Source: an uncultured delta proteobacterium (GTDB taxonomy: Bacteria; Myxococcota_A; Polyangia; Polyangiales; Polyangiaceae). From it: a stretch of 64,000 nt of DNA. Numbering within the stretch: the stretch's first letter is position 1; every line of letters starts with the position of its first letter. Shown here one piece after another: positions 1-64,000 of this stretch. The stretch covers positions 1,440,001 through 1,504,000 of the forward strand of contig CAWJCS010000006.1 in the NCBI GenBank assembly GCA_963841435.1, given 5' to 3'. Under the pieces are notes generated by a model, which ran no database searches, was not told the origin of the DNA, and saw only the letters and a program-made list of their open reading frames with translations. The position numbers were made by a program, and so were the translations under genes.

Positions 1-201
1 CTCGCGCGCGGCCTTGTTGGTGAACGTCACCGCGAGGATGCGCGAGGGCGCGATGCCGCTCCGGATGAGCTCCGCGAGGCGGTACGTGATGACGCGCGTC
101 TTGCCCGTGCCGGCACCTGCGAGCACGAGCAGGGGTCCGGACAGCGTCGTGACCGCGTCGCGCTGCGCGCGGTTCAAGAGAGGAGGGCGAGCCTCTGTCA
201 T
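1..201 (-). CDS. UvrD/PcrA/Rep-family DNA helicase, N-terminal part (runs off window)
   Basis: Manual translation from ATG at 201: [43 protein letters not shown]...[13 protein letters not shown]. Contains the Q motif, Walker A and the TFTNKAA motif Ia. Not in the ORF track. Confidence 0.93.
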
Positions 202-343
202 CGGGGGGGGCGGGAGGCTAGCAGGCGGCGAGGACCGAACGGGATACGCGAAGGGAACGCGATTCTTTTTTTTTCGAGGCGGCCAGGCGGCCCGTGGACT
301 TTGGGTCTTGTCGCGCGGGGCTTGCGTCTCTACCTGTACGCCG

Positions 344-1105
344 TTGCCGTTTTTGCACGTGGAAGTGAAGGGCGTCGGTCGTTCGGTCGTTTTCTGTCAC
401 GGCTTCGGCGGGAGCGCTCGCAACTTCCGCCCGCAGCTTCGGGCGCTCTCCGACCATTACCGCGTCGTCGCGTACGACACGCGTGGCCACGCGCGCAGCG
501 CCGCGCCCACCCTGCCGGAAGACTACGACTTCGAGCGGCTGGTCGACGATTTCGAGCGCGTGGCCGAAACCGAAGACGGGAGCCCGGTCGTTGCCGCGGG
601 CCTCAGCCTGGGTGCCGTGACGGCGCTCGCGTTCGCGGTCCGGTGGCCGGAGCGGGTTCACGCGCTCGTGCTCGCGTCGCTGCCGGGCGCGGCGACCGCG
701 CGCGGCCCTTGGGCAGCCGCCTTTGCGGACGCCATCGAGGCGGAAGGGCTCGAGGCGGCCGGCGCCCGCTTCGTCTGGGGAGCGCGCTCGCGTTTCGATC
801 CCGCAGGCGCGGCGCTCATCAAGCGCGGCCTGATGGAGCACCCGCCGCACGCGCTCGTGGCGATCCTGCGGCGCGCGCTCGCCGCGCTGCCGTCCGTGCC
901 GGGCCTCGCCGCCGACGTCGCGTGCCCCGTGCTCGTCATCAGTGGCGGCGAGGACACGGCGGCGCTCGCCGAGGTCGAGGAGGTGCTCGCCGTGGCGCCG
1001 CACGTCGAGCAGGTGACGATCCCGAACGCGGGCCACGTGGTGAATCTCGCGGCGCCGGAGGCGTTCAATGCGCGGGTGCGGGCCTTTTTGGATGCGAATC
1101 CGTGA
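344..1105 (+). CDS. alpha/beta-fold hydrolase (MenH/PcaD-like)
   Basis: [14 protein letters not shown], nucleophile GLSLG, GGED and GHVVN motifs. The TTG start at 344 is a guess. Confidence 0.85.
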
Positions 1106-2750
1106 GGTGGGCCGTGAGCAGGCCCGTCGCCGAGCCGCCGACCACTCGCATCTCGACGACGACCTCGGGGCCCGTGACGGAGTCCGCATCGGCCGCACAC
1201 ACGCGCGTGCTCGCGACGTTCGAGCCACGTGAAAGCGCGAGCTCCGCGCCTTCGGCCGTGACGAAACGAAGCTCCGCGCCCTCGGCGCCCGCGCCGAGCG
1301 CCAGCGTCGCCTCGAGGCAGCGTCCGTAAGGCAGCGTGAGCGTGCGCTTGGCAATCGCCTCCGACGTGAGTGGATGCTCGTACACGGCACCCACGCGCCG
1401 GGCGGAGTCGATGATGCCGCGCTCCAGCATGCGGTGCAGCAGCCGCCCTGCACCGAGCGGGTGCGCTTCGAAGAGCTTCGGGGTGCCGCGCTCCTGCCGA
1501 AGCTCCACGGCGAACGGACCGGGGCGCGCGAGCGACTCGGCGTCGAGGCGGGCTCGGCCGGCCTTGCCGCACACGAAAAGCACCGGTTTCGGGCCTTCGT
1601 CGCGCGCGAGCAGCGCGCCGTCGTCCGCGTAGACCCAGACCCTCACGCCGCGTAGCGGAACGCCGCTCACCCAGTCGAGTCGGACACAGCCGCCCGGTAG
1701 GTCGAGCGACGTGCTCAGCCGCCGGCCGAGCGGCAGCGTGCCCGAAGCGACGACGCGACCCGCAGCGTAGCCGGCGCGCGCGAGCTCGGCGGAACGAAGC
1801 CGCCGTTCGTGGTTCACGTCCTCGCTCGCGAAGATCTCGAGCTTCTCGGTGGTGCGCTCGATGTCGCCCTCGGTTCCCTCGCGCGAGCGCGACATCATCA
1901 CGACCGCGAGTCCGATGCCGCCGTGGGGGCGAAGCTCCAGCGTCACGGTGGCGGGCGCGGGCGAACAGACGACGAGCGAGCGGTCGCGCCCTACGGCGTC
2001 CGCCCGCCCGATGATGCGCCCGTCGGCGTCGAGCAGCGTGAGGTCGAGCCCGGTCACCTCGTCCGACGGGATGGCGAGCACGTCGAGGCAGCGTTCGGCG
2101 TCGATCGGCGCAGAAAGCCGCGTCGGCGTGCGGGCGTCGAGCGGCACGGCGACGCGCCTGAGGTCGACCCACTCGCCGCCGACGAGCCGCCGGTGCTCGT
2201 CGATGCGCTCGTCGAGGCCCGGCCACACCGTCATGCGCCGAGCGAGCTCGCCGGGGCGATAGCGAGCGCCGTAGGCCTTCGCGACGCGCTCGGCGTCCCG
2301 CAGGAGCACGCGCTCGGCGCCGACGGCGACGAGGCCGTGGCCGGCCGCGATGCGCGCCATCAGCATGACGCGGCGCGGATGCGGCGGGCAGATGAGTAGC
2401 GACGGCGTCTTGTCGGAGCCCTCGTCGGAACCGAGCACGGCCCCGTCCTCGCCGTAGGCGAAGAGATCGACGTCGTCCACCGTCGAGGTGGCACGCGCGA
2501 TCGCGATCGCGCAGTCACCTTCGGGCACCTCGAGCAGGCTCGTCACGCGGTCACCCGCGACGCCGCCTTCGACGGCCAGCACCTCGGCGCCTCGCTTTGC
2601 CTCCGGGGAGAGCCAAGCGCTTTCGTTCGGCTTGCCGGGCAGCTTGCCGAAGCGGCCGGCCTTTTCCGTTTCCGCCGGGGGGCCCTGGCGGGAGCAGCCG
2701 AGCAAGAGCGTGAGCCCGAAAAGCTTCGCGAGCAGCGCGCCCCGGGTCAT
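1065..2750 (-). CDS. Hypothetical lipoprotein with four repeats of a two-Cys beta-rich domain
   Basis: Lipobox LLLG-C after MTRGALLAK. Four repeats of the form C...D.DL...DG..L..D...C. The ATG overlaps the upstream stop (ATGA). Confidence 0.75.
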   Translation of the reverse strand: MTRGALLAKLFGLTLLLGCSRQGPPAETEKAGRFGKLPGKPNESAWLSPEAKRGAEVLAVEGGVAGDRVTSLLEVPEGDCAIAIARATSTVDDVDLFAYGEDGAVLGSDEGSDKTPSLLICPPHPRRVMLMARIAAGHGLVAVGAERVLLRDAERVAKAYGARYRPGELARRMTVWPGLDERIDEHRRLVGGEWVDLRRVAVPLDARTPTRLSAPIDAERCLDVLAIPSDEVTGLDLTLLDADGRIIGRADAVGRDRSLVVCSPAPATVTLELRPHGGIGLAVVMMSRSREGTEGDIERTTEKLEIFASEDVNHERRLRSAELARAGYAAGRVVASGTLPLGRRLSTSLDLPGGCVRLDWVSGVPLRGVRVWVYADDGALLARDEGPKPVLFVCGKAGRARLDAESLARPGPFAVELRQERGTPKLFEAHPLGAGRLLHRMLERGIIDSARRVGAVYEHPLTSEAIAKRTLTLPYGRCLEATLALGAGAEGAELRFVTAEGAELALSRGSNVASTRVCAADADSVTGPEVVVEMRVVGGSATGLLTAHLTDSHPKRPAPAH

Positions 2751-3973
2751 TCGTCCTCCACGCCGGGGCGCAGGCGGCCCGATTGGAAGACGGCCGCCAT
2801 CCAGACGAGCCCGAGCCCGCGCGCGTCGATCTCGAGCAGGGCGCGGTCTTCCGGCCCGGCGCAGAACCCCAGCGCAGAGCCCGCGACGTCGCCGCGCAGT
2901 GGGCTCTCGACGTCGCCACGAGCGGTGCGGGCCGCGAGCGACAGCGCCGAAGCCTCGCCGCGCAGACCGACGACGAGCGCCACGTAGCACGCGAAGGGCT
3001 CGACCTCGATGCCCATCTGCGTATCGCCCTGTACCCCGAGCGACTCGTCGGCGAGGCGCGCGCCAGCGAGCGGAATGTGCTGGTCTCGGACGAGCGCGCT
3101 CATCTTGGCTCGCACGTCGGCGGCCCAGCGCCTGGGCAGCGCCGGCTCGAGGTCCCAGCGAGCGCGCAACAGCTCGAGTCGAGAGAACGGCGCCGCGCCG
3201 GCGAACCTGAGGCTCACGGGCAGCGGCGTGCCGACGCAAAGGAGCGCGCCCGCGTCGCTGCTTTCACCGTGGTCCTGGCCCAAAAGCTCGCCCGTGTCGG
3301 TGCGCGTGAGCTCGAGATCGACGTCGGCCGTGCGCTCGCCCGCGTCGTCGCTCAAGAGGTCGAAGCGATGACACCCCGGGCCGAGCGTCAGAACGGTCGT
3401 TCCCATGCCGAAGGCCGAGGCCGCGACGTCTTGCCGCGCGAGCTCGATGGCGCCCTCTCGAGCGGCTCGTGCCTCGATGGCGCGGAGCCTGAGGGCGAGC
3501 GGAAGCATCCCTGGGCGCGGTCCGAGCCCGGCCGTCGGCGCGATGGGCCCCGGGTCACGGTTCGGCAGCACGGTGGTGAGCGCCGGAACTGGCTTGTCCG
3601 ACGAGACGATGATGGTCTCGATCACGGCGCGCGGCGAACGCATCTGGATGGCGAGCAGGGCGAGTCGGGCCTTGTCCTTGCCGCAGCGTGAGAGCTCGAG
3701 CGCGCCCGCGAGGCTTCCTTCGGGCGTGTCGTCGTCGTGCGTGGCCAGCGCGGGCGCATCCAGGAGAAAATAAGTGCCGCTCGTGCCGAGCAACACCACC
3801 GTCGCGCAGCCGTGGCGTGACGGCATGAGGAGCTCGGGGGGAAGCAAGAGCGGCAACGATTCGCCGCGCTCGAGCAGACGCGGCGCGAGGCGCGTCACGT
3901 GGCCGAACGCGCTGTAGGCGAGCACGACGCGCTCGACGTCGTTGCCGAGGTCGGCTCGGGCGACGCCGGCCAC
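2747..3973 (-). CDS. Hypothetical exported protein, paralogous repeat domain (x3)
   Basis: The repeat GCHRFDLL...DVDLEL...LLGQD...LLCV resembles the downstream gene. Hydrophobic residues lie just upstream of the GTG, so the start is uncertain. Confidence 0.7.
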   Translation of the reverse strand: MAGVARADLGNDVERVVLAYSAFGHVTRLAPRLLERGESLPLLLPPELLMPSRHGCATVVLLGTSGTYFLLDAPALATHDDDTPEGSLAGALELSRCGKDKARLALLAIQMRSPRAVIETIIVSSDKPVPALTTVLPNRDPGPIAPTAGLGPRPGMLPLALRLRAIEARAAREGAIELARQDVAASAFGMGTTVLTLGPGCHRFDLLSDDAGERTADVDLELTRTDTGELLGQDHGESSDAGALLCVGTPLPVSLRFAGAAPFSRLELLRARWDLEPALPRRWAADVRAKMSALVRDQHIPLAGARLADESLGVQGDTQMGIEVEPFACYVALVVGLRGEASALSLAARTARGDVESPLRGDVAGSALGFCAGPEDRALLEIDARGLGLVWMAAVFQSGRLRPGVEDE

Positions 3974-4027
3974 GAGAAGGAGCGCGGCGACGAGCCCGGC
4001 CTTGAGGCGCGTTCGACGCCACGATCG

Positions 4028-4537
4028 TCAGTCCACTCGCTCGAAAGGCGCCTCGACGAAGGCGCGTGCGCCCCCGTCCCATACGAACAATCGATGAGCC
4101 GTCACCTGGCCGGCGTCGACCGCCGTGACCAGGTAGCAAAGGTCGTGGCTCGGGTCGCCGGTGCCCCCGAGCGTCATGCTGGCGGCGTCTTCGGCGCTGA
4201 AATACGCGCCGCAGTCGAGGTGCGAATGAAAGAACACCTTCACCGGGCGCCCGCTTTCGCGCCCATCCGCGATGGCGCGTTCGAACTTGAGCGCGTTGAT
4301 CTTGAAGTACTCGCGCCCCGTGCGCGGATGCCCATCCGGATCGACGGCATGGTACTTGTTGGCGAGGTTCTCGAGCTCGACGGCGCGATCGACGGCGAGC
4401 TCGTCGTCGGCGGGGCCCTCGAGGTAGCCACACGCTTCCTCGTCGCGCGCGTACGCGGCGACTCCGGCGCGCTCGACCTCGCTGAGCACGGCCCGGGGGA
4501 TCTTCACGCCCCCGCGCATCCAGGCTGGTACCGTCAT
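4028..4537 (-). CDS. JAB/MPN+ (M67) metallopeptidase, Mec-like sulfur-carrier peptidase
   Basis: JAMM motif EEACGYL...FFHSHLDCGAYFSAED. Directly downstream of cysM-like and CysO-like genes. Confidence 0.9.
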   Translation of the reverse strand: MTVPAWMRGGVKIPRAVLSEVERAGVAAYARDEEACGYLEGPADDELAVDRAVELENLANKYHAVDPDGHPRTGREYFKINALKFERAIADGRESGRPVKVFFHSHLDCGAYFSAEDAASMTLGGTGDPSHDLCYLVTAVDAGQVTAHRLFVWDGGARAFVEAPFERVD

Positions 4538-4541
4538 CGCT

Positions 4542-5489
4542 CTACCAAGTGTAACGCCGCTCCCACTTGAGCGGCGCGAAATAGCGATCGCCGCGATCAC
4601 AGGCGATCGTGACGACGCAGCCGCCGCCCGCCTCGCGCTGAGCTCGCTCGGCGACCACCACCGCGCCCGCGACGTTGGCGCCCGTCGAGTGACCGACGTG
4701 CAGGCCCTCGAGGGCCGCGAGCTTGTCCGCCATGTCCCAGCCGTCTTCGGTCGAAACCGGCAAGATCTCGTCGGGCACGTCGCGATCGAAGATGGGTGGC
4801 ACGATGCTCGAGCCCATGTGCTTGAGGCCTTCGAGCCCGTGCAGCGCTTCGGCCGGCTCGACGGCCACGCAGTGCACGGGCCGCGCGTGCTCGTGCAGCC
4901 GGCGCGTCGTTCCCATCATGGTCCCGCTCGTCCCGAGGCCGGTGACGAAGTGCGTGATGCGGTCGCCGAGCGCATCGAGGATCTCGCCGGCCGTGCCGTG
5001 ATAGTGGGCGAGGGGATTGGAGGGGTTCGAGTATTGATCGGGATAGAAGTACTTGTCGGGGGCCTCGGACACGACTTCCTTCACGAGGCGGATGGCGCCG
5101 TCCGAGCCCTCGAGTGGGTCGCTGAAGATGAGCTCCGTGCCGAACGCTTGCGTGATGTCCTTGCGGGCTTTGGTCACGTTCTTCGGCATCACGAGCTGGA
5201 CGCGAAAACCGAGCGCCGCGCCGATCAGCGAGTACGCGACGCCCGTGTTGCCGCTCGTCGAATCGATGAGCGTCTTGTCGGGCGTGAGGCGCCCATCGGC
5301 CATGGCGTCACGCACCATCCGCAGCGCCGGTCGGTCTTTGACGCTGCCCCCGGGGTTCGCAAACTCGAGCTTGACGTAGATCTCGACGTCGGGTGCGTTG
5401 GGCGCCACTTTGGAAAGCCTGAGGAGCGGCGTGTTGCCGATCGCGTCGAGAACGGACGCGAGCCTGCGCGAACGTGCGTGGCGCCTCAC
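4542..5489 (-). CDS. cysM: PLP-dependent cysteine synthase family (CysM-like)
   Basis: IGNTPL, NPGGSVKDR (PLP Lys), STSGNTG, GLGTSGT and DRGDRY motifs. The GTG start overlaps the upstream TGA. Confidence 0.88.
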   Translation of the reverse strand: MRRHARSRRLASVLDAIGNTPLLRLSKVAPNAPDVEIYVKLEFANPGGSVKDRPALRMVRDAMADGRLTPDKTLIDSTSGNTGVAYSLIGAALGFRVQLVMPKNVTKARKDITQAFGTELIFSDPLEGSDGAIRLVKEVVSEAPDKYFYPDQYSNPSNPLAHYHGTAGEILDALGDRITHFVTGLGTSGTMMGTTRRLHEHARPVHCVAVEPAEALHGLEGLKHMGSSIVPPIFDRDVPDEILPVSTEDGWDMADKLAALEGLHVGHSTGANVAGAVVVAERAQREAGGGCVVTIACDRGDRYFAPLKWERRYTW

Positions 5490-5767
5490 GGGCCGCCCTC
5501 GAGCACGTGCCTGAGCTGCCGCAGGGCCCTCCACGCGCCCGCGGCGTCGCGACGCGGCCCTTCGTGTCGAAACACCGTGGCGTGCGCGAAAGGCAGCGGA
5601 GGCCCCGAGGCCGGCGCGATCTCGTGCACACCCGCGCGCGCGAGGTACGTCGCTTCCGTCCACGCTTCGGGCGAGGCGGCGACGCCCAAGCGCGCCGCCT
5701 CGATGCGGGCCTGTCCGTCGTCCCCGACCTCGGCCAGAAGCCGCTGCCGCGCGTAGCGATCGCCCAT
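5486..5767 (-). CDS. Mini ThiF/MoeB-like protein (93 aa) with the RYARQ segment but no P-loop
   Basis: MGDRYARQRLLAEVGDDGQARIEAARLGV...YLARAGV matches the MoeB/ThiF N-terminus. Start and stop overlap both neighbours. Confidence 0.75.
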   Translation of the reverse strand: MGDRYARQRLLAEVGDDGQARIEAARLGVAASPEAWTEATYLARAGVHEIAPASGPPLPFAHATVFRHEGPRRDAAGAWRALRQLRHVLEGGP

Positions 5768-6036
5768 CACCCGCCCGCGATGGCCGGCACGATACTGATC
5801 TCCGTTCCGGCGCCGAGCTTCGTCTCGAGGCCGTCGAGGAAGCGAACGTCCTCGTCGCCGACGTAGATGTTGACGAACCGTCTCACGCCCTTTTCGTCGA
5901 GCAGGCGATCCTTCAGCCCGGGGTGCTGCTTGTCGAGGGTATCGATGACCTCGCGCAGCGTTCCGCCGTTCACCTGGACTGCATCGTTGCCACCCGTGAG
6001 GGTGCGGAGGGGCGTCGGGATGCGTACGGTGATCAT
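5767..6036 (-). CDS. MoaD/ThiS-family ubiquitin-like sulfur carrier (CysO/SAMP type)
   Basis: MITVRIPTPLRTLTGG...RRFVNIYVGDEDVRFLDGLET...IVPAIAGG, ending in a C-terminal GG. Confidence 0.93.
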   Translation of the reverse strand: MITVRIPTPLRTLTGGNDAVQVNGGTLREVIDTLDKQHPGLKDRLLDEKGVRRFVNIYVGDEDVRFLDGLETKLGAGTEISIVPAIAGG

Positions 6037-6836
6037 GGGTGGGCTCCTTGTTCTTGGCTGGTGGCGTCGCTCGAGCAGGTTTCGGTGTAGCAAACGCCGT
6101 CGATTCGAGAAATCCTAGGGCTCTTTCCGCAGAGTGGGCAGTCGTCACGCGCCGTGAGCGGGACGGTTCGCAGCCGGTCGCGGAGGCCGTCGTAGGTGAA
6201 GAGGATGCCGTGGCGCGGCGCGCCCACGAGCACGGAAAGCGCCAGATCGGCCATGAGCGCGCCCGCGAGGCCGACCACCGGGCCCATCACGCCCGCTTCG
6301 GCGCAGCTGTCCGCCGCGCCGGCCGGCGGGAGGTCCTCGAACAGGCACCGGTAGCACGGCCGACCGTCCGCCCCGACCCCGAGCACCGTGGCGCGAAAGC
6401 GCACGGCAGCGCCGTGCACGACGGGACGGCCTGCGAGGTGGCAGGCGTCGGCGGCGAGAAACTTGGTCGCGAAATTGTCGGCGCCCTCGAGCACGACATC
6501 GTAGTCCGCGACGAGCTCACGCGCGTTGTGAGGCAGGAGGCGCGTGCGGCGCGCTTCGATGCGCTGGAACGGCCGTGCCACGCGGCCGAGGGCGTCGAGC
6601 GCGGCGTCGAGCTTGTCGCGGCCCACGTCGGCGTCGCGATAGAGGATCTGGCGGTGCAGATTGGTCTCTTCGACCCGGTCGTCGTCGGCGAGCGCGACGC
6701 GTCCGACGCCCGCTTCCACGAGCGCCAGAGCCGCCGGGCAGCCGAGGCCACCGGCGCCGATCACGAGCGCGCTCCGTTCAGCGAGCGCGGGGCTCACCGC
6801 ACCAGGCTTTGGGCGTTCAGGTTCGAAAGTATTCAT
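6033..6836 (-). CDS. moeB: HesA/MoeB/ThiF E1-like adenylyltransferase (no rhodanese domain, no N-terminal RYxRQ)
   Basis: GAGGLG, NLHRQ, GADNF, CYRC, SCAEAGV and CPLC motifs. Confidence 0.9.
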   Translation of the reverse strand: MNTFEPERPKPGAVSPALAERSALVIGAGGLGCPAALALVEAGVGRVALADDDRVEETNLHRQILYRDADVGRDKLDAALDALGRVARPFQRIEARRTRLLPHNARELVADYDVVLEGADNFATKFLAADACHLAGRPVVHGAAVRFRATVLGVGADGRPCYRCLFEDLPPAGAADSCAEAGVMGPVVGLAGALMADLALSVLVGAPRHGILFTYDGLRDRLRTVPLTARDDCPLCGKSPRISRIDGVCYTETCSSDATSQEQGAHP

Positions 6837-7791
6837 CGAGGCTGAAATAGCGTTCCCCGGTATCGCAGAGCACCGTGACGACCGTCTTTCCCTCCCCGAG
6901 CTCGGCGGCAAGGTCGAGCGCGATGGCGACGTTCGCGCCCGCGCTGATGCCGACGAGCAGGCCCTCGCGCTTCGCGAGGTCGAGCTTCGTGCGGTAGGCG
7001 CGATCGTCGGAGACGGTGCGCACCTCGTGAGGCACGCTCGCGTCGTAGTTTTTCGGCACGAAGCCCGCGGCGATGCCCTGGATTTTGGTGGGGCCGCGCT
7101 CGCCGCGCGAGATCGTCGCGCAGGATTCGGGCTCGACGGCGACGACCCGGCACGCGGGGAAGCGCTCGGAGAGAGCGCGCCCCGCGCCGCTCACCGTCCC
7201 GCCCGTGCCCACGGCAGCGACGAACGCGTCGATCGGCTCCTGCCCCATCGCGTCGAGGATCTCGCGCGCCGTATGCTGGTAGTGAACCTCCGGATTCGCG
7301 GCGTTTTCGAACTGCTGGGGCATGAAGGAAAGTGGCGTCGACGCGGCGAGCTCGCGCGCTTTCGCGATGGCGCCGTCCATCTGCCCCGCTTCGGGCGTGA
7401 GCACGACCTCGGCGCCGAAGGACTGCAAAAGCTGCCGCCGCTCGAGGCTCATGCTCTCGGGCATCGTGAGCACGCAGCGATAGCCGCGTCGCGCACACAC
7501 GAGGGCGAGGCCGATGCCCGTGTTGCCGCTCGTCGGCTCGATGACGACGCCACCCGGCGCGAGCCGCCCCTCGCGCTCCGCGCGTTCGATCATCGCGAGG
7601 CAAATGCGGTCCTTCACGGAGCCGCCGGGATTCATGGCCTCGAGCTTGCCGAGGACACGCGCGCGCGGGCGCTCGCGTCCGAGCTGTCGGATCTCGACGA
7701 GCGGCGTGTCGCCGATCAGCTCGAGCACGTTGTCGTAGACGAGCGGGTGGTCGGGGGACGCTCGATGGCGTGCTTCAGATGACGTAGACAT
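6817..7791 (-). CDS. cysK: Cysteine synthase A
   Basis: NPGGSVKDR, EPTSGNTG, MPESMSLERR, QQFENAAN, GTGGT, KIQGIAAGFVP and DTGERYFS motifs. Confidence 0.93.
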   Translation of the reverse strand: MSTSSEARHRASPDHPLVYDNVLELIGDTPLVEIRQLGRERPRARVLGKLEAMNPGGSVKDRICLAMIERAEREGRLAPGGVVIEPTSGNTGIGLALVCARRGYRCVLTMPESMSLERRQLLQSFGAEVVLTPEAGQMDGAIAKARELAASTPLSFMPQQFENAANPEVHYQHTAREILDAMGQEPIDAFVAAVGTGGTVSGAGRALSERFPACRVVAVEPESCATISRGERGPTKIQGIAAGFVPKNYDASVPHEVRTVSDDRAYRTKLDLAKREGLLVGISAGANVAIALDLAAELGEGKTVVTVLCDTGERYFSLDEYFRT

Positions 7792-8236
7792 TGCGTTGCG
7801 AAAAAGGACGGCTGAGGCCGAGCTCGCTGGCGCGAGCGCAGACATCCGCGATTGTCACGGCGTCGAAGCATGCCTCGACGCGCGCGGAAAGGTCTCGGAA
7901 GACCGATTCGGTCACCCGGCGCGAGTCGGCGAGGCCCTCGGCGCGGCGCGTGCCCGTCTCGCGGTCGCCGAGCGCGATGGGGCCCTCGAGCGCCCGCACG
8001 ACATCGCCGAGCCGCACGTCGCTGGCCCGCCGGGCGAGGCTGTAGCCGCCCTGGGGCCCACGCTTGGATCCGACGATGCCCGCGCGCTTCAGGTCCTGGA
8101 AAATCTGCTCGAGAAACCGCGGGGGGATCCCCTGGCGCTCGGCGATGTCCTTGACCTGCGTGGGACCGCCATCGTTGTAGAACGCGATGTCGAACAGCGC
8201 GCGCACGGCGTAACGACCCTTGTTCGAGAGCTTCAC
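7775..8236 (-). CDS. Rrf2-family transcriptional regulator (CymR-like; lacks the IscR triple-Cys pattern)
   Basis: KLSNKGRYAVRAL...IPPRFLEQIFQDLKRAGIVGSKRGPQGGY. First gene of the cys operon. Confidence 0.9.
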   Translation of the reverse strand: MKLSNKGRYAVRALFDIAFYNDGGPTQVKDIAERQGIPPRFLEQIFQDLKRAGIVGSKRGPQGGYSLARRASDVRLGDVVRALEGPIALGDRETGTRRAEGLADSRRVTESVFRDLSARVEACFDAVTIADVCARASELGLSRPFSQRNVYVI

Positions 8237-8253
8237 GAAGGCCTCGTCCAGGG

Positions 8254-8281
8254 AGGCTAATTGTCGCATCGGATTTGTCAA
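8254..8281 (-). promoter_or_regulatory. Putative sigma70 promoter of the Rrf2-cys operon
   Basis: Minus strand TTGACA (8281-8276), N16, TAGCCT (8259-8254), about 18 nt upstream of the GTG start. Confidence 0.55.
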
Positions 8282-8328
8282 GAACCGACCGCGGCGTCGC
8301 CCTCGAGCGGCTGCGGGGCCCCCGTACT

Positions 8329-10026
8329 ATGTTGAAAGGAGTGCGACCGGCGTTGGTCTTTTGGGGGGCGCTCGGCGTGCTCGCGCTGGTCCGATGCGGG
8401 GGGCGGGCCGAGGAGCGAGCGCGGGTTCACTCCCAGCCGATGGGCGGCACCGCAGGAACCGCGGGGACGGCGCCCGTTGGCGGTGAAGCGGGCGTCTGTT
8501 CCGGGTGCGGCGGGGAAGGAGGTGAAGGGGCGCAGGGTGGGGTGAGCGAGATCGCGGGGACGGGTGGCCGCGCGGGCGGCGCCGGGAGCTCGGGCTCGGG
8601 CGGTGGTGGCGGTCTCGGCGCAGGGACGAGCGGGATGGGCGGCCTGGCTGGCGAGGCCGGCCAAGGCGGCGCGGGGGACGAGGGTGTGGCGCTCACGAAG
8701 CTCGCCGTGTACCAGGCCGTCGAGGTGCCGCTCATGTCGGGCGGGCGGATTCCGGCGCGCAACGCCGCGCTCGTGGCGGGGCGGCGGGCGCTCGTCCGGG
8801 CGTGGCTCACTCCGAGCATGACGGCCGCGCCGCGCGCGCTCCGGGGAACGTTGACGCTCGAAAACAGCCTCGGCGAGAGCACGTTCGACGCCGACTTGAC
8901 GCTCGCGGTCCCCTCGACCGACGCCGAGCTGGGCTCGACGCTCGACTTCGAAATTCCCGCCGCGCTCGTGAGCGAAGATGCGGCGCTCGCGGTCACGGTC
9001 TTCGACGCGGAGGACGACGTGGAGCTTGCGCGTTGGCCGGTGAGCGGCAAACAGGCGCTCGCTGCCGAGGATTCGCACGGACCGTTCGTGCTTTCGCTCG
9101 TGCCGCTCGTCGTCGCAGGCCATGTGCCCGACCTCTCGATCCCGGTCCGCAAGCGTTACGAGCGGCTCATGCGCGCCATGTATCCGGTGCCCGACCTCGT
9201 GGTGACCGTGCACGGCGCCGTGACGCTGTCGTTCGACGTGCTTGCCGACGGCACGGGCTGGGACGAAGCGCTCGACGAGCTCTACGCGGTGCGCGCCGCC
9301 GACGACCCGGCGCCGAATGCCTACTACTACGGCGTGCTCACCCCCCGCGCGACGAGCGACGAGTACTGCCCGCGCAACTGCACCGTCGGGCTCTCGGTCG
9401 TCGCCGGGGCGAACGAGGAGCTTTATCGGGGCTCGATCGGCACGGGTTACTTCGACCGACCGAGCGACACGTTCTCGCCGGAGACCATGGCGCACGAGCT
9501 CGGCCACGCGCTTGGTCGCGACCATTCGCCTTGCGGCACGACCGACTCCGATCCGCGGTTTCCGTACGGCGACGGTTTCATCGGCAGCTGGGGTTACGAC
9601 GGCTCGAGGCTTCGCAACCCCGCCGTCGATACCGACGTCATGGGCTACTGTGTGCCGGTCTGGATCAGCGACTATACCTACGATCGCCTCTTCACGCGGA
9701 TCGCCTACGTGAACGGGCTTGCTCCCCGCGAAAGTGGCAACGCCCTGCCTGGTGGGGCCAAGACGTCCTTCCGTACGCTCGTCGTGCGGCCGGACGGCAC
9801 GCTCCGCTGGGGCCGCAAGAAGGTCACGCGTGGCGAGCCACCGGCGACGAAACGGAGGGTGGAGCTTCTCGACGCGAACGGTCGGGTCCTCGCGACGATC
9901 GAGGCGCCGTTCGCGCGTTTCGATCACTTGCCCGGCGGCTTTCTCACGCTGCCGTCCGGCGTGGTTGACGCGCCGGGCGTCGCGTCGCTTCGCGTCGGCG
10001 CCCAGACGCTGCGACGCGCTCCGTGA
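8329..10026 (+). CDS. Exported zinc metallopeptidase (M66-like) with Gly-rich N-terminal linker
   Basis: Signal or lipoprotein-like N-terminus, GGxAG repeats, AHELGHALGRDH zinc motif, WGYD and DVMGYC Met-turn. Confidence 0.8.
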   Translation: MLKGVRPALVFWGALGVLALVRCGGRAEERARVHSQPMGGTAGTAGTAPVGGEAGVCSGCGGEGGEGAQGGVSEIAGTGGRAGGAGSSGSGGGGGLGAGTSGMGGLAGEAGQGGAGDEGVALTKLAVYQAVEVPLMSGGRIPARNAALVAGRRALVRAWLTPSMTAAPRALRGTLTLENSLGESTFDADLTLAVPSTDAELGSTLDFEIPAALVSEDAALAVTVFDAEDDVELARWPVSGKQALAAEDSHGPFVLSLVPLVVAGHVPDLSIPVRKRYERLMRAMYPVPDLVVTVHGAVTLSFDVLADGTGWDEALDELYAVRAADDPAPNAYYYGVLTPRATSDEYCPRNCTVGLSVVAGANEELYRGSIGTGYFDRPSDTFSPETMAHELGHALGRDHSPCGTTDSDPRFPYGDGFIGSWGYDGSRLRNPAVDTDVMGYCVPVWISDYTYDRLFTRIAYVNGLAPRESGNALPGGAKTSFRTLVVRPDGTLRWGRKKVTRGEPPATKRRVELLDANGRVLATIEAPFARFDHLPGGFLTLPSGVVDAPGVASLRVGAQTLRRAP

Positions 10027-10038
10027 AGACGCCCTCGG

Positions 10039-11802
10039 TCAGTAGAGCGCGGCGATTGCCTTGTCGTACTTTTTCACGACGGCGTCGCGCTTGACCTTGA
10101 GCGAGGGCGTCAGCATCCCGTTCTCGACGGTGAAGTCCTCCATCACCACGAGGATGCCGCGCGGCCGCTCGTACGACTTGAACGTCAGGGAAACGCGGTC
10201 GAGCTCGGATTGCAGCGCCCTTTTCACTTCGGGGTCCGTCGTCGGCTCCCCCGAGAACGGGCGGCCATGCTGCACGGCCCAGCGCTGCAAGCCCTCGCGA
10301 TCGGGCACGACGACCGCCACGTTGTGGGGCCTGTTGTCGCCGTAGAGCATCACGTTGGTGATGAGCGGCGAGAGCTTGAGCTGCTCCTCGAGCGGCGACG
10401 GCACGACGTATTTTCCGTTTTCGAGCTTGTACTGCTCCTTGATACGACCCGTGATGTAGAGGTACCCGTCGGCGTCGAGGCGGCCCATGTCCCCTGTGCG
10501 CAGGCCGTGGTCGGCGGTGAACACGCGGGCGTTCTCTTCGGGGCGGTTGTGGTAGCCCTGCATCACGTTGTGCCCGTAGACGATGATCTCGCCGTTTTCG
10601 GGATCGCCCGTGACATCCGTATCGATCGCGATGCGCACGCTCGGCAGGGCCTTGCCGACGCTGCCGATGCGCTGATTATCCGGAAAGTTGGTCGAAACGA
10701 CCGGGCTCGCTTCGCTCAAGCCGTAGCCCTCGTACACATCGATGCCGAGGGCGTTGACGAACTCGGCGACGTCTTTGCTCAGCGCCGCGCTGCCGCTCAC
10801 GGCGAAGCGCAACCGGCCGCCGAGGCGCGCGCGCACCTTGCGGAAGATCAGCGTGTCGGCGAGCTTCAGGCTCGCGAGCGCGACGGGGCCCAGTCGCTCC
10901 CCGCGCGTGCGGCGCGTGGCCGCGGCGAGGCCTGCGCGAAACAGCGCGCGAATCGCGCCGGGCTTGTCCTCCATCTGCCGGGTGATGCCCGCGTAGACGC
11001 GGTTGAAGATGCGGGGCACGGCGATCAGAACGGTTGGCTTTACCTCGCTGAGGTTCTGCACGAGGTTCTCGACGCTGTCGTTGATGGCGATCGACAGGCC
11101 GAGGCTGAGGAGCGAATGGAGCTCCGCCGTCTGGCCGAACGCATGGGCCCAGTACAAGAACGCGAGCGAGCGATCGGTCGGCCCGAGCGGGAACACGATG
11201 TTCACGTCGTTCACGTTGGCGCAGAAGTTTGCATGGGTGAGCACGACGCCCTTCGGCAGCCCCGTCGTGCCCGACGTGTAGATGAACCCGGCGATCTCGT
11301 TGGGGGCGGGGTGCTCGGGCGGCGTCGGCGCGTGGCTGCCCTGGCTCTCGATGCTCTTGAACGACGCGGGGTCGTCCGCGGGGAGCTCGATGCCGATGAG
11401 GTGCTCGATGCTCGGCACCTCGACGCGCCGGGACTGCAGCTTTTCGTAGATCACTCGCTTGGACGCGATCACGATGCGCGCGGCGCAGTCGTTCAGGATG
11501 AAGACCCACTCGTCGGCGTGCTGGGCCTCGTACATCGGCACGAACGTGGCGCGCAGGCCGTAGCTCGCGTAGGCCGCGACGGCCCATTCGATGCAGTTGT
11601 CCGCGACGATGGCCACGCGGTCTCCAGCGCCGACCCCCAGGCGTCTCAGCCCGCTGCGGAAGGCATCCACCCGCGCCTGGAAGTCGCGGTAGCTGATGTA
11701 GGACCAATTCCCGTCGTGTTTCGTCCCGAAGAGGTCATGCTCGGCGAAGTCCCGGCAGCTCTGCTCGTAGAGATCGACGAGGTTCTTGAAGGAACGCGTC
11801 AT
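10039..11802 (-). CDS. fadD: Long-chain fatty acid-CoA ligase (AMP-binding)
   Basis: IYTSGTTGLPKG, YEGYGLSE, RTGDMG, GRIKE and LTPSLKVKR motifs. Confidence 0.92.
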   Translation of the reverse strand: MTRSFKNLVDLYEQSCRDFAEHDLFGTKHDGNWSYISYRDFQARVDAFRSGLRRLGVGAGDRVAIVADNCIEWAVAAYASYGLRATFVPMYEAQHADEWVFILNDCAARIVIASKRVIYEKLQSRRVEVPSIEHLIGIELPADDPASFKSIESQGSHAPTPPEHPAPNEIAGFIYTSGTTGLPKGVVLTHANFCANVNDVNIVFPLGPTDRSLAFLYWAHAFGQTAELHSLLSLGLSIAINDSVENLVQNLSEVKPTVLIAVPRIFNRVYAGITRQMEDKPGAIRALFRAGLAAATRRTRGERLGPVALASLKLADTLIFRKVRARLGGRLRFAVSGSAALSKDVAEFVNALGIDVYEGYGLSEASPVVSTNFPDNQRIGSVGKALPSVRIAIDTDVTGDPENGEIIVYGHNVMQGYHNRPEENARVFTADHGLRTGDMGRLDADGYLYITGRIKEQYKLENGKYVVPSPLEEQLKLSPLITNVMLYGDNRPHNVAVVVPDREGLQRWAVQHGRPFSGEPTTDPEVKRALQSELDRVSLTFKSYERPRGILVVMEDFTVENGMLTPSLKVKRDAVVKKYDKAIAALY

Positions 11803-11902
11803 GCTCCCGAGGCAGCATAGGCCGGAAGGACCGAGCCGCGTCAACCGTAAGCCGGCGACCCGGCTGGCAAGCGGCGCGCGGCCGTGGCAGAGAACGGCCG
11901 CC

Positions 11903-13373
11903 GTGCCGACCTATTCGATCGTGACGTTCGGCTGCCAGATGAACCAGCACGATTCTCGCCGGATCGGCGAGGTGCTCGACGCATCCGGCTGGACCGAGGC
12001 GAGCACCCTCGAGCAGTCGGATCTCGTGCTCTTGAACACCTGCAGTGTGCGCGAGAAGGCGGAGCAAAAGCTCCGGAGCGAGGTCGGGCGCCTCGCCGAG
12101 CTCAAGGCGAAGCGACCCGCTCTTTTGATCGGCGTCGCCGGCTGCGTGGCACAACAGGAAGGCGAGCGTCTCGTCGCGCGCATGCCCCACGTCGATCTGG
12201 TCGTCGGCCCCGACAACCTGTCGGAGCTTCCTGCGATCCTCGCGGACGCCGAGCTCGGGGGCCCGACGCAGGTGCGCACGGTGTTCGATCTCGACGCCCC
12301 CCGCTTCCTCGCCGCGCGCCCGCTCCCCGGGGCGGCGCGCCCCACCGACTTCGTGACGACGATGAAGGGCTGCAACGAGCGTTGCTCGTTCTGCATCGTG
12401 CCGACCACGCGCGGCCCCGAACGCTACCGCCCGGCCCGCGAGATCGTCGAAGAGATCGCGCGGCTCGTCGCGGCGGGGACGCGCGAAGTGACGCTGCTGG
12501 GGCAGACGGTGAACAGCTATCGCGACCCGGAGCGCTCGCTCCCGGAGCCGGATGGCGCGGGCGAGCGCGCGTTCGTTCACACGCACCCGACCACGCAGCG
12601 CGAGGACGAAAGCGAATTTCCGGCGCTGCTCCGCCGTATCGCGAGCGAGGTGCCCGAGCTCGGGCGCCTGCGCTACACGAGCCCCCATCCGCGCCACCTC
12701 ACGCGTTCGTTGATCCGCGTGCACGCCGAGCTCGAGGTGCTCGCGCGGCACGTCCATCTGCCCGTGCAGTCGGGCAGTGACCGCGTGTTGAAACGCATGC
12801 TGCGGCGCTATTCGGTCGCCGAGTACCACGAGCGCGTCGAGGCCTTGCGCGAGGCCGTGCCGGGCGTGACGCTCTCGACCGACGTGATCGTCGGCTTTCC
12901 CGGTGAGACGCCGGACGACTTCGCCCGGACGCTCGACCTCGTCGCGAGCGTCGGATTCACGGGCCTGTTCGGCTTCAAGTACTCCACGCGTCCCTACACG
13001 CCGGCGCTCAAGCTCGACGGCGAGCCGCCCGAAACGGTGAAAGACGAGCGGCTACAGGCGCTGTTCGCGGTCTCGGACCGCGCGCGCGCTGATCACCTCG
13101 CTTCGCTCGTGGGGACGACCGTCACGGTGCTCGTCGAGGGGCGGAGCAAGGGCGCGTCGTTCACCGGGCGCAGCGAGCGCAACGAGATCGTGCATTTCGA
13201 CGCCGACGCCGAGCTCGTGGGCCGCATCCTGCCGGTCGTGGTCCGCCGCGCATTCAAAAACTCGCTCGGCGGAGCGATTCGAGCCTGCGTGGCTTTCTCG
13301 CCTCGAGCGTGGGGCGCGCCCGCCGCCACCCGACGCCGAGCGCCGCGTTCGTGCGCTCCCCGTCTTGCCATGA
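11903..13373 (+). CDS. miaB: tRNA ms2i6A37 methylthiotransferase MiaB (apparent frameshift near 13273)
   Basis: TFGCQMN, NTCSVREKAE, GCVAQ, CNERCSFC radical-SAM motif and TRAM domain. The alternative frame after ~13273 reads RFEPAW...RVRALPVLP* and stops at 13373, overlapping the next ATG. Confidence 0.92.
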
Positions 13374-13891
13374 CCGCGGTCGTCCGTGCTTACCGCGGTA
13401 TCGTGCCGCGCCTCGGGCGCGACGTGTTCGTCGCGCCCACGGCGGCCGTCGTGGGTGACGTTGAGCTCGGCGACGAAGCGAGCGTCTGGTACGGCGCCGT
13501 TTTGCGCGGCGACGTGGGGCGCATTCGCGTCGGACGCCGCACGAACGTGCAGGACCTGGCGGTCGTGCACATGTCGCTCGGCGAGTCGAACGCCGAGCTC
13601 GGTGACGACGTGACCATCGGCCACCACGCCGTGATCCACGGGGCGATCGTCGAGGACGGCGCGCTCGTCGGCATCGGGGCGATCGTGCTCGACAACGCCG
13701 TCATCGGCAGCGAAGCCATGGTGGGCGCTGGTGCGCTCGTGACGGCGGGCATGCGCGTGCCGCCCCGCACGCTCGTGCTCGGAACGCCCGCGCGCGTCGT
13801 GCGACCGCTCGACGAAGGTGAATGGACGCAGGGCCGCGTCTTCGCGGCCCGCTACGTCGGTGTGGCGCGCGAGCACGCCGTCGCGGGCTGA
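13370..13891 (+). CDS. Gamma carbonic anhydrase family protein (YrdA/PaaY-like)
   Basis: Hexapeptide repeats plus WYGAVLRGD, NVQD..VH and IGHHAVIHG motifs. Confidence 0.9.
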   Translation: MTAVVRAYRGIVPRLGRDVFVAPTAAVVGDVELGDEASVWYGAVLRGDVGRIRVGRRTNVQDLAVVHMSLGESNAELGDDVTIGHHAVIHGAIVEDGALVGIGAIVLDNAVIGSEAMVGAGALVTAGMRVPPRTLVLGTPARVVRPLDEGEWTQGRVFAARYVGVAREHAVAG

Positions 13892-13909
13892 GCCAGCGCT
13901 CTGCCGCCG

Positions 13910-14110
13910 TCAGCCGCCGCCGACGAGGTGCACGATCTCGAGCCGATCGTCGGCGGCCAGCGGCGTGGTGGCGTGCTTGGCACGCGGGACGACTTCGCGG
14001 TTTCGCTCGACGGCGACGGGCCCCTCGGTGAAACCGAGCAGCTCGACGAGCCCGCGCACGGTGAGCCCGTCGCTCACGTCTCGCTCTTCGCCGTTGACCG
14101 TCAAGCGCAT
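13910..14110 (-). CDS. thiS: Sulfur carrier protein ThiS
   Basis: MRLTVNGE...[12 protein letters not shown]...[12 protein letters not shown], 66 aa, with an AGGAAGG RBS upstream. Confidence 0.92.
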
Positions 14111-14180
14111 GGTTTGGCCCTTCCTCCTCGGCGTGGGGACCCGGGCCACGTAGCACGTTCGCGCCGGGTCGGGGCCCGTT

Positions 14181-15629
14181 TTGCGAGTGGTGCCGGACGC
14201 GCTAGCCTTCGCACGGTGCGATTTCCTGGTCGTGACAGCGATCGCCGCCCTGGCCATCCCGCTCGGTGTGGCTGCCGTCGCCGGACCGCGTGTCGCGCGG
14301 GCCCTCGACGACCGCGTGGCGGTCACCTGTGCGGGCCTCAGGCTTCCGCCGGAGCGGGAGCTCGACCCGTTCGTCGCGGATCTCGCCGCACGGGCCCAGC
14401 AGCGCGAGGCGTTCCTCGCGCTCCCGGAGGGCATGCGCCCGGTGACCTTCGCGGCGCTCGGCATCGAGCTCGATCGCGAGGCGACGCACGAGCGCCTTGC
14501 GCGGGAGCGCCGGGCGCCGCCGCTTTCGACCCGGCTTTTCGCGCTGATTCGGGCGCCGGGTGAGCCACCACGCGTCGAGCCCGCGTTCCGCTTCGATGAA
14601 ACGCGCGCCCGCGGCTTCCTCGGCGCGCTCGCGAGCGAGCTGCACGAAGATGCGGTTGACGCGCGCCTGGACCTCGAGGGTCACCAGCGCGTTCCCGAAG
14701 CCGTCGGGCGCGATCTCGACGTGCCGGCCACGCTCCGTGCCGTTGCGGTGGGCGAGCGCCGCGAGCTCGCCGTGTTCGGCGCGGTGTTCGAGCCCATCCC
14801 GCCCACGGTGACGCTAGCGGCGCTCGCCTCGGTTGACGTGTCGAAGGTGCTCTCGAGCTTCGTCACGGATTTCTCGAAGAAGTCGCGCTCGCGCGTGCCG
14901 AACATCCGCCGGGCCGCCGCTTATCTGAACGGCGTCGTGCTGGGCCCGGGCGAGGTCCTGAGCTTCAACCGCGTCGTGGGTCCCCGCACGGCGGAGCGAG
15001 GCTTCAAGAACGCCCCGGTGATCGTCGCCGACGAGCTCGAGCAGGGCCTGGGCGGGGGCGTGTGCCAGGTGGCGAGCACGCTCTTCGCGGCGTCGATGCT
15101 CGGAGGGCTCGAAATCGTGACCCGCCGCAGCCACAGCCGCCCGAGCGGCTACGCTCCGCTCGGGCTCGACGCCACCGTCATCTACCCGGAGGTGGATCTT
15201 CGGCTCAGAAACCCCTATGCCGCGCCCGTGATCATCCACGCTTTCGTCCCCGACAGCCGCACGTTGCACGTCGAGCTCCTCGGCTTCGAGATTGGCCCCG
15301 TCCGGCATTCGTTCGCCGTCGAGCGGCGTGACCCCTTCGCCCGCCGCGTGGTCGTGAAGTCGGAGCTCTCTTCCGGCACCGTTGACAAGCGCCAGGATGG
15401 CCACGAGGGCTACGAGGGCAAGAGCACGCTGCTCGTGACCGCCACGGACGGGACCCGTCACGCCCGGCGCTACTCGAGCACGTACTACCCGGTGCCGGAG
15501 GTCTATTGGGTTGCCCCCGATGTCGACCCCCGCTCGCTCCCGCCGCTCCCCGAGGGCGCGCGTGGTGTCGAGCTCACGGACGAGGCGACGGCAGCTGACG
15601 GCGAACGAGGAGACGCCCGTGAGCCCTGA
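14181..15629 (+). CDS. VanW-family protein with N-terminal TM segment and G5-like tail
   Basis: [12 protein letters not shown]...[25 protein letters not shown] and R.SHS...[10 protein letters not shown] motifs. Start uncertain. Confidence 0.88.
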
Positions 15630-17439
15630 GAGCGCCGCTCGCTTTCTCGTCGTGCTCGCCGCCGCGACGGCGGGCTGCCGCCGCGAGGCGCAGGGTCACG
15701 CGGCAGCGTCGGCGTCGGCGTCGGTGGCAGTCCCCGTCGGTCACGCGCCAGCGCCGGTCGATCACGGCGAGCTCGACACGAAGGCGCCCACGGACGCACC
15801 GAGGCTTGCTGCCACGGTGATCGCGACCACCGTGTACAAGCTCCCCGATACCGACTCGCGCCGCCTCGGCTACGTGCGCCTCGGCGGCATCATCCGCCGT
15901 GATCCGGAGCCGGTGCCCGGCAAGGGCTGCAAAGCACAATTTTACCACGTCTACCCGATCGGGTACGTCTGTACCGAGGAGGCGACGACCAAGCTCGATG
16001 CGCCCCTCGTGCGTGCTGCGAGCCGCCGCCCCGATCTCGACAGACCCCTGCCGTATGCGTACGGCTTCGTCCGCGCCACGGCGCCCCAATACCTTCGCAT
16101 CCCGACCCGGGCCGAGCAGGAGAAGAGCGAGTTCAAGCTCGAGGAGCACATGGCGTGGTTCGCCGAGCACCGGGCCGAGGTGCAGACCGTGGTTCTCGGC
16201 GCGAACGACGTGCCGCTCGACGAACGCGGCTACGCCACGCCAGGGCTGAAGCCGCCGCCCGGCTTCCGGCTTTCGACGGAGCGGAGCGACAACGAGCGCC
16301 TCGGCGGCCAGGGCCCCAACGATCCGATCCCATTCTGGCTCGTCGGGGGTCGCCAGATCCCGAACGTTTCGGGTTTCGAGGTGCCGGAAACGGCGATCTT
16401 CGCGGACCGCGTGCGCCGCAAGACGGGCCTTTCGCTCGTCGGCGCTTTCGAAACGGAGAGCGAGGGTCTGCGACGCCGTTTCGCGGTGACCGTCGATCTC
16501 CGGCTCGTCCCCACCACGAAGGTGAAGCCCGACACGGGCAGCCCTTTTCACGGCATCGAGCTGAGCGACAAGCTGCCCATGCCCTTTGCCTGGGTGGTTC
16601 CGAGCGACGCCAGGAGCTACCGGCTCGCGAAGGACGGCGACGAAGCCAGCCCCGACGTAGAGCTGCCCCGCCGCGTGATCGTTCCGCTCACGGGCAAGGC
16701 TCGCATCCAGGCAGGCGAGCGCTTCTACCAGACCTCCAAGGACCCGACGGCGTGGCTGCGTGCGAAGGACCTCGCCATCGTGGCGCCACCGGCCGAAATG
16801 CCCGAGGTCGCCGACGCCGGTAAGAAGTGGATCGACATCTGTATCACCCAGCAAACGCTGGTTCTCTACGAAGGCAAGCGCCCGCTCTACGCTACTCTCG
16901 TTTCGACGGGTCGCGATCGCCTCGGCGACCCCAAGACGACGCTGTCGACGCCGCGCGGGACCTTCACGCTGCAGAGCAAGCACATTGCCGCCGCGATGGA
17001 CTCCGACGAGAACTCGAGCGTCGCGGGCGGCACGCGCACCCGCAGCGTTGCCCACTCCGAGTCCTCGAAGGCGACCATCGAGCGCCTGCTCCGCGCGCGT
17101 GAGCACGGCGAGACGTTGAACGAAGAGGACCGCCGACGCCTCGCCAACATCGACAAGGGCCGCGACCCCGAGTACGGCATCACCGTGCGCCGCGGTGCGT
17201 CCGGCTTCGAGCTTCGGGACGTCCCCTGGATCCAGTACTTTGCCTCCGGGTACGCCATCCACGGCGCCTACTGGCACGACGTGTTCGGCATCCCACGCAG
17301 CCACGGTTGCGTGAATTTGTCGCCGATTGACGCTCGAATCGTATTTCGCTTCACCGATCCGCCGGTGCCCGAGGGCTGGCACGGGATCAACGTGAGCAGT
17401 GAGATGGGTGAGGGCACCACCGTCGTCATCCGCGAGTAG
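15619..17439 (+). CDS. L,D-transpeptidase (YkuD) lipoprotein
   Basis: TAG-C lipobox-like motif, QTLVLYEG...VSTG, TPRGTF and the catalytic motif AIHGAYWH...SHGCVN. Confidence 0.88.
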   Translation: MSPESAARFLVVLAAATAGCRREAQGHAAASASASVAVPVGHAPAPVDHGELDTKAPTDAPRLAATVIATTVYKLPDTDSRRLGYVRLGGIIRRDPEPVPGKGCKAQFYHVYPIGYVCTEEATTKLDAPLVRAASRRPDLDRPLPYAYGFVRATAPQYLRIPTRAEQEKSEFKLEEHMAWFAEHRAEVQTVVLGANDVPLDERGYATPGLKPPPGFRLSTERSDNERLGGQGPNDPIPFWLVGGRQIPNVSGFEVPETAIFADRVRRKTGLSLVGAFETESEGLRRRFAVTVDLRLVPTTKVKPDTGSPFHGIELSDKLPMPFAWVVPSDARSYRLAKDGDEASPDVELPRRVIVPLTGKARIQAGERFYQTSKDPTAWLRAKDLAIVAPPAEMPEVADAGKKWIDICITQQTLVLYEGKRPLYATLVSTGRDRLGDPKTTLSTPRGTFTLQSKHIAAAMDSDENSSVAGGTRTRSVAHSESSKATIERLLRAREHGETLNEEDRRRLANIDKGRDPEYGITVRRGASGFELRDVPWIQYFASGYAIHGAYWHDVFGIPRSHGCVNLSPIDARIVFRFTDPPVPEGWHGINVSSEMGEGTTVVIRE

Positions 17440-17533
17440 GTGCGGGGGTGGGGGAGGGGTGGTAGCTTCTTCGTTGCGATGCCTGCCGAATGTAGCGATC
17501 GGGGCGGGTGGAGCCGGCCATGAAGGGGAAGGG

Positions 17534-19198
17534 ATGACGGCCGGTCGAGGACGCGCGCTGGGGTTGGCCTTCTTGGTCGGCGGGCTCGCCGCCGGCTGTG
17601 CGTCGTCCGATGCGGGCTCCGACCGGCCCACCCTCGCCGCGCCCGAGGACCTCTCGTGTCCCGGAGCGCCCCTCGATCCGACGCCAATGCGGCGCCTCAC
17701 GCGTTTCGAGTACACGAACGCCGTCAGCGACACGCTCGGCGTCGATCTCGACGAAGCCATCCTGTTCCCGCGCGACGAAGTGGGGCTCGGTTTCGACGAT
17801 CAGGCGACGACGCTCGGCCTCACGGACCTCCACGTCGAGGGGTACCTCAAGGGCGCCACGCTCGTCGCCGACACGCTTGCGGCCGATCCGGCGCGCGTCC
17901 ACGCGCTCGCCGGGTGCGACGACGACAGCGAGAGCTGCGCTCGCCGGCTCGTTTCGACCCTCGGCCGGCGCCTCGAACGGCGAAATCTCTCGGACGCCAA
18001 CGTCGAGCGGCTGCTCGCATTCTTCGAGGGCGACTTCTCCGAGAGCGGCTTCGCCGAGGGTGCGGGGCAGGCCGTCGCCGCGCTGCTGCAAAATCCGCGC
18101 TTCTTGTACCGCATCGAGCGCGCCCCCGCGGGTGAAGTAGCGAGCACGCTCGCCTCGCCCTGGGTCCTTTCGTCGCGGCTTTCGCTGTTGCTCTGGGCGT
18201 CCGTGCCGGACGACGCGCTACTCGAGGCCGCCGACGCGGGGCGGCTCGCGTCGGCCTCCGACGTCGAGCGCGAAGCACGCCGCATGCTCGCCGACGAGCG
18301 CGCGCGCCGCGGGGCGCTGCATTTTTACCTACAATGGCTCAAGCTCTCGGATTTTGCCGAGGTCGAGAAGGACAACCAGCTCTTTCGGATCTGGAACGAA
18401 ACGCTACGCTCCGATCTCGAGAACGAAACGAGGCGCTTCCTCGACGCCGTCCTCTGGGAGGATGACGCGCGCCTTCAAACGCTGCTCACGGCGCCCTACA
18501 CGTTCGCGAACGCGCTGCTCTCCGACTTTTACGGCTTGCCCATCGGCGATCCCGATCAGCGCGAGCTCGAGAAGAAAAGCTTCGGGCGCGGCGTGCCGCG
18601 CGCCGGCTTGCTCACGCAGGGCTCGATCCTGAGCGTGCAGGCGAAGGCCAACCAGACCGATCCCATCCACCGCGGCAAATTCATCAGGGAGCAGTTTTTC
18701 TGCCAGATCCCCGAGCCGCCGCCGCCCGACCTCGTCGTCTCGCCCCCGCGCCTCGACCCGAGGAAGACCACACGCGAGCGCTTCGAGCAGCATCGTTCCG
18801 ATCCGGCCTGCGCCGGGTGTCACGAGCTGCTCGATCCGGTGGGGCTCATCTTCGAGCACTACGACGCCATCGGCCAGTACCGGGAAACGGAGGCGGACCA
18901 GCCAGTGGACGCGACGGGCTACCTCGCCGATACCGACGTGAGCGGCGAGGTCAACGGTGTGCTCGAGCTCGGTCAGCGTCTTTCCCAAAGCGCCGAGGTA
19001 CGAGCTTGCGTCGTCAAGCAGTGGTTTCGCTACGCCGTGGGGCGGGGCGACACCGACGCGGACGCCTGCACGCTCGACGCGCTGGGGCAGGCTTTCGCCG
19101 CCAGCCACGAGAACCTCCGCGAGCTTTTGGTGGCCATCACGCAAACGGCACCTTTCCTGACCCCCGCGCCTGCACCGGAGCCCGAGCCCGAGCCATGA
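17534..19198 (+). CDS. DUF1587/1595/1592/1588/1585 multidomain lipoprotein
   Basis: LAAG-C lipobox, MRRLTRFEYTN, SRLS.LLW.S.PD, RAGLLTQ, PIHRGKFIR, TTRERFEQH and CAGCH. Confidence 0.88.
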   Translation: MTAGRGRALGLAFLVGGLAAGCASSDAGSDRPTLAAPEDLSCPGAPLDPTPMRRLTRFEYTNAVSDTLGVDLDEAILFPRDEVGLGFDDQATTLGLTDLHVEGYLKGATLVADTLAADPARVHALAGCDDDSESCARRLVSTLGRRLERRNLSDANVERLLAFFEGDFSESGFAEGAGQAVAALLQNPRFLYRIERAPAGEVASTLASPWVLSSRLSLLLWASVPDDALLEAADAGRLASASDVEREARRMLADERARRGALHFYLQWLKLSDFAEVEKDNQLFRIWNETLRSDLENETRRFLDAVLWEDDARLQTLLTAPYTFANALLSDFYGLPIGDPDQRELEKKSFGRGVPRAGLLTQGSILSVQAKANQTDPIHRGKFIREQFFCQIPEPPPPDLVVSPPRLDPRKTTRERFEQHRSDPACAGCHELLDPVGLIFEHYDAIGQYRETEADQPVDATGYLADTDVSGEVNGVLELGQRLSQSAEVRACVVKQWFRYAVGRGDTDADACTLDALGQAFAASHENLRELLVAITQTAPFLTPAPAPEPEPEP

Positions 19199-20508
19199 CG
19201 ACACGCCGCAACCTGCTCAAGGCCGCCCTCGGCGCCAGCATCGGCCTGCCCTGGCTCGAAACCCTCGCCGGGCGCCCGGCCCACGCTCAGGCGGCATCGA
19301 GCGCGCGGTTCGTCGCGATGTTCTCGCCGAACGGCACGATCCGCGAGCAGTGGCGGCCGACCGGCAGCGAGACCGACTTTACGCTGTCGCCCATTCTCGC
19401 GCCGCTCGAGCCTCACCGGAGCGATCTCGTCATCGTGTCGGGCGTCGACCAGCAAGGTGGGGGCGGCGACGGGCATCAGAACGGCATCAGCGGCATGCTC
19501 ACCGGAGGCGGGCTCCTGCACGGGCCGTTCGCGGGCGTGGGCGCGCCGCCCACGGGCTGGGCGGAAGGACCTTCGGTCAACCAGCGACTGGCCGACGTGA
19601 TCGGGCGCGCCTCCACGTTCCGCTCCCTCGAGATCGGCGTGCAGGTGGGCGCCGCCGACAACTGGGGGCGCATGTGCTACCGCGCGAAGAACCAGCCGCT
19701 CGCTCCGCGCGAAGACCCCGGCCGGCTCTTCGACAACGTCTTCGGCCCTCAGCTGCTCGACCCGGCCGAGCGCGCGCGACGAAGCGCTCGCAGGCAGTCG
19801 ATCCTCGACTACGTGAAAGACGAGCTTTCCGCGCTTTCGAGCGAGGTGAGCGCCGCGGATCGCCAGCGGCTCGACGCGCACCTCACGTACCTGCGCGAGG
19901 TTGAGGCGCGCTTGCGGAGCCAGGCCGAAAGCGCAGGGGATTGCACGCTGCCGCCGCGTCCCGAGGCCTCTTCGTCGGGCAACGACGCGTTCCCCGAGGT
20001 CGGCGCGCTACAGACCAATCTTCTGGTGCTCGCGCTCGCCTGCGGCCAAACCAGGGTTGCGTCGCTCCAATGGTCGCGCTCGGTGTCGCAGGTACGCTTC
20101 ACCTGGCTCGGCATCGACGACAGCCACCACGCGCTCTCCCACCTCCCCGACAGCGACGCCGCTGCACAGGACAAGCTCCTTCGCATCAACCGCTGGTACG
20201 CCGAACGCTTCGCCGATCTCGTCACGAAGCTCAAGAGCTACCCGGAGGGCGACGGGACGCTCTTCAATCAGTGCCTCCTTTTCTGGTGCAACGAGCTCGG
20301 CAAGGGCAACACGCACAGCCGCGACGACGCTCCCTACGTGCTCGCCGGCAGCGCTGCGGGGGCCCTCACGACGGGGCGCTACCTCGAGTACGCTGGAGAC
20401 GTCCCTCACAACGATCTTCTGGTCTCGATTCTCGGGCTGTTCGGGCTGCCCGATACCACCTTCGGCCGCCCGGAGTGGTGCAACGGCCCGCTCGTTGGCC
20501 TCGCCTGA
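19195..20508 (+). CDS. DUF1552-family Tat-exported protein
   Basis: Twin-arginine signal TRRNLLK, LPWLE, PNG, SILDYV, RLDAHL, ALAC..TRV, HH.LSH and NELG...HS. Coupled to the DUF1592 gene. Confidence 0.88.
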   Translation: MTTRRNLLKAALGASIGLPWLETLAGRPAHAQAASSARFVAMFSPNGTIREQWRPTGSETDFTLSPILAPLEPHRSDLVIVSGVDQQGGGGDGHQNGISGMLTGGGLLHGPFAGVGAPPTGWAEGPSVNQRLADVIGRASTFRSLEIGVQVGAADNWGRMCYRAKNQPLAPREDPGRLFDNVFGPQLLDPAERARRSARRQSILDYVKDELSALSSEVSAADRQRLDAHLTYLREVEARLRSQAESAGDCTLPPRPEASSSGNDAFPEVGALQTNLLVLALACGQTRVASLQWSRSVSQVRFTWLGIDDSHHALSHLPDSDAAAQDKLLRINRWYAERFADLVTKLKSYPEGDGTLFNQCLLFWCNELGKGNTHSRDDAPYVLAGSAAGALTTGRYLEYAGDVPHNDLLVSILGLFGLPDTTFGRPEWCNGPLVGLA

Positions 20509-20537
20509 AACCACGAAGCGACCCAGGTCTCGCCGCC

Positions 20538-21291
20538 ATGCTGCAACGCCCGCTCCTCATCGCCCCGCTGTTCGTCGCCTCGCTCGCCTTGCTCGGCTGC
20601 TCGGGCGACTCCGCGGCCCCTCTGCCCGAGGTCGCCACCGACACCGAGCACTGCACCGACACCCTCGTGGGCCCGATCAATCCCACCCTGCTCATCGACG
20701 ATTTCGAGGACGCGGACAGCCAGAATCGCGCCCGTCTCGGGTCACCAGGGCACCTGGTGGCTCACGACCGACATGACCGCCGGCACGACGACGCCGCCGG
20801 GCGACCAGGCCGTCTCGCCGGAGCGCATCCTCGGGGGGCGCTGTGGCAGCAAGTACGCCATGCGCATCACCGGCGAGGGCTTCACCGCGTGGGGCGCCTC
20901 GTTGAGCGCGAGCTTCGGTTTCGAAGGCGACGACCTCGCGCCCATCGATGCCTCCGCGTTTCGCGGCGTCAGATTCTGGGGTCGCGTGGGCGAGAGCAAC
21001 ACGAGCCCCCTCCGCGTGCAGTTCCAGGACACCAACACCTACCCGGAGGGCGGCGTCTGCAACCCGAGCCCGGAGGCCACCGACGGCTGCTACAACGGCT
21101 TCGGCACGACCGTCCTGCCCCTCGACACCGAGTGGCGGCTCTATGAGCTGCCGTTCGAGCGGCTCGGCCAGCGCGACTTCGGCCTACGCCCCGACGCGCT
21201 CGACACCTCCAAGCTCTACGCCGTGGAGTTCGGCGTCGTGCAAAGCACCGTGTTCGACTTCTGGGTCAACGACATCTGGTTTTACGAATGA
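20538..21291 (+). CDS. Carbohydrate-binding (CBM11/CIA30-like) lipoprotein, frameshift at ~20724
   Basis: LLG-C lipobox and LIDDFED. Removing one A joins IAPVSGHQGTWW...DASAFRGVRFW...FDFWVNDIWFYE. Confidence 0.72.
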
Positions 21292-21361
21292 GCCGGGGAG
21301 GGCCCAGGTCGGATAGGTGCGGCAGAGGGGCCGACCAGCGCGAGCAGGCTCGGTCGCGCCG

Positions 21362-22417
21362 CTACGGGTAGCCGCCAGGATCTTCGAGCGCCGTCGTCTC
21401 CGGCACGCCGAGCATCAGATTGAGGTTCTGGATGGCCTGCCCAGCGCCACCCTTGACGAGGTTGTCAACGGCCGCGAACGTCGTCACGAGCCGGGAGCCA
21501 TCGCCCTCGGGGCCGATCAGCGCGCCCACTTCGGCGTAATTCGAGCCCGACACGGCGACGACCTCGGGCAGCCGGCGCGCCGGCACGCGAACGAAGGGCT
21601 CCGACGCGTAGGCGCGCCCTTGCACGGCCGCGAGGTCGGCCTCGCTGACGGCGGCAGGCGCACGGAAGAAGGCCGTCGCGAAGATACCGCGCGCGAGCGG
21701 CGCGGAGACGGGGACGAAGAACAACGCGAGGTCCTTGGCACCGGCGCTTCTGAGCGCTGCCTCAATCTCGGGCGCGTGTTGGTGCGAGAGCGGCCGGTAC
21801 GTCCGGAGGTTCACCGAACGCGTCGGGTGATGCGTCGTGGCCGTGGGCGTCACGCCGGCGCCGCTCGAGCCCGTGATGCCGACGACCTGCACGTCCCCCG
21901 ACAGCCAGCCGGCCTTGGCGAACGGCAGGAGCATCAGCTCGATGCTGGTTGCGAAGCAGCCGGGCGACGACACGAAGCGCGCGGTGCGGATGGCGTCGCG
22001 GTTTAGCTCGGGCAAGCCGTAAACGAAGCGCCCCAGGAGCTCGGGTCGCGCGTGGGGCCCGCCGTAAAAGCGCTCGTAGGCGGCGAGATCCTTCAGACGG
22101 AACGCGCCGGACATGTCGATCACCTTCACGTTGCGGTCGATCACCTGGTCGACGACTTCGATGCTCGCGCCGTGCGGCAAGCCCATCAGCACGACGTCGA
22201 GATCGGCGACCGCGCGCTCGGGCGGCGGATTCTCGAACGCGAGATCCGTCAGGCCTTCGAGGTGCGGCAAGGCCGAACCGATGGGCTCGCCGACGTGATC
22301 CGCGGCGCACACCCGTACGAGCTTCACGTGGGGATGCCCGATGAGCCGCCGCACGAGCTCCGCTCCGGCGAACCCGGAGCCGCCGAGCACGCCGACCCGG
22401 ACGCGGTCCTTCGTCAT
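21362..22417 (-). CDS. argC: N-acetyl-gamma-glutamyl-phosphate reductase
   Basis: GGSGFAG.EL.R, IDMSGAFRL, YGLPEL, PGCFAT, GSSGAG and DNLVKGGAGQAIQNLN motifs. Confidence 0.95.
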   Translation of the reverse strand: MTKDRVRVGVLGGSGFAGAELVRRLIGHPHVKLVRVCAADHVGEPIGSALPHLEGLTDLAFENPPPERAVADLDVVLMGLPHGASIEVVDQVIDRNVKVIDMSGAFRLKDLAAYERFYGGPHARPELLGRFVYGLPELNRDAIRTARFVSSPGCFATSIELMLLPFAKAGWLSGDVQVVGITGSSGAGVTPTATTHHPTRSVNLRTYRPLSHQHAPEIEAALRSAGAKDLALFFVPVSAPLARGIFATAFFRAPAAVSEADLAAVQGRAYASEPFVRVPARRLPEVVAVSGSNYAEVGALIGPEGDGSRLVTTFAAVDNLVKGGAGQAIQNLNLMLGVPETTALEDPGGYP

Positions 22418-24141
22418 TCTTCCGTGCCGCTAACCGTAATCGGAATCCAGAGCGTGCGCACCTTCACGCTGCTGCCGCGCTTGGTGTAGCCCGCGAGGCC
22501 GTAAAGGACGTTCCACCAGTGCCCGTTCGGGGTCTCGCCGTAGCTGAAGGCGGGGAAGATGTGGACCTCCCAGTCCGTGCCCGTCGAGAGACGGCTCTCG
22601 TGGTAATACACGTTGCCGACGAGCTGGGACGTTTCCTTCTCGCTCGAGAAGCGCCAGAACAACGGGAACGCCACGGTGGCGCGCGACTTCGAATCCGCGA
22701 AGTCCCAGAAGAACGGCGCAACGACCGTGTGCGTGCTCGTCGCGTCACGCCCGACGTAGATGATCGGATGAAGGTTCGTCGACCAGCCGCGAACGCCGTG
22801 GGTGTGCTGGAAAAATGGCGTGATGAACGTGGTGTCGCTGACACCGTAGCGCGTGGATCGCGCGAAGAAGGGAAACAGCGCGTGGGTGGACTCGCGCGGG
22901 CTCGTGCGTGAAAAATAGAAGGGGAAGAGCAGGTTTTGCGTCAGATCGATGTCCGGGTCGCGGTAATGCCAGAAAAGGGGCGTCACCATGTCGAGCTCGG
23001 TGCGACCGCGATAGCGAGCGTAGCCCCAGGTGACGAACGTGCTCTCGTCGTGCTCGCCCGTGGCCGTGAGGAACAAGGGGTTGACGAACAACGACTCCTT
23101 GCCCTTGTGCCCGTAGTGGAAGAACGGGAGCAGCGTCGTGTGGCGCTCGTCCTTCCCCCAGATCGAATAGTAGAGCGGCAGAATGTGGAACATCTCCCGC
23201 TTCTGCGTGTGCTCCCGGTAGTACGGCCCCCACACGTTGACCCACGAGAGGTCGCGATCGTTGTAGTGGTAGTAGTGGAGCAGGGGCGGGATCGTTTCGT
23301 ATTTCGATTCGGCGTTCTGGCCGTAGAAGTAGAAGGGCGCGACGCCGAAATCGAGGTTCTGCGCCGTCCGCGTGTCGCACTCGCTGCCGCCCGTCCACGA
23401 GCAGAACACGGGGCCGACGAGGTTGAAGCCGCCCCGCCCATTGGTGGAGGTGTAGGTGAGGAGCGGCGGGATGATGGTGTAGCCGCCGTGCTTGCGCTTG
23501 CCGCCGAAGTAGAGCGGCGCGACCCAGTTGTCGCGCTCCCCGGGGGCAACACGATTGACGACGGGTCCGACGATCGTCGTGCGACTCTTCGCGCGCTCGT
23601 CGACCAGGTTCCAAAAGAGCGGGAACAGCACGTCGTCGGAGACCTCGGCGCTGCGACGGTTGTAGTAGAGCCCGCCGAAAAGCGAGGCTCGGTCGACGAC
23701 CGCGGGGTCGGTGCGGGAAGGCTGCTTGCGCTCCGCCCACACCGGAAAGGCGAGCCGGAAGGAGTAGCTCCCGCTCTGTTCCGTGTAGTACGGGCCGTAG
23801 AAGCCGTAGGTCGTCTTCTGACCTCGGCCCTGCTCTTGCCACTCGGGGCGAAGGTCGCTGCCGATGCGGCCGAGCGTGCGGCGCTGGACGGTGAGGGGCT
23901 CGTCGGGGAGCGTCGGCTCGCCGCCGGGAGCGACGACCGTCTCCTCGGCACCGGGTGCAGCGTGCGTCTCCGGCTCGTTCGGATCCTTCTTGGGCTTCTT
24001 CTGCTGCTGCGGCTCCGGGGCGCCCGAGCCGAAGCCCGGCATCAGCCCGCCGCCCATGCCGTCCTGGGCGAAGGCCGCGCTGCTCGACGCCACGAGCACG
24101 CCGAAGATCGCCCCGGAGAGCAGCCGGCGCCGCCCGCTCAC
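22414..24141 (-). CDS. Hypothetical exported protein with periodic aromatic 'P(L/F)(F/Y)' repeats
   Basis: Signal peptide (AFA-Q) and more than 20 short repeats such as FPLFW, LPFFHY and APFFW. Coupled to hisS and argC. Confidence 0.8.
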   Translation of the reverse strand: MSGRRRLLSGAIFGVLVASSSAAFAQDGMGGGLMPGFGSGAPEPQQQKKPKKDPNEPETHAAPGAEETVVAPGGEPTLPDEPLTVQRRTLGRIGSDLRPEWQEQGRGQKTTYGFYGPYYTEQSGSYSFRLAFPVWAERKQPSRTDPAVVDRASLFGGLYYNRRSAEVSDDVLFPLFWNLVDERAKSRTTIVGPVVNRVAPGERDNWVAPLYFGGKRKHGGYTIIPPLLTYTSTNGRGGFNLVGPVFCSWTGGSECDTRTAQNLDFGVAPFYFYGQNAESKYETIPPLLHYYHYNDRDLSWVNVWGPYYREHTQKREMFHILPLYYSIWGKDERHTTLLPFFHYGHKGKESLFVNPLFLTATGEHDESTFVTWGYARYRGRTELDMVTPLFWHYRDPDIDLTQNLLFPFYFSRTSPRESTHALFPFFARSTRYGVSDTTFITPFFQHTHGVRGWSTNLHPIIYVGRDATSTHTVVAPFFWDFADSKSRATVAFPLFWRFSSEKETSQLVGNVYYHESRLSTGTDWEVHIFPAFSYGETPNGHWWNVLYGLAGYTKRGSSVKVRTLWIPITVSGTEE

Positions 24142-25421
24142 AGAGCAGCCTCCGCGGCGGGCGGCGCCGTCGCGATGAGCTCGCTCGCCTTTTTAACCAC
24201 TTCGCCGCGCAGAACCTCCGTCTGCGAGCGCGCGCGGAGATCCTTCACGGCCACGACGCCGCGCTCGAGCTCCGTGTCACCGAGCACGAGGCAGAGCCGG
24301 GCCCCGAGCGCGTCGGCGCGGCGGAGCAGGCTCTTCAGCGACCCGCCGCGCGTGTCCGCCTCGGCCGGGATCCCCGCGGCGCGGAGCTCACGGGCGAGCA
24401 GGAGCGACGCCTCGGCCGCTCGCTCGCCGAGCGGCGCGATGAAGCAAGCCGTGCGCGGGCCCTCGTCCGACGCGGGCATGGCAAAGAGCATGCGCTCGAG
24501 CCCCATCGCGAAGCCGATGGCCGGCACCTCGGGGCCGCCGAGCTCACGCACCATGCCGTCGTAGCGACCACCGCCAAGCAGCGCATTTTGCGAGCCGAGC
24601 GCGGGCGACAGCCCCTGGATCTCGAATAGCGTGCGCGTGTAGTAGTCCAGTCCCCGCACGAGACCCGGCGTGAGCTCGTACGGTGTCCCCAGCGCCTCGA
24701 GCGAGCGGACGAGCCCCTCGAAGTGCGCGCGGTCGTCGCCTTCTAGCAGCTCGAGGATCGACGGCGCGCCGCGGACGGCTTCCTGGTCCTTCGGGTTCTT
24801 CGAATCCAGGATGCGCAGGGGGTTGTCGGCGAGCCGCCGGCGAGCATGCTCGCTGAGCTCGTCGGCCTTGGGCTCGAGGTAGGCCGCGAGGGCGCCACGG
24901 TAGCGCTTTCTCGTCTCCGGCCCGCCCAGGGAATTCACCAGGACTTTCACGTCTCCGACACCGAGCTTTTCGAGGACACCGACGAGCATGTCGATGAGCT
25001 CGGCGTCGCAGCCGGGTCCGGGATCGCCGAAGATCTCGGCCCCGGCTTGGTAAAACTGACGGTAACGTCCGCGCTGGGGCTGCTCGGCGCGAAACATCGG
25101 ACCGAGATAGTAGAGGCGGCTCACGGGCTCCTTCGCGTGCCCGGAGCTCGAAACGTAGGCGCGCGCGACGCCGGCGGTCCCTTCGGGCCGGAGCGCCAGG
25201 GACTCGCCACTGCGCTCGAGCACGAACATCTGCTTCTCGACGATCTCGGTCGCCTCGCCGATGGAGCGCACGAAGAGCTCCAAGGGCTCGAGGACGGGCG
25301 TGCGGATCTCTCGGAAGCCCGCGAGCTCGAGCTCGCGGCGGAGCACTCCTTCGAGGAGGTGCCAGCGCCCGATCTCGTCGGGGAGGATGTCGTTCATCCC
25401 CTTGACGGCGCGAAGGTTCAT
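24138..25421 (-). CDS. hisS: Histidine--tRNA ligase
   Basis: KGMNDILP, LRPEGTAG, PMFRAEQPQRGRYRQF, LVRGLDYY and GGGRYDG motifs. Confidence 0.97.
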   Translation of the reverse strand: MNLRAVKGMNDILPDEIGRWHLLEGVLRRELELAGFREIRTPVLEPLELFVRSIGEATEIVEKQMFVLERSGESLALRPEGTAGVARAYVSSSGHAKEPVSRLYYLGPMFRAEQPQRGRYRQFYQAGAEIFGDPGPGCDAELIDMLVGVLEKLGVGDVKVLVNSLGGPETRKRYRGALAAYLEPKADELSEHARRRLADNPLRILDSKNPKDQEAVRGAPSILELLEGDDRAHFEGLVRSLEALGTPYELTPGLVRGLDYYTRTLFEIQGLSPALGSQNALLGGGRYDGMVRELGGPEVPAIGFAMGLERMLFAMPASDEGPRTACFIAPLGERAAEASLLLARELRAAGIPAEADTRGGSLKSLLRRADALGARLCLVLGDTELERGVVAVKDLRARSQTEVLRGEVVKKASELIATAPPAAEAAL

Positions 25422-25471
25422 GGGTCGAGGGTCAAAAGCCGGGCCCCGCTGTTAGCAGCTCTCCCGAGAAG

Positions 25472-25912
25472 GTGCTATCCACATCGGCCGTGCGAGCTGC
25501 GGGCGTCGATGTCGGCCGGGTGCGTGTCGGCGTGGCGGTTGCGGACGAACTGGGACTGTTTGCCCACCCGCGCGCCCACGTGGACGGACGGGACCCTCGG
25601 CGGGCCGTCGAGGCGCTCGCGGCGCTCGCCCGGGAGGAGCAAATCGGGACGTTCGTCGTCGGCCTGCCCCGCTCGCTGGCCGGCCGGGAGGGGCCGTCGG
25701 CGCGCCGTGCTCGCAAGTTCGCGCGCGACCTCGGGGCGAGGACGGGAGCCCGCGTGGAGCTTTTCGACGAGTGGCTCTCGACGCGCGAGGCGAGGACCAA
25801 GCTTTCGTATCAGGGGCTCTCCGACCGGGAAGCGAGAGAACGCATCGACAGCGCGGCGGCGGCGGTCGTGCTCCAGTGCTGGCTAGACGCCCGGCGTGGC
25901 AAGGTCGAGTGA
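25472..25912 (+). CDS. ruvX: YqgF/RuvX pre-16S rRNA nuclease
   Basis: GVDVG.VRVGVA, VVGLP, DEWLST and IDSAAA.VVLQ motifs. Confidence 0.92.
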   Translation: MLSTSAVRAAGVDVGRVRVGVAVADELGLFAHPRAHVDGRDPRRAVEALAALAREEQIGTFVVGLPRSLAGREGPSARRARKFARDLGARTGARVELFDEWLSTREARTKLSYQGLSDREARERIDSAAAAVVLQCWLDARRGKVE

Positions 25913-27093
25913 ACGCGCCCGCTCGGCGAAAGCGCGGGCGGCAGCGCGGCGGAAAGCGCGCGCGCGGGCGCTCCACGCCGTCCGCGCGCTCCACACCGTC
26001 CGCGCGCTCCACACCGTCAACGCGCCCGGGGCGTCCCAAGGCGGGTCGCCGCACCTGGCTGTGGCTGGTCGCCGCGGGCGCCGTGCTGCTCGGCGCGCTC
26101 TTTGGGTTCGTGGCCTGGGCGCGCGACAGCGGCCCGGGCCCGGGCCGGCGCGTCGTCATCGAGGTGCCAGCCTTCGCCACGGCCTCGACGCTCGCCGCTG
26201 ACCTCGTGGCGCACGGGGTCCTCAGGCGCGCGTTTCCGTTCTCGCTCTATTTCGAGCTCTTCACGGTGGGCCCGGCGCCGGGGCGCCACGTCCTGCGCGA
26301 CGATCTCGGACCGCGCGAGCTCGCGCAGCGCCTGAGCCGGTCGCCGTCGCGCGGCACGCGGCGGGTGACCCTGCCCGAAGGCTTTCAGCACCTGCAGATC
26401 GCGGCACGCCTGTCCGACCTCGACGTATGCGACGCCGACGCATTCCGCGCTGCCGTCAACGACCCGGCCCTGTGCGCCGAGCTCGGCATCCGCGGCCCGA
26501 GCGCCGAGGGCTATCTCTTTCCGGCGACCTACTACCTGCCCGTGGATGCCGATCCGAAAGGCGTCGTCCGCCAGCTGGTCTCGGAGACGCGCCGGCGACT
26601 CGCTCGCGTCAGCGCGGCACACCCCGGCGCGCTTTCCGAGCTCGCGCGCCGTGACGGCTTCGGCGAGCACGAAATTCTGACTTTGGCGTCGATCGTCGAG
26701 CGCGAGTCGGGCGACTCGCGGGAAGATCCCGTGATTGCGAGCGTGTTTTTCAACCGCCTCCACGATCCGACCTTTCGCCCGCTGCGCTCGCTGCAGTCCG
26801 ACCCGACCGCCGCCTACGGGTGCCTGGTTTCGCCCGAGCGCGCGCCGAGCTGTGCAGCCTTTCGCGGCCCCATCCTGCCCGCGATGTTGCGTGACGCGCA
26901 AAACCCCTACAACACGTACCGCCACGCGGGCCTGCCGCCCGGCCCCATCGCGAATCCGGGCGAGAGCGCGCTTTCGGCCGTGCTCGCGCCCGCGACCACC
27001 GACTACCTCTACTTCGTTGCTGCTGGGGGTGGACGACACCGCTTCAGCCGGACCTTCGACGAGCATCGGCAAGCCATCGCGGGTGGACGCTAG
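25909..27093 (+). CDS. mltG: Endolytic transglycosylase MltG
   Basis: Single TM segment, TLPEG, EGYLFPATY, LASIVERE, LQSDPT and YNTY..GLPPGPIANPG motifs. Confidence 0.93.
   Translation: MNAPARRKRGRQRGGKRARGRSTPSARSTPSARSTPSTRPGRPKAGRRTWLWLVAAGAVLLGALFGFVAWARDSGPGPGRRVVIEVPAFATASTLAADLVAHGVLRRAFPFSLYFELFTVGPAPGRHVLRDDLGPRELAQRLSRSPSRGTRRVTLPEGFQHLQIAARLSDLDVCDADAFRAAVNDPALCAELGIRGPSAEGYLFPATYYLPVDADPKGVVRQLVSETRRRLARVSAAHPGALSELARRDGFGEHEILTLASIVERESGDSREDPVIASVFFNRLHDPTFRPLRSLQSDPTAAYGCLVSPERAPSCAAFRGPILPAMLRDAQNPYNTYRHAGLPPGPIANPGESALSAVLAPATTDYLYFVAAGGGRHRFSRTFDEHRQAIAGGR
25969..26018 (+). repeat. 18-bp tandem repeat x~2.8 in the mltG 5' end (encodes RSTPSA)
   Basis: cgctccacgccgtccgcg / cgctccacaccgtccgcg / cgctccacaccgtc. 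Confidence 0.9.
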
Positions 27094-27134
27094 CCAGCAC
27101 CGGATGTATTGCCTTGCCGATCCTGGAGAACGCG

Positions 27135-29108
27135 ATGGACGACTTCGAAAAGGCGGTGCACACGATTCAATTTCTGTCGGCGGACGCCGTCGAGAAGGCG
27201 GGCGCGGGGCACCCCGGGACGCCGATGGCGCTCGCGGGCATCACCGTCAACATTTTCACGCGGTACCTCCGCTACGACCCGACCACGCCCGATTGGCCCA
27301 ACCGTGATCGTTTCGTGCTCTCCTGCGGGCACGCGTCGATGCTGCTCTACTCGGTGTTGCATCTCGCCGGGTACGACCTCCCACTCTCCGAGCTGCAGGC
27401 CTTCCGGCAATGGGGCTCGAAGACGCCGGGACACCCCGAGCACGGCCTAACGCCCGGCGTCGAAACCACGACGGGCCCGCTCGGACAGGGCGTCGGCAAC
27501 GCCGTCGGGTTCGCGCTCGCCAGCAAGCTGGCCGGCGCCAGGCTGAACCAGCCCGGTTCCGAGGTCTTCGACTATCGCGTGTTCGCTCTGGCTTCGGACG
27601 GCGACCTCATGGAGGGCGTTTCGGGCGAGGCCTCGAGCATCGCGGGCCACCTCGGGGTCAACAATCTCGTCGTCGTCTACGACGACAACAAGATCACGAT
27701 CGACGGCAGCACGGACCTCTCCTTCAGCGAGGACGTCGCGAAGCGTTACGAGGCCTACGGCTGGTCCGTCCAGCGCGTCGACGGACATGCGCCCGACCAG
27801 GTTAGAAAGGCCCTCGATGCGGCCGTCGCGCACCGCGGCTCGCCGTCGCTGATCCTCGCGCGCACGATCATCGGCATCGGAGCGCCCACGAAGGCCGGCA
27901 CGAGCAAGGCGCACGGTGCTCCGCTCGGCCGCGAGGAGATCGACGGCGCCAAGCGCGCTTGCGGCTGGCCGCTCGAGCAATTCTTCGTCGCACCGGAAGC
28001 TCGTGCGCTCTTCGCGAAGCGCGCCGCCGAAAATCGTCCGCTCCGCGAGGCGTGGGAGAAGCTCGCGCGTGGGCTCACGGGTGAGCGCGCCGCCCTGTAC
28101 CAGAAGCTCACGACGCGCGCGGTGCCCGACAACCTGTATGCGGAGCTGCTCGCGGTCGCCCGGACACTCAAGCCCGACGCCACGCGCAGCTCCGGCGCCG
28201 CCGTCGAGCAGAAGGCCGCGGCGCTCGTGCCCGCCCTCGTCGGCGGGGCCGCCGACCTCGCGGAGTCCACCAAAACGACCATCAAGGGCTCCCCCGACAT
28301 CAAGCGCGGCGAGTTCGCCGGCCGAAATTTCAATTTCGGCATCCGGGAGCACGGCATGGCAGCCATCCTGAATGGCCTCGCGCTCTCGGGCCTGTTCGTC
28401 CCGTTCGGCTCGAGCTTCCTCATCTTCACCGACTACTGCCGCCCGTCGATCCGCCTGTCCGCGCTGATGGAGCAGCAGGTCATTTACGTCTTCACGCACG
28501 ACTCCGTGTTCCTCGGCGAGGACGGCCCCACTCATCAGCCCGTCGAGCAGCTCGCCTCGCTACGGCTGATCCCGAACCTCGACGTGGTCCGCCCAGCGGA
28601 CGCGCTCGAGTGTGCCGCCGCGTGGACGTACGCACTCACGCGCCGGCACGGCCCCACGCTCATCGCGCTGAGCCGCCACAAGTTGCCCGCGCTCGAGCGC
28701 CCCGACGGCTTCGACACGGCGCGCATGCTCGACGGGGCGTACGTCCTTTCGGACGCCGACAAACCCGAGGTCGTCATGATCGCGACGGGGAGCGAGGTAT
28801 CGGCTGCCGTCGCCGCGAAGAAGCTGCTCGAAGAAAAGGGGCGGCGTGTGCGGATCGTGAGCGCGCCCTGCGTTCAGGCGTTCGAGCGCATGCCGCCCGA
28901 AAAGCGCGCGGCGATGCTGCCGTCGGGGCCACTGCTCGTTTCGGTGGAAGCCGGGCGAACCATGGGGTTTGCGGCGCTGACGGGGCCCTCGGGTCTGAAC
29001 ATCGGTGTCGATCGCTTTGGCGCTTCCGCCCCCTGGGAACGTCTGGCCGTCGAGTTCGGGCTCACGGGCGAAGCCATCGCGGCGCGCGTCCTGGAGCGTC
29101 TCACGTGA
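27135..29108 (+). CDS. tkt: Transketolase
   Basis: GHPGTPM, RDRFVLSCGH, TTGPLGQG, SDGDLMEG, FGIREH and THDSVFLGEDGPTHQP motifs. Confidence 0.97.
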   Translation: MDDFEKAVHTIQFLSADAVEKAGAGHPGTPMALAGITVNIFTRYLRYDPTTPDWPNRDRFVLSCGHASMLLYSVLHLAGYDLPLSELQAFRQWGSKTPGHPEHGLTPGVETTTGPLGQGVGNAVGFALASKLAGARLNQPGSEVFDYRVFALASDGDLMEGVSGEASSIAGHLGVNNLVVVYDDNKITIDGSTDLSFSEDVAKRYEAYGWSVQRVDGHAPDQVRKALDAAVAHRGSPSLILARTIIGIGAPTKAGTSKAHGAPLGREEIDGAKRACGWPLEQFFVAPEARALFAKRAAENRPLREAWEKLARGLTGERAALYQKLTTRAVPDNLYAELLAVARTLKPDATRSSGAAVEQKAAALVPALVGGAADLAESTKTTIKGSPDIKRGEFAGRNFNFGIREHGMAAILNGLALSGLFVPFGSSFLIFTDYCRPSIRLSALMEQQVIYVFTHDSVFLGEDGPTHQPVEQLASLRLIPNLDVVRPADALECAAAWTYALTRRHGPTLIALSRHKLPALERPDGFDTARMLDGAYVLSDADKPEVVMIATGSEVSAAVAAKKLLEEKGRRVRIVSAPCVQAFERMPPEKRAAMLPSGPLLVSVEAGRTMGFAALTGPSGLNIGVDRFGASAPWERLAVEFGLTGEAIAARVLERLT

Positions 29109-29464
29109 CACTGCCCGTCGTGCTCGTTCCTCACCCGCACGTGCGGGTCGAGCAGAGCGTGCTCGGCGGCAGCCCCTACGTCGTCGGCTCGCGCGTCCCC
29201 GTGCGCCGCCTGTTCAGCTTCTTCGAAAGTGGTGCCAGCGTGGAGCGCATTCTCAAGCGCTACCCGCAGCTCGGTGCAGCCAAGGTGCTCGACGCGCTCG
29301 CCTTTGCGCTCGACAATCCCGAGGTGATCGAGGCGGACGCGCGACGCGAGCACGAAATCCTCGCGCGTGCGGGTCACAAGCCCAAAAAGCAGGGCGACGG
29401 TTCTGCGCAGATCGAGCTGCCGTTCGCGTCACCCTCGCGCACGGGCCCGGCGAGCCGAGGCTGA
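29105..29464 (+). CDS. DUF433-domain protein
   Basis: LGGSPYVVGSRVPV...ILKRYPQL...VLDALAFA. The GTG overlaps the tkt stop. Confidence 0.82.
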   Translation: MTLPVVLVPHPHVRVEQSVLGGSPYVVGSRVPVRRLFSFFESGASVERILKRYPQLGAAKVLDALAFALDNPEVIEADARREHEILARAGHKPKKQGDGSAQIELPFASPSRTGPASRG

Positions 29465-29552
29465 TTTCGGCTGCCCGGCACCCGAAAAACCGGGCTCAAA
29501 GCGAGACGCCGGCTTTCAACTACTGGATTTAACTGACTTTTCATCGCTTCGA

Positions 29553-29581
29553 TTCACAAGTGCCGCTCTGCCGAGTAGGTT
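29553..29581 (+). promoter_or_regulatory. Putative sigma70 promoter of the Cys-rich lipoprotein gene
   Basis: TTCACA-N17-TAGGTT, preceded by an AT-rich tract (29515-29545). GGAGGA RBS at ~29622-29630. Confidence 0.5.
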
Positions 29582-29636
29582 GCCCCCTCAACCGAGCTGC
29601 CTAACCCAATTGGGGCGGCACGGAGGAGGATTCAAC

Positions 29637-30944
29637 ATGCGTCCCAATCGTGGTCAGAGAGTTGGTGGAGCCGTCATTGCAGCGATGCTTCTCGCGTCGC
29701 CGTTGTTGATGGACTGCGGCAAGAAAGGCGCCGGGGGAGGTCCCGCCATTCCGGGTGCCGACAACCTTCCGGGTGGCGGTGCGCTGCCAGGAGGTTGCCC
29801 CGCCAACATCGCTGACGCCGAGGCCGTTATGTCGGCAAACTTCGGCCTAGAAGGTGAGCTCGAAGGCAAGGTCAAGGCTGCGCTCTCGGCAGGCGCCACG
29901 CTGCAGGGCATCGCCGCGGATCTCGAGGCCGAGGTCGCGATGGCGTGCGGCAACCTGGCAAAGGATCTCGGCGCCACCGACGCCGACCTCGCTCCGAAGG
30001 AAGACGGCCCGGGCAAGAAGGCGGAAGCCGCTTGCATGGCTGCCTCGAAGTTCGTCGGCGATCTCAAGGCGAAGGCCAAGGGCAGCCTCAAGGTCGAGAT
30101 CAAGCCGCCGCGCTGTTCGGCATCCATGAACGCCATGGCCGAATGCGCTGGAAAGTGCGACGCAACCGTGAAACCCGGCTCCGCGAAGGTGGAGTGCGAG
30201 GGTGGCAAGATCAGCGGCGAGTGCTCCGGCAAGTGCGAGGGCGAGTGTGCCGTTCAGGCCGGCGCCAAGTGCGAGGGAAGCTGCAGCGGCAGCTGCACCG
30301 GTGAGTGCTCCGGTGACATCTCCGGCAAGTGTGACGGCACCTGCGAAGGCAAGTGCGACGGCAAGGACACCAAGGGCAAGTGCGCCGGCACCTGCGACGG
30401 TAAGTGCAAGGGCAAGGCCACCGCGAGCTGCAGCGGTACCTGCAAGGGCACCTGCAGTGCCAGCTGCACGGTCCAGGCCAAGGGCGAGTGCAAGGGCGAG
30501 TGCTCCGGCAAGTGCAACGTCGAGATGAAGGCGCCGAAGTGCAGCGGCGAGGTCAAGCCGCCGGAGATGAGCGCCGAGTGCAAGGCGAACTGCAACGCCG
30601 AGGTGAACGCGAAGCTCGAGTGCACCCCGGCTTCGGTCATGGCCAAGGTCGAAGGTTCGGCGGACGCTCAGGCGGCTGCCAAGCTCAAGGCCGCACTCAC
30701 CAAGGACCTGCCCGCCATCCTCAAGGTCTCGATGGGCATGAAGGGCAAGCTCGAGGGCGTGGTCGGCAGCGTGAAGGCCGGCCTCGAGGGCGGCAAAGCA
30801 GCGATCACCTCGGGTGGTGACGCGGCGCTCAAGGTCGGCGCCTGCTTCGCCGCGTCGATTGACGCCCAGGCGAAGGCGGCGGTTTCGATCGACGTGTCGG
30901 TGAAGGCGAGCGCTTCGGCGAGCGCCTCCGCCAGCGCCGGCTGA
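29637..30944 (+). CDS. Cysteine-rich lipoprotein with (CxGx)n core flanked by Ala/Lys-rich helical regions
   Basis: Strong RBS, signal peptide ending LLMD-C, 28 Cys in the core at 30114-30623, and its own terminator. Confidence 0.88.
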   Translation: MRPNRGQRVGGAVIAAMLLASPLLMDCGKKGAGGGPAIPGADNLPGGGALPGGCPANIADAEAVMSANFGLEGELEGKVKAALSAGATLQGIAADLEAEVAMACGNLAKDLGATDADLAPKEDGPGKKAEAACMAASKFVGDLKAKAKGSLKVEIKPPRCSASMNAMAECAGKCDATVKPGSAKVECEGGKISGECSGKCEGECAVQAGAKCEGSCSGSCTGECSGDISGKCDGTCEGKCDGKDTKGKCAGTCDGKCKGKATASCSGTCKGTCSASCTVQAKGECKGECSGKCNVEMKAPKCSGEVKPPEMSAECKANCNAEVNAKLECTPASVMAKVEGSADAQAAAKLKAALTKDLPAILKVSMGMKGKLEGVVGSVKAGLEGGKAAITSGGDAALKVGACFAASIDAQAKAAVSIDVSVKASASASASASAG

Positions 30945-30960
30945 GCCCCACAGCGGTCGT

Positions 30961-31006
30961 ACGGCCCGTTTCGGCGCTCGGCGCCGGAGCGGGCCGTCGG
31001 CTTTTT
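30961..31006 (+). terminator. Rho-independent terminator
   Basis: 17-bp stem (with G-U pairs) acggcccgtttcggcgc-tcg-gcgccggagcgggccgt followed by cggcttttt, between convergent genes. Confidence 0.75.
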
Positions 31007-31026
31007 GTGCTCCCCGGGCGGAGGCT

Positions 31027-32397
31027 TCAGCCCGCCACGGAAGCCACGTCGCGGCGGGCGGCCTCGGCCATTTCCTCGACCATCGCTTTGAGCACATCGG
31101 GGTCGGGGCCTTCGAGCATCAGGCGGAGCTTGGGCTCCGTGCCGCTCCAGCGCACGAGCACGCGTCCACCGTCGCCGAGCTTGGCCTCGGCGTCGGCGAT
31201 GCGACGCGTGAGCTCCGCCATCTCCGCGAGGGGGCGGCGCGCCGCGAGCTTCACGCTCTCGAGCACCTGCGGCACGCGCTCCATCGAGCGCGCGAGCTCG
31301 CTGAGCGGGCGCGCCTCACGAAGCATGATGGCGAGCACCTGCAGCGCCGCGACGATGCCGTCGCCCGTGGTGGCGTGCTCGGCGAACACCAGATGCCCCG
31401 ACTGTTCGCCGCCGAACGTGAGGCCGTCACGGCGCATTTCTTCGACGACGTAGCGATCCCCGACGGCCGTCCGCCGTAGCTTCGCTCCCGCCGCTGCGAG
31501 CGCCCGCTCGAGCCCCATGTTGCTCATTACGGTTGCGACGACGACGCCCTTCGCGAGTCGCCCGGCGCGCTGCATGCGCGTGCCGCAGAGCGCCATGACG
31601 GCATCTCCGTCGACGATTTCGCCCCGCTCGTCCACGAAGATCACGCGGTCGGCGTCGCCGTCGAGAGCCACGCCGAGGTGGGCTTTGCGCTTCTTCACTT
31701 CGCCTGCCACGTGCGCCGGATGGAGCGCGCCGCACGCGCGATTGATGTTGAGCCCGTTCGGCCGGCAGCCGATCGCCGTGACCTCCGCACCGAGCTCGGC
31801 GAGCACGGCAGGCGCGACACGGTAGGCGGCGCCGTGCGCCGCATCCACGACGATGTTGAGGCCGTGCAGCGTGAGCTCGCGCGGGAAGGTGCCCTTGGCG
31901 TAAACGACATAGCGCCCGAAGGCGTCGTCGAGCCGCTCGGCGCGTCCGACGCCGCTGCCGCTCGAGCCGAGCCCCACGAGCTTGGGATCGGACATCAACG
32001 CTTCGATGGCGGCTTCCTCCTCGTCGGGGAGCTTGAAGCCGTCCGGTCCGAACAGCTTGATGCCGTTGTCGGCGAAGGGGTTGTGGCTCGCGCTGATGAC
32101 GACGCCGGCGTCGGCACGCATGCTCTGGGTGAGGTGGGCCACGGCGGGCGTCGGGATCGGGCCCGTGAGCATGACGCGGCCGCCCATGGCGCAGATGCCA
32201 GCTGCGATCGCCGTCTCGAGCATGTAGCCGCTGAGGCGCGTGTCCTTGCCGATGACGATGCGTGGAATGTGCGAGCGCCCGCGCCGGGCCACGTACCCGA
32301 TGGCTCGGCCGAGCCTGAGCGCCAGCTCCGGGGTCATCGGCTCCGCGCCCGCCCGACCCCGGATGCCGTCCGTCCCGAAAAGCTGCCGTTCGGCCAT
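31027..32397 (-). CDS. glmM: Phosphoglucosamine mutase
   Basis: FGTDGIRG, GKDTRLSGYM, SASHNP, DGDADR, VGDRYV and GGEQSGH motifs. Confidence 0.96.
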   Translation of the reverse strand: MAERQLFGTDGIRGRAGAEPMTPELALRLGRAIGYVARRGRSHIPRIVIGKDTRLSGYMLETAIAAGICAMGGRVMLTGPIPTPAVAHLTQSMRADAGVVISASHNPFADNGIKLFGPDGFKLPDEEEAAIEALMSDPKLVGLGSSGSGVGRAERLDDAFGRYVVYAKGTFPRELTLHGLNIVVDAAHGAAYRVAPAVLAELGAEVTAIGCRPNGLNINRACGALHPAHVAGEVKKRKAHLGVALDGDADRVIFVDERGEIVDGDAVMALCGTRMQRAGRLAKGVVVATVMSNMGLERALAAAGAKLRRTAVGDRYVVEEMRRDGLTFGGEQSGHLVFAEHATTGDGIVAALQVLAIMLREARPLSELARSMERVPQVLESVKLAARRPLAEMAELTRRIADAEAKLGDGGRVLVRWSGTEPKLRLMLEGPDPDVLKAMVEEMAEAARRDVASVAG

Positions 32398-32399
32398 CG

Positions 32400-33629
32400 T
32401 CAGAGGGGAACTGCTGGATCGCCGGGCAGGTTGAGCAACAGCGCTCGCGCGGCGCCCACGAGGAAGATCGACCCTGTGACCACCACGACGCCGCGCGGCC
32501 CGACGAGCGTCCGGGCTCGCTCGAGGGCGGCGCCCACGTCGGGTACGACCTCACCGCTCAGAAAACTCGCCATCTGTTGCGGATCGGCAGCGCGTGCGAC
32601 GGGCGGCGCGACGTAAACACGATGGCCGGCGACGTGCTCGAGTCGGCGCAGCATGGAGCGCCAGTTCTTGGTGGACAGCGCGCCGAAGACGAGCGCGATC
32701 TCGCGCCGTGATTCGATTTCCCCGAGCACGCTCGGGTCCAGGGAATGAGACAGCGCGACCGCGCCGTCCGGATTGTGCGCGCAGTCGAGCAGCGTGAGCT
32801 CCTGGCCGTTGCGATGCAAAAGCTCGTTTCGCCCGGGCCACTGGGTTTGCTCGATGCCGTGCGCGAGCTCCTCCGACGAAATGCCGAGCTCGCGTCCGAT
32901 CGTAACGGCAACGGCGAGGTTCGACCCGACGAGCGCCGTGCGGGGGTAGGCGAGGGGGGCACCGGGCACCGGTTCGGGCGGCCCGAGCGGCACGAGGCGC
33001 GCGCCGACCTCCTTTACGCGCGCTTCGACGACGGCGCGCGCCTCGGGGTGGAGCTTGCCCTGCACGACGGCGGAGCCCGGCTTGATGATCGCGGCCTTTT
33101 CGGCGGCGATCTTGCCGAGCGTGTCGCCAAGATCGACCATGTGATCGTAGGCGATGCGGGTCACCGCGGCCACGCGCGGAGGCGGGATGACGTTGGTCGC
33201 GTCCAAGCGCCCGCCGAGGCCGACCTCGATCACGCCGAGATCGACCTTGGCCTCGCGAAAGGCCACGAAGGCCGTGAGCGTCGCTACCTCGAAGAAAGTA
33301 AGCTCGGGCGCCGCGTCCAGCACCTGCACGAGTAGCCGCGCGAGATTGGCGTCGTCGATCGGCGCGCCGTCAATCTGGATGCGCTCGGCGAACTTCACGA
33401 GGTGCGGCGAGGTGTAGAGCCCGACGCGCCGCCCCGCTGCCTTGCCCATCGAGGCCGTAAACGCGGCGACGGTGCCCTTGCCGTTCGTCCCCGCGACGTG
33501 CACGGCCTCGAACGTCGCCTCCGGATTGCCGAAGCGCTGGCAAGCGGCCTGCATGCGCTCGAGCCCGAGCTTTTGACCCTGCGGGATGAGCTGGTAGAGC
33601 CGGCCCAGCGCCGTGGCGAGATCGCTCAT
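32400..33629 (-). CDS. folC: Folylpolyglutamate/dihydrofolate synthase
   Basis: HVAGTNGKG, YTSPHL..F.ERI, EVGLGGRLDATN, WPGR and DCAHNP motifs. Confidence 0.95.
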   Translation of the reverse strand: MSDLATALGRLYQLIPQGQKLGLERMQAACQRFGNPEATFEAVHVAGTNGKGTVAAFTASMGKAAGRRVGLYTSPHLVKFAERIQIDGAPIDDANLARLLVQVLDAAPELTFFEVATLTAFVAFREAKVDLGVIEVGLGGRLDATNVIPPPRVAAVTRIAYDHMVDLGDTLGKIAAEKAAIIKPGSAVVQGKLHPEARAVVEARVKEVGARLVPLGPPEPVPGAPLAYPRTALVGSNLAVAVTIGRELGISSEELAHGIEQTQWPGRNELLHRNGQELTLLDCAHNPDGAVALSHSLDPSVLGEIESRREIALVFGALSTKNWRSMLRRLEHVAGHRVYVAPPVARAADPQQMASFLSGEVVPDVGAALERARTLVGPRGVVVVTGSIFLVGAARALLLNLPGDPAVPL

Positions 33630-34474
33630 CGCGTCCGACCCCCGAGGTGGCCGAGCAGGACGCCGAGTGTCGATTTCAGCGCGGTGCGCTGCACGATGGA
33701 GTCGACCATGCCGTGGGAGACGAGGAAGTCGGAGCTCTGGAAGCCTTCCGGAAGCGTCGTGCGCAGCGTGCTCTCGATCACGCGCGGCCCGGCGAAGCCG
33801 ATGAGCGCGTTCGGCTCCGCGATGTTCACGTCGCCGAGCAGCGCCGTGCTGGCGGCGACGCCGCCCGTGGTCGGGTGGAGCAACACGCTCAGGTAGGGCT
33901 TTCGCGTGGAACGAAAACGCGACAGCGCGGCGACCGTCTTGGCCATCTGCATGAGGCTCAGAATGCCTTCCTGCATGCGCGCGCCCCCCGAGGAGTGCAA
34001 GAGCACGACCGGTAGCCGCGAGAGGCTCGCGCGCTCGAACAGGCGCGTGATTCGCTCCCCGACGACCGAGCCCATGCTGCCGCCCATGAAACCGAAGGCG
34101 AAGCAGCCGAAGGCCACGGGATGACTTTCGATCCTGCCCTGGCCGGTCTGAACCGCTTCGGTGAGGCCCGTGCTGCGCCGAGCACGCTCGAGGCGCTCGG
34201 GGTATGGCTTTCCGTCGTCGAACTTCAGGGGGTCCTCGGGAGCGATGTGGTCGTCCCAGACCTCGAGCGCTTCGTCATCGAGGAGTAGCCGGACCCACTC
34301 GCCGACCGACATCGGGTGATGGTGGCCGCACGCGCTGCAGACGTGCCAATCCGCGGCCATCTCCTCCACGGTGGAGACGGCGCCGCAGCCGACGCACTTG
34401 CGAAAAAGCCCACGACCGACCGAGCGCTTCTCGGCGTTGGTCGACTGAGCCGGGGTTCTTTCTGGGAGAGCCAC
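33626..34474 (-). CDS. accD: Acetyl-CoA carboxylase carboxyltransferase beta subunit
   Basis: CxxC...CxxC zinc finger, FMGGSMGSVVGE, SGGARMQEG, PTTGGV and FAGPRVIE motifs. Confidence 0.95.
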   Translation of the reverse strand: MALPERTPAQSTNAEKRSVGRGLFRKCVGCGAVSTVEEMAADWHVCSACGHHHPMSVGEWVRLLLDDEALEVWDDHIAPEDPLKFDDGKPYPERLERARRSTGLTEAVQTGQGRIESHPVAFGCFAFGFMGGSMGSVVGERITRLFERASLSRLPVVLLHSSGGARMQEGILSLMQMAKTVAALSRFRSTRKPYLSVLLHPTTGGVAASTALLGDVNIAEPNALIGFAGPRVIESTLRTTLPEGFQSSDFLVSHGMVDSIVQRTALKSTLGVLLGHLGGRTR

Positions 34475-34624
34475 GCGTGAACGGAAAGTCTAGACCAAAC
34501 CAGGGGCATTTCGAACGCCCCGGGGACTGGTTTTCTGGGCTCGGTGCCCGGGGTGGGGCGCCCGGAGCCCACGGCTCGACGCCCGAGGGCGCCTTCTCAT
34601 CACGGCACCCTTTTCGTAGCACGG

Positions 34625-37300
34625 ATGTCCCCCTTGAGGGGGACGAGGATTGGGGGGACACTCCCGCCCGCGTTGAGCGAAGAACCCCCTCCAAGCTCGG
34701 CCGCAGAGCTCGGCCGTGCGCCCGTGATCGGCCGGGACGGCGAGCTCGCGCTCCTCAAGCAAATCTACGATTCGGTGCTTGCCCGCGGGGAAGCACGGGT
34801 GGCGACCTTGGTTGGCCCGGCCGGGATCGGCAAGACCCGGCTCGCGGAGGAGCTCGTGCGCGTGCTGCCGGAGAGCCGAACGCCCAGAGTCTACCGCGGT
34901 GCGGCTCGGGTCCAAGGGCTCACTTACGGGCTCTTCGACAGTTTGTTGCGCTCGCGCTTTGCGCTCGGCGAGGGGCAGAGCTCGGGACCGAGCGTCGATG
35001 CCGTGCGGGACAAGCTCGCGGCGGTCCACGACGACCGGCGGGTTGGGGACGTCGCGTATTTCCTCGGTGGCCTCATGGGGATCCCTTTCCCCGAGAGCCC
35101 GTTCACGCGCGCCGTCACCGACGACGCGGTTCAGGCCCGCCTCATCCGCCGCGCGGTGCTGCGAAGCTTCTTCGAGGCGGACGCTGCGCGCGGACCGCTG
35201 TGTCTGGTCGTCGACAACCTCGGCGACGCCGACGAAGATTCGCTCGACCTTCTCGTTTACCTGCTCGAGGAGACGAAGGGGCCAATCCTCTTTTTGTGCC
35301 TCGCACGTCCGGAGCTCTTGAGCCGGCACGAACGCTGGTCTCAGGCTGCGGGGTCGCGACACGACCTCGTGGAGCTCTCCCCGGTACCGAGCGCCGACGC
35401 CCGGGCCATCATGCAAGCCTTGCTGGCACCGTGCGAGGGCGGCCCGCCCGAGCGGTTGCTCGAGGCCGGGCTCGGCATGGCGGGTGGCAACCCCGGCCTG
35501 CTAAAGCACATGGTGCGGATCTTCCACGACTCCGGCGTGCTCCACGACGCCGGGGAGAAAGCCGGGCGGCCCGTCTGGCGGGTCGATCTCGATCGGCTGG
35601 CGCAGGCCCGGCTCCCACTGACGGTGGAGGATGCGGTGGCGGCGCGCCTCGCCGTGCTCTCGCCCGTGGAGCGGCGACTGCTCGAGCATGCTGCAGCCAT
35701 GGGCAGCGTGTTCTGGCTCGGCGGCCTCGTGGCGCTCGCGCGCATGGATCGCGAGCCGCCCGACTTCTGGAACCTCGGTGCCGAAAGTGACGTTGCTGAC
35801 ATCGAGCGCCTGCTCGCCGAGCTCGTGCAGCGCGACTACGTGCTCAGGCTGCCGGATTCGGCGTTCCCCGGCGAGGTCGAATACGTCTTCAAGCACAACC
35901 TCGAGCGCGAACGCATCGCCCAGCTGATTTCCCCCGCTGCGAGCCGCAGGCGACACCAGACCATCGCCGACTGGCTCGCGCAGAAGGACAACGTGCGAAG
36001 CCAGGAGGAGTACTCGGCGATGCTGGCGCGCCACCTCGAGCTCGCGGGCTGCCTCACCCGAGCCGCGTTCACGTACATCGATTCGGGTACCATCGCGCGC
36101 GCTCAATACGCCGCCAAGCGCGCCAACGAGCACTACCGGCGCGGCCTCGAGCTGCTCGGCGAGGACGACGCCCGCCGCCGGCTCGACGCGCTGCACGATC
36201 ACGGCGACGTGATGACGCTGCTCGGCCGCACCGACGAAGCGCTCTCGGCGTTCCGCGAGATGCTGGCGCTCGCCTACCGCTTGGGCCTCAAGGGCAAGGG
36301 CGGCGCGGCCCACAACCGCATCGGCCGCCTGCACCGAGACACGGGGTCCTTGTCACTCGCGAGCGATCACCTCGAGCGCGGGCTCGAGCTTTTCGCGGCA
36401 GTCGGCGACCAGCGCGGCATCGCCGCGAGCCACGACGACATCGGGAAGCTGCTCTGGATGCGGGGCGAATACGAGCCCGCGCTCGACCAGCTGCGCACGG
36501 CGCTCGACATGCGAAAAGCGCTCGGCGACGGTCGTTCGATCGCGCTCAGCCTCAACAACATCGGCCTCGTGTGGCGCGATCACGGCCAGCAAGCGCAGGC
36601 GCGCGAGGCGCTCGAGGCGTCGCTCGCCATTCGCCGCGAGCTCAACGACCTCTTGGGGGTCGTGGCGAGCCTCAACGATCTCGGCGATCTGGCGCTCGAC
36701 CAGGGCAACTCCGAAGCCGCGCTCGCCCTGTTTCGCGAGGCGCACACCGTCGCGCACGAGGTCGGCGAGCACAATCGCATGGCGGCCGTCCTCACCAACA
36801 TCGGCGATGCCCTTTTGCGCCTGCACCGGACCGAAGAAGCGATCGTCGTGCTCACGGAGGCGGAGGGTCTGTGCGACGAAACGGGCGACAAACTGCACCT
36901 CGCCGAAGCCAAGCGAGGCCTCGCCAAGGCCTACCTCGCGCAGAAGGACCTCAAGCGCGCGCGCGACTCGATCAAACGCGCGGTCGACCTGCTCGGGCAA
37001 GTGCGTAGCAAGCCGCACCTCGCCGTGGCCCTGCGCACGCTCGGCGAGGTCACGGGTGCGGGCGCGTGGGGCGACGGGCACGAGGTGAAGGCCGTGGACT
37101 ACTTCATGCGCTCGATCGCGATCTGCAAGGAGATCGGCAACGAGCTCGAAGTGGCGAAGAGCTACCGCGCGTTTTCGAGCTACGTCTTCGGCTCGGCTCA
37201 CTACAAGCACAACGCCGACATCCAACGCGAGGCGAAGAAGCTCGAGTCGATGGCCGACGAGATCTTCCAGCGCCACAAAATCGTCGGGTCACGGCCGTGA
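34625..37300 (+). CDS. AAA_16/STAND-like ATPase with C-terminal TPR array
   Basis: IGRDGEL, Walker A GPAGIGKT, Walker B LVVDNL, GGNPG, YVFKH and TPRs (SLNNIG, LTNIG). Start uncertain. Confidence 0.85.
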
Positions 37301-37746
37301 GCGAGCCTGTCCGGCTACGCGTCCAGCGGGTCGGCCCCGTCGCCGTGCCGCTCCCCGAGTACCAGACCGCGGGCTCGGCAGGCATGGATCTCCGTGCGGC
37401 CGTCGAAGCCTCCGTCACCCTCTCACCCGGCGAGCGTCGGCTGATCCCGACTGGCCTCGCGCTCGAGATCCCCGTCGGCTTCGAAGGCCAGGTGAGGCCC
37501 CGGTCGGGGCTGGCTCTGCGGCACGGCATCGGCATGGTGAACGCCCCGGGCACGATCGACAGCGACTATCGCGGGCCCGTCGGGGTCCTGCTCGTGAACC
37601 TCGGGGAGGAGCCGTTCGTCGTCGAGCCGCTCGCTCGAATCGCGCAGCTCGTCGTCGCGCGCGTCGAGCGCGCCGAGCTCGAGGTCGCTACCGATCTCGC
37701 CGGGACCGTGCGGGGCGGGGGAGGCTTCGGCTCGACGGGAAGCTAG
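37297..37746 (+). CDS. dut: dUTP diphosphatase
   Basis: [26 protein letters not shown] and [10 protein letters not shown] motifs. Confidence 0.96.
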
Positions 37747-37762
37747 CTGGTTCTCCCGGTCG

Positions 37763-39199
37763 TCAGCCTTCGCCGCGCTTGATGCCGTACGTGCGGATCT
37801 TCTTGTGCAAGTTCGTGCGCTCGACGCCGAGCGTGACGGCCGCCTTGGAAACGTTCCACTCGAGCTCCATCAACGTGTCGACGATGTAGCGGCGCTCGGC
37901 GATTTCTCGATGCTCGCGCAACGTGGGGCGTTCACCGGGGGCACGGGAAGTGAGTGGCGCGGGGGTGTCGTCGTCTTCGTCGAAGGGGCTCTGGTGGGGG
38001 TCCTCGGGAAGGTCCGCGATCGTGATAACGTCGCCTGCAAGAATCACGGCGCGCTCGACGACGTTCTTCAGCTCCCGCACGTTGCCGGGAAAGCTCCGTA
38101 GCGTGAGCGCCTCGAGCACCCTCGGCTCGATCTTTTTCGTCTTGAGGCCGTTTTCCTGGCAGAAAGCGGCGACGAAGGCCTGGGCGAGCTGTGGAATGTC
38201 CTCGCGTCGCTCGCGCAATGCCGGACAGCGCATCGGGAAAACCTCGAGACGAAAATAGAGGTCCTCGCGGAAGCCGCCGCTGGCAACCTCCTTGGTGAGG
38301 TCCTTGTTCGTGGCTGCGAGCACGCGCACGTCGACCCGCAGGACTTGCTCCGAACCGAGCCGCACGATCTCCCCGTTTTGCAGGGCGCGTAGCACCTTGG
38401 CCTGCGCCACGAGATCCATGTCGCCGATCTCGTCCAAAAACAGCGTGCCGCCGTGCGCTTGCTCGAAGAGGCCTCGCTTTCTGGCCTGTGCGCCGGTGAA
38501 GGCCCCGCGCTCGTGCCCGAACAGCTCGCTCTCGATCAGATCGCGCGGGATGGCGGCGCAGTTGACGCGGACGAACGACTCGTCGCGGCGCGGGCTCAGG
38601 CGGTGGATGGCGCGGCTCACGAGCTCCTTGCCGGTGCCGCTCTCACCCGTGATGAGCACGCTGGCGCGCGTCGGCGCCACCTTGTCGATCTGCTGGTACA
38701 CCCGCTGCATCGAAGCGCTGGTGCCGATCATCTCGTAGCGGGTCTCGAGCTCGGCCCGCAGCCTCGTGACCGTGCGACTCAGGCGCGCGGTGCGCACCGA
38801 GTTGCCGACGCTCACGAGGATGCGCTCGCGATTCAGCGGCTTCTCGAAGAAATCGCTCGCGCCGAGCTTGATCGCCAAGACCGCGTCCTGGACGGTCGCG
38901 TGACCGCTCACGACGATGACCGGCAGCTCGCGCGTCGCCTCTTCGGCGCGCAGCCGCTCGAGCACCTGAAGGCCGCTCAGGCCCGGCAGCTTCAGATCGA
39001 GCACCGCGACGTCGATCGGCCTGTCGGCGCGGGCGAGCGCCTCGAGTGCCTGCTCCCCGGACTCGGCCTCGACCACCTGGTAGCCGTCGCCGCCGAGCAC
39101 CATCGACAAGGTGCGGCGAATGTTCTTCTCGTCGTCCACGACGAGCACGGTGGTCCGTGCGGGGGACAGCGGGTTCTGCTCGTGCGGCGCTTCGCTCAT
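37763..39199 (-). CDS. Sigma54-dependent response regulator (NtrC/NtrX family)
   Basis: Receiver domain (VVDDE, LDLKLP), GESGTGKE, GAFTGA, FREDLYFRL and a Fis-type HTH. Confidence 0.95.
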   Translation of the reverse strand: MSEAPHEQNPLSPARTTVLVVDDEKNIRRTLSMVLGGDGYQVVEAESGEQALEALARADRPIDVAVLDLKLPGLSGLQVLERLRAEEATRELPVIVVSGHATVQDAVLAIKLGASDFFEKPLNRERILVSVGNSVRTARLSRTVTRLRAELETRYEMIGTSASMQRVYQQIDKVAPTRASVLITGESGTGKELVSRAIHRLSPRRDESFVRVNCAAIPRDLIESELFGHERGAFTGAQARKRGLFEQAHGGTLFLDEIGDMDLVAQAKVLRALQNGEIVRLGSEQVLRVDVRVLAATNKDLTKEVASGGFREDLYFRLEVFPMRCPALRERREDIPQLAQAFVAAFCQENGLKTKKIEPRVLEALTLRSFPGNVRELKNVVERAVILAGDVITIADLPEDPHQSPFDEDDDTPAPLTSRAPGERPTLREHREIAERRYIVDTLMELEWNVSKAAVTLGVERTNLHKKIRTYGIKRGEG

Positions 39200-39226
39200 C
39201 TGGGCCCTCCGAGCACCCCCGCCGCG

Positions 39227-40084
39227 TCAATTCACGGGGCGGGGCGACGCCCCACGGGCGTCGAGCACCGCGAGCAATCGGGTCGCCGGCTCGACGAACG
39301 GGCTTGCCGGATAGTCCGAGAGCACGCGCTTCAAGGCCTTGCGGGCCTTCGCGGGATCCTTTTGCTTCATGTAGATCTCGCCGAGCAGGACGAGGGTCTC
39401 CGCCTCGAGTCCGGTTCGATCGAACGCGTTGAGCGCGTGCTCGCAGCGCGCCACGGCAGCGGGAAACTCGTCACGCGCGAGGTAGAAGCGCGCAACGTAG
39501 AGCTCGTGGCGACCGAGCAACCCCACGACGACTGCCCGCATGTAGCGCAGCTCCGCGTCGTAGGGGCTCTTCGGGTAATCCACGAAAAACTCGCGAATCG
39601 TCGCGAGCGCGTCGTTCACGGCCGCCAGGTCGCGCTCCTCGAGCGGGGGCATCAGCACGGACTGGCTCACCGACTGATACTGGGCCTTGGCGACGTGGAA
39701 GCGCGCATAGGGCACCTCCGGGTCGTTCGGGTAGTCGTGGGTGAACGCCTTGTAGCCGGTGACGGCTTCGGCAAACTTCTCCTGCGCCAGATCGGCGTCC
39801 GCGAGCCTGAGCTCCGCGAGGCGCGCGTAGCGGCTATAGCCGTACTTGCGACGCACCTCACCGAGCGTCTCCGCGGCGCCCTCCCAGTTCTCGGACTCGA
39901 CCTCGCTCACGCCCTTCTCGTACTCGCGGCGTGCGTTCTCGGTGTACTCGAGGGCCGATTGGGGCGGTCGCGCGGGCTCCGCGCACGCCGTGAGGAAGAG
40001 GGCGCCCAGCAGGGCGGCGAGCACCCCCGTCGAGACGCCGGGCAGCCTGAGGGCTGCCAGCGAGACGCGTGATCCGGTGGGCAT
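39227..40084 (-). CDS. bamD: Outer membrane protein assembly lipoprotein BamD
   Basis: LTA-C lipobox, [21 protein letters not shown] and HELYVARFY...AAVAR motifs. Confidence 0.88.
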
Positions 40085-40207
40085 TGGGACCGGTCCGTAG
40101 CTTCTCGGGACCGGCGCGGCAAGCCGCCTGGCTCGGGGACCGGGTCGGGGGCGATTCGGGCTGGCGCGGGCCGGACGGGCGGAGGTAAAGAGGGAAGCGA
40201 GCCTCGG

Positions 40208-40681
40208 ATGCACGACAAGGTACCGATGACGCCGCACGGGGCGCAAAAGCTCAAGGACGAGCTCGTGCGCCTCAAGGAAGAACGCCCCAGGATCTCGCGT
40301 GAGATCGGGGTGGCGCGCGAGCACGGTGACCTCAGCGAGAACGCGGAGTACCACGCCGCCAAGGAGCGACAGGGCCTCGTCGAGGCCCGCATCAAGGACA
40401 TCGAGGACAAGCTTTCCCGTGCCGAGGTGATCGACCCGGCGAAGCTCGGCGGTGACCGCGTGCGCTTCGGGGCGACCGTCGTGCTCACGAACCTCGACAC
40501 CGACGAGGAGAGCACTTATCGAATCGTCGGCGCCGACGAGGCCGACGTCGATCAAGGATTGATCTCCGTGTCCGCGCCGCTTGCGCGCGCGCTGATCGGC
40601 AAGTCGATTGGCGACGAGGTCGTCGTTCAGCTCCCGGCGGGCACGCGCCGCTACGAGATCGGCAGCATCGAGTTTCACTGA
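40208..40681 (+). CDS. greA: Transcription elongation factor GreA
   Basis: [18 protein letters not shown] and [14 protein letters not shown] motifs. Confidence 0.97.
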
Positions 40682-40689
40682 CCCGAAGC

Positions 40690-43600
40690 GTGATCCGGCG
40701 CGTCGCTGTCTTCGTCCTCACGGCGCAGGTCTTCGCCCTCGCGGAGCTCGGCGTGGTGCTCTTCGTCGAGCAGGGGCGTATCGCGAGCGTGTGGGAGAGC
40801 CACATGGGGGCGATCTGGCTCGCGCCGACGCTGCTCGTGGCGGCGGCCCTCGTCGGTGCCTTCGCCGCTTTTTTCGACCGCGCGCTCTTCGGCCCCCGGC
40901 CTCTTCATCGGCTTGTCAGCGGCGTGCTCACGGGCGTGCTCGGGCTTTTGGTGGGCTACGGTGTGGGCGGCGGGCGCCATCTCGAAAAACCCGGAATACG
41001 GCTGGGTTTCGCGCTTCTCGTGGCCGCACTGGGGGTCTTCACGGTGCTCGCGCTACGCGGGCCCGCCGCTCGACTGAGGGAGCGCCGGCCGCTTCTTTTC
41101 TCGGGCCTGCTCTTCGCGGCCGGCATGGTCGGCGAGCTCGTCAACCGCTTCGTGCTCGTGCGGCTGTACCCTGCCTTCCACGCCGGGCTCGGCGTGCTTT
41201 CGCTCGTGTTTGCGTCGCTCGCGCTCGGCCCCTTCGCGCTGAAGCTCGCGGCCCCGCGGCGTCCCATCGTGTGGCTCTCGCTCGGCGCGGCGCTGCTCGT
41301 CGTGCTCGCGCTCGCGATCGTGCCCTCGGCTCGCCGCCTCGCCCACTTCGATAACTTCCGGCTCGTGCTGCTCGACGCGGCGCCGCTCGCGGGGCAGGCC
41401 GTGGCGCTCGCCGCGTTCGTCTCGCCGCCGCCGCCCTGGCAAAACGATGTCTGCGCCGACGCCCCGGATTGCGCCGAGGCAAAGCCGCCCGCCGCCGGCT
41501 CCCACGCGCTCGACCTCCGCGGCCGGGACATCTTGCTCGTCACGATCGACGCGCTACGCGCCGACCATGTCGGCGCTTACGGCTACCGTCGCCCGACCAC
41601 GCCCAACATCGACAAGCTCGCGCAGAGCGGCGTCGTGTTCGAGCACGCCTATACCCCGACGCCGCACACCTCCTATGCCGTCACCTCACTGATGACGGGC
41701 AAATACATGCGCCCCCTGTTGCTGCAGGGGATGGGCGCCGATTCGGACACCTTCGCGGGGCTCCTGCGCACGTACGGCTACCGCACGGCCGCGTTCTACC
41801 CGCCCGCCGTGTTCTTCATCGACGCCGCGCGCTTCAAGAGCTTCAGCGACCGCGCGCTCGACTTCGAGTATCGCTGGGTCGAGTTTACCGAAGGACCGGC
41901 GCGCGTGGCTCAGGTCGAGCGGTATCTTTCCGAAACGAAGCCCGAGCACCGGCTCTTTCTGTGGGTGCACCTGTTCGCGCCGCACGAGCCGTACGAGGCC
42001 CATCCCGAGCACCCCTTCGGCGATCGGGACGTCGACCGCTACGACGCGGAGGTGGCTTTCGCCGACGCGACCCTGGGCGCCATCGTGAAGGATTTTCGGC
42101 GCCTCCGGCCGAGCTCGCTCGTCATGGTCACCGCGGATCACGGCGAAGAGTTCGGCGACCACGGCGGGCACTACCATGGCACCACGGTGTACGAGGAGCA
42201 GGTGCGCGTGCCGCTCGTCGTGGCCGGTGAGGGCCTCGAGACGCGCCGCGTCCGTGAGCCCGTTTCGCTGGTCGATCTCTTGCCGACGGTGCTCGCCGGG
42301 CTCGAAATCCCCCGTCCACCGCGGCTGCGCGGCAGAGACCTCGGGCCGCTGCTCGTCGGCAAGGTCGGCGAGGGGCGGGGGCTCGCGTACGCCGAGACGG
42401 AGCAGCAGGCTTTGCTCGCCAGTGGCCCGCTCCGGCTGCTCTGCCAGCGACGCATCGGCGCCTGCGAGCTCTTCGATCTGGCCGCCGATCCCGGCGAGAC
42501 CCAGGATAAATCGGCTGAGCGCCCGCGCGAGCGCGACGCGCTGCGCAAGAGGCTTGCCGAGATTGGCGCGTCGCACGGTCGCTACGAGGTGGGCGGGCTG
42601 CGTGCCGAAGGCAAGGGTTGGCCGGCTCCGATACGGCGGGCGCTGGCGGGTGACGGTGACGCCGCGCCCGAGCTTGCCGAGTTGCTCGAAGACGCCGATC
42701 TCGAGGTGCGCAAGAAGGCGGCAGAGCTGCTGTTCGAGCTGCGTCGCCCCGAATCGGCCCCGGCGCTCCGGCTCTCGCTCGCCCGCGAAGAGAACGCCGG
42801 CGTGCGGGCCTGGGAGGCGCTCGCGCTCACGCGGCTGGGGCAGGGCGCACCGCTGGTCGCCGAGCTGCTCGACGGGCCGGACCGACGGCTCTCGCGCCTC
42901 GCGGCTCTGGCCCTTGGCGAAGCGGGTGACCGGCGCGGCGAAGCGCTGCTCGTCGCGTGGTGGCAAGACCCAGAGCCTCGCGATTTCGAACGCTCGCGCC
43001 AGATCCTGGAAGTGTTCGGTGCCCTTCGCACGAAGAGCGCCGTGTGGCCACTCGTGCAGAGCCTCTCCGACGTGCGGCTGCGGCCGTACATCGCCCGCGT
43101 CCTCGCGCGCATCGGGGACGACATCGCGCTGAACCCCCTGCTTACGGCGTTCGCCGACGAGCGGCTCTCGAGCACGCGCGTGGCGCTCGCTGAAGCGCTC
43201 GTGGAGCTCGGGGCGCGGGAGGAGCTCGCCGTGTCGCTGCGCCGCTTCCTCGGCGTGCCGGACCCACTCCCGGGAGGGCTTGCGATCGCCGAGCGCGCGC
43301 GGATCCTCGAGTACGTCGGGGGACCGAAGCCGCGCGACCTCACGAGGCTCAGGCAAAACGCGGGTCTGGGTCAGGCCATCGAGGTCGTCGTGCCCGTCGG
43401 CGACGCCGCGCGCGGGTTGCGCGTCCTCGTGCGCGCCAAGAGCGCCGGCCCGACGCCGGGCGAGGTGATCGTGCAGCTCGGGCAGGCACCTCATCACCTT
43501 CGATCGCGAGGGCAAGGCCAAACGCCGCCGCGGCGTCCCACCGCTCGACTCCGAGCGGGCGGTCCGGGTCACCATCCCCGTGGGCGAGGAGCCCGTCGAG

Positions 43601-43753
43601 GTGGCAGCTCCCGTCCCCTCGAGCCTCGGCCTGAGGCCCGGCGTCAGCGCGGACCTGGTGGTCTACGCGAGCACGGGCGTGACGCTTTCCTCCCTCGCCG
43701 TGCTCCCGCTCAGAGAAGAGCTGCCGCCCCCGCCCCCCAAGCCGTGGAAGTAG
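40690..43753 (+). CDS. Multi-TM alkaline-phosphatase/sulfatase-superfamily protein with HEAT repeats (frameshift at ~43481)
   Basis: About 7 TM segments, then TIDALRADH, TPHTSYA, PHEPY, YDAEV, TADHGE and HEAT-like repeats. Removing one G gives HLITFDREG...PPPPPKPWK* at 43753 and removes the overlap with the next gene. Confidence 0.82.
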
Positions 43754-43778
43754 GGGTTTTGTGGTATAGGGCCCCGCC

Positions 43779-44846
43779 GTGCCCAAGGAAGATCAGGCCG
43801 CCCAGACGGGAACCGAAGGCGTTCGGGACCGGAACAAGCGCATCCGCGACGAGGCCGCCGCCAAGCGCCGCCGCAAGCGCGAGTCCGAGACGCGAACGGC
43901 AGCGGCTCGCGGCGCGCTCGATGCGAGTGAGCTCGTCAACGATGCCCTCGCGCGCGGCACGCACAAGGCCACGAGCTTCCTCAAAGATCACTTCAATGTC
44001 ATCCAGTGGGTCGTGGTGCTCGGGGTCGCGGGGGGCATCGGCTACCAGATCTACGTGCATCAACGCGACAAGAAGAACGCGACGACCACCGATCAGCTCA
44101 TGAGTGGCGTTGTCGCAGAAAACGCCCGTGTGGGTGCGGCGTCGGGTGAGCCGGATGCCATCACGGGCATCGAGGACCCGAGGCCGGTCTTTGCCGATCA
44201 GACGGCGCGCCTGAAGGCGGCGGAGAAGGCGTATCGGGCCGCGCTCGGCCCCGACGCGAAGGGCACTCTCGCGCACCTCGGTCTCGCCGGAGTGCTCTAC
44301 GACCTCGGAAAATTCCAGGAAGCGCTCGGCGAGTATCGCATCGTGCGCCAGAGCAAGCTGTCCGAGACCGATGCCGACGCCCGGTGTCGCTCCATCGAGG
44401 GCGCGGGCATGAGCGAGGAAGGGCTCGACCACCTCGACGCCGCACTGAAGGCCTATGGCGAGCTCGCCAGTAGCGACGTCGTGGGTTTCGCGCCGCTCGG
44501 CCAGTACCACCAGGCGCGCATCTACCAGAAGAAGGGCGACGTCGAGAAGGCGAAGTCTTTGTTGAAGGAAGCGCTGCAAAAGCTCGAAAAGAATCGAACT
44601 CCTGGCGAGATGCCAACCTTCACCGAGCAGGCGGCGCGTGACTTCTTGCTGAGCATCGACCCGAGCGCTGCGCTCGCGCAGAATGCGGCAAGCCTGACCC
44701 CCGAGCAGCTCCAGGCGCTCACCGAGCAGGCGGGCGGCGACGGTGACGCGAGCATCGACCGCGAAAAACTCAACAAGCTTCTCAAGCAGCTCACCCAGAA
44801 GCAAGCGCCAGCCGCGCCGTCCGGCGCGCCGTCGAGCAAGCCTTGA
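43779..44846 (+). CDS. YfgM-like membrane-anchored TPR protein
   Basis: Single TM segment after FLKDH, TPR-like helices, directly upstream of the BamB-like gene. Confidence 0.7.
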   Translation: MPKEDQAAQTGTEGVRDRNKRIRDEAAAKRRRKRESETRTAAARGALDASELVNDALARGTHKATSFLKDHFNVIQWVVVLGVAGGIGYQIYVHQRDKKNATTTDQLMSGVVAENARVGAASGEPDAITGIEDPRPVFADQTARLKAAEKAYRAALGPDAKGTLAHLGLAGVLYDLGKFQEALGEYRIVRQSKLSETDADARCRSIEGAGMSEEGLDHLDAALKAYGELASSDVVGFAPLGQYHQARIYQKKGDVEKAKSLLKEALQKLEKNRTPGEMPTFTEQAARDFLLSIDPSAALAQNAASLTPEQLQALTEQAGGDGDASIDREKLNKLLKQLTQKQAPAAPSGAPSSKP

Positions 44847-46129
44847 GCTCCGCGGCCCCGCCTCGCGCTGGACGCGCTAGCCGCTTTGCGGCGGCGCTGC
44901 TCGTCGCCACGGGCTGCAGCACCGTCGGGGGTGGGGCGCATCCGGATTTGCCCCCGTTCCTGCAGCGTCCGAACGGCGCGCTGTCCATCGTGTACCAGCG
45001 GCCGCTACTCGCGTCGTCGCGCATCTCGGGCGAGCCCTACGAGCGCGGGCAGGCCGAGATCGATCCGACCCACTTCAGGGTCTTCGTCGGCTCGAGCGAC
45101 CGCGGGCTCTACGCGCTCCGGGCCGAGGACGGCACCGTGCTCTGGCGCTTCGAGACCCTCGGCTTCGTGCAGTGCGCCCCGCTCTACGATCCTTCGGAAG
45201 ACGTCGTGTACTTCGGGTCCAACGACGGGGCGCTCTACAAGATCCGGGCGTCGAACGGCGCCTTGATGTGGCGCTTCATGACCAACGCCGAGGTCAGCCG
45301 CCGGCCCATCCTCAGCGGGGGACTTCTCTACGTCGCGAACGCCAACGACACCGTGCTCGCGATCGAGCCCGCGACCGGCAAGCTCCGCTGGCACCAGCAC
45401 CGGACGCCCGCCATGGGCATGGAAGTCGCCGGCTATTCGGGCATCGCCCTGTCGCGCGGCAAGATCTATTCGGGTTTCAGCGATGGGACGGTGCTCGCGT
45501 TCGATGCGCTCACGGGCGCCGAGCGCTGGACTCCCGTCGATCTCGCGGCCGAGGTCGAGGCGAACACGGGCGAGGTGCCCCAGTACCTCGACGTCGATAC
45601 GACGCCCGTGCCGTACACCGTCACCGCGGGCCCCGTGGTGTTCGTCGCCAGCTATGCGGGCGGGGCGTTCGCGCTCGACGCCGACACGGGCACCCAGGTG
45701 TGGTCGAACCCTGGCGTGCTCGGCGTTGCCGAGCTCGTGCTCTGGTCGGAGCCGGCCCACCGCGGCCCGGACGGCGTGGAGCGCCCCCGGAAGTCGCTGT
45801 TGCTCGCCGCGAGCGGGACGACGGGCCTCTGGGCGCTCGATCCGGAGACCGGCAGCGAGGTCTGGCGCCGAGAGCTTCCCACGGGAGGCGTTTCGGCGCC
45901 GGTCCCCATCGAGGGCGCTCTGCTCGTCTCCACGTCGCGCCTCGGCGTCTTTCTCATTTCGCCGCGCGGCGGCGAGCTCATCGACGGTATCCACATGGCG
46001 GACGGGTCCGCCATGACCCCGGCGGCGTTCGGCACCCGCGCCTTCGTGCTCACGAACGGCGGCCGATTGCTCGCGCTCCGGGTTGCCCCGCCGTACGGCA
46101 TGCTCGAGCCGCAGCGCTCGCCGCTCTGA
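44843..46129 (+). CDS. PQQ-like beta-propeller lipoprotein (BamB-like)
   Basis: ATG-C lipobox and repeated A-x-D-x-x-T-G-x-x-x-W blade motifs. Confidence 0.82.
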   Translation: MSSAAPPRAGRASRFAAALLVATGCSTVGGGAHPDLPPFLQRPNGALSIVYQRPLLASSRISGEPYERGQAEIDPTHFRVFVGSSDRGLYALRAEDGTVLWRFETLGFVQCAPLYDPSEDVVYFGSNDGALYKIRASNGALMWRFMTNAEVSRRPILSGGLLYVANANDTVLAIEPATGKLRWHQHRTPAMGMEVAGYSGIALSRGKIYSGFSDGTVLAFDALTGAERWTPVDLAAEVEANTGEVPQYLDVDTTPVPYTVTAGPVVFVASYAGGAFALDADTGTQVWSNPGVLGVAELVLWSEPAHRGPDGVERPRKSLLLAASGTTGLWALDPETGSEVWRRELPTGGVSAPVPIEGALLVSTSRLGVFLISPRGGELIDGIHMADGSAMTPAAFGTRAFVLTNGGRLLALRVAPPYGMLEPQRSPL

Positions 46130-46136
46130 GGGCCAG

Positions 46137-47348
46137 TTGGACGGGCTGCCCAGACCGCCTTCGCTGCTTTCGACACCGGCTGGGCCCTTGATCGTGCCGG
46201 CGTCGGGCGACGCTTCCTCCGGCATCCGTCTCTCGCTGGTCATTCCGACCTACAACGAATCGCAGAACCTCGGACGCCTCGTCGAACAGCTCGACGCGCT
46301 CCTCGCGCCGGTGCTGCCGAACGCCTACGAGCTCATCGTCGTGGATGACGACAGCCCAGATCGCACCTGGGAGGCGGCTTTGCTGCTCGCCCAGGACCAC
46401 CCGTCGCTCAGGGTCATCCGCCGCGTGGGCGAGCGTGGCCTTTCGACCGCCATCATTCGAGGCTGGCAGGCTGCTCGCGGTGAGGTTCTGGGAGTGATGG
46501 ACGCCGATCTGCAGCACCCGCCGGACGCGAACCTGAACCTGCTTCGGGAGATGGACCGCGGCGCCGATCTGGCCGTGGCGAGTCGCCACGTCGAGGGAGG
46601 GGGAGTCAGCGAGTGGAGCTTGTCGCGACGCATCCTTTCGCGGGGAGCGCAGCTCATCGGGCTGCTCGCACTGCCGGGGGTGCTCGGACGACTCAGCGAC
46701 CCGATGAGCGGGTACTTCATGATCCGCCGCCACGCGCTTGCGGGGGTGGAGCTCAATCCGCTCGGCTACAAAATCCTCATCGAAGTCGTCGCTCGCGGCA
46801 AGGTGCCGTGGATCAGCGACACGGGCTACGTCTTCCACGAGCGCTCGGAGGGGAAGTCCAAGGTCACTTGGCGGCTCTACCTGGAGTTTCTCAGGCATCT
46901 GATCCGCCTGCGGTGGGCAACCCTGCCACAGTCCTACCTGATCCGGTTCTGCCTCGTTGGAGCGATCGGCGTGGTGGTCGACATGGGCCTGCTCTTCGTG
47001 CTGAGCGATCCCAAGATGCTGGGCCTCGGCCTCACGCGCAGCAAGGTCATGGCGGCAGAGGCAGCTATCGTGAACAACTTCCTGTGGAACGACGCGTGGA
47101 CGTTCCGTGCCCTCGCCCTCGCGTCCCCCGGCTTGCGCGCCAAGACCCGGCGATTCCTGGGCTACAACGCGATCTGCCTCGCAGGGGTCGTCCTCAACGT
47201 CTTGATCCTGAACGCGCTCTACAATTTCGCGCACGTGAATCGCTACGTGGCGAACGCCATCGCCATCGTGATGGTCACGGGATGGAATTACTGGCTAAAC
47301 CGGACCCTCAACTGGGCACCGGCTCGTTCGACACGAGGGCGGCGCTGA
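46137..47348 (+). CDS. GT2 polyprenol-phosphate mannose synthase-like enzyme fused to a GtrA-like domain
   Basis: IPTYNE, VDDDSPD, MDADLQHPP, DPMSGYF, GYKILIE and R..GKSK, followed by a 4-TM GtrA region (RFCLVG, NNFLWND.WTF). Start uncertain. Confidence 0.9.
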   Translation: MDGLPRPPSLLSTPAGPLIVPASGDASSGIRLSLVIPTYNESQNLGRLVEQLDALLAPVLPNAYELIVVDDDSPDRTWEAALLLAQDHPSLRVIRRVGERGLSTAIIRGWQAARGEVLGVMDADLQHPPDANLNLLREMDRGADLAVASRHVEGGGVSEWSLSRRILSRGAQLIGLLALPGVLGRLSDPMSGYFMIRRHALAGVELNPLGYKILIEVVARGKVPWISDTGYVFHERSEGKSKVTWRLYLEFLRHLIRLRWATLPQSYLIRFCLVGAIGVVVDMGLLFVLSDPKMLGLGLTRSKVMAAEAAIVNNFLWNDAWTFRALALASPGLRAKTRRFLGYNAICLAGVVLNVLILNALYNFAHVNRYVANAIAIVMVTGWNYWLNRTLNWAPARSTRGRR

Positions 47349-47380
47349 CGCTGCGGGGGGCGCCGCGATTGCCGCGGCGT

Positions 47381-48517
47381 TCACTCGATGGCGCCCAAGG
47401 CGAACTTCAGGTAGTCGCCCTCGGGAAAGGCAGGGAGCGAGGGGTGGTCCGCACCGGCGCCCCGCAGCGCTTCGAGCCGAAAATGGCGGCCGGCGGAGCG
47501 CACGCCGTCCCGGACGGACGCCAAGAACTCGTCACGCGGGAAGTGACTCGAGCACGAAGCGGGGCAGAACAGACCGCCCGGCTCGACCACGCGCGCCGCG
47601 AGCCCGTGCAGTCTTCGATAAGCGCGTCGCGCGGCGGGCAGGGTGCGCTCCGTCTTCGCGAAGCTCGGGGGATCGGAGATGACGATGTCCCAGCGCTCGC
47701 CATGCCGCGCCGCGCGCTCGAGGAACTCGAACGCGTCGCCGGCGAAGAAACCGGCACGCTCGATCGGTAGATGGTTCAGCGCGAAGTTGTCGCGCGCCGC
47801 GTCGAGCGCGGGGCGGGCCTGGTCCACGGTGTCCGTGCGTTCGGCACCGCCACGAGCCGCATAGAGCGAGAATCCGCCCGTGTAACCGAACAGGTTCAGG
47901 ACGCGACGCCCGCGCGAGCGCCGTTCGATTTCCGCGCGGTTCTCGCGCTGATCGAGGAAAAGTCCGCCTTTTTGGCCTATTCCGAGGTCCACCCGGAAAA
48001 AGAGGCCGTTCTCGAGCACGGTCCGAGGCTCCGCGTCCGAGCGCCGCTCCCGATCGACGACGCCGCGCAGCGGGAGGCCTGGCAGCATCTCGAGCAGCCG
48101 CGGCAGCCCGGCGTAGAACGCGCGAGCGCCGGCGCCGTCGAAGCGCACGCTCGCCAGGTCCGCGTAGACGTCCGCGTGCACGCCTGGGAGCCCGTCAGCT
48201 TCGCCGTGGACGAGGCGGAAAGCGTTCGTCGTCGACAAGTCGAGCCAGCGGAGTCGCCGCGCGAGCGCGGCTGCGAGGCGCTCCCGAACGAGCGCCTCGG
48301 GCTCGACGGGCGACGTGAGGCTGAGCACGCGCACGGCGATGGGACTGCGCGCGTCCCAGAAGCCCAGGGCGATCGGCGTTCGACGCCGGTCGCACACCGT
48401 GACCAGAGTGCCGTCGTCGAAGCTCGGTGCGGGCTCGAGCGCACGCCGATAGACCCACGGGTGGCCGAGACGCAGGCTCCGCTTGAGGTCCTTGGCGAGG
48501 ATGACGGTCGGAGCCAT
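47381..48517 (-). CDS. rlmI: RlmI-like SAM-dependent rRNA m5C methyltransferase
   Basis: GHPWVY PUA domain, HGEADGLPG, GQKGGLFLDQRENR, LNLFGYTGGF, DPPSFA, SCSSH and YLK motifs. Confidence 0.88.
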   Translation of the reverse strand: MAPTVILAKDLKRSLRLGHPWVYRRALEPAPSFDDGTLVTVCDRRRTPIALGFWDARSPIAVRVLSLTSPVEPEALVRERLAAALARRLRWLDLSTTNAFRLVHGEADGLPGVHADVYADLASVRFDGAGARAFYAGLPRLLEMLPGLPLRGVVDRERRSDAEPRTVLENGLFFRVDLGIGQKGGLFLDQRENRAEIERRSRGRRVLNLFGYTGGFSLYAARGGAERTDTVDQARPALDAARDNFALNHLPIERAGFFAGDAFEFLERAARHGERWDIVISDPPSFAKTERTLPAARRAYRRLHGLAARVVEPGGLFCPASCSSHFPRDEFLASVRDGVRSAGRHFRLEALRGAGADHPSLPAFPEGDYLKFALGAIE

Positions 48518-48596
48518 GGCTTGAGGGGCGCGAGGCCGAACGGCGCAGCGCCGTCGCGCGAAGCCGCAGGAATCTAGCCCCCTAAGCGCACACAGT

Positions 48597-48624
48597 GGAT
48601 CGCATAAGATACATTATGTAAACT
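48597..48624 (+). other. dif: dif-type XerC/XerD recombination site
   Basis: GGATCGCATAA-GATACA-TTATGTAAACT has the 11-6-11 layout of E. coli dif (GGTGCGCATAA-TGTATA-TTATGTTAAAT). It is intergenic and AT-rich against a GC-rich background. Confidence 0.85.
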
Positions 48625-48672
48625 AATGGGATCGGGGGCGCTGAGCGGAGCGTCCCGTCGAACCGGGAGCGC

Positions 48673-49258
48673 TCAGCTCTGAAGCTCTTGCCAGCGGCGC
48701 TTCACGTCTTCCTTCGTGAAGATGGCCGAGACTGGGACGTTCGGGCCTGCCGCCCTCCGGATGTTCGCCATACCGTCGGACTGCTGGCGGTCGACGAGCA
48801 CGATGACCTGCACGACGTTCAAGCCGAACTCGCGGGCCGCCTCGAGCGCCTTGATGGTCGAAGAGCCGCTGGTGCAGAACGTCGTCAACGACAGCGACGG
48901 CCTCGCCGGGCTTTACGCTTCCCTCGACGAGCTTCTTCTGGCCGTGGCCCTTGGCTTCCTTGCGGACGGAGAACCAACGGACGGGCTGCGGCGTGCTCGC
49001 GCTCGCGACGCTCGCCGCCATGGCGATCGGGTCGGAGCCCATGGTAAGCCCGCCAATCGCCTGGACCGCGCTCGCCAGCGCTCCGTGGAAAACGGGCCCG
49101 AGCGCCGCCATGGCGCTCGGCTGGCTCAGAGCGAGCTTGCAGTCCAGGTATTCAGGGCTGTATTGCCCCGACACGAGGAGAAACGGCTTCTCCTCGGAGT
49201 ACTGGTACGCGTGGCGTGCCAGCTCGTCGAGCAACGCAGCCCGAGAGTCGGTTTGCAA
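48673..49258 (-). CDS. pyrE: Orotate phosphoribosyltransferase (frameshift at ~48878)
   Basis: F.LVSGQ.S..YLDC, GGLTMGSDP and VRKEAKGHG. Removing one T restores the PRPP motif VVDDVCTSGSS and the tail LVDRQ...WQELQS*. Confidence 0.88.
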
Positions 49259-49299
49259 CGTGTTTGTGCCTCCGAAGCGGAGGGACAGAGGCCGGAAGG

Positions 49300-49683
49300 C
49301 TAGTTGTTGGAGGTGATGACGTCGCCGCCTTCACCGCCCATGCCGCCTTCACCGCTCATGCCGCCTTCGCCACCGATGACGCCGGTGCCGGCCGTGCCGC
49401 CACCGCCGGTACCACCACCGGAGGTGCCGCTCGTGCCGCTCGTGCCGCCCGTTGCGGAGGTGCCGCCCGTTGCGGAGGTGCCGCCGGTGCTGCCGCCCTT
49501 GCCACCGCTGGCGCTAACGCCGCCGGTGCCGCCGGTGCCGCCCTTGCCGCCCGAACCCGGAGTCGGGGTCGTGTCGTCGCCCCCACAGGCGACGTAGCAA
49601 GTGCTGCTCAGCGCAGCGAGGACCAGCGCAAGCGTGCCCGGTCGGGTTTTGATGTTGAATCCAAGGTTGTTCAAGTTCCCCAT
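49300..49683 (-). CDS. Small lipoprotein whose mature part is almost entirely Gly/Thr/Ser low-complexity
   Basis: Signal peptide ending VA-C, then GGDDTTPTPGSGGKGGTGG...GEGGDVITSNN*. Internal 18-bp repeats at 49324-49377 (x3) and 49442-49477 (x2). Confidence 0.75.
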   Translation of the reverse strand: MGNLNNLGFNIKTRPGTLALVLAALSSTCYVACGGDDTTPTPGSGGKGGTGGTGGVSASGGKGGSTGGTSATGGTSATGGTSGTSGTSGGGTGGGGTAGTGVIGGEGGMSGEGGMGGEGGDVITSNN

Positions 49684-49853
49684 GGTGAAAGTGGTCTTAT
49701 CCGCTTTGTCCTAGCGCGTCAACGGCCATCTCACGAGATTGTCACGATTGTCCGGGGCCCAGGATCTTGCTTTCCAGCCCCAGAAAAGTGCCGGTAACGT
49801 CCCGTTCATCCCTGGGTCACCTCGGCCGGGCCGGCCACTTCCTTGCCACGATC

Positions 49854-51355
49854 ATGAGACGCGCCGATCGCCAAGCATTTCGCCTGACTTATGCGGCCTG
49901 GCTGTTCGGCCTCTTCGCGTACTTCATGCCCGCGGCAACCTGGAACCCGGTTTCCCATTTCAATCTCACGAGAGCGATTGTCGAGGGGGGACGCTATCGG
50001 TTCAACTCGTTCGCGTCGAGCACGGGGGATCGGGCGCTCGTCAAGCCGGCCACTGGTACTCGGACAAGGCGCCCGTCGCTTCCGTCCTCGCGGTGCCCGC
50101 TTACGGCGTGCTCCGGGTCGTCCAGCGCATTCGCGGCGTCGCGCCGTCGTACAGAGCGATGGGCACGACGAACACGCCGGCGGTTCAGCCTGACGTCCGA
50201 ACGCGGCGTTTCAGCAGGGCCTGTACGTCTGCTCGCTGTTCACGAGCGGCATCGCGGGGGTCGCGCTCGGCCTGCTCGTGCTTCGAGTTGCTCCGTCGGC
50301 GGACCACGATACGGCGGGCGTTCGTGGGCTCGGCGGTCGCGCGTCGTTGCGACCCCAATTCTGCCCTACTCGACGAGCTTCTACGGGCACGTCCCCGCCG
50401 CCGCCTTCCTGCTCGCCGCGATTGTCTGTCTCGACACCCGCGGGAAGCGGTTCGGGGGCGGCCTCCTTCCCCATGGCGCGTGCGCACGGCTGGGGCGTGC
50501 CTGGTGCTCGCGGCAGGCTCCGAATACCTGGTCCTGGTTCCCGCGGCGCTCGTGGCGCTGTGGTTCACGGCGGTGACACGCTTCGAGCCGGCGCGTGGCG
50601 GTCGTTTGGCAGATGGTCCAGGGGGTCTTGCTCCCCGCGCTGCTCATCGGCGGCTACCACACCGCGGCGTTCGGCGCGCCGTGGCGCACGGGCTATTCGT
50701 TCGAAACGCAGGCTGAGATTTGCGGCGGGCCACGCGAGCGGATTCTCGGGCATCCACCTGCCGAGCGCCGCTGGCCTGTACGGGCTCACCCTCGGTGTTC
50801 GGCGCGGGCTGGTCTACGTCTCTCCGGTGTCTGTTGAGTCGCGATTCCTCTTCGCGGCAAGGCACGCGATCCGGACGACGCGACTGGGCCATCGGCGCGG
50901 GGCTCGGCGTGCTCTTGACTCTGCTCCTGCTCAACGCTGGCTACTACATGTGGTGGGGGGGTGCAGCGGCGGGGCCACGCCACCTCATCCCGGGATTAGT
51001 CTTTCTGGGAGCTGGCTTGGTCGTGCTTCTTCAGGTCCGGCCCCGATGGCTCCGCGTCGGTCACGCTGGGGCTCTGCGTCCTGTCGGCCGCCAACTCGCT
51101 CGCGCTGACGACCGTCGGCATCGAAGCCCCCGAACGGAACGACGTGATGCGCCGCTACGCCTGGCCGAGGATCTGGAAGGGTCGAATCGGCTCGCCCAAC
51201 GGAGGCAGCGAACCTCGGGCTCAAACTGGGCCTCCCGTCGCCCGTTGGTCTCCCCTAGCCCGGTATCGCAATTTGGCACCTGCGCCGGGTTCCTCTACCT
51301 ATTGCACGATTTGACCCGGCGGCGGCTTGCCGCCCCGACGCGCGGGCCCTCATGA
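49854..51355 (+). CDS. Multi-TM putative GT-C-type membrane protein, multiply frameshifted
   Basis: Fragments in successive frames: WNPVSHFNLTRAIVE, WYSDKAP, TPILPYSTSFYGH, YHTAAFGAPWRTGY, RGLVYVSP and WWGGAAAGPRHLIP. Confidence 0.65.
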
Positions 51356-51459
51356 CTGGCCAGCTCGGTCAGAGCTGACCCGGACGCGGCGCGCGAGTCG
51401 GGCATGGCAGGCCTTTCCCGCTTGCCAAGACCCGAGCGGCCGGAGTACGTGAAGCACGC

Positions 51460-52207
51460 TTGCGTATAGCGGTTGTCGTCCCCACTTATAACGAGGCGGA
51501 AAACCTCCCCAAGTTGGTCAGCACCCTGTTGGCGCTGCCCCTGGACCTATCGGTGCGCGTCGTGGACGACAACAGTCCTGACGGCACGGGGCGTCTCGCG
51601 GATGAGCTCGCGCCGAGCGATACCCTGATCGCGTTGCCATCATCCACCGCCCTGGAAAACTCGGGCTGCGGAGCGCTTACATCGAGGGGTTTCGGTCGGC
51701 CTTCGACGCTGGAGCGGACGCCGTCGCGCAGATGGATGCGGATTTTTCGCACGACCCGGAGCGCCTCGTGGACATGGCTCGAGCCCTCGAGATCAGCGAC
51801 GTGGTTCTAGGCTCCCGTTACGTCCCCGGCGGGAGCGTCAATCCGGCGTGGCCTGTGTGGCGTAAGGGCCTTTCGGCCTGGGGGAACTTCTACGCGCGGA
51901 GCATTCTCGGTCTCGATTTGCGCGACGTGACGACCGGCTTCCGCCTGTGGCGCCGCGAAGCGCTACAACGGATGCCGCTCGACGACATCCAATCGAGTGG
52001 CTACGTCTTCCTCGTGGAAATGGCCTACGTAGCGTCCAGGATGAACATGCGGTTCGCACAGGTTCCGATCCACTTTTCCGATCGTCGGTGGGAAAATCCA
52101 AGATGTCGCTGCGCATTCAACTCGAGGCAGCCATGCGTGTCTGGCAGGTGCGCTGGACGTACCGAAGGCTCCGCCCGACCTACCAGGGTGACTCGTCCCG
52201 GACGTGA
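51460..52207 (+). CDS. Polyprenol monophosphomannose synthase (Ppm1/DPM1-like), frameshifted
   Basis: [20 protein letters not shown], then [24 protein letters not shown] and GKSKMS across three frames. Confidence 0.85.
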
Positions 52208-54977
52208 GCAGGCGGCCGACGGGGCGGCCGCAGCGTTCGCAGGCTGGGGACGAGTTCGGTCATTCCTTTAGGCACACGCGGGCTCGTTGCTGTGTTCGTG
52301 TTGCTCGGTGCCGTTCCCCGAGTGTGGGCGGCCCTCAGCGACCACAGCGTCTTCTGGCCAGACGAGATCTACCAGAGTATCGAGCCCGCGCATCGCGCGG
52401 CGTTCGGCACGGACTAATCTCCTGGGAGTTTCGTGATGGCGCGCGATCGTGGCTGTTGCCCGGTCTCATCTATCTGATCATGAAACCGCTGGCGCTCGTG
52501 ACGAGCTCCGGGCTGGTGATGGTTTGCGCGGTCAAGCTAGCGATGGTTGCTGCGGCGTTGGTGGGCATCGCGTTCGCCGTCAAATACGCGGAGACCTTGG
52601 CCGGGCGTCCCGCCGCGGTGCTGTGCGGGCTGATGACTGCGTTCTACCCGCCGCTCCTGGTGCTTTCGCACCGAGCGACGCCGGAGATGGCGAGCGCACC
52701 CTTGCTGATCTGGGCCGTGCTTGCCCTGGCACAGCGTCGCCCGCGGGTCTCGGGAATGGCGGCAGCAGGAGCATGGGCGTTTCGCATGCAATCGGCGCCA
52801 ATTGCCGTCGTGCTGTTCGTCAGCCTGCTTTGGCGCCGGCGCTTCGCGGACGCCCGCGCCTTCATGGGTGGGGCCATCCTCGTCGGCTTGGCAAGTGGCC
52901 TACTTGACTGGGTGACGTGGGGTCGACCTTTCGGTTCCACGATCGCATACATGGAGTTCACTCTTCAGGGTGGCTCCTCCACGTTCGGCGTTTACCCCGC
53001 GTCTTACTATCTGCAAACAACTGCCGCGGCGACCGGGTTGATGCTGCCCGTCGTCCTCGTCGGCCTCCTCGGTGCCTTCAGGGTCGCCCCCGTCGCGCTG
53101 CTCGCTGCAGCAAGCTTCGTCTTGGCGCACTGTCTCATTCCGCACAAGGAGTACCGCTTCCTATCGCCAATCATGCCGCTTGCCCTGTCGCTTGCCGCCG
53201 CCGGGCTCGCCGACTCGGCGGCCCGGATTCGGGTCCCTGCGTGGGCGCTGGGCGCTCTGGGAGTCCTCTGTGCAGTTGGCTCCGCGTTCAAGGTTCGTAC
53301 GCTGACGAATGGCGATCTCGGTCACTACCTCGGTCGACCCTACGCGGGGGACTCCGTTTGGCATTTTCAGGAGGGTCCCACCCTGTTGCTGGCCGAGGCC
53401 GGCCAGCGTGCCGACCTTTGTGGTGTCTTGACCCTGGGTCTACGAGCTGGCTTTACGGGTGGGTTTTCCTATCTTCACCGCAACGTCCCGCTCCTCTACC
53501 GGCACCAGGCTTGTGACGCGACGAGCACGGGCAACTACATCATCGCCGCTCCGCAGTCGGAGGTTCCCCGCGACTATTCGCTCGTGGATGCTCGCGACGG
53601 GTACCGGTTGTTGCGGCGAGCCGGTGCCTGCGCGCCACCGCCAGCCGGGTACGACGAGATGCTGGAGGGGGCCGACGACATGGGACTCTACCGGGCGCCC
53701 ATCGTCCAGCCCGACAAGTCAGAGCTCAACATCGCCGCCGGCTCGAGCGCGGCCGCGTTCGTTAGCGGGTTTAGCCACGGTGAGAAGCTGGAGTGCCGTG
53801 ACGTTCGCTGGGCGATGGGCAAATCCTCGCGCGTGGTCTTCCCGCTCGAGCCCACCGGAGGCGCGTACTCGTTCACGTTCAGCGCCCAGCCGTACTTCCG
53901 CGCGCTTCCCCAAACCACCAAGGTTAGCCTCAACGGCAAGCCACTTGCCGATTTCTCCATGTCGGAAGGCTGGGGTGGCTACCAAGCAGCCGTGCGCAGT
54001 GATCGGCTGCGGCAAGGCCAAAACACGCTCGATTTCTGATTTTCGAACGCGACGCGCGCCGAGGGGAACGACACGCGTGAGCTCGCTGTGCTCTTCGATC
54101 GCATTTCGCTCGTGCCGCTCATATCCACCATCCGGATCGACGCCGGCACGAGCGAGGGGCGTGCCTATCTGGCCAGCGGTTTCAGTGGCGACGAGAAGAG
54201 CGGGCGACGCACGGTGGTGTGGAGTGACGGTTCGCGATCGAGGATCCAAATGTTGACCGGCAGCCCGGACGCCCCTACCGTTCTCTCGGTCACGGCGCTC
54301 GCCTATCACCCGGTGGCCCCGCAGATCGTCGGGATTATCGTGAACGGAAAGCCGGCAGGCACGTTGCGGGTGACCGGAACCTGGGCCAGGCAAACGGCGT
54401 TGCTGGCGCCGGGCGTCCTGAATCACGATCTGAACGACCTAGAATTCGTCTACGAACGCACCGCCCGTCCAAAGGACAGCGATCCGACCGCTCAGGACCC
54501 TCGCGACTTGGCCGTGATGTTCGACGACATCACGATCGCGCCGTTGCCGACCAGCCGGTCCATCGACCTTGGTACGCCGCCGGCGCGACTCCAGATGCTG
54601 GATGGCTGGAGCGTCGACGAGCGGCAGGGTGAGCGCACAGCGGTGTGGAACGACGGCGCCCTGTCCGTGCTCGCCTTCCGGCAACTCGAGGTGCCTAGCG
54701 GCAGGTCAGTCTTGAGGATCGCCGCTCGCGCCTTCGGTCCCGCGCTGCCGCTGAACGTCGAGGTCGCCATGAACGGCAAGGCCCTGGGGTCCGTACAGCC
54801 ACGCGCCGACTGGAGCACGCTCGAAGTGGAGGTGCCGGAAAGCGGCGTCGTCCGCGGAGTGAACCTCATCGAGTCCGGTACGGCCGCACCGTCAGGCCTA
54901 GCGTCGTGAATCCGGCCTCGAAAGACGTTCGGGACCTGGCCCTGCGTGTCGACCGCGTGGAAATGACAAGTCGCTAG
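52204..54977 (+). CDS. Alg9/PigB-like (GT22) membrane glycosyltransferase with three C-terminal beta-sandwich repeats, frameshifted
   Basis: WPDEIYQ..EPAH (shifted frame), WEF..GARSW and IPHKEYRFL. Continues via 54040-54900 to TAG at 54977. Three repeats of G(F/W)S..E...W..G...D.R.LA..(F/V)D. Confidence 0.75.
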
Positions 54978-55046
54978 GGGTCCTCGAAACTCGCACTCCG
55001 CCGCCCCAGCTTGCGAGAACCCGCGCGATTGAGCTATTCGAGGAGC

Positions 55047-55616
55047 ATGCGTGGCTTGGCCTTGTCGTTGCTCTTGGTCCTCCCTGCCGGCTGTGATGCC
55101 GACGCCGATAGGGTGGCGCCAGCTGCCCACCGAACCGACGACCCCGGGGCACAACCAGCGGCGCCCGCCCAGTCTACCGAGGCGGCACCAGCGGCGGCGA
55201 CGCCGGGCCTGTCCCCTGGCGAAGACGCTAAGTTGCGGCGCAAGTACGGGCCCGCCGATATGAAGTACAACGCGTGCGTCAAGGTCTTGGGCACGACGAT
55301 TGAGGGGCGTAACTGCCCGGCGACGATCATCGTCTACGGTCCGTATGCCAACGTTCCCTCGAACGCGGAGATCGAGCTGACGTTCGACATTCAGGGCACG
55401 ACGGATATCCAAGTTTACAGCGACATGTTCGCTCAAGTCGGCAAGCGCCCGCTCGGCGCACTCTCGCCGCAGACCATTCCCGCAGGCGAGAAGCGCAGGC
55501 TCGGCTATCGAGTCAACCTGCTGACCGGCGACATTGCGATGGAGGCCAGGATCTGGCTCCACGGCACCGGCCCCGCCGACTTCGACATCACCAACCTCAG
55601 CCTCTCAGTCCGCTAG
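55047..55616 (+). CDS. Lipoprotein with a beta-sandwich domain (YGPY motif)
   Basis: AGGAG RBS, lipobox PAG-C, Ala/Pro linker, then IIVYGPY...ELTFDI...EARIW. Confidence 0.75.
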   Translation: MRGLALSLLLVLPAGCDADADRVAPAAHRTDDPGAQPAAPAQSTEAAPAAATPGLSPGEDAKLRRKYGPADMKYNACVKVLGTTIEGRNCPATIIVYGPYANVPSNAEIELTFDIQGTTDIQVYSDMFAQVGKRPLGALSPQTIPAGEKRRLGYRVNLLTGDIAMEARIWLHGTGPADFDITNLSLSVR

Positions 55617-55617
55617 C

Positions 55618-57012
55618 GCCGCCTCGATCTCAACGTGGGAAACGACCCGGGAGCCTCCAATCCAGGAAGTCCGGCACGCCAGTTCCTCGAGCGGTCAGCT
55701 TTTGCTGGCCGCGTACGCCCTCCTGGTGCTCGGGGTCTTCGACAATGACGGGCAGTACAGCAGCGTCGGCCTGACCCTAACGCTGGCTGGCTTTCTCGTT
55801 TTCGTGCTCGCGATGTGGCGCGTTGCGAAGCCCCCGGTGCTCGCCGCCCTTCCCTCACAGCGAGCGATCGCTGCCATCTTGCTGCTGCTCCTGGTGTTCG
55901 GCGTTCGCAAGGCCCCATGCCTGTGGTTGCACGACTTGACCTTCGTGGACACGACACGGACGGCGTGCTGGTCGGTCGCCGGTGGGACGGCTCTGGCGTA
56001 CCTCTTGCTCCCGACGCAGCGCACGGTCCAGAGCGTCGCGTTTGGTGTCAGCGTCGCCGTCGCGATTGGCTTGCGACTGATGATGCTGCGTGCCTCCCCC
56101 TCCCCCTTCATCGACGTTTTCGAGCTGGCGCAGCAGTGCTCCGGCTATCTGCTGCATGCGTTCAATCCGTATTCGAATCCGATCTGGGCCGGGGGCCACG
56201 ACGGCCATGTCTACGTCTTCAACGGCTACGCCTATCCCCCCGCGAATCTGCTGCTCCAAGCCCCTGCGTTTGCGCTCACGGGAGACGCGCGCGTCGCCAA
56301 CGTCTTGGCGGACGTTGCGTTTGCTGCCTGCCTCTGGTTGGTCGCCGATGGAGCTCCCGCGGCGAGTCGGCAGCTCCTCGTGCTCGTCCACCTCTTCCAA
56401 CCAAAATCCCTGTTCGTGCTGGAGAATGCGTGGACCGAGCCACTGACGCTCGGCATGTTCGGGCTCTGCGTGTTGCTGCTCCGACGAACGAAACGCACCG
56501 CCGCCGCGGCTGTCTGCGGCTTCATGCTCACGATGAAGCACTATCTGCTGTTCGTGGCGCCCCAGTACTTGCTCGTCGAGAGATCGCGCAAACGTTTGCT
56601 CGTGTTGTGCGGAGTGGGCTTGGCGACCGTGCTCCCCTTCATCGCGTTCGACCCGAAGAGCTTCTGGGAAAATGGGTTGATGCTGGTCGTCAGCCTCCCG
56701 TTTTCCAACCAAGCCCTCGGCATCGCTTCGTTCCTGAACCGCACCTTCGGATGGGTGCCAGGGCCACCCCTGAGCATCGCGGTCGGGATCCTGTCCGCCG
56801 TGGCATTCCCGTCTTGCTACGCCGCCTCCCCGACATCTCGCGCTTCGTCTTGTCGGCCGCAGGGACGCTGTTTGCAACGTTCTTCCTGGGGCGCCAAGGC
56901 GTTCTGCAACTACTACTACCTGGTCGCCGGGCTCATGTTGCTCGGGCTTGCCGTGCAGGCCGTGGAGCGGGAACGGGGCCCCGCTTCCGACTTGGTGTCG
57001 CGCGACGCTTGA
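55618..57012 (+). CDS. GT87/DUF2029-like membrane glycosyltransferase (start unclear; compensating frameshifts ~56811-56890)
   Basis: IDVF...NPY, YAYPP, GDAR, WTEP, TMKHY, LPFIAFD and KAFCNYYY, with many TM segments. Confidence 0.7.
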   Translation, partial: AASISTWETTREPPIQEVRHASSSSGQLLLAAYALLVLGVFDNDGQYSSVGLTLTLAGFLVFVLAMWRVAKPPVLAALPSQRAIAAILLLLLVFGVRKAPCLWLHDLTFVDTTRTACWSVAGGTALAYLLLPTQRTVQSVAFGVSVAVAIGLRLMMLRASPSPFIDVFELAQQCSGYLLHAFNPYSNPIWAGGHDGHVYVFNGYAYPPANLLLQAPAFALTGDARVANVLADVAFAACLWLVADGAPAASRQLLVLVHLFQPKSLFVLENAWTEPLTLGMFGLCVLLLRRTKRTAAAAVCGFMLTMKHYLLFVAPQYLLVERSRKRLLVLCGVGLATVLPFIAFDPKSFWENGLMLVVSLPFSNQALGIASFLNRTFGWVPGPPLSIAVGILSAVAFPSCYAASPTSRASSCRPQGRCLQRSSWGAKAFCNYYYLVAGLMLLGLAVQAVERERGPASDLVSRDA

Positions 57013-57021
57013 CCGGGGGCG

Positions 57022-59227
57022 TTACTCGTCGCTGGAAAGCGCCCTCACCGTCGGCTTTCCGACGCCGAACGCCACACGACGACCGTCCCGGGACGGATCG
57101 GGCAAGGCGCCCGCGTCCGTGCGCAGCCTAACGAGCGTCGCATCCGCGGTGGGAGTCCATTCGAACTCGAGTCGGCCGTCCGCACCCTTTGCGAGCTTGA
57201 CTGAACCGACCGCGTTGTCGCCGACCATGGCCCGGACGGTCCGCTCCGAGTTCGTCGCGACCGGAACGCGGACGAAGTATCGCCGTCCCGGCCGCATGAT
57301 CCCGATGATTGCCAAGGTCGCGTCGCCGGACGACCAGGCGACGCGCTCCACGAGTGTCTGGGACGGCAGGTAGCGAGCGTCGGGTTGCCATCCCCACGGG
57401 AAACCCGCCTTGAGTCTGACCGCTGCGTCGTCGATGGGTAGCCACCTGGCCCGTCGCCGCAGCTTGTAGGCGACCAGGTCCTTCTGGTCGCTCTCTACCC
57501 GGGAAAGACGGAGTGCGCTGAGCGACTCCTCGAGCCACCGCGCGCCATCGGCGAACCCGCGTCGATTGATGAGCAGGCCGTCGAACCCGTGCTCTTCGAG
57601 GAAGTTAACCATCGCGACGGGTGCCATCTCCTCGACCTGCATCTGCCAGCGCTCCCTCGGGCGGCCCTTGTGCGTTCCGAACGTGAAACGGAGGGATGTC
57701 GTCCACAGAAAAGGCCGGAAGGGCTCGCAATCCTGCATCCGCGCGATGGGTGAAGACTCCGGAAACTCCATGACGGGTAGCTCGAACAGCATCGCCGAGG
57801 CGCGGAAGCGGCGTTCCAATCGGGAACCGAACCTGCGATCCGACGCGACACTCTGCGCCACTGCTCGGCTGCGCTGAGCATAGTCGTGAGGTCGCAAACC
57901 AGATGCTTCTACCAACCCCCACAATGACACCGCGAGAGCCGCGGCGGACCTGAGATTCGGCTTGGGAACGGAATCGAGGGCACGGCAACCCCAGAGCAGT
58001 GTCGCGCACAGCACGAGGACGGAGTAGCGGTTCACGGACCGGAGCCAGGTCAACCCCAGGGAACCGAGCAAATAGTCGAACCCTCCACTCAGCGAGAACA
58101 ACAGCAAGTAGCCAACCAGCCACGCTTCCCAGGGGATCTGGGCGAACCGCCTAGCCAGCCCCAGGTAGAGCGAGCGCAGCAGGAGCGCAACAAGCAACGC
58201 GCCTCCGACGAGGCCCTGAAATGCGGTCGTATTTTCCGTCGGGGGATTCCCTGCCTCGAAGTAGTGCGACCGCGCGAAGCGCTCCCACGGCGCGATGACG
58301 TGCTGCAGGGGCATGAAAAGGTCCGGGATCCGCAGCGCCCAAAGCTGAATCGACGCGAGGCTTCGCCCTGAAAATGCGTCGTTTGCGCCAGCGAACCATC
58401 TGCGGAGGTAGACGTTGAGCTGCCCGAACAGAAAGCTCGTGACACCGACGGCGAGCACCTTGAGCCCGAAGGCGGCAACCTTGTTCCTGCCGACGATGAA
58501 GCTTCTCAGCGTCGCGAGCGCGAGGATCTGGAAAGCGATCGGCGGATAGTAAGGATTCTGAAGAGAGGTTGCCACGAGCAGCGCGTAGGCGCACAGCCGC
58601 CATCCGACCGACGGGACGTGCGCGTCGCTCGCGATCCTCACGGCCAGAAGCAAGAGCAGCGGAATGTGCCATAGGATCGAAACGTTCACGTGCTCGAGAG
58701 CCCGCCCCATCATGAAGGGGCTAAAGGCAAAGAGCAGGGCCGCCGCGTGGGCCACCGGCGGAGTACGCCCGAGCCGGCGCGCCGTCCACGCGAATGCAAG
58801 GGCGGCGCTCACGTGCGCGAACAGCGAGACCACGTTGGCCGCGGCGCCGAGCGACAGGAACCGGAGCAGCCCGCCCCATGCGTAGAAGATGAGCTTTTCG
58901 GTATGCGGATAGTCGTTCCAGTCCGCGCCGAACGGAGCGTTGAGTCGGTGGATTTCGAGGTTCCACGGGGGTGGAAGCTCGGAGAATCCCTTGGCGATTC
59001 CCATCACGAGCAACGTGTCGCCTCCCCCCACATACGACACTGGAAGCTCGAACGAGCGTGTGCCAGGCCAGCGCGCGTAGTAGTTGCACCAACCGAGCAC
59101 GACGATGCTCGTCGTCACCAGGTAGGTCCAGCCCGTGGATCGCGCGTTCAACCAACCAGAGCTTCAACCGAGCCCCGGCCGTCCCCAAGAGCGTCGGAAC
59201 ACGGGGGTCCAGCGTCGCCTCGCTCAC
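57022..59227 (-). CDS. YfhO-like multi-TM putative GT-C glycosyltransferase with a C-terminal extracytoplasmic domain
   Basis: RLNAPFG..WNDYP, FAFSPF...R..EH, LRSVNRYSV, LP.MEFPE and LRFTFG..KGR. The ORF is open from TTG 59151; the likely true start is GTG 59227 with a frameshift near 59140. Confidence 0.68.
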
Positions 59228-59297
59228 GCTGCTCCGCGAAGCGTCGCCCGCCTCGTCCCTCCGTACCGTGCGGTCGTGATCGTGCCGCGCCGGGTCG

Positions 59298-60926
59298 TCA
59301 CGGACGTCTCCATGATAGGAGGACATAACCGTCCTCTGCGTACGTCACTGCGTAACCCGCCGCAACGAGCTCCTGCACGCTGGACCACTGCTTGCCGACG
59401 GAGTCGAAAGGAAACTGGACCTGGTGCGCATCGGCGAGGACGTACTGGGGTTTGGCTCCGGGTTGCCACTCGCCTCCAAACCAGCGAAAACCATGAACCT
59501 GCCAGTGCATTAGTCGCGGACTACCCTGTGGGTCGGGCGTCCATATCGTTACCTTCGCCCGGCGGGTCAGGTGCGGCCCCAGGCTATTGGCGGCGGCAAC
59601 GAAGACGCCGGATGGTACCTGTGCCACTGCTCGCTCCGCAGCATGTACTTCCTCGGTCCGCGGGTACCACCAGGACCGGTGGGTCATTGCCCAGCCGGGC
59701 CAGCGCGGCAGCGTGATGATGCTCAAGGCGAGGACACCGACCGCCCAAAGAGTCCGAGACTGGATCGTGCCGAACCGCTTTCCGAGCGACAACATCGGCA
59801 ACGACTTTGCCCCGTCGATCCCGGCACAGAAAAGGATGGGGACGAGGAACGCGTTGTAGTGATAGTGCGTCGTCCAATGCGCCTCGGTGCTCGAGAGGAA
59901 GCGCACTGCGAGGAGGGGGGCCGCGAGTAGCAGGAGGGGGGAGCGGCAGGGGACGAAGGCGAGAGGCGCGAGCAACCACAGCAGCGTGCGCACCTTCTCG
60001 GCGGGCGTCAGCATGTGCTCCAGCGCCGCGAGAGGGTGCTTGATGAGGTAGAACAGGAGCTCGAGGGGGTCCTTCGCGAGGTGCCAGTACGACCAGTCCC
60101 TATGGGGGCTTCCGCCGCTAAGAGGAATGAACCAGGCGGTAATGAGCCACGTCGCAAAAATGCCGCCCACGCCGAGCGCGAGCCCGAGGCGCCGATGCTT
60201 GCGCAGCACGAGCAGAACCCCCAGTGCGGAAATCAAAAGGCCCAAGTCCTCGCGAATCGTGAGCAAGAGAGCGGCTAGCCAAGTCATGTGACGCAACGCT
60301 CCCGCTTGGTAGCGCTCCAGTAGCAGACCGATCAGAGGTGCAGCGAACGCTACCTGATGAAACGGAAACCAGACCGCCTCCTGCATGGGCCACGAAAGCC
60401 CGAACGCCACGGCAAGCACATAGGCCTCGAAGGTCCCCAACCCTCGCCGCGCAAAGAGCCAGATCGGGACGATCGCAGAAGCGAACAGGGCCCCGTGAGC
60501 GATGAGCAAGGTTGCGGGGCCGTCGTGAATCCAGTAAAGGGGCGCCAACGCGACGAGGATCGGCGTGAAGTGGTCCGCCCAATGCAGCGTCCCCGGATCG
60601 TCGGCGGACGACACGCCCAAAATCGGGACGTGAGGCAGCGAGAAATGCGCGTAGGCTCGCAGGGCCTGGTCGTATATACCGAGGTCGTAGAGTGCCGTGC
60701 GGAACCCCATGTGCTCCACCACACCAGCGGCGGCGTACAGTGCGGCGAAGCTCGTCACGATGACGCCGAGCGCCACAGCGTGCGGGGAACGTCGCAGTCG
60801 ATTCCAAACTTTCTTCACAGTGCGTTCGCTGGCGCGCCTCAGCGCGACCAGTCGGCTCGCGATGCTTTCGAGGCGTCCGCTCGTCAGGTGCATATCGGGA
60901 TCAAGGGGCGTTGAATTCACCTGCAT
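59298..60926 (-). CDS. DUF2079-family membrane protein (putative GT-C)
   Basis: DLGIYDQ, DHFTPIL...P.YW, FH, IRED and HYNA motifs, with multiple TM segments. Confidence 0.8.
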   Translation of the reverse strand: MQVNSTPLDPDMHLTSGRLESIASRLVALRRASERTVKKVWNRLRRSPHAVALGVIVTSFAALYAAAGVVEHMGFRTALYDLGIYDQALRAYAHFSLPHVPILGVSSADDPGTLHWADHFTPILVALAPLYWIHDGPATLLIAHGALFASAIVPIWLFARRGLGTFEAYVLAVAFGLSWPMQEAVWFPFHQVAFAAPLIGLLLERYQAGALRHMTWLAALLLTIREDLGLLISALGVLLVLRKHRRLGLALGVGGIFATWLITAWFIPLSGGSPHRDWSYWHLAKDPLELLFYLIKHPLAALEHMLTPAEKVRTLLWLLAPLAFVPCRSPLLLLAAPLLAVRFLSSTEAHWTTHYHYNAFLVPILFCAGIDGAKSLPMLSLGKRFGTIQSRTLWAVGVLALSIITLPRWPGWAMTHRSWWYPRTEEVHAAERAVAQVPSGVFVAAANSLGPHLTRRAKVTIWTPDPQGSPRLMHWQVHGFRWFGGEWQPGAKPQYVLADAHQVQFPFDSVGKQWSSVQELVAAGYAVTYAEDGYVLLSWRRP

Positions 60927-60989
60927 CTAAGCGAGCCGGCCGTCGGACCTTAGCGACCCGGACGCCACGTGCCAAGCGCGGCTTCCGCC

Positions 60990-63351
60990 TCACTTCGTCG
61001 TTCGCAATCGCTTGAACCGGATCTTGCTGACGGTCAGCCTCACGTCGCGGCCCACGTCGAGGCGAAATTGCACATCGTCTCGTTCTTCGTTCAGTGTGAA
61101 GCCCAGGGCGCCGAGCTCGACGGAGGAGCTGCCGCTTTCGCTCAGGGCAACCCGCGTTTCTGCCAGAACGTGGGCGTCGGCGTCTGCGAGCACGGCGATG
61201 CGAGCGCCCTTTTTCGCGTGACCGGAGGCCTGGACCCCACCAAACCAGGAGACTTCGTAGGAACCCGGGGCCAGCGTGACGTGGGGTCCGGTCGTCAGCG
61301 GACCCGCACGCCCCGTCGTCCGAAGACCTCCCCTCACTCGCCTGCCCTTCGCGCAGCTCAAGCTCTTATCGACCGGGGAAACGTCGACCGTGAAGCGCTC
61401 GCCGGCGATGCGCCCGGCGTCCATGCAGAGTCCGATCGACACGAGCTTTTGCGGGCGCTCCGTTCGCGTGGTCTCGAGAAATGTTCCGCGCGCGGTATCC
61501 GAGTAGTCGGGTTTGGTTCCGAGCTCGAAGGGTGTGAAGCCCACCCCCGTATCCCCCTCGAACTCTCCGTGCGCCATGGCGTTCCTCCCAACGTGTCGCA
61601 TGAGGAGCGCGGTCGGTACGTCGTAGACGTAGGTCAACACGGAGGCCAGATGTGGGTGTCCGGTGATCAGGGGAACGGTCGTGTTTCTGCGACCGAGCTC
61701 GCGAACCAGGCGCGCGTATCGGAGCGGGAGCTGGTGCAGCATGCTCTCGAACGCGAAGACGCGCGTGTAGTTGCCGGCGGGCACGGCGTACGCTGCGAAC
61801 AGTCCGAGGGCGAGCACCGAGCGCCAGGCTCTGCCCCTGAGCACGCTCAGCAACCGCTGAGCACCGAGCAGCGCCACCACCAGACAGAACGGGATGACCT
61901 GGGGCACCCAGCGGCGGGCGGCATAGATGTGCACGGGCACGATGGCGGCGGCCGCCGTGAAGACCACGAGCGCAGCGCTGAATGCCGCGAGCAGCGGCAG
62001 CCACGTCGGAAGCTCGCGTTGCTTCGACGCAACCGCGAAGCCGACCAGGCAGAGTGGCCAGACCACGGGCGTCACGTACCAGGTGAGCGTCATCATGCTG
62101 GTCGCGGACTCGTGGCTCGAGATCCGCGGGCGAACGAGCAGACCCCAGGCGAGCCATAGCGTGAGACCCACGAACACCGAAAAGGAGAGCCATCTCAGCG
62201 TGCGCTCCGTCAGCCGAGCACGAGCAATGACTCGCGCCGGCACGAACGGTAGCGCCACGGCGAGCGCGCCCCACAGGGTGCTGCCTGCCATGAGCACACC
62301 GAGGTGCGCCCCTTGCACTAGATCGTGGACGTAGAACGGCGCAGCGCGAGCAACGTCGAGGTGACCCGCCGTGCTGAGCAGCAGGTACCCCGCACCCGCT
62401 GCCGACGCCACGCGCCTGAGCTCGGGCGAGCACACCATGACGACCACCGAGAACGCGAGCGGAGCGAGGCCAATCAAGCCGGCATCGACGCGGTTGAAGG
62501 TTCCGCTACCGAGCACACCGCCGGCGACCAGCCCCCAGACGACCGAGCGCCTTTCCTGGGCCACGAGCAGCGCCAGAAGCCCACCGAAGTTTTGGGCCAG
62601 CGCGAGGGCCTCCGTCAGCGTGATGCGGGCGTTCCACGCGAAGGCGGGATTGAGCCCCAAGGCGACGACGAGCACGCACCCCGCCCCGACCCCGAGCAGG
62701 CGGCGAACGTAGGCGTACCCGAGCGAAAGCCCGAATCGCCGCCACGACGGCGTTGCCACGTACGGCTGCCTCGAGCCCCCCAGCGCTCCAGAAATTCGCG
62801 AGCAGCGCTGGGAACAGGTGCGCAAATTGCGGGCTTAGGCGCGCTGCGTCGTGCGTGTCGCCGTAGTCACTGTAGACGCCGGGGTATCCGAGCTGGATGG
62901 CGTTTCCGTGGAGCGCGAACGCGTCCCTCAGCCACGCTTGGTCGAGGTCGAGCCCGCCCGTTTTGGAGATCCACGCGGCAAACTCGAGGTAGAGGCCCGG
63001 GTCTTGACCGCCGAGCAGGAAGTACGTTGGGTAAGACGCGTGCAGGGCCAAAAGGCCCAGCAGCAGACCGGCCACGAGCCAGACCTCGCGGGCCCCATGC
63101 CGCTCGCCCGGCGGCGCCGCTTCCGGCGAGCGGCGCCACGAGAACGCCCAAAGGAGCGAAAGCGGCCCAGAAACGGCCCACGCGGAGTACACGCCGAGCC
63201 GGCAGGCCACGAGCGACAGCATCGCCAGCGCGAGCACCGCCCCGCCGAATGCTAGTGCGGCGCGCTCCACGGCGCCGAGCCCGCGGAGAGGCCCGCGCCA
63301 CATCCCGAGCGTCGCGATCGCGACCGATGCGATCAGCACCACCGCGGGCAT
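60990..63351 (-). CDS. Multi-TM putative GT-C glycosyltransferase with a C-terminal beta-sandwich, frameshift ~62740
   Basis: GGQDPGLY and PQF.HLFP, then in the other frame NARITLTE, RVD, RRWVP.VIP and C-terminal TGPHVTLAPGSYEV. Confidence 0.7.
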
Positions 63352-63498
63352 CGCTGCGCGGGAGAGTGCCGGAGCGATCCCCGGCCGTCAATTCGCGTCG
63401 TCCCTCGGATTCGCTCCCCTTGCCGGACCCGGCCGTTGCATGGTCGTCTGTGACCCGCTGGGCCGCCAAGTCCTTCGCGAAGGCCAGCGACTGCTCCG

Positions 63499-64000
63499 AT
63501 GCGCCCCCTGACTCGACTCGCGCTCTTCTCGGCGGTCGGGGCCGTCGTCGCCTTTGCGCCTGCGCTCCGCTTCGGTTTCGTCTACGACGACGCGTGGACC
63601 GTCGTCAACAACGCTTGGCTCGATCATCCGCTTTCCGAGCTCGTGCGGCTGCTGGCAAGCGGTGAGGCGCTCAAGCACCACGTGCCAGATGCGACGCGGC
63701 CGGCCATGGTGCTGTCGCTGTGGCTCGATCGGCGGTTGTTCGGGCTGTCGGCGTTCGGACATCACCTAAGCTCGCTGCTTTTGTACGGAGTCGCCGCCTT
63801 TCTCGCGACTGAGCTCGCCTTCCGGCTGAGCGCCCGCAGCGCCGTCGCGGCCGTGGCCGGTGCGTTCTTCGCGCTCGCACCGCTGCATGCCGAGCCCGTC
63901 GCCGCCATCAACTACCGCGAGGACCTGCTGTCGGCGGTGGGGGTGCTCGCCGCGTGGCTCCTGCTCGTCGAGCCGCGAGGCGGGGAGCGCCCGGCGCGGA
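63499..64000 (+). CDS. TMTC/DUF1736-like O-mannosyltransferase, N-terminal part (runs off window)
   Basis: Manual translation: MRPLTRL...FGFVYDDAWTVVNN...RPAMVLS..LD..LFG...GHH...FALAPLHAEPVA.INYREDLL. Not in the ORF track. Confidence 0.78.
   Translation, partial: MRPLTRLALFSAVGAVVAFAPALRFGFVYDDAWTVVNNAWLDHPLSELVRLLASGEALKHHVPDATRPAMVLSLWLDRRLFGLSAFGHHLSSLLLYGVAAFLATELAFRLSARSAVAAVAGAFFALAPLHAEPVAAINYREDLLSAVGVLAAWLLLVEPRGGERPAR

Follow-up and report, generated by a model that had tools for sequence, protein, structure and literature searches.

The window analysed here, 64,000 nucleotides of a contig (CAWJCS010000006.1, positions 1,440,001 to 1,504,000) from an uncultured member of the Polyangiaceae, carries on its minus strand a run of genes for a cysK-type enzyme, a ThiF/MoeB-type E1, a ThiS-like carrier ending in Gly-Gly, a protein of 93 aa, a cysM-like enzyme and a JAMM peptidase, linked by overlapping start and stop codons. 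The host is a soil myxobacterium. Upstream on the same strand, as context, lies a gene for an Rrf2-family transcription regulator (7775..8281; Pfam Rrf2, E 3e-36), followed by a cysteine synthase A gene of the cysK type (6817..7845; TIGR01139, 385.7 bits, above the cut-off of 350.95) whose stop codon (6817–6819) falls 20 nt inside the E1 gene. The latter (6033..6836, with its ATG at 6836) encodes an adenylyltransferase of 267 aa that matches Pfam ThiF (PF00899) at 191.5 bits against a cut-off of 28.1, and it overlaps, through an ATGA junction, the gene for a ThiS/MoaD/SAMP-like sulfur-carrier protein of 89 aa with a C-terminal Gly-Gly (5767..6036; Pfam ThiS, E 4.9e-14; NF041918 SAMP1, E 3e-14). 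The 93-aa open reading frame (5486..5767) is joined to the carrier gene through a TGATG overlap and encodes a degenerate relic of the first portion of a ThiF adenylation domain (TIGR02356 positions 1–49, E 8.8e-6). Its TGA stop overlaps, as GTGA, the GTG start of a gene for a cysM-like PLP-dependent cysteine synthase (4542..5489; Pfam PALP, E 2.4e-60), which scores 320.2 bits with the cysM equivalog model TIGR01138, below the cut-off of 394.2. The last gene (4028..4537), whose start is uncertain (ATG 4537 or GTG 4600), specifies a Mec+-like JAMM/Prok-JAB metallopeptidase with the HSHLDCGAYFSAED motif (Pfam Prok-JAB, 36.3 bits; cut-off 25). Scans of 3500–9500 returned neither an Rfam RNA family nor a promoter-like site, and the E1, carrier and small genes (5486–6836) contain no terminator-like site.

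The Gly-Gly-ended beta-grasp carrier, the PLP cysteine synthase and the JAMM peptidase together make up a CysO-CysM-Mec+ gene set, here present in one operon with an E1, and the order is kept in relatives. In CysO-CysM-Mec+ chemistry, cysteine synthesis is carrier-dependent and proceeds through a protein thiocarboxylate. The operon contains no rhodanese gene, and its open reading frames and profile matches include no catalytic-cysteine domain, no ubiquitin-fold domain and no E2.

An E1 chain without the arginine-finger segment

Textbook bacterial E1-like enzymes such as MoeB and ThiF are symmetric homodimers. The operon E1 is a clear member of the same family, sharing with MoeB, ThiF and Uba4 the P-loop, the NLxRQ arginine, the lysine, the aspartate and the pair of zinc CxxC motifs. 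GAGGLG occupies residues 27–32, NLHRQ 59–63, CYRC 161–164, SCAEAG 177–182 and CPLC 233–236, and Lys75, Asp120, C161/C164, C233/C236, GAGGLG and NLHRQ are invariant in 72 homologues (for the roles of the residues, PMC12355090 and PMC7527816). The P-loop begins 26 residues after the ATG. Residues 18–234 match PF00899 profile positions 18–237 of 238, TIGR02356 matches from its position 19 and the NCBIfam models all begin at position 18–43, so that ThiF profile positions 1–17 are missing from the chain. The first-pass annotation had pointed to GAGGLG, NLHRQ, the two CxxC motifs and SCAEAG, to a missing RYxRQ segment and to cysK as a block to any upstream extension, and all of these are in the sequence.

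No RYxRQ...G..GQ segment was found in frame upstream of the E1 as far as the TTG at 6911, a stretch that overlaps cysK. Orthologous E1s likewise do without the motif: an N-terminal RYxRQ upstream of the P-loop occurs at none of 12 E1 loci and at none of 23 loci picked through E1 (35 loci in all). The possibility that a frameshift or a mis-called start hides the N-terminus was considered and rejected, because the DNA upstream belongs to cysK and the motif is absent both in the window and at 34 other loci. By these comparisons the E1 is a chain that has evidently lost the N-terminal segment of helices 1 and 2, which carries the arginine finger, and has kept all the remaining catalytic motifs.

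A small protein resembling the start of the adenylation domain

The small protein starts MGDRYARQRLLAEVGDDGQARI and keeps an Arg7-Gln8 arginine-finger motif, a G..GQ motif, the YLARAGV stretch and a long C-terminal helix. It has no Cys and no GxGxxG, the arginine of NLxRQ is replaced and the nucleotide loop is degenerate. The earlier description of a translationally coupled 93-aa frame with YLARAGV, with neither the loop nor cysteine, is therefore correct as to sequence, including the overlap with the carrier gene. The further claim that this partner carries only the arginine segment proved too narrow: the protein corresponds to the ThiF domain from helix 1 through helix 2, strand 1 and helix A to strand 2, and has the long C-terminal helix besides.

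Against PF00899 itself the small protein scores 10.8 bits, under the 28.1 cut-off, and is to be read as a homologous fragment only. A profile of its family matches Uba4 residues 11–76 (E 1e-6), ThiF 7–61 (E 1.3e-5) and MoeB 10–60 (E 1.1e-3), with marginal matches to the N-terminus of NAE1 (E about 0.6). In the ThiF alignment the Arg-Gln of the family falls on ThiF R11-Q12, so that Arg7 corresponds to ThiF Arg11, the arginine finger that acts in trans; its counterpart in MoeB is Arg14. Judged by profile coverage, the two chains are complementary in architecture, the E1 covering ThiF positions 18–237 and the small protein 1–49, and the complementary losses first noted at this locus are borne out.

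Modelled alone with AF2, the small protein reaches pLDDT 95.7 and pTM 0.86; its 93 aa form two strands together with four helices, and it is predicted to fold compactly by itself. A Foldseek search with this isolated model gave zero matches at E<=0.001; the best match was ThiF (1zfn, E 0.019, TM 0.50), with ThiF, Uba4 and MoeB all at TM of about 0.5 and SAE1 chains among the weak matches.

Conservation, linkage and fusion of the two genes

The small-protein family comprises 202 cluster representatives at E<=1e-10, nearly all of 90–110 aa; among the matches listed (of 202), 147 of 150 representatives are at most 140 aa long. Arg7 is kept in 128/131 aligned members, Gln8 in 129/131, and none of the 131 departs from Tyr41 or Gly46. 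A set of 26 clusters has 48–59% identity, and the indels in the alignment of these 26 sequences are in-frame. A chance open reading frame in GC-rich DNA, considered as a trivial explanation, was rejected on this family conservation together with the in-frame indels. The small protein evolves faster than the E1 and the carrier: the median NG86 dN/dS is 0.53 for its gene, 0.33 for the E1 and 0.23 for the carrier, values that lie on the constrained side of neutrality, as the first-pass annotation would expect of a functional gene, but that are weak evidence because the estimate is saturated, with synonymous sites near saturation and GC3-biased.

The order E1-carrier-small protein recurs at 11/11 loci of relatives, and the small gene is present in 22/24 genomes of the same genus, the two without it being 67% and 77% complete. 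At loci picked through E1 only, from many genera, the small protein lies downstream on the same strand in 22/23; the co-occurrence that had been proposed as a check is thus seen, and the small gene is conserved and syntenic. Several complete genomes of 11–13.6 Mb are among those with the pair. At two of the 23 loci (L069 and L076) the carrier, cysM and JAMM genes are absent, yet the E1 still adjoins the small protein. The exception is genome G265 (98% complete), which has the truncated E1, the carrier, cysM and JAMM and keeps a full-length ThiF, and in which the small protein is absent both from the locus and from the whole genome. A truncated E1 may therefore work without the small protein, which counts against the obligate heterodimer of the first proposal.

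The two proteins also occur as one. Four clusters of 355–367 aa, 63–81% identical, join E1, a linker of ~20 residues and the small protein in a single chain; they come from three genomes, all of genus g247, and contain no stops. The AF2 model of one fusion has pTM 0.88, with pLDDT below 50 in the linker (257–273) and 91–96 in the small-protein part, the alignment having consisted of fusion and E1 rows only, with 4 rows covering the small-protein part. A scan of metagenomes for the neighbourhood of the fusion gene gave E1-type matches only and did not find the fusion. These natural fusions support an association between the E1 and the small protein.

Taken as sequence evidence, the small protein is a real, constrained family. 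It is worth considering the contrary view, in which the small open reading frame is what is left of a duplicated E1 gene, decaying and functionless, and the truncated E1 is an ordinary homodimer, like TcdA-like enzymes without the finger. Its dN/dS is the highest of the three genes, the gene has been lost in G265, and E1-like enzymes without a finger do exist (PMC13139853). We nonetheless regard this explanation as very improbable: a decaying remnant is at odds with a frame of ~90–110 aa that has stayed intact in 202 clusters and has invariant or near-invariant residues, with indels that stay in-frame across 26 sequences, with presence at 22 of the 23 E1-selected loci in many genera, with in-frame fusion to the E1 in one genus, and with the confident predicted fold and complex.

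Predicted complex of the E1 and the small protein

Predictions containing two copies each of the E1, the small protein and ATP gave ipSAE values of 0.89, 0.89 and 0.88 for the E1-small protein complex, as against 0.00 for the best of 3 controls; the mark used for ipSAE is reached by 58/80 solved complexes and by 2/110 mismatched pairs, a calibration from which our own alignments and the riding ATP depart. The runs shared at least 89% of their contacts, and the pLDDT of the partner was 88 or higher. The multimer modelling of E1 and small protein that the first-pass annotation had suggested passes its controls, and the small protein is predicted to bind the E1. The score could in part come from solved ThiF/MoeB dimers, or inactive/active domain pairs, that the predictor has memorised. 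As to stoichiometry, a 1:1 heterodimer may stand in place of the homodimer, or two small proteins may sit on an E1 dimer. No residue-level description of the canonical MoeB/ThiF dimer surface, against which the docking site could be compared, was found in the papers examined.

The confident predicted interface includes small-protein residues 3–8, with Arg7 and Gln8, and E1 residues 57–62 (E-T-N-L-H-R). The strongest predicted contacts are helix-helix, between E1 186–197 and small-protein 66–82, and the arginine helix is not among them. This pattern invites a reading in which the small protein binds the E1 as a structural or regulatory subunit, one that would stabilise it, cap its dimer surface, bring in a sulfurtransferase or CysM, or hold down its activity, with the arginine adding little to catalysis. 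The operon would fit such a role, being without a rhodanese, unlike the E1-rhodanese fusions of the same operon type described in PMC1779556, so that a sulfur-delivery partner is needed; and G265 manages without the small protein. A pure scaffold, however, has no need to keep an Arg-Gln motif across about 200 clusters, the finger pair is among the best-kept residues of the family, and residues 3–8 lie in the confident interface with the NLHRQ loop of the E1. On balance we judge a purely structural or regulatory role to be rather unlikely.

The same genome offers a possible second way to complement the truncated E1. On the same contig, away from the operon, a gene encodes a rhodanese-MoeB protein of 394 aa, with an N-terminal rhodanese, ThiF profile positions 1–237 and its own ERYSRH helix. 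The E1 might pair with this full-length protein, which would then be the source of the arginine helix as well as of the persulfide, leaving the small protein accessory or redundant. With its own helix the rhodanese-MoeB might, in principle, make up for what the E1 lacks, the two share 38% identity over 223 residues, and G265 combines a full-length ThiF with the absence of the small protein. We consider this pairing quite improbable, given that no positional link connects the rhodanese-MoeB gene with that of the operon E1, that the E1 and small-protein genes remain neighbours, or are fused, even where other operon genes are gone, and that the interface predicted between these two is confident.

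Discussion

We lean modestly toward the reading that the E1 of this CysO-type operon consists of two polypeptides, a catalytic chain of 267 aa and a degenerate start of an adenylation domain of 93 aa, the latter docked as a minimal inactive adenylation domain. The operon itself would be a CysO-type route to cysteine by way of a protein thiocarboxylate, with steps drawn from the known pathway: the E1 would adenylate the C-terminal Gly-Gly of the carrier, the carrier would be converted to a thiocarboxylate, CysM would join this thiocarboxylate to activated serine, and the JAMM peptidase would free the cysteine. In the docked complex, helix A and the C-terminal helix of the small protein would pack on helix A and the long helix 180–201 of the E1, and this docking would set the Arg7/Gln8 helix beside the NLHRQ phosphate loop, the small protein acting as a minimal "inactive adenylation domain." We infer that Arg7 touches ATP and matters for the rate.

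ThiF Arg11 and MoeB Arg14 (PMC13139853) and Uba4 Arg18 (PMC7527816) act in trans, a principle that the two-polypeptide arrangement would share. PMC13139853 also reports the MoeB Arg14 and ThiF Arg11 fingers to be non-essential for catalysis, and E. coli TcdA to be without a finger, points that speak against the proposed role. In MoeB, ThiF and Uba4 both protomers are active, and each has its own arginine helix reaching the ATP site of its partner; in the present system that helix is found on a degenerate 93-aa protein of its own and is missing from the catalytic chain at 35/35 loci.

It is informative to compare this arrangement with known asymmetric members of the family. In SAE1-SAE2 and NAE1-UBA3 there are, as here, two polypeptides; the inactive one of those pairs, without nucleotide binding, gives an arginine to a single active site (PMC12355090 and PMC10557695), as the small protein would, and the functional analogy to SAE1 and NAE1 in the first-pass annotation's idea of a prokaryotic two-subunit E1 can be kept. 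The structural likeness cannot: SAE1 and NAE1 each have a complete adenylation-domain fold, exceeding 300 aa and bearing insertions, whereas the small protein, at ~90 residues, amounts to roughly one third of such a domain. A catalytic-cysteine domain, a ubiquitin-fold domain and an E2 are all missing here, and the pathway would be one of sulfur transfer, not conjugation. The origin here also appears to be independent, within Myxococcota. BilD, of the BilABCD antiphage system, is a bacterial E1 with inactive and active adenylation domains, the inactive one donating Arg9, and differs in being one chain of two full domains, the inactive first, which also has a CYS domain and works with an E2 (PMC10557695); here there are two genes, and in genus g247 one chain in the reverse order, active first and relic last. 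The yeast ct6A dehydratases Tcd1-Tcd2 form a ThiF-family heterodimer in which the non-catalytic subunit completes the site of the other with an arginine finger, but there each subunit is a ThiF domain of full length, the enzyme acts on tRNA and R59A had little effect (PMC13139853). The same gene set is seen in the mycobacterial CysO-CysM-Mec+ system with MoeZR and in operon type 4c of Iyer et al. 2006, which share the Gly-Gly-ended carrier, cysteine synthase, JAB/JAMM peptidase and E1 (PMC1779556 and PMC3227635); in those systems the E1 is one chain joined to a rhodanese domain, and here it is in two pieces in an operon without one. Our literature searches found no description of such a two-piece bacterial E1.

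A bolder form of the two-polypeptide reading would hold that myxobacteria independently evolved a genuine two-subunit E1, in which a relic of ~90 residues, the smallest known inactive adenylation domain, replaces the second protomer and its arginine is required for the single ATP site, one genus having re-joined the pieces active-first. We put this forward tentatively, as possible but somewhat on the doubtful side.

The small gene stands in public records as "hypothetical protein" or is uncalled, and this calls for an annotation fix. A conserved split of this kind would give a minimal and tractable model for the evolution of the inactive/active asymmetry seen in the E1s of ubiquitin, SUMO and NEDD8. 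The contribution of the trans arginine helix could also be tested directly, because the helix is on its own polypeptide and can be omitted or mutated there. If the bolder reading of a genuine two-subunit E1 is true, these myxobacteria would hold a living series that leads from a symmetric MoeB-like dimer to an asymmetric E1 of eukaryotic type through partial duplication, degeneration and complementary loss.

An E1 chain without its N-terminal segment

The adenylyltransferase encoded at 6033-6836 (minus strand) retains the catalytic motifs of a ThiF/MoeB-type E1 (GAGGLG, NLHRQ, two CxxC and SCAEAG) and, as the first-pass annotation had described, lacks the N-terminal RYxRQ...G..GQ segment that carries the arginine finger. 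Specifically, the Pfam ThiF profile (191.5 bits) matches it only from profile position 18 onward, and every match to the NCBIfam MoeB, ThiF and MoeZ models begins at model position 18-43. The P-loop starts 26 residues past the ATG, and the segment is absent from the E1 frame further upstream, where the DNA is the end of cysK; the start of the gene is uncertain, yet none of the candidate starts brings the missing segment back. A public gene call (P0032, 243 aa) begins 24 residues after the ATG at 6836, just ahead of the P-loop. None of the orthologous E1s examined retains RYxRQ: the N-terminal motif occurs in 0 of 12 E1s in the survey of close relatives, and neither RYxRQ nor RQ..L...G..GQ lies in the 60 residues of E1 frame that precede the P-loop at any of 23 loci chosen through E1 matches alone (three automatic and 20 picked, about one per genus, not at random).

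This gene belongs to a series on the minus strand in which the stop codon of one gene overlaps the start of the next: cysK (6817-7845), the E1, a GG-ended ThiS-like carrier (5767-6036), a 93-aa open reading frame (5486-5767), a cysM-like synthase (4542-5489) and a JAMM peptidase (4028-4537). Upstream of cysK lies the gene of an Rrf2-family regulator (7775-8281, minus; E 3e-36), and directly downstream of the JAMM gene a 408-aa frame (2747-3973, minus) for which a Pfam search returned no family. A divergent gene (8275-10026, plus strand) encodes a 583-aa protein with a Gly-rich N-terminus and weak matches to M66/reprolysin-like metallopeptidases (E 2.6e-6).

The small protein is a relic of an adenylation domain

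The 93-aa product, which starts MGDRYARQRLLAEVGDDGQARI, had been described as carrying only the arginine segment. It does carry that segment, with no GxGxxG and no Cys, but its homology runs on through strand 2. The ThiF model TIGR02356 aligns with the protein over model positions 1-49 (E 8.8e-6), and a profile of 131 family members, when compared with solved E1-like enzymes, matches Uba4 (residues 11-76, E 1e-6), ThiF (residues 7-61, E 1.3e-5), MoeB (residues 10-60, E 1.1e-3) and, marginally, the N-terminus of NAE1 (E about 0.6), with no convincing match beyond the N-termini of such enzymes. In the ThiF alignment the family's Arg-Gln falls on R11-Q12, and alignment start coordinates place the arginine column at MoeB residue 14. 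The profile alignment continues through strand 1, a degenerate nucleotide loop, helix A (YLxRAG) and strand 2 to the place of NLHRQ, where His alone is left. Judging from sequence, the C-terminal helix (AAGAWRAL.QL) may be the counterpart of the helix after NLxRQ or, alternatively, as a weak BLAST alignment (E 1.8) would have it, of the long helix after the crossover loop. AlphaFold2 folds the protein alone into four helices and two strands (pLDDT 95.7, pTM 0.86), and a Foldseek search with this model gave weak matches only, headed by ThiF, Uba4, MoeB and SAE1. Given this fold and the homology past the arginine segment, "only that segment" is too little: the small protein corresponds to about the initial third of an adenylation domain, surviving as a degenerate relic.

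Conservation and co-occurrence with the E1

A word-indexed search found 26 clusters (93-108 aa, 48-59% identity), named in their sources as hypothetical proteins or not at all, and in an exhaustive search with the profile 1303 proteins matched at E<=0.001, with 202 reaching E<=1e-10; 147 of the 150 proteins listed do not exceed 140 aa. Tyr41 and Gly46 are kept in all 131 aligned members, Gly18 and Ala81 in 130 each, Gln8 in 129 and Arg7 in 128. Matches occur among uncultured Polyangiaceae and Myxococcales MAGs, and the neighbours in the ESM Atlas are Myxococcota clusters. The phylum-level tally of 183/301 should not be read as the number of small genes, because the profile also picks up the N-terminal ends of full-length ThiF genes of the ordinary kind; whole-profile matches with small open frames come for the most part from two families of one order, the window's own (f1) and f9, whose loci share the window's synteny. 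Within the genus, the small gene occurs in 22 of 24 other genomes; those lacking it are 67% and 77% complete. The order E1-carrier-small gene is kept at 11/11 relatives' loci, and cysM and JAMM come next in 10, which are all those long enough. Across pairs with dS<1.5, the small gene has a median pairwise NG86 dN/dS of 0.53, above the 0.33 of the E1 and the 0.23 of the carrier, values that lie near saturation and are weak evidence.

The co-occurrence anticipated by the first-pass annotation was borne out when the 23 E1-selected loci were searched with HMMs from the small-protein and E1 alignments: 22 have a small-protein match downstream on the same strand (E 1e-11 to 7e-37). Taken together, these sequence comparisons indicate that the small gene is a real, conserved partner gene of the E1. 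The sole exception, L081 (G265:C11:4058000-4061600), lies in a genome that is 98% complete; a truncated E1 is present, cysM and JAMM come straight after the carrier, and searching the whole genome for the small gene brought up nothing but the N-terminal part of a full-length ThiF. Of all the results, this one speaks most strongly against the obligate pairing suggested in the original proposal. At two other loci, L069 (G478) and L076 (G621), the small gene stands directly 3' of the E1, with no carrier, cysM or JAMM found within 3.6 kb. By eye, frames resembling the 408-aa frame in size and C-terminus lie 3' of the pair at both, and at L076 an Rrf2-like frame precedes the E1, as the Rrf2-family gene does in the window.

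A predicted complex and natural fusions

A complex was predicted from two copies each of the E1 (72-row alignment), the small protein (131 rows; the scored partner) and ATP. The E1-small protein ipSAE was 0.89, 0.89 and 0.88, against 0.00 for the best of three controls, with contact agreement between runs of at least 89% and partner pLDDT of at least 88. That mark is met by 58/80 solved complexes and 2/110 mismatched pairs, counts that are rough here, the present runs having their own alignments and ATP along. The model supports binding without demonstrating it; the pass may reflect memory of solved complexes and, because ThiF/MoeB dimers and pairs of inactive and active domains have been solved, shows at least a likeness to these. 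The confident interface comprises small-protein residues 3-8, 10-11, 13-14, 28-46, 50-52 and 61-86 and E1 residues 4, 6-9, helix A (34-42), 57-62, 64, 146-147, the long helix 180-201 and 206-224, with the lowest-error pairs between E1 186-197 and small-protein 66-82. E1 residues 57-62 and 64 (E-T-N-L-H-R and I) form the phosphate loop with the equivalent of MoeB Arg73. In a pseudo-dimer, with which the model is compatible, helices of the relic would pack against helix A and the long helix of the E1, which we take to be the canonical MoeB dimer surface, and the Arg7 helix would lie by the ATP site; the stoichiometry could be 1:1 or 2:2.

Among longer relatives, a search turned up four clusters (355-367 aa; P0168, P0300-P0302; mutual identity 63-81%) in which a truncated-type E1 leads, through a variable linker some 20 residues long, into the small protein, so that the active part comes first. 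In the order-level genome search the fusion was uninterrupted by stops in three genomes, all of one genus (g247; L059-L061), where it adjoins a long open frame that by eye is ilvD-like (dihydroxy-acid dehydratase) and is not beside carrier, cysM or JAMM; the fusion E1s have lost the SCAEAG cysteine. An AlphaFold2 model of one fusion, whose alignment held only fusion and E1 rows (four for the small-protein part), has a linker (257-273) with pLDDT below 50 and block means of 91-96 in the small-protein part, and from its whole-chain pTM of 0.88 we infer that the relic has a defined position on the E1. In a further protein, P0198 (211 aa), a carrier ending AIAGG continues in frame into small-protein sequence, which may be either a genuine fusion of carrier and relic, one that the JAMM peptidase would cleave, or a called read-through. 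That the 93-aa frame is a functionless remnant is very improbable in light of the fusions with the E1, the conservation of the family and the predicted fold.

A proposed two-polypeptide E1

The reading we favour, by a little over even chances, is that the E1 consists of two polypeptides, with the relic serving as its minimal inactive subunit: docking on the E1, it would restore the missing N-terminal helices and the arginine. It is rather unlikely, by comparison, that the relic binds the E1 in a structural or regulatory role, for which the G265 exception speaks, as do the MoeB and ThiF fingers, which are reported to be non-essential (PMC13139853). A pairing of the window's E1 with the genome's only full-length ThiF-family product seems improbable; that 394-aa protein (L013, G000:C6:644504-648211, ORF 1102-2286) joins an N-terminal rhodanese to a MoeB domain, and its finger motif reads ERYSRH, His replacing Gln.

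By analogy with operon type 4c of Iyer et al. 2006 (PMC1779556) and the mycobacterial CysO system (PMC3227635), adenylation of the carrier would lead to a thiocarboxylate, condensation by CysM and release by JAMM. Unlike in those systems, a rhodanese is neither fused to the window's E1 nor encoded in its operon, and sulfur would therefore have to come from a separate donor. In ThiF and MoeB each protomer donates the aligned arginine to its partner's ATP site (PMC13139853, PMC7527816), and in eukaryotic E1s and the bacterial BilD the same arginine comes from an inactive adenylation domain (PMC12355090, PMC10557695). Our literature search brought up no account of either a split ThiF/MoeB-type E1 or the small-protein family, and the passages searched in Iyer et al. 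2006 mention neither. Both the family of the enzyme and arginine donation as a principle are already known; the bacterial arrangement of two genes with a 90-residue relic, and its permuted single-chain version, appear to be new.

Follow-up and report, generated by a model that had tools for sequence, protein, structure and literature searches.

The window analysed here, a 64,000-nucleotide stretch of DNA from an uncultured Polyangiaceae-type myxobacterium, carries on its + strand a gene for a protein (P0001) with 33 cysteines in total. The initial annotation had placed a ladder of 28 cysteines at 30114..30623, and the core lies exactly there: the codon of C160 begins at 30114 and that of C329 ends at 30623. 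As read from the sequence, the likely start of the gene is the ATG at 29637. The locus is organized as follows:

29622..29629, + strand: Shine-Dalgarno-like GGAGGAGG, read from the sequence, with a 7-nt spacer before the ATG
29637..30944, + strand: coding sequence of P0001, 435 amino acids plus stop, an ORF translation whose frame is backed by 1895 database relatives
29637..29717, + strand: N-terminus resembling a signal peptide, up to LLMDC27, whose lipobox is non-canonical (Asp at -1) and whose C27 is conserved
29718..29795, + strand: Gly/Pro-rich linker, residues 28-53, predicted to be disordered (pLDDT <50)
29796..30077, + strand: N-terminal flank of helices, residues 54-147, in which C54, C104 and C133 are conserved (AlphaFold2 helices 74-110 and 127-147)
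30078..30221, + strand: N-side cap or base, residues 148-195, with C160, C170, C174 and C187 (AlphaFold2)
30222..30356, + strand: first half of the ladder, residues 196-240, blocks 3-4-3 on a 4-residue lattice, vacancies A208 and I228
30357..30380, + strand: polar turn DGKDTKGK at the centre of symmetry, residues 241-248
30381..30515, + strand: second half of the ladder, residues 249-293, blocks 3-4-3, vacancies A261 and A281
30516..30662, + strand: C-side cap or base, residues 294-342, with C302, C315, C319 and C329 (AlphaFold2)
30663..30941, + strand: C-terminal flank of helices, residues 343-435, containing C403 and the Ser/Ala tail SASASASASAG (helices 344-392 and 396-433)
30961..31007, + strand: intrinsic terminator, a 17-bp stem followed by a T run

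The terminator that had been proposed for this gene is thus present, its stem occupying 30961-30997. The proposed promoter found no counterpart, as a scan of 29100-31200 returned 0 sigma-70-like sites. Among the 15 ORFs scanned between 20773 and 44100, the neighbours include a transketolase, a DUF433 protein and GlmM, and this neighbourhood yielded no functional clue; in some relatives, the gene neighbours are not the same. Operon partners were considered and rejected because the neighbours are housekeeping genes and vary among relatives. In 4 soil metatranscriptome runs, many short contigs, 85-99% alike, cover the gene body alone (29604-30955), with almost no contigs on its flanks. The matching contigs come from RNA libraries and belong mostly to relatives, with run shares of at most 0.09, and they give at most a hint of transcription in relatives.

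The N-terminus of P0001 is of the Sec type, without a twin arginine, and from these features we read P0001 as an exported protein. With such an N-terminus, the chain would leave the cytoplasm unfolded and enter an oxidising compartment; the host genome holds 18 DsbA-family matches. The protein had also been called a lipoprotein, a claim that stands in part. A signal-like N-terminus is present and Cys27 is kept in at least 90% of 132 aligned members, but LMDC is no canonical lipobox, the consensus being a signal peptide that ends in [LVI][ASTVI][GAS]C. The residue preceding Cys27 is Asp in P0001 and D or N in most of its clade. An early cysteine is found in 222 of 251 family members, the commonest boxes being LMDC, LNNC and IVDC, and canonical boxes (for example LAGC and LFVGC) occur in some distant members and in a paralog from the same genome. 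P0001 is probably lipid-anchored at Cys27, as far as its sequence and those of its relatives indicate.

The 27 spacings between successive core cysteines (10 4 13 9 4 4 8 4 4 4 8 4 4 [9] 4 4 8 4 4 4 8 4 4 9 13 4 10) form an exact palindrome. Because they are identical in both directions, each cysteine i has a partner at 489-i, and all mirrored pairs sum to 489. Shuffling the same 27 spacings would produce a palindrome by chance with a probability of 8.5e-8. The grouping of the core into blocks 1-2-1-3-4-3 / 3-4-3-1-2-1, its centre at DGKDTKGK (30357-30380) and the C-terminal end SASASASASAG had all been described correctly; this tail is conserved in the family as a S/A-rich end. Within P0001 alone, the inner 3-4-3/3-4-3 is equally readable as a tandem repeat of a self-symmetric unit, and just the outer caps are strictly mirrored (10 4 13 9 versus 9 13 4 10). 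The ladder patterns across the family settle this ambiguity.

The family comprises 1895 database matches in 821 clusters at 50% identity, and members occur in 38 of the 41 genomes sampled from the host's order. Homologs named by their source are all called "hypothetical protein", among named clusters only, an Atlas search returned no match that could be used, and a literature search of titles and abstract openings found there no paper on the ladder family, PF27846 or TIGR04114. The palindrome is well kept among 121 close homologs (62-100% identity): 102 retain the palindrome of 27 spacings and 1 is palindromic with the shorter pattern 3-4-3-4-3; of the remaining 18, which differ, 17 do so by a single one-residue insertion.

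A more distant set was drawn from 151 representatives, P0001 included; setting aside 19 without both caps and the two-domain protein P0133 left 131, of which 128 have an even number of core cysteines. Across these 128 single-domain representatives (30-56% identity), to which all symmetry counts refer, 78 are exact mirrors and 120 have mirrored block patterns, with 77 distinct first halves, 42 distinct block patterns and 6 to 38 core cysteines. When the first half of one protein was combined with the second half of another, 364 (2.2%) of the 16256 combinations had exactly matching spacings and 1204 (7.4%) had matching block patterns. Thus, in this homolog test, set beforehand, the cysteine patterns stay palindromic as length and blocks vary, as had been anticipated. 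Asymmetric patterns, named as a refutation, were not seen in the family, where most departures from symmetry amount to a difference of 1-2 residues in the length of one or two loops. The anticipated symmetric gain and loss of blocks is likewise borne out by the range of core sizes, and one family member is without any ladder. Of the 128 representatives, 83 have a central spacing of 9.

The same-genome paralog, only 36% identical and with 30 core cysteines in a different pattern, is an exact palindrome too, and in the two-domain proteins P0133 and P0273 every domain is a palindrome by itself. A search for longer forms returned 3 proteins of 789-832 residues, all tandem two-domain copies, none of which carries an extra domain suggestive of a function. 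Considering the ladders only, 54 of the 128 patterns are mirrored but not directly repeated, 1 is directly repeated only, 32 are compatible with both readings, 39 with neither and 2 are too short. In addition, the number of cysteines per half, summed from the table of patterns, is odd in 62 of the 128 representatives, so that pairing within one half would leave a cysteine unused.

Do the two halves of the chain co-vary? The vacant lattice sites of P0001 are themselves mirrored and hydrophobic (A208/A281 and I228/A261). Residues 228 and 263 co-vary by size, being I/A in 70 and F/G in 22 of 94 sequences, a swap that may go back to one event passed down within a single clade. Of the 80 column pairs with the strongest co-variation, computed from ~32 effective sequences, 8 lie within 2 of i+j=489 where 2.2 are expected. 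The same 80 pairs showed no excess at i to i+8, 16 or 18. Metal ions shared by paired cysteines would give mirrored co-variation too, a consideration that weighs against disulfides.

AlphaFold2 modelled the whole of P0001 with a pLDDT of 88 and a pTM of 0.82, and the core with a pLDDT of 94.3. The Ala/Lys-rich flanks, said to be helical, are predicted as helices at 74-147 and 344-433. These N- and C-terminal helices pack in one common bundle, so that the chain is closed on itself in the model. Structural matches to the bundle cover residues 57-435 and small alpha/beta matches of the core model cover core residues 12-184, which means that both ends meet. The caps are also mirrored in order: two strands, a helix (164-174, with C170-x3-C174) and two strands on the N side; strands, a helix (313-325, with C315-x3-C319) and a strand on the C side. 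Internal gene duplication was considered as the source of the symmetry and rejected, given this mirrored order in the AlphaFold2 model and the presence of just 1 direct-only pattern among the 128 ladders.

Between the caps, AlphaFold2 draws the cysteine region as short beta strands of 6 residues each, every 8 residues. Strand boundaries in the second half (253-258, 261-265, 269-273, 277-284, 288-293) are the mirror of those in the first half shifted by 4 residues, and residues 243-248, the proposed turn, are drawn as a strand. The model is thus no plain ribbon in register i+j=489. The fold-back hairpin of the initial annotation is supported in part, by the symmetry of the family and the shared helix bundle, but AlphaFold2 draws no single long ribbon or helix pair; the oxidised cysteines, strict i to 29-i pairing and rigid stalk of that annotation are putative.

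Searches of known structures returned little. Foldseek found no match in the PDB at E 0.001 for the whole or the core model, and a PDB sequence search with the protein and a family profile gave nothing below E 0.001 (best profile match, E 0.35). Against 48,161 representative chains, VIA-align gave 0 matches to the core model at Z 5 (best Z 4.9); the matches it listed were small alpha/beta structures aligned to the base alone, and nothing matched the ladder. The modelled ladder is therefore without a matching solved fold in these searches. For the whole model, VIA-align found generic helical-bundle matches only (best Z 8.3), the weak top matches being FlgL, flagellins, SbsC domain 1 and plakin spectrin repeats. 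The arrangement does recall flagellin- and spectrin-type scaffolds in that the end helices pack and a middle domain projects, but the matches are of the level expected for any helical bundle and are no sign of kinship or shared function.

With moderate confidence, we favour the view that P0001 is an exported protein, probably anchored by a lipid, that folds as a hairpin and bears a beta projection stapled by disulfides and variable in length. It would be a cell-envelope protein of its myxobacterial host, with a mature chain forming one large hairpin in three tiers: (i) the N-terminal helices 74-147 and C-terminal helices 344-433 would form a single bundle; (ii) a small alpha/beta base would be built from both sides, each giving a Cx3C helix (C170/C174 and C315/C319); and (iii) a Cys/Gly-lined beta structure would run out through residues 196-240, turn at DGKDTKGK and return through 249-293. 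Each outgoing cysteine i would contact the returning cysteine 489-i, with up to 14 disulfides forming in the oxidising envelope, and C54, C104, C133 and C403 would perhaps provide two further disulfides.

The lattice suggests how such contacts may be arranged. Cysteines occupy each 4th residue and are followed 2 residues on by Gly or Ala, which would lie on the same face, with polar residues opposite. A two-residue turn at D244-T245 would then place all the Cys and Gly pairs on non-hydrogen-bonded cross-strand sites, which are favoured for disulfides in beta hairpins; a central spacing of 9 sets the innermost cysteine pair on the non-hydrogen-bonded site of a two-residue hairpin. Rungs would be gained or lost as mirror pairs only, a small hydrophobic pair replacing a lost disulfide. 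Functionally, the protein would act as a structural element of the envelope, a stiff projection or spacer that resists proteases and has a set length. A head would be expected on a stalk, yet the tip of P0001 is an 8-residue polar turn only.

This proposed arrangement resembles that of cystine-ladder hairpins, in which parallel disulfides occupy non-hydrogen-bonded sites and the cysteines are mirror-symmetric about a tight turn. The theta-defensins, protegrins and tachyplesins are peptides of 16-18 residues with 2-3 rungs, one per 2 residues. The cysteines of P0001 are similarly mirrored about a turn, a likeness of presumed geometry that implies no homology; P0001 would differ in its rungs, which would number up to 14 (19 in relatives) at 4-residue intervals with Gly in the gaps, and in the placing of the ladder within a protein of 435 residues. 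The base calls to mind the small Tims and CHCH proteins, in which two antiparallel helices with CxxxC (or Cx9C) motifs are joined by two disulfides, since helices 164-174 and 313-325 carry their C170/C174 and C315/C319 pairs at mirrored positions. Unlike those of twin Cx3C/CHCH proteins, these helices are ~140 residues apart, with the ladder between them, in an exported bacterial protein with no sequence relationship to that family; a Pfam search of P0001 returned no match to it, and a sub-threshold bactofilin match alone.

Could the mirrored cysteines hold metal instead? In this main rival to a disulfide ladder, metal ions (Cu(I), Zn, Cd or Fe-S) would be lined up between the mirrored cysteines of the antiparallel halves, making the protein an envelope metal store or sponge akin to metallothioneins or copper storage proteins. 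The ladder is built of Cys, Gly, Lys, Ser, Thr, Glu, Asp and Ala, and its lack of His, Trp and Tyr recalls metallothioneins; CxxxC motifs also line copper storage proteins, and the loss of cysteines in mirrored pairs suits shared metal sites as well as disulfides. We nevertheless regard metal binding as unlikely. Sec-type export of an unfolded chain into an oxidising compartment, in a host with 18 DsbA-family matches, argues against it, as do the strict in/out beta pattern and confident metal-free AlphaFold2 model, which are unlike metal-dependent folds. The vacancies, moreover, hold hydrophobic pairs that compensate in size, as for side chains in direct contact, and Pfam and NCBIfam gave no metallothionein or copper-storage match for P0001 or 50 relatives.

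Alternatively, the core could be a beta-solenoid or stack of short strands, with disulfides local or across the coil and a palindrome arising from symmetric units and caps rather than from the pairing of i with 489-i. The 6-residue strands repeated every 8 residues, and a second half that is no mirror of the first in the AlphaFold2 model, are what such a fold would give, and the 3-4-3/3-4-3 of P0001 can be read as a tandem repeat whose halves are each self-palindromic. The bactofilin profile (PF04519), that of a beta-helix, scores 25.6 bits at residues 244-323, below its gathering threshold of 27.9; 0 of 50 relatives pass, 2 of 50 have sub-threshold matches and the paralog scores 19 bits. Like bactofilin and the disulfide-braced beta-helix of the Tenebrio antifreeze protein, the core would have short repeated strands with small residues and Cys/Gly facing inward. 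Unlike these solenoids, the ladder family is exported and the core ends meet, which is impossible for a single-start solenoid. The 54 mirrored patterns that are neither tandem nor self-symmetric (such as 3-7/7-3 and 3-4/4-3), set against a single direct-only one, the odd halves in nearly half of the representatives and the lack of excess co-variation at i to i+8, 16 or 18 all speak against this fold; that the core was matched at Z 5 by no solenoid of the library searched is weak evidence in the same direction. We consider a solenoid quite improbable.

The sole family label on the ladder protein is a short Cxxx-repeat model, PF27846.1 (Atlas name, tSAM_targ_Cxxx_rpt), precomputed on 120 of 120 homologs among the matches listed. 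The likeness lies in the repeated Cxxx motif; the related NCBIfam TIGR04114 is a repeat model of 18 positions that does not describe the whole protein, and it scores P0001 at 11.1 bits (E 0.47), below its cut-off of 20. That the protein is the substrate of a radical SAM maturase, its cysteines turned into thioether or other cross-links, is hardly credible despite this label, since TIGR04114 has no match in the host genome at E 0.001 (control genomes being equally empty), 0 of the 15 neighbouring ORFs (20773-44100) encodes a radical SAM enzyme, the export signal and the large, confidently modelled fold set P0001 apart from a peptide precursor, and the meaning of PF27846 and TIGR04114, radical SAM partner included, is presumed from the family name only.

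What would the favoured hairpin represent? It is conceivable, if doubtful, that the family constitutes a new architecture, a cystine-ladder beta module of tunable length (0 to ~19 mirror pairs) set on a helical-bundle lipoprotein and acting as a molecular ruler or spacer by which a distance in the envelope is set. If so, the family would offer a natural and evolvable set of rigid rods whose fold is absent from solved structures. Tertiary contacts are here read straight from the sequence, which is rare as structural evidence: insertions, deletions and Cys losses in either half are matched at mirror positions of the other across the 42 block patterns, in a large family (1895 matches) whose core has no solved fold. 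A real disulfide ladder would far exceed in length any natural cystine ladder known to us; its graded rod lengths would allow the oxidative folding of many equivalent cysteines to be studied, and protein engineers could use it as a scaffold. Should the cysteines hold metals, soil myxobacteria would possess, in this family, a new class of metal store in the envelope.

The Cys-ladder protein P0001 has 33 cysteines, 28 of which lie between C160 (codon at 30114) and C329 (30621–30623). The spacings of these core cysteines read 10 4 13 9 4 4 8 4 4 4 8 4 4 [9] 4 4 8 4 4 4 8 4 4 9 13 4 10, an exact palindrome in which each mirrored pair of residue numbers sums to 489 and whose centre is the DGKDTKGK segment (30357–30380), as the initial annotation had proposed. 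Random orderings of the 27 spacings give a palindrome with a chance of 8.5e-8; the mirror-symmetric 28-cysteine ladder described at 30114..30623 is real and far beyond chance.

Is the pattern a mirror or a repeat? The inner pattern 3-4-3/3-4-3 is simultaneously a mirror, a tandem repeat and two self-symmetric units, and within P0001 alone the mirror reading is forced only by the caps, the outer core spacings (10 4 13 9 vs 9 13 4 10), so that a comparison across the family was needed to decide. We found 1895 relatives at E <= 0.001 among 8000 scored candidates, and the family forms 821 representative clusters at 50% identity. The 27-spacing palindrome is kept in 102 of 121 close relatives (62–100% identity, P0001 counted in); one has a shorter palindrome (3-4-3-4-3), and in the 18 that have none, 17 depart by a single extra residue in one loop. 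A distant set of 151 sequences (P0001 and 150 representatives at 30–56% identity) was reduced to 131 by dropping 19 without both caps, mostly fragments, and the two-domain protein P0133. The core Cys count is even in 128 of these, which comprise 77 different first halves, 42 block patterns (groupings of CxxxC runs) and 6 to 38 core cysteines. Homologous patterns stay mirrored as length varies, a point that the initial annotation had singled out for checking: exact palindromes make up 78 of the 128, and the block pattern is mirrored in 120. As a control, first halves were combined with reversed second halves from other proteins; 364 of 16256 such pairings agreed exactly (2.2%) and 1204 by block pattern (7.4%). 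With the caps removed, the ladders fell into the following classes.

Ladder classes among the 128 even-count representatives
Mirror only (e.g. 3-7/7-3, 3-4/4-3, 4-7/7-4): 54/128
Mirror and direct repeat coincide (P0001 here): 32/128
Direct repeat only: 1/128
Neither (in most, one or two loops differ by 1–2 residues): 39/128
Too short for the test: 2/128

The number of cysteines per half is odd in 62 of the 128 (summed from the Cys-count table), so that pairing within a half cannot use all cysteines. Across this large, uncharacterised family, the palindrome is upheld by changes that evolve in mirror-image pairs.

A paralog in the same genome (L002:1396-2592, contig C6 ~666.3-667.5 kb; 399 aa, 36% identity to P0001) has 30 core cysteines in a pattern unlike that of P0001 and also exactly palindromic (10 4 6 9 9 4 6 10 4x6 [9] 4x6 10 6 4 9 9 6 4 10). 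Four further members (P0133, P0272, P0273 and P0274, 789–832 aa) are tandem two-domain forms: in P0133 and P0273 both domains are individually palindromic with patterns that differ between the domains, and in P0272 and P0274 domain 1 is palindromic and domain 2 is not parsed by the cap rule. The 300-aa member P0131 has the helical flanks and 6-Cys caps (10 4 15 4 10) without a ladder, and in some more distant genomes of the phylum sample, matches are confined to the N and C flanks. Thus, the ladder acts as an optional insertion into an older scaffold. The genome also encodes a different Cys-repeat protein (L003, contig C3 ~768 kb, minus strand of the locus), with 37 cysteines in a 400-aa frame, a signal peptide and numerous CxxxC motifs 8–9 apart in a pattern that is not palindromic; after its C-terminal Cys come a hydrophobic stretch and RRRR, resembling a tail of the MYXO-CTERM sorting type.

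Do mirrored positions touch? In 94 gap-free cores sharing the pattern of P0001, the ladder forms a 4-residue lattice.

Lattice composition (n = 94)
Phase 0: Cys 83%, else A, I or F
Phase 2: Gly 68–73%, else Ala or Val
Phases 1 and 3: polar or charged

A beta strand alternates in this in/out manner when one of its faces is small and buried. The unoccupied lattice sites of P0001 also mirror each other (A208/A281, I228/A261), and the strongest co-varying column pair, 228/263, shows a size-linked change (I/A in 70, F/G in 22, L or M/A in 2). Of the 80 top-ranking co-varying pairs, 8 deviate from i+j=489 by at most 2, where 2.2 would be expected, and 17 by at most 6, where 5.4 would be; offsets of +8, +16, +17, +18 or +36 from i are not enriched. 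Because the sample amounts to only ~32 effective sequences and the I/F swap at 228 may be one inherited event, this co-variation supports physical contact at mirrored positions without being decisive.

AlphaFold2 was run on whole P0001 with a 132-sequence alignment (pLDDT 88, pTM 0.82) and on the core alone, residues 148–342 (pLDDT 94.3).

Predicted elements of P0001 (AlphaFold2)
Residues 1–48: disordered signal and Gly/Pro linker
Residues 74–110 and 127–147: helices
Up to 164–174: short strands and a helix (164–174)
Residues 199–302: about twelve 6-residue strands, one per 8 residues
Residues 313–325: helix, then a strand
Residues 344–392 and 396–433: helices

The two cap helices (residues 168–178 and 313–323, at 30146–30179 and 30581–30614) are alike in the same reading direction (AECAGKCDATV and AECKANCNAEV), although their cysteines occupy mirrored positions; this is consistent with two Cx3C helices related by a local two-fold. 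The whole model matched only helical bundles, over ranges spanning residues 57–435; the best match, to domain 1 of the S-layer protein SbsC (Z 8.3; 88 residues at rmsd 2.7 A), is at a level common for helical bundles. The core model matched only small alpha/beta domains (core residues 12–184, best Z 4.9), none of 48,161 chains reaching Z 5, and Foldseek returned no match at E 0.001 for either model. These ranges show both chain ends meeting, and the predicted protein is a hairpin in three tiers (bundle, base, ladder). Among the solved chains searched, the ladder has no counterpart.

The initial annotation had proposed an antiparallel hairpin forming a rigid stalk cross-linked by disulfides. 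The mirrored homologs speak for a hairpin. In both models, however, the second-half strands (253–258, 261–265, 269–273, 277–284 and 288–293) sit 4 residues away from where mirroring the first-half strands would put them, and residues 243–248 are modelled as strand, so that the predicted ladder departs from a plain two-stranded ribbon in the register i+j=489. Cross-strand disulfides are favoured at non-hydrogen-bonded pairs of beta hairpins. A two-residue turn at D244-T245, with 243/246 as the hydrogen-bonded closing pair, would place all lattice positions on such pairs (G242/G247, C240/C249, G238/G251, C236/C253, etc.). This register needs a central spacing of 9, which 83 of 128 representatives have, and the P0001 sequence fits a classical beta hairpin; the disulfides, the rigid-stalk role and the precise geometry are putative.

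Features of the Cys-ladder gene and its upstream neighbour
29159–29461, plus strand: small DUF433 gene (PF04255, E 7.8e-14), between the transketolase and Cys-ladder genes
29367–30944, plus strand: open reading frame with the Cys-ladder gene, internal ATG at 29637
29622–29629, plus strand: Shine-Dalgarno-like GGAGGAGG, 7-nt spacer before the ATG
29709–29717, plus strand: presumed lipobox, LMDC

From the ATG at 29637, P0001 is 435 aa long. The terminator claimed earlier is present 3' of the stop codon (30961–30997, 17-bp stem); the claimed promoter was not recovered, a simple scan giving no sigma-70-like candidate. An antisense open frame (29847–31097, minus strand, 416 aa) overlaps the whole gene and is of the shadow type common at 69% G+C; homologs support the plus frame. 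The N-terminus is signal-peptide-like and Sec-type, without a twin arginine, and ends in LLMDC27. Assignment as a lipoprotein is thus partly upheld: C27 is in place, but residue -1 is Asp, not a canonical lipobox residue. In the clade of P0001 this position is mostly D or N (LMDC, LNNC, IVDC, LVDC), not Gly/Ala/Ser, whereas more distant members and the paralog (LFVGC) have canonical lipoboxes; either signal peptidase II accepts D/N or processing differs.

What is the state of the cysteines? Disulfides would be the likelier state, because P0001 would be exported into an oxidising compartment; the genome has 18 DsbA family matches. The main rival is metal bound between mirrored cysteines; its evolutionary signature would be identical. 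All of the listed homologs (n=120) carry a precomputed PF27846 (tSAM_targ_Cxxx_rpt) label, which is a short repeat model only; its NCBIfam equivalent scores 11.1 bits on P0001 (cut-off 20) and has no match across the genome, and the 15 neighbouring ORFs scanned include no radical SAM gene. The bactofilin profile stays below cut-off in P0001 and its relatives.

YceG, transketolase and DUF433 genes lie upstream and a convergent GlmM gene downstream. GlmM and transketolase adjoin some orthologs in the genus and not others, and no operon partner was seen among neighbours here or near the genus orthologs. Among genomes sampled from the order, 38 of 41 have matches (own genome counted), as do 15 of 17 genera, usually at 2–6 places per genome. 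In an even phylum sample, 24 of 201 genomes match at E 1e-10, concentrated in the host's own taxonomic family (12 of 15 besides its own genome) and neighbouring families of the order. By their titles, all 50 loci of the species collection come from metagenome-assembled Polyangiaceae, Polyangiales, Polyangia, Myxococcales, Myxococcota or broader delta-/"Proteobacteria". Titles and abstract openings revealed no publication on these proteins. We regard P0001 as a variant of the known hairpins stapled by disulfides (cystine ladder, twin Cx3C); its family is new, and its fold is probably new as well.
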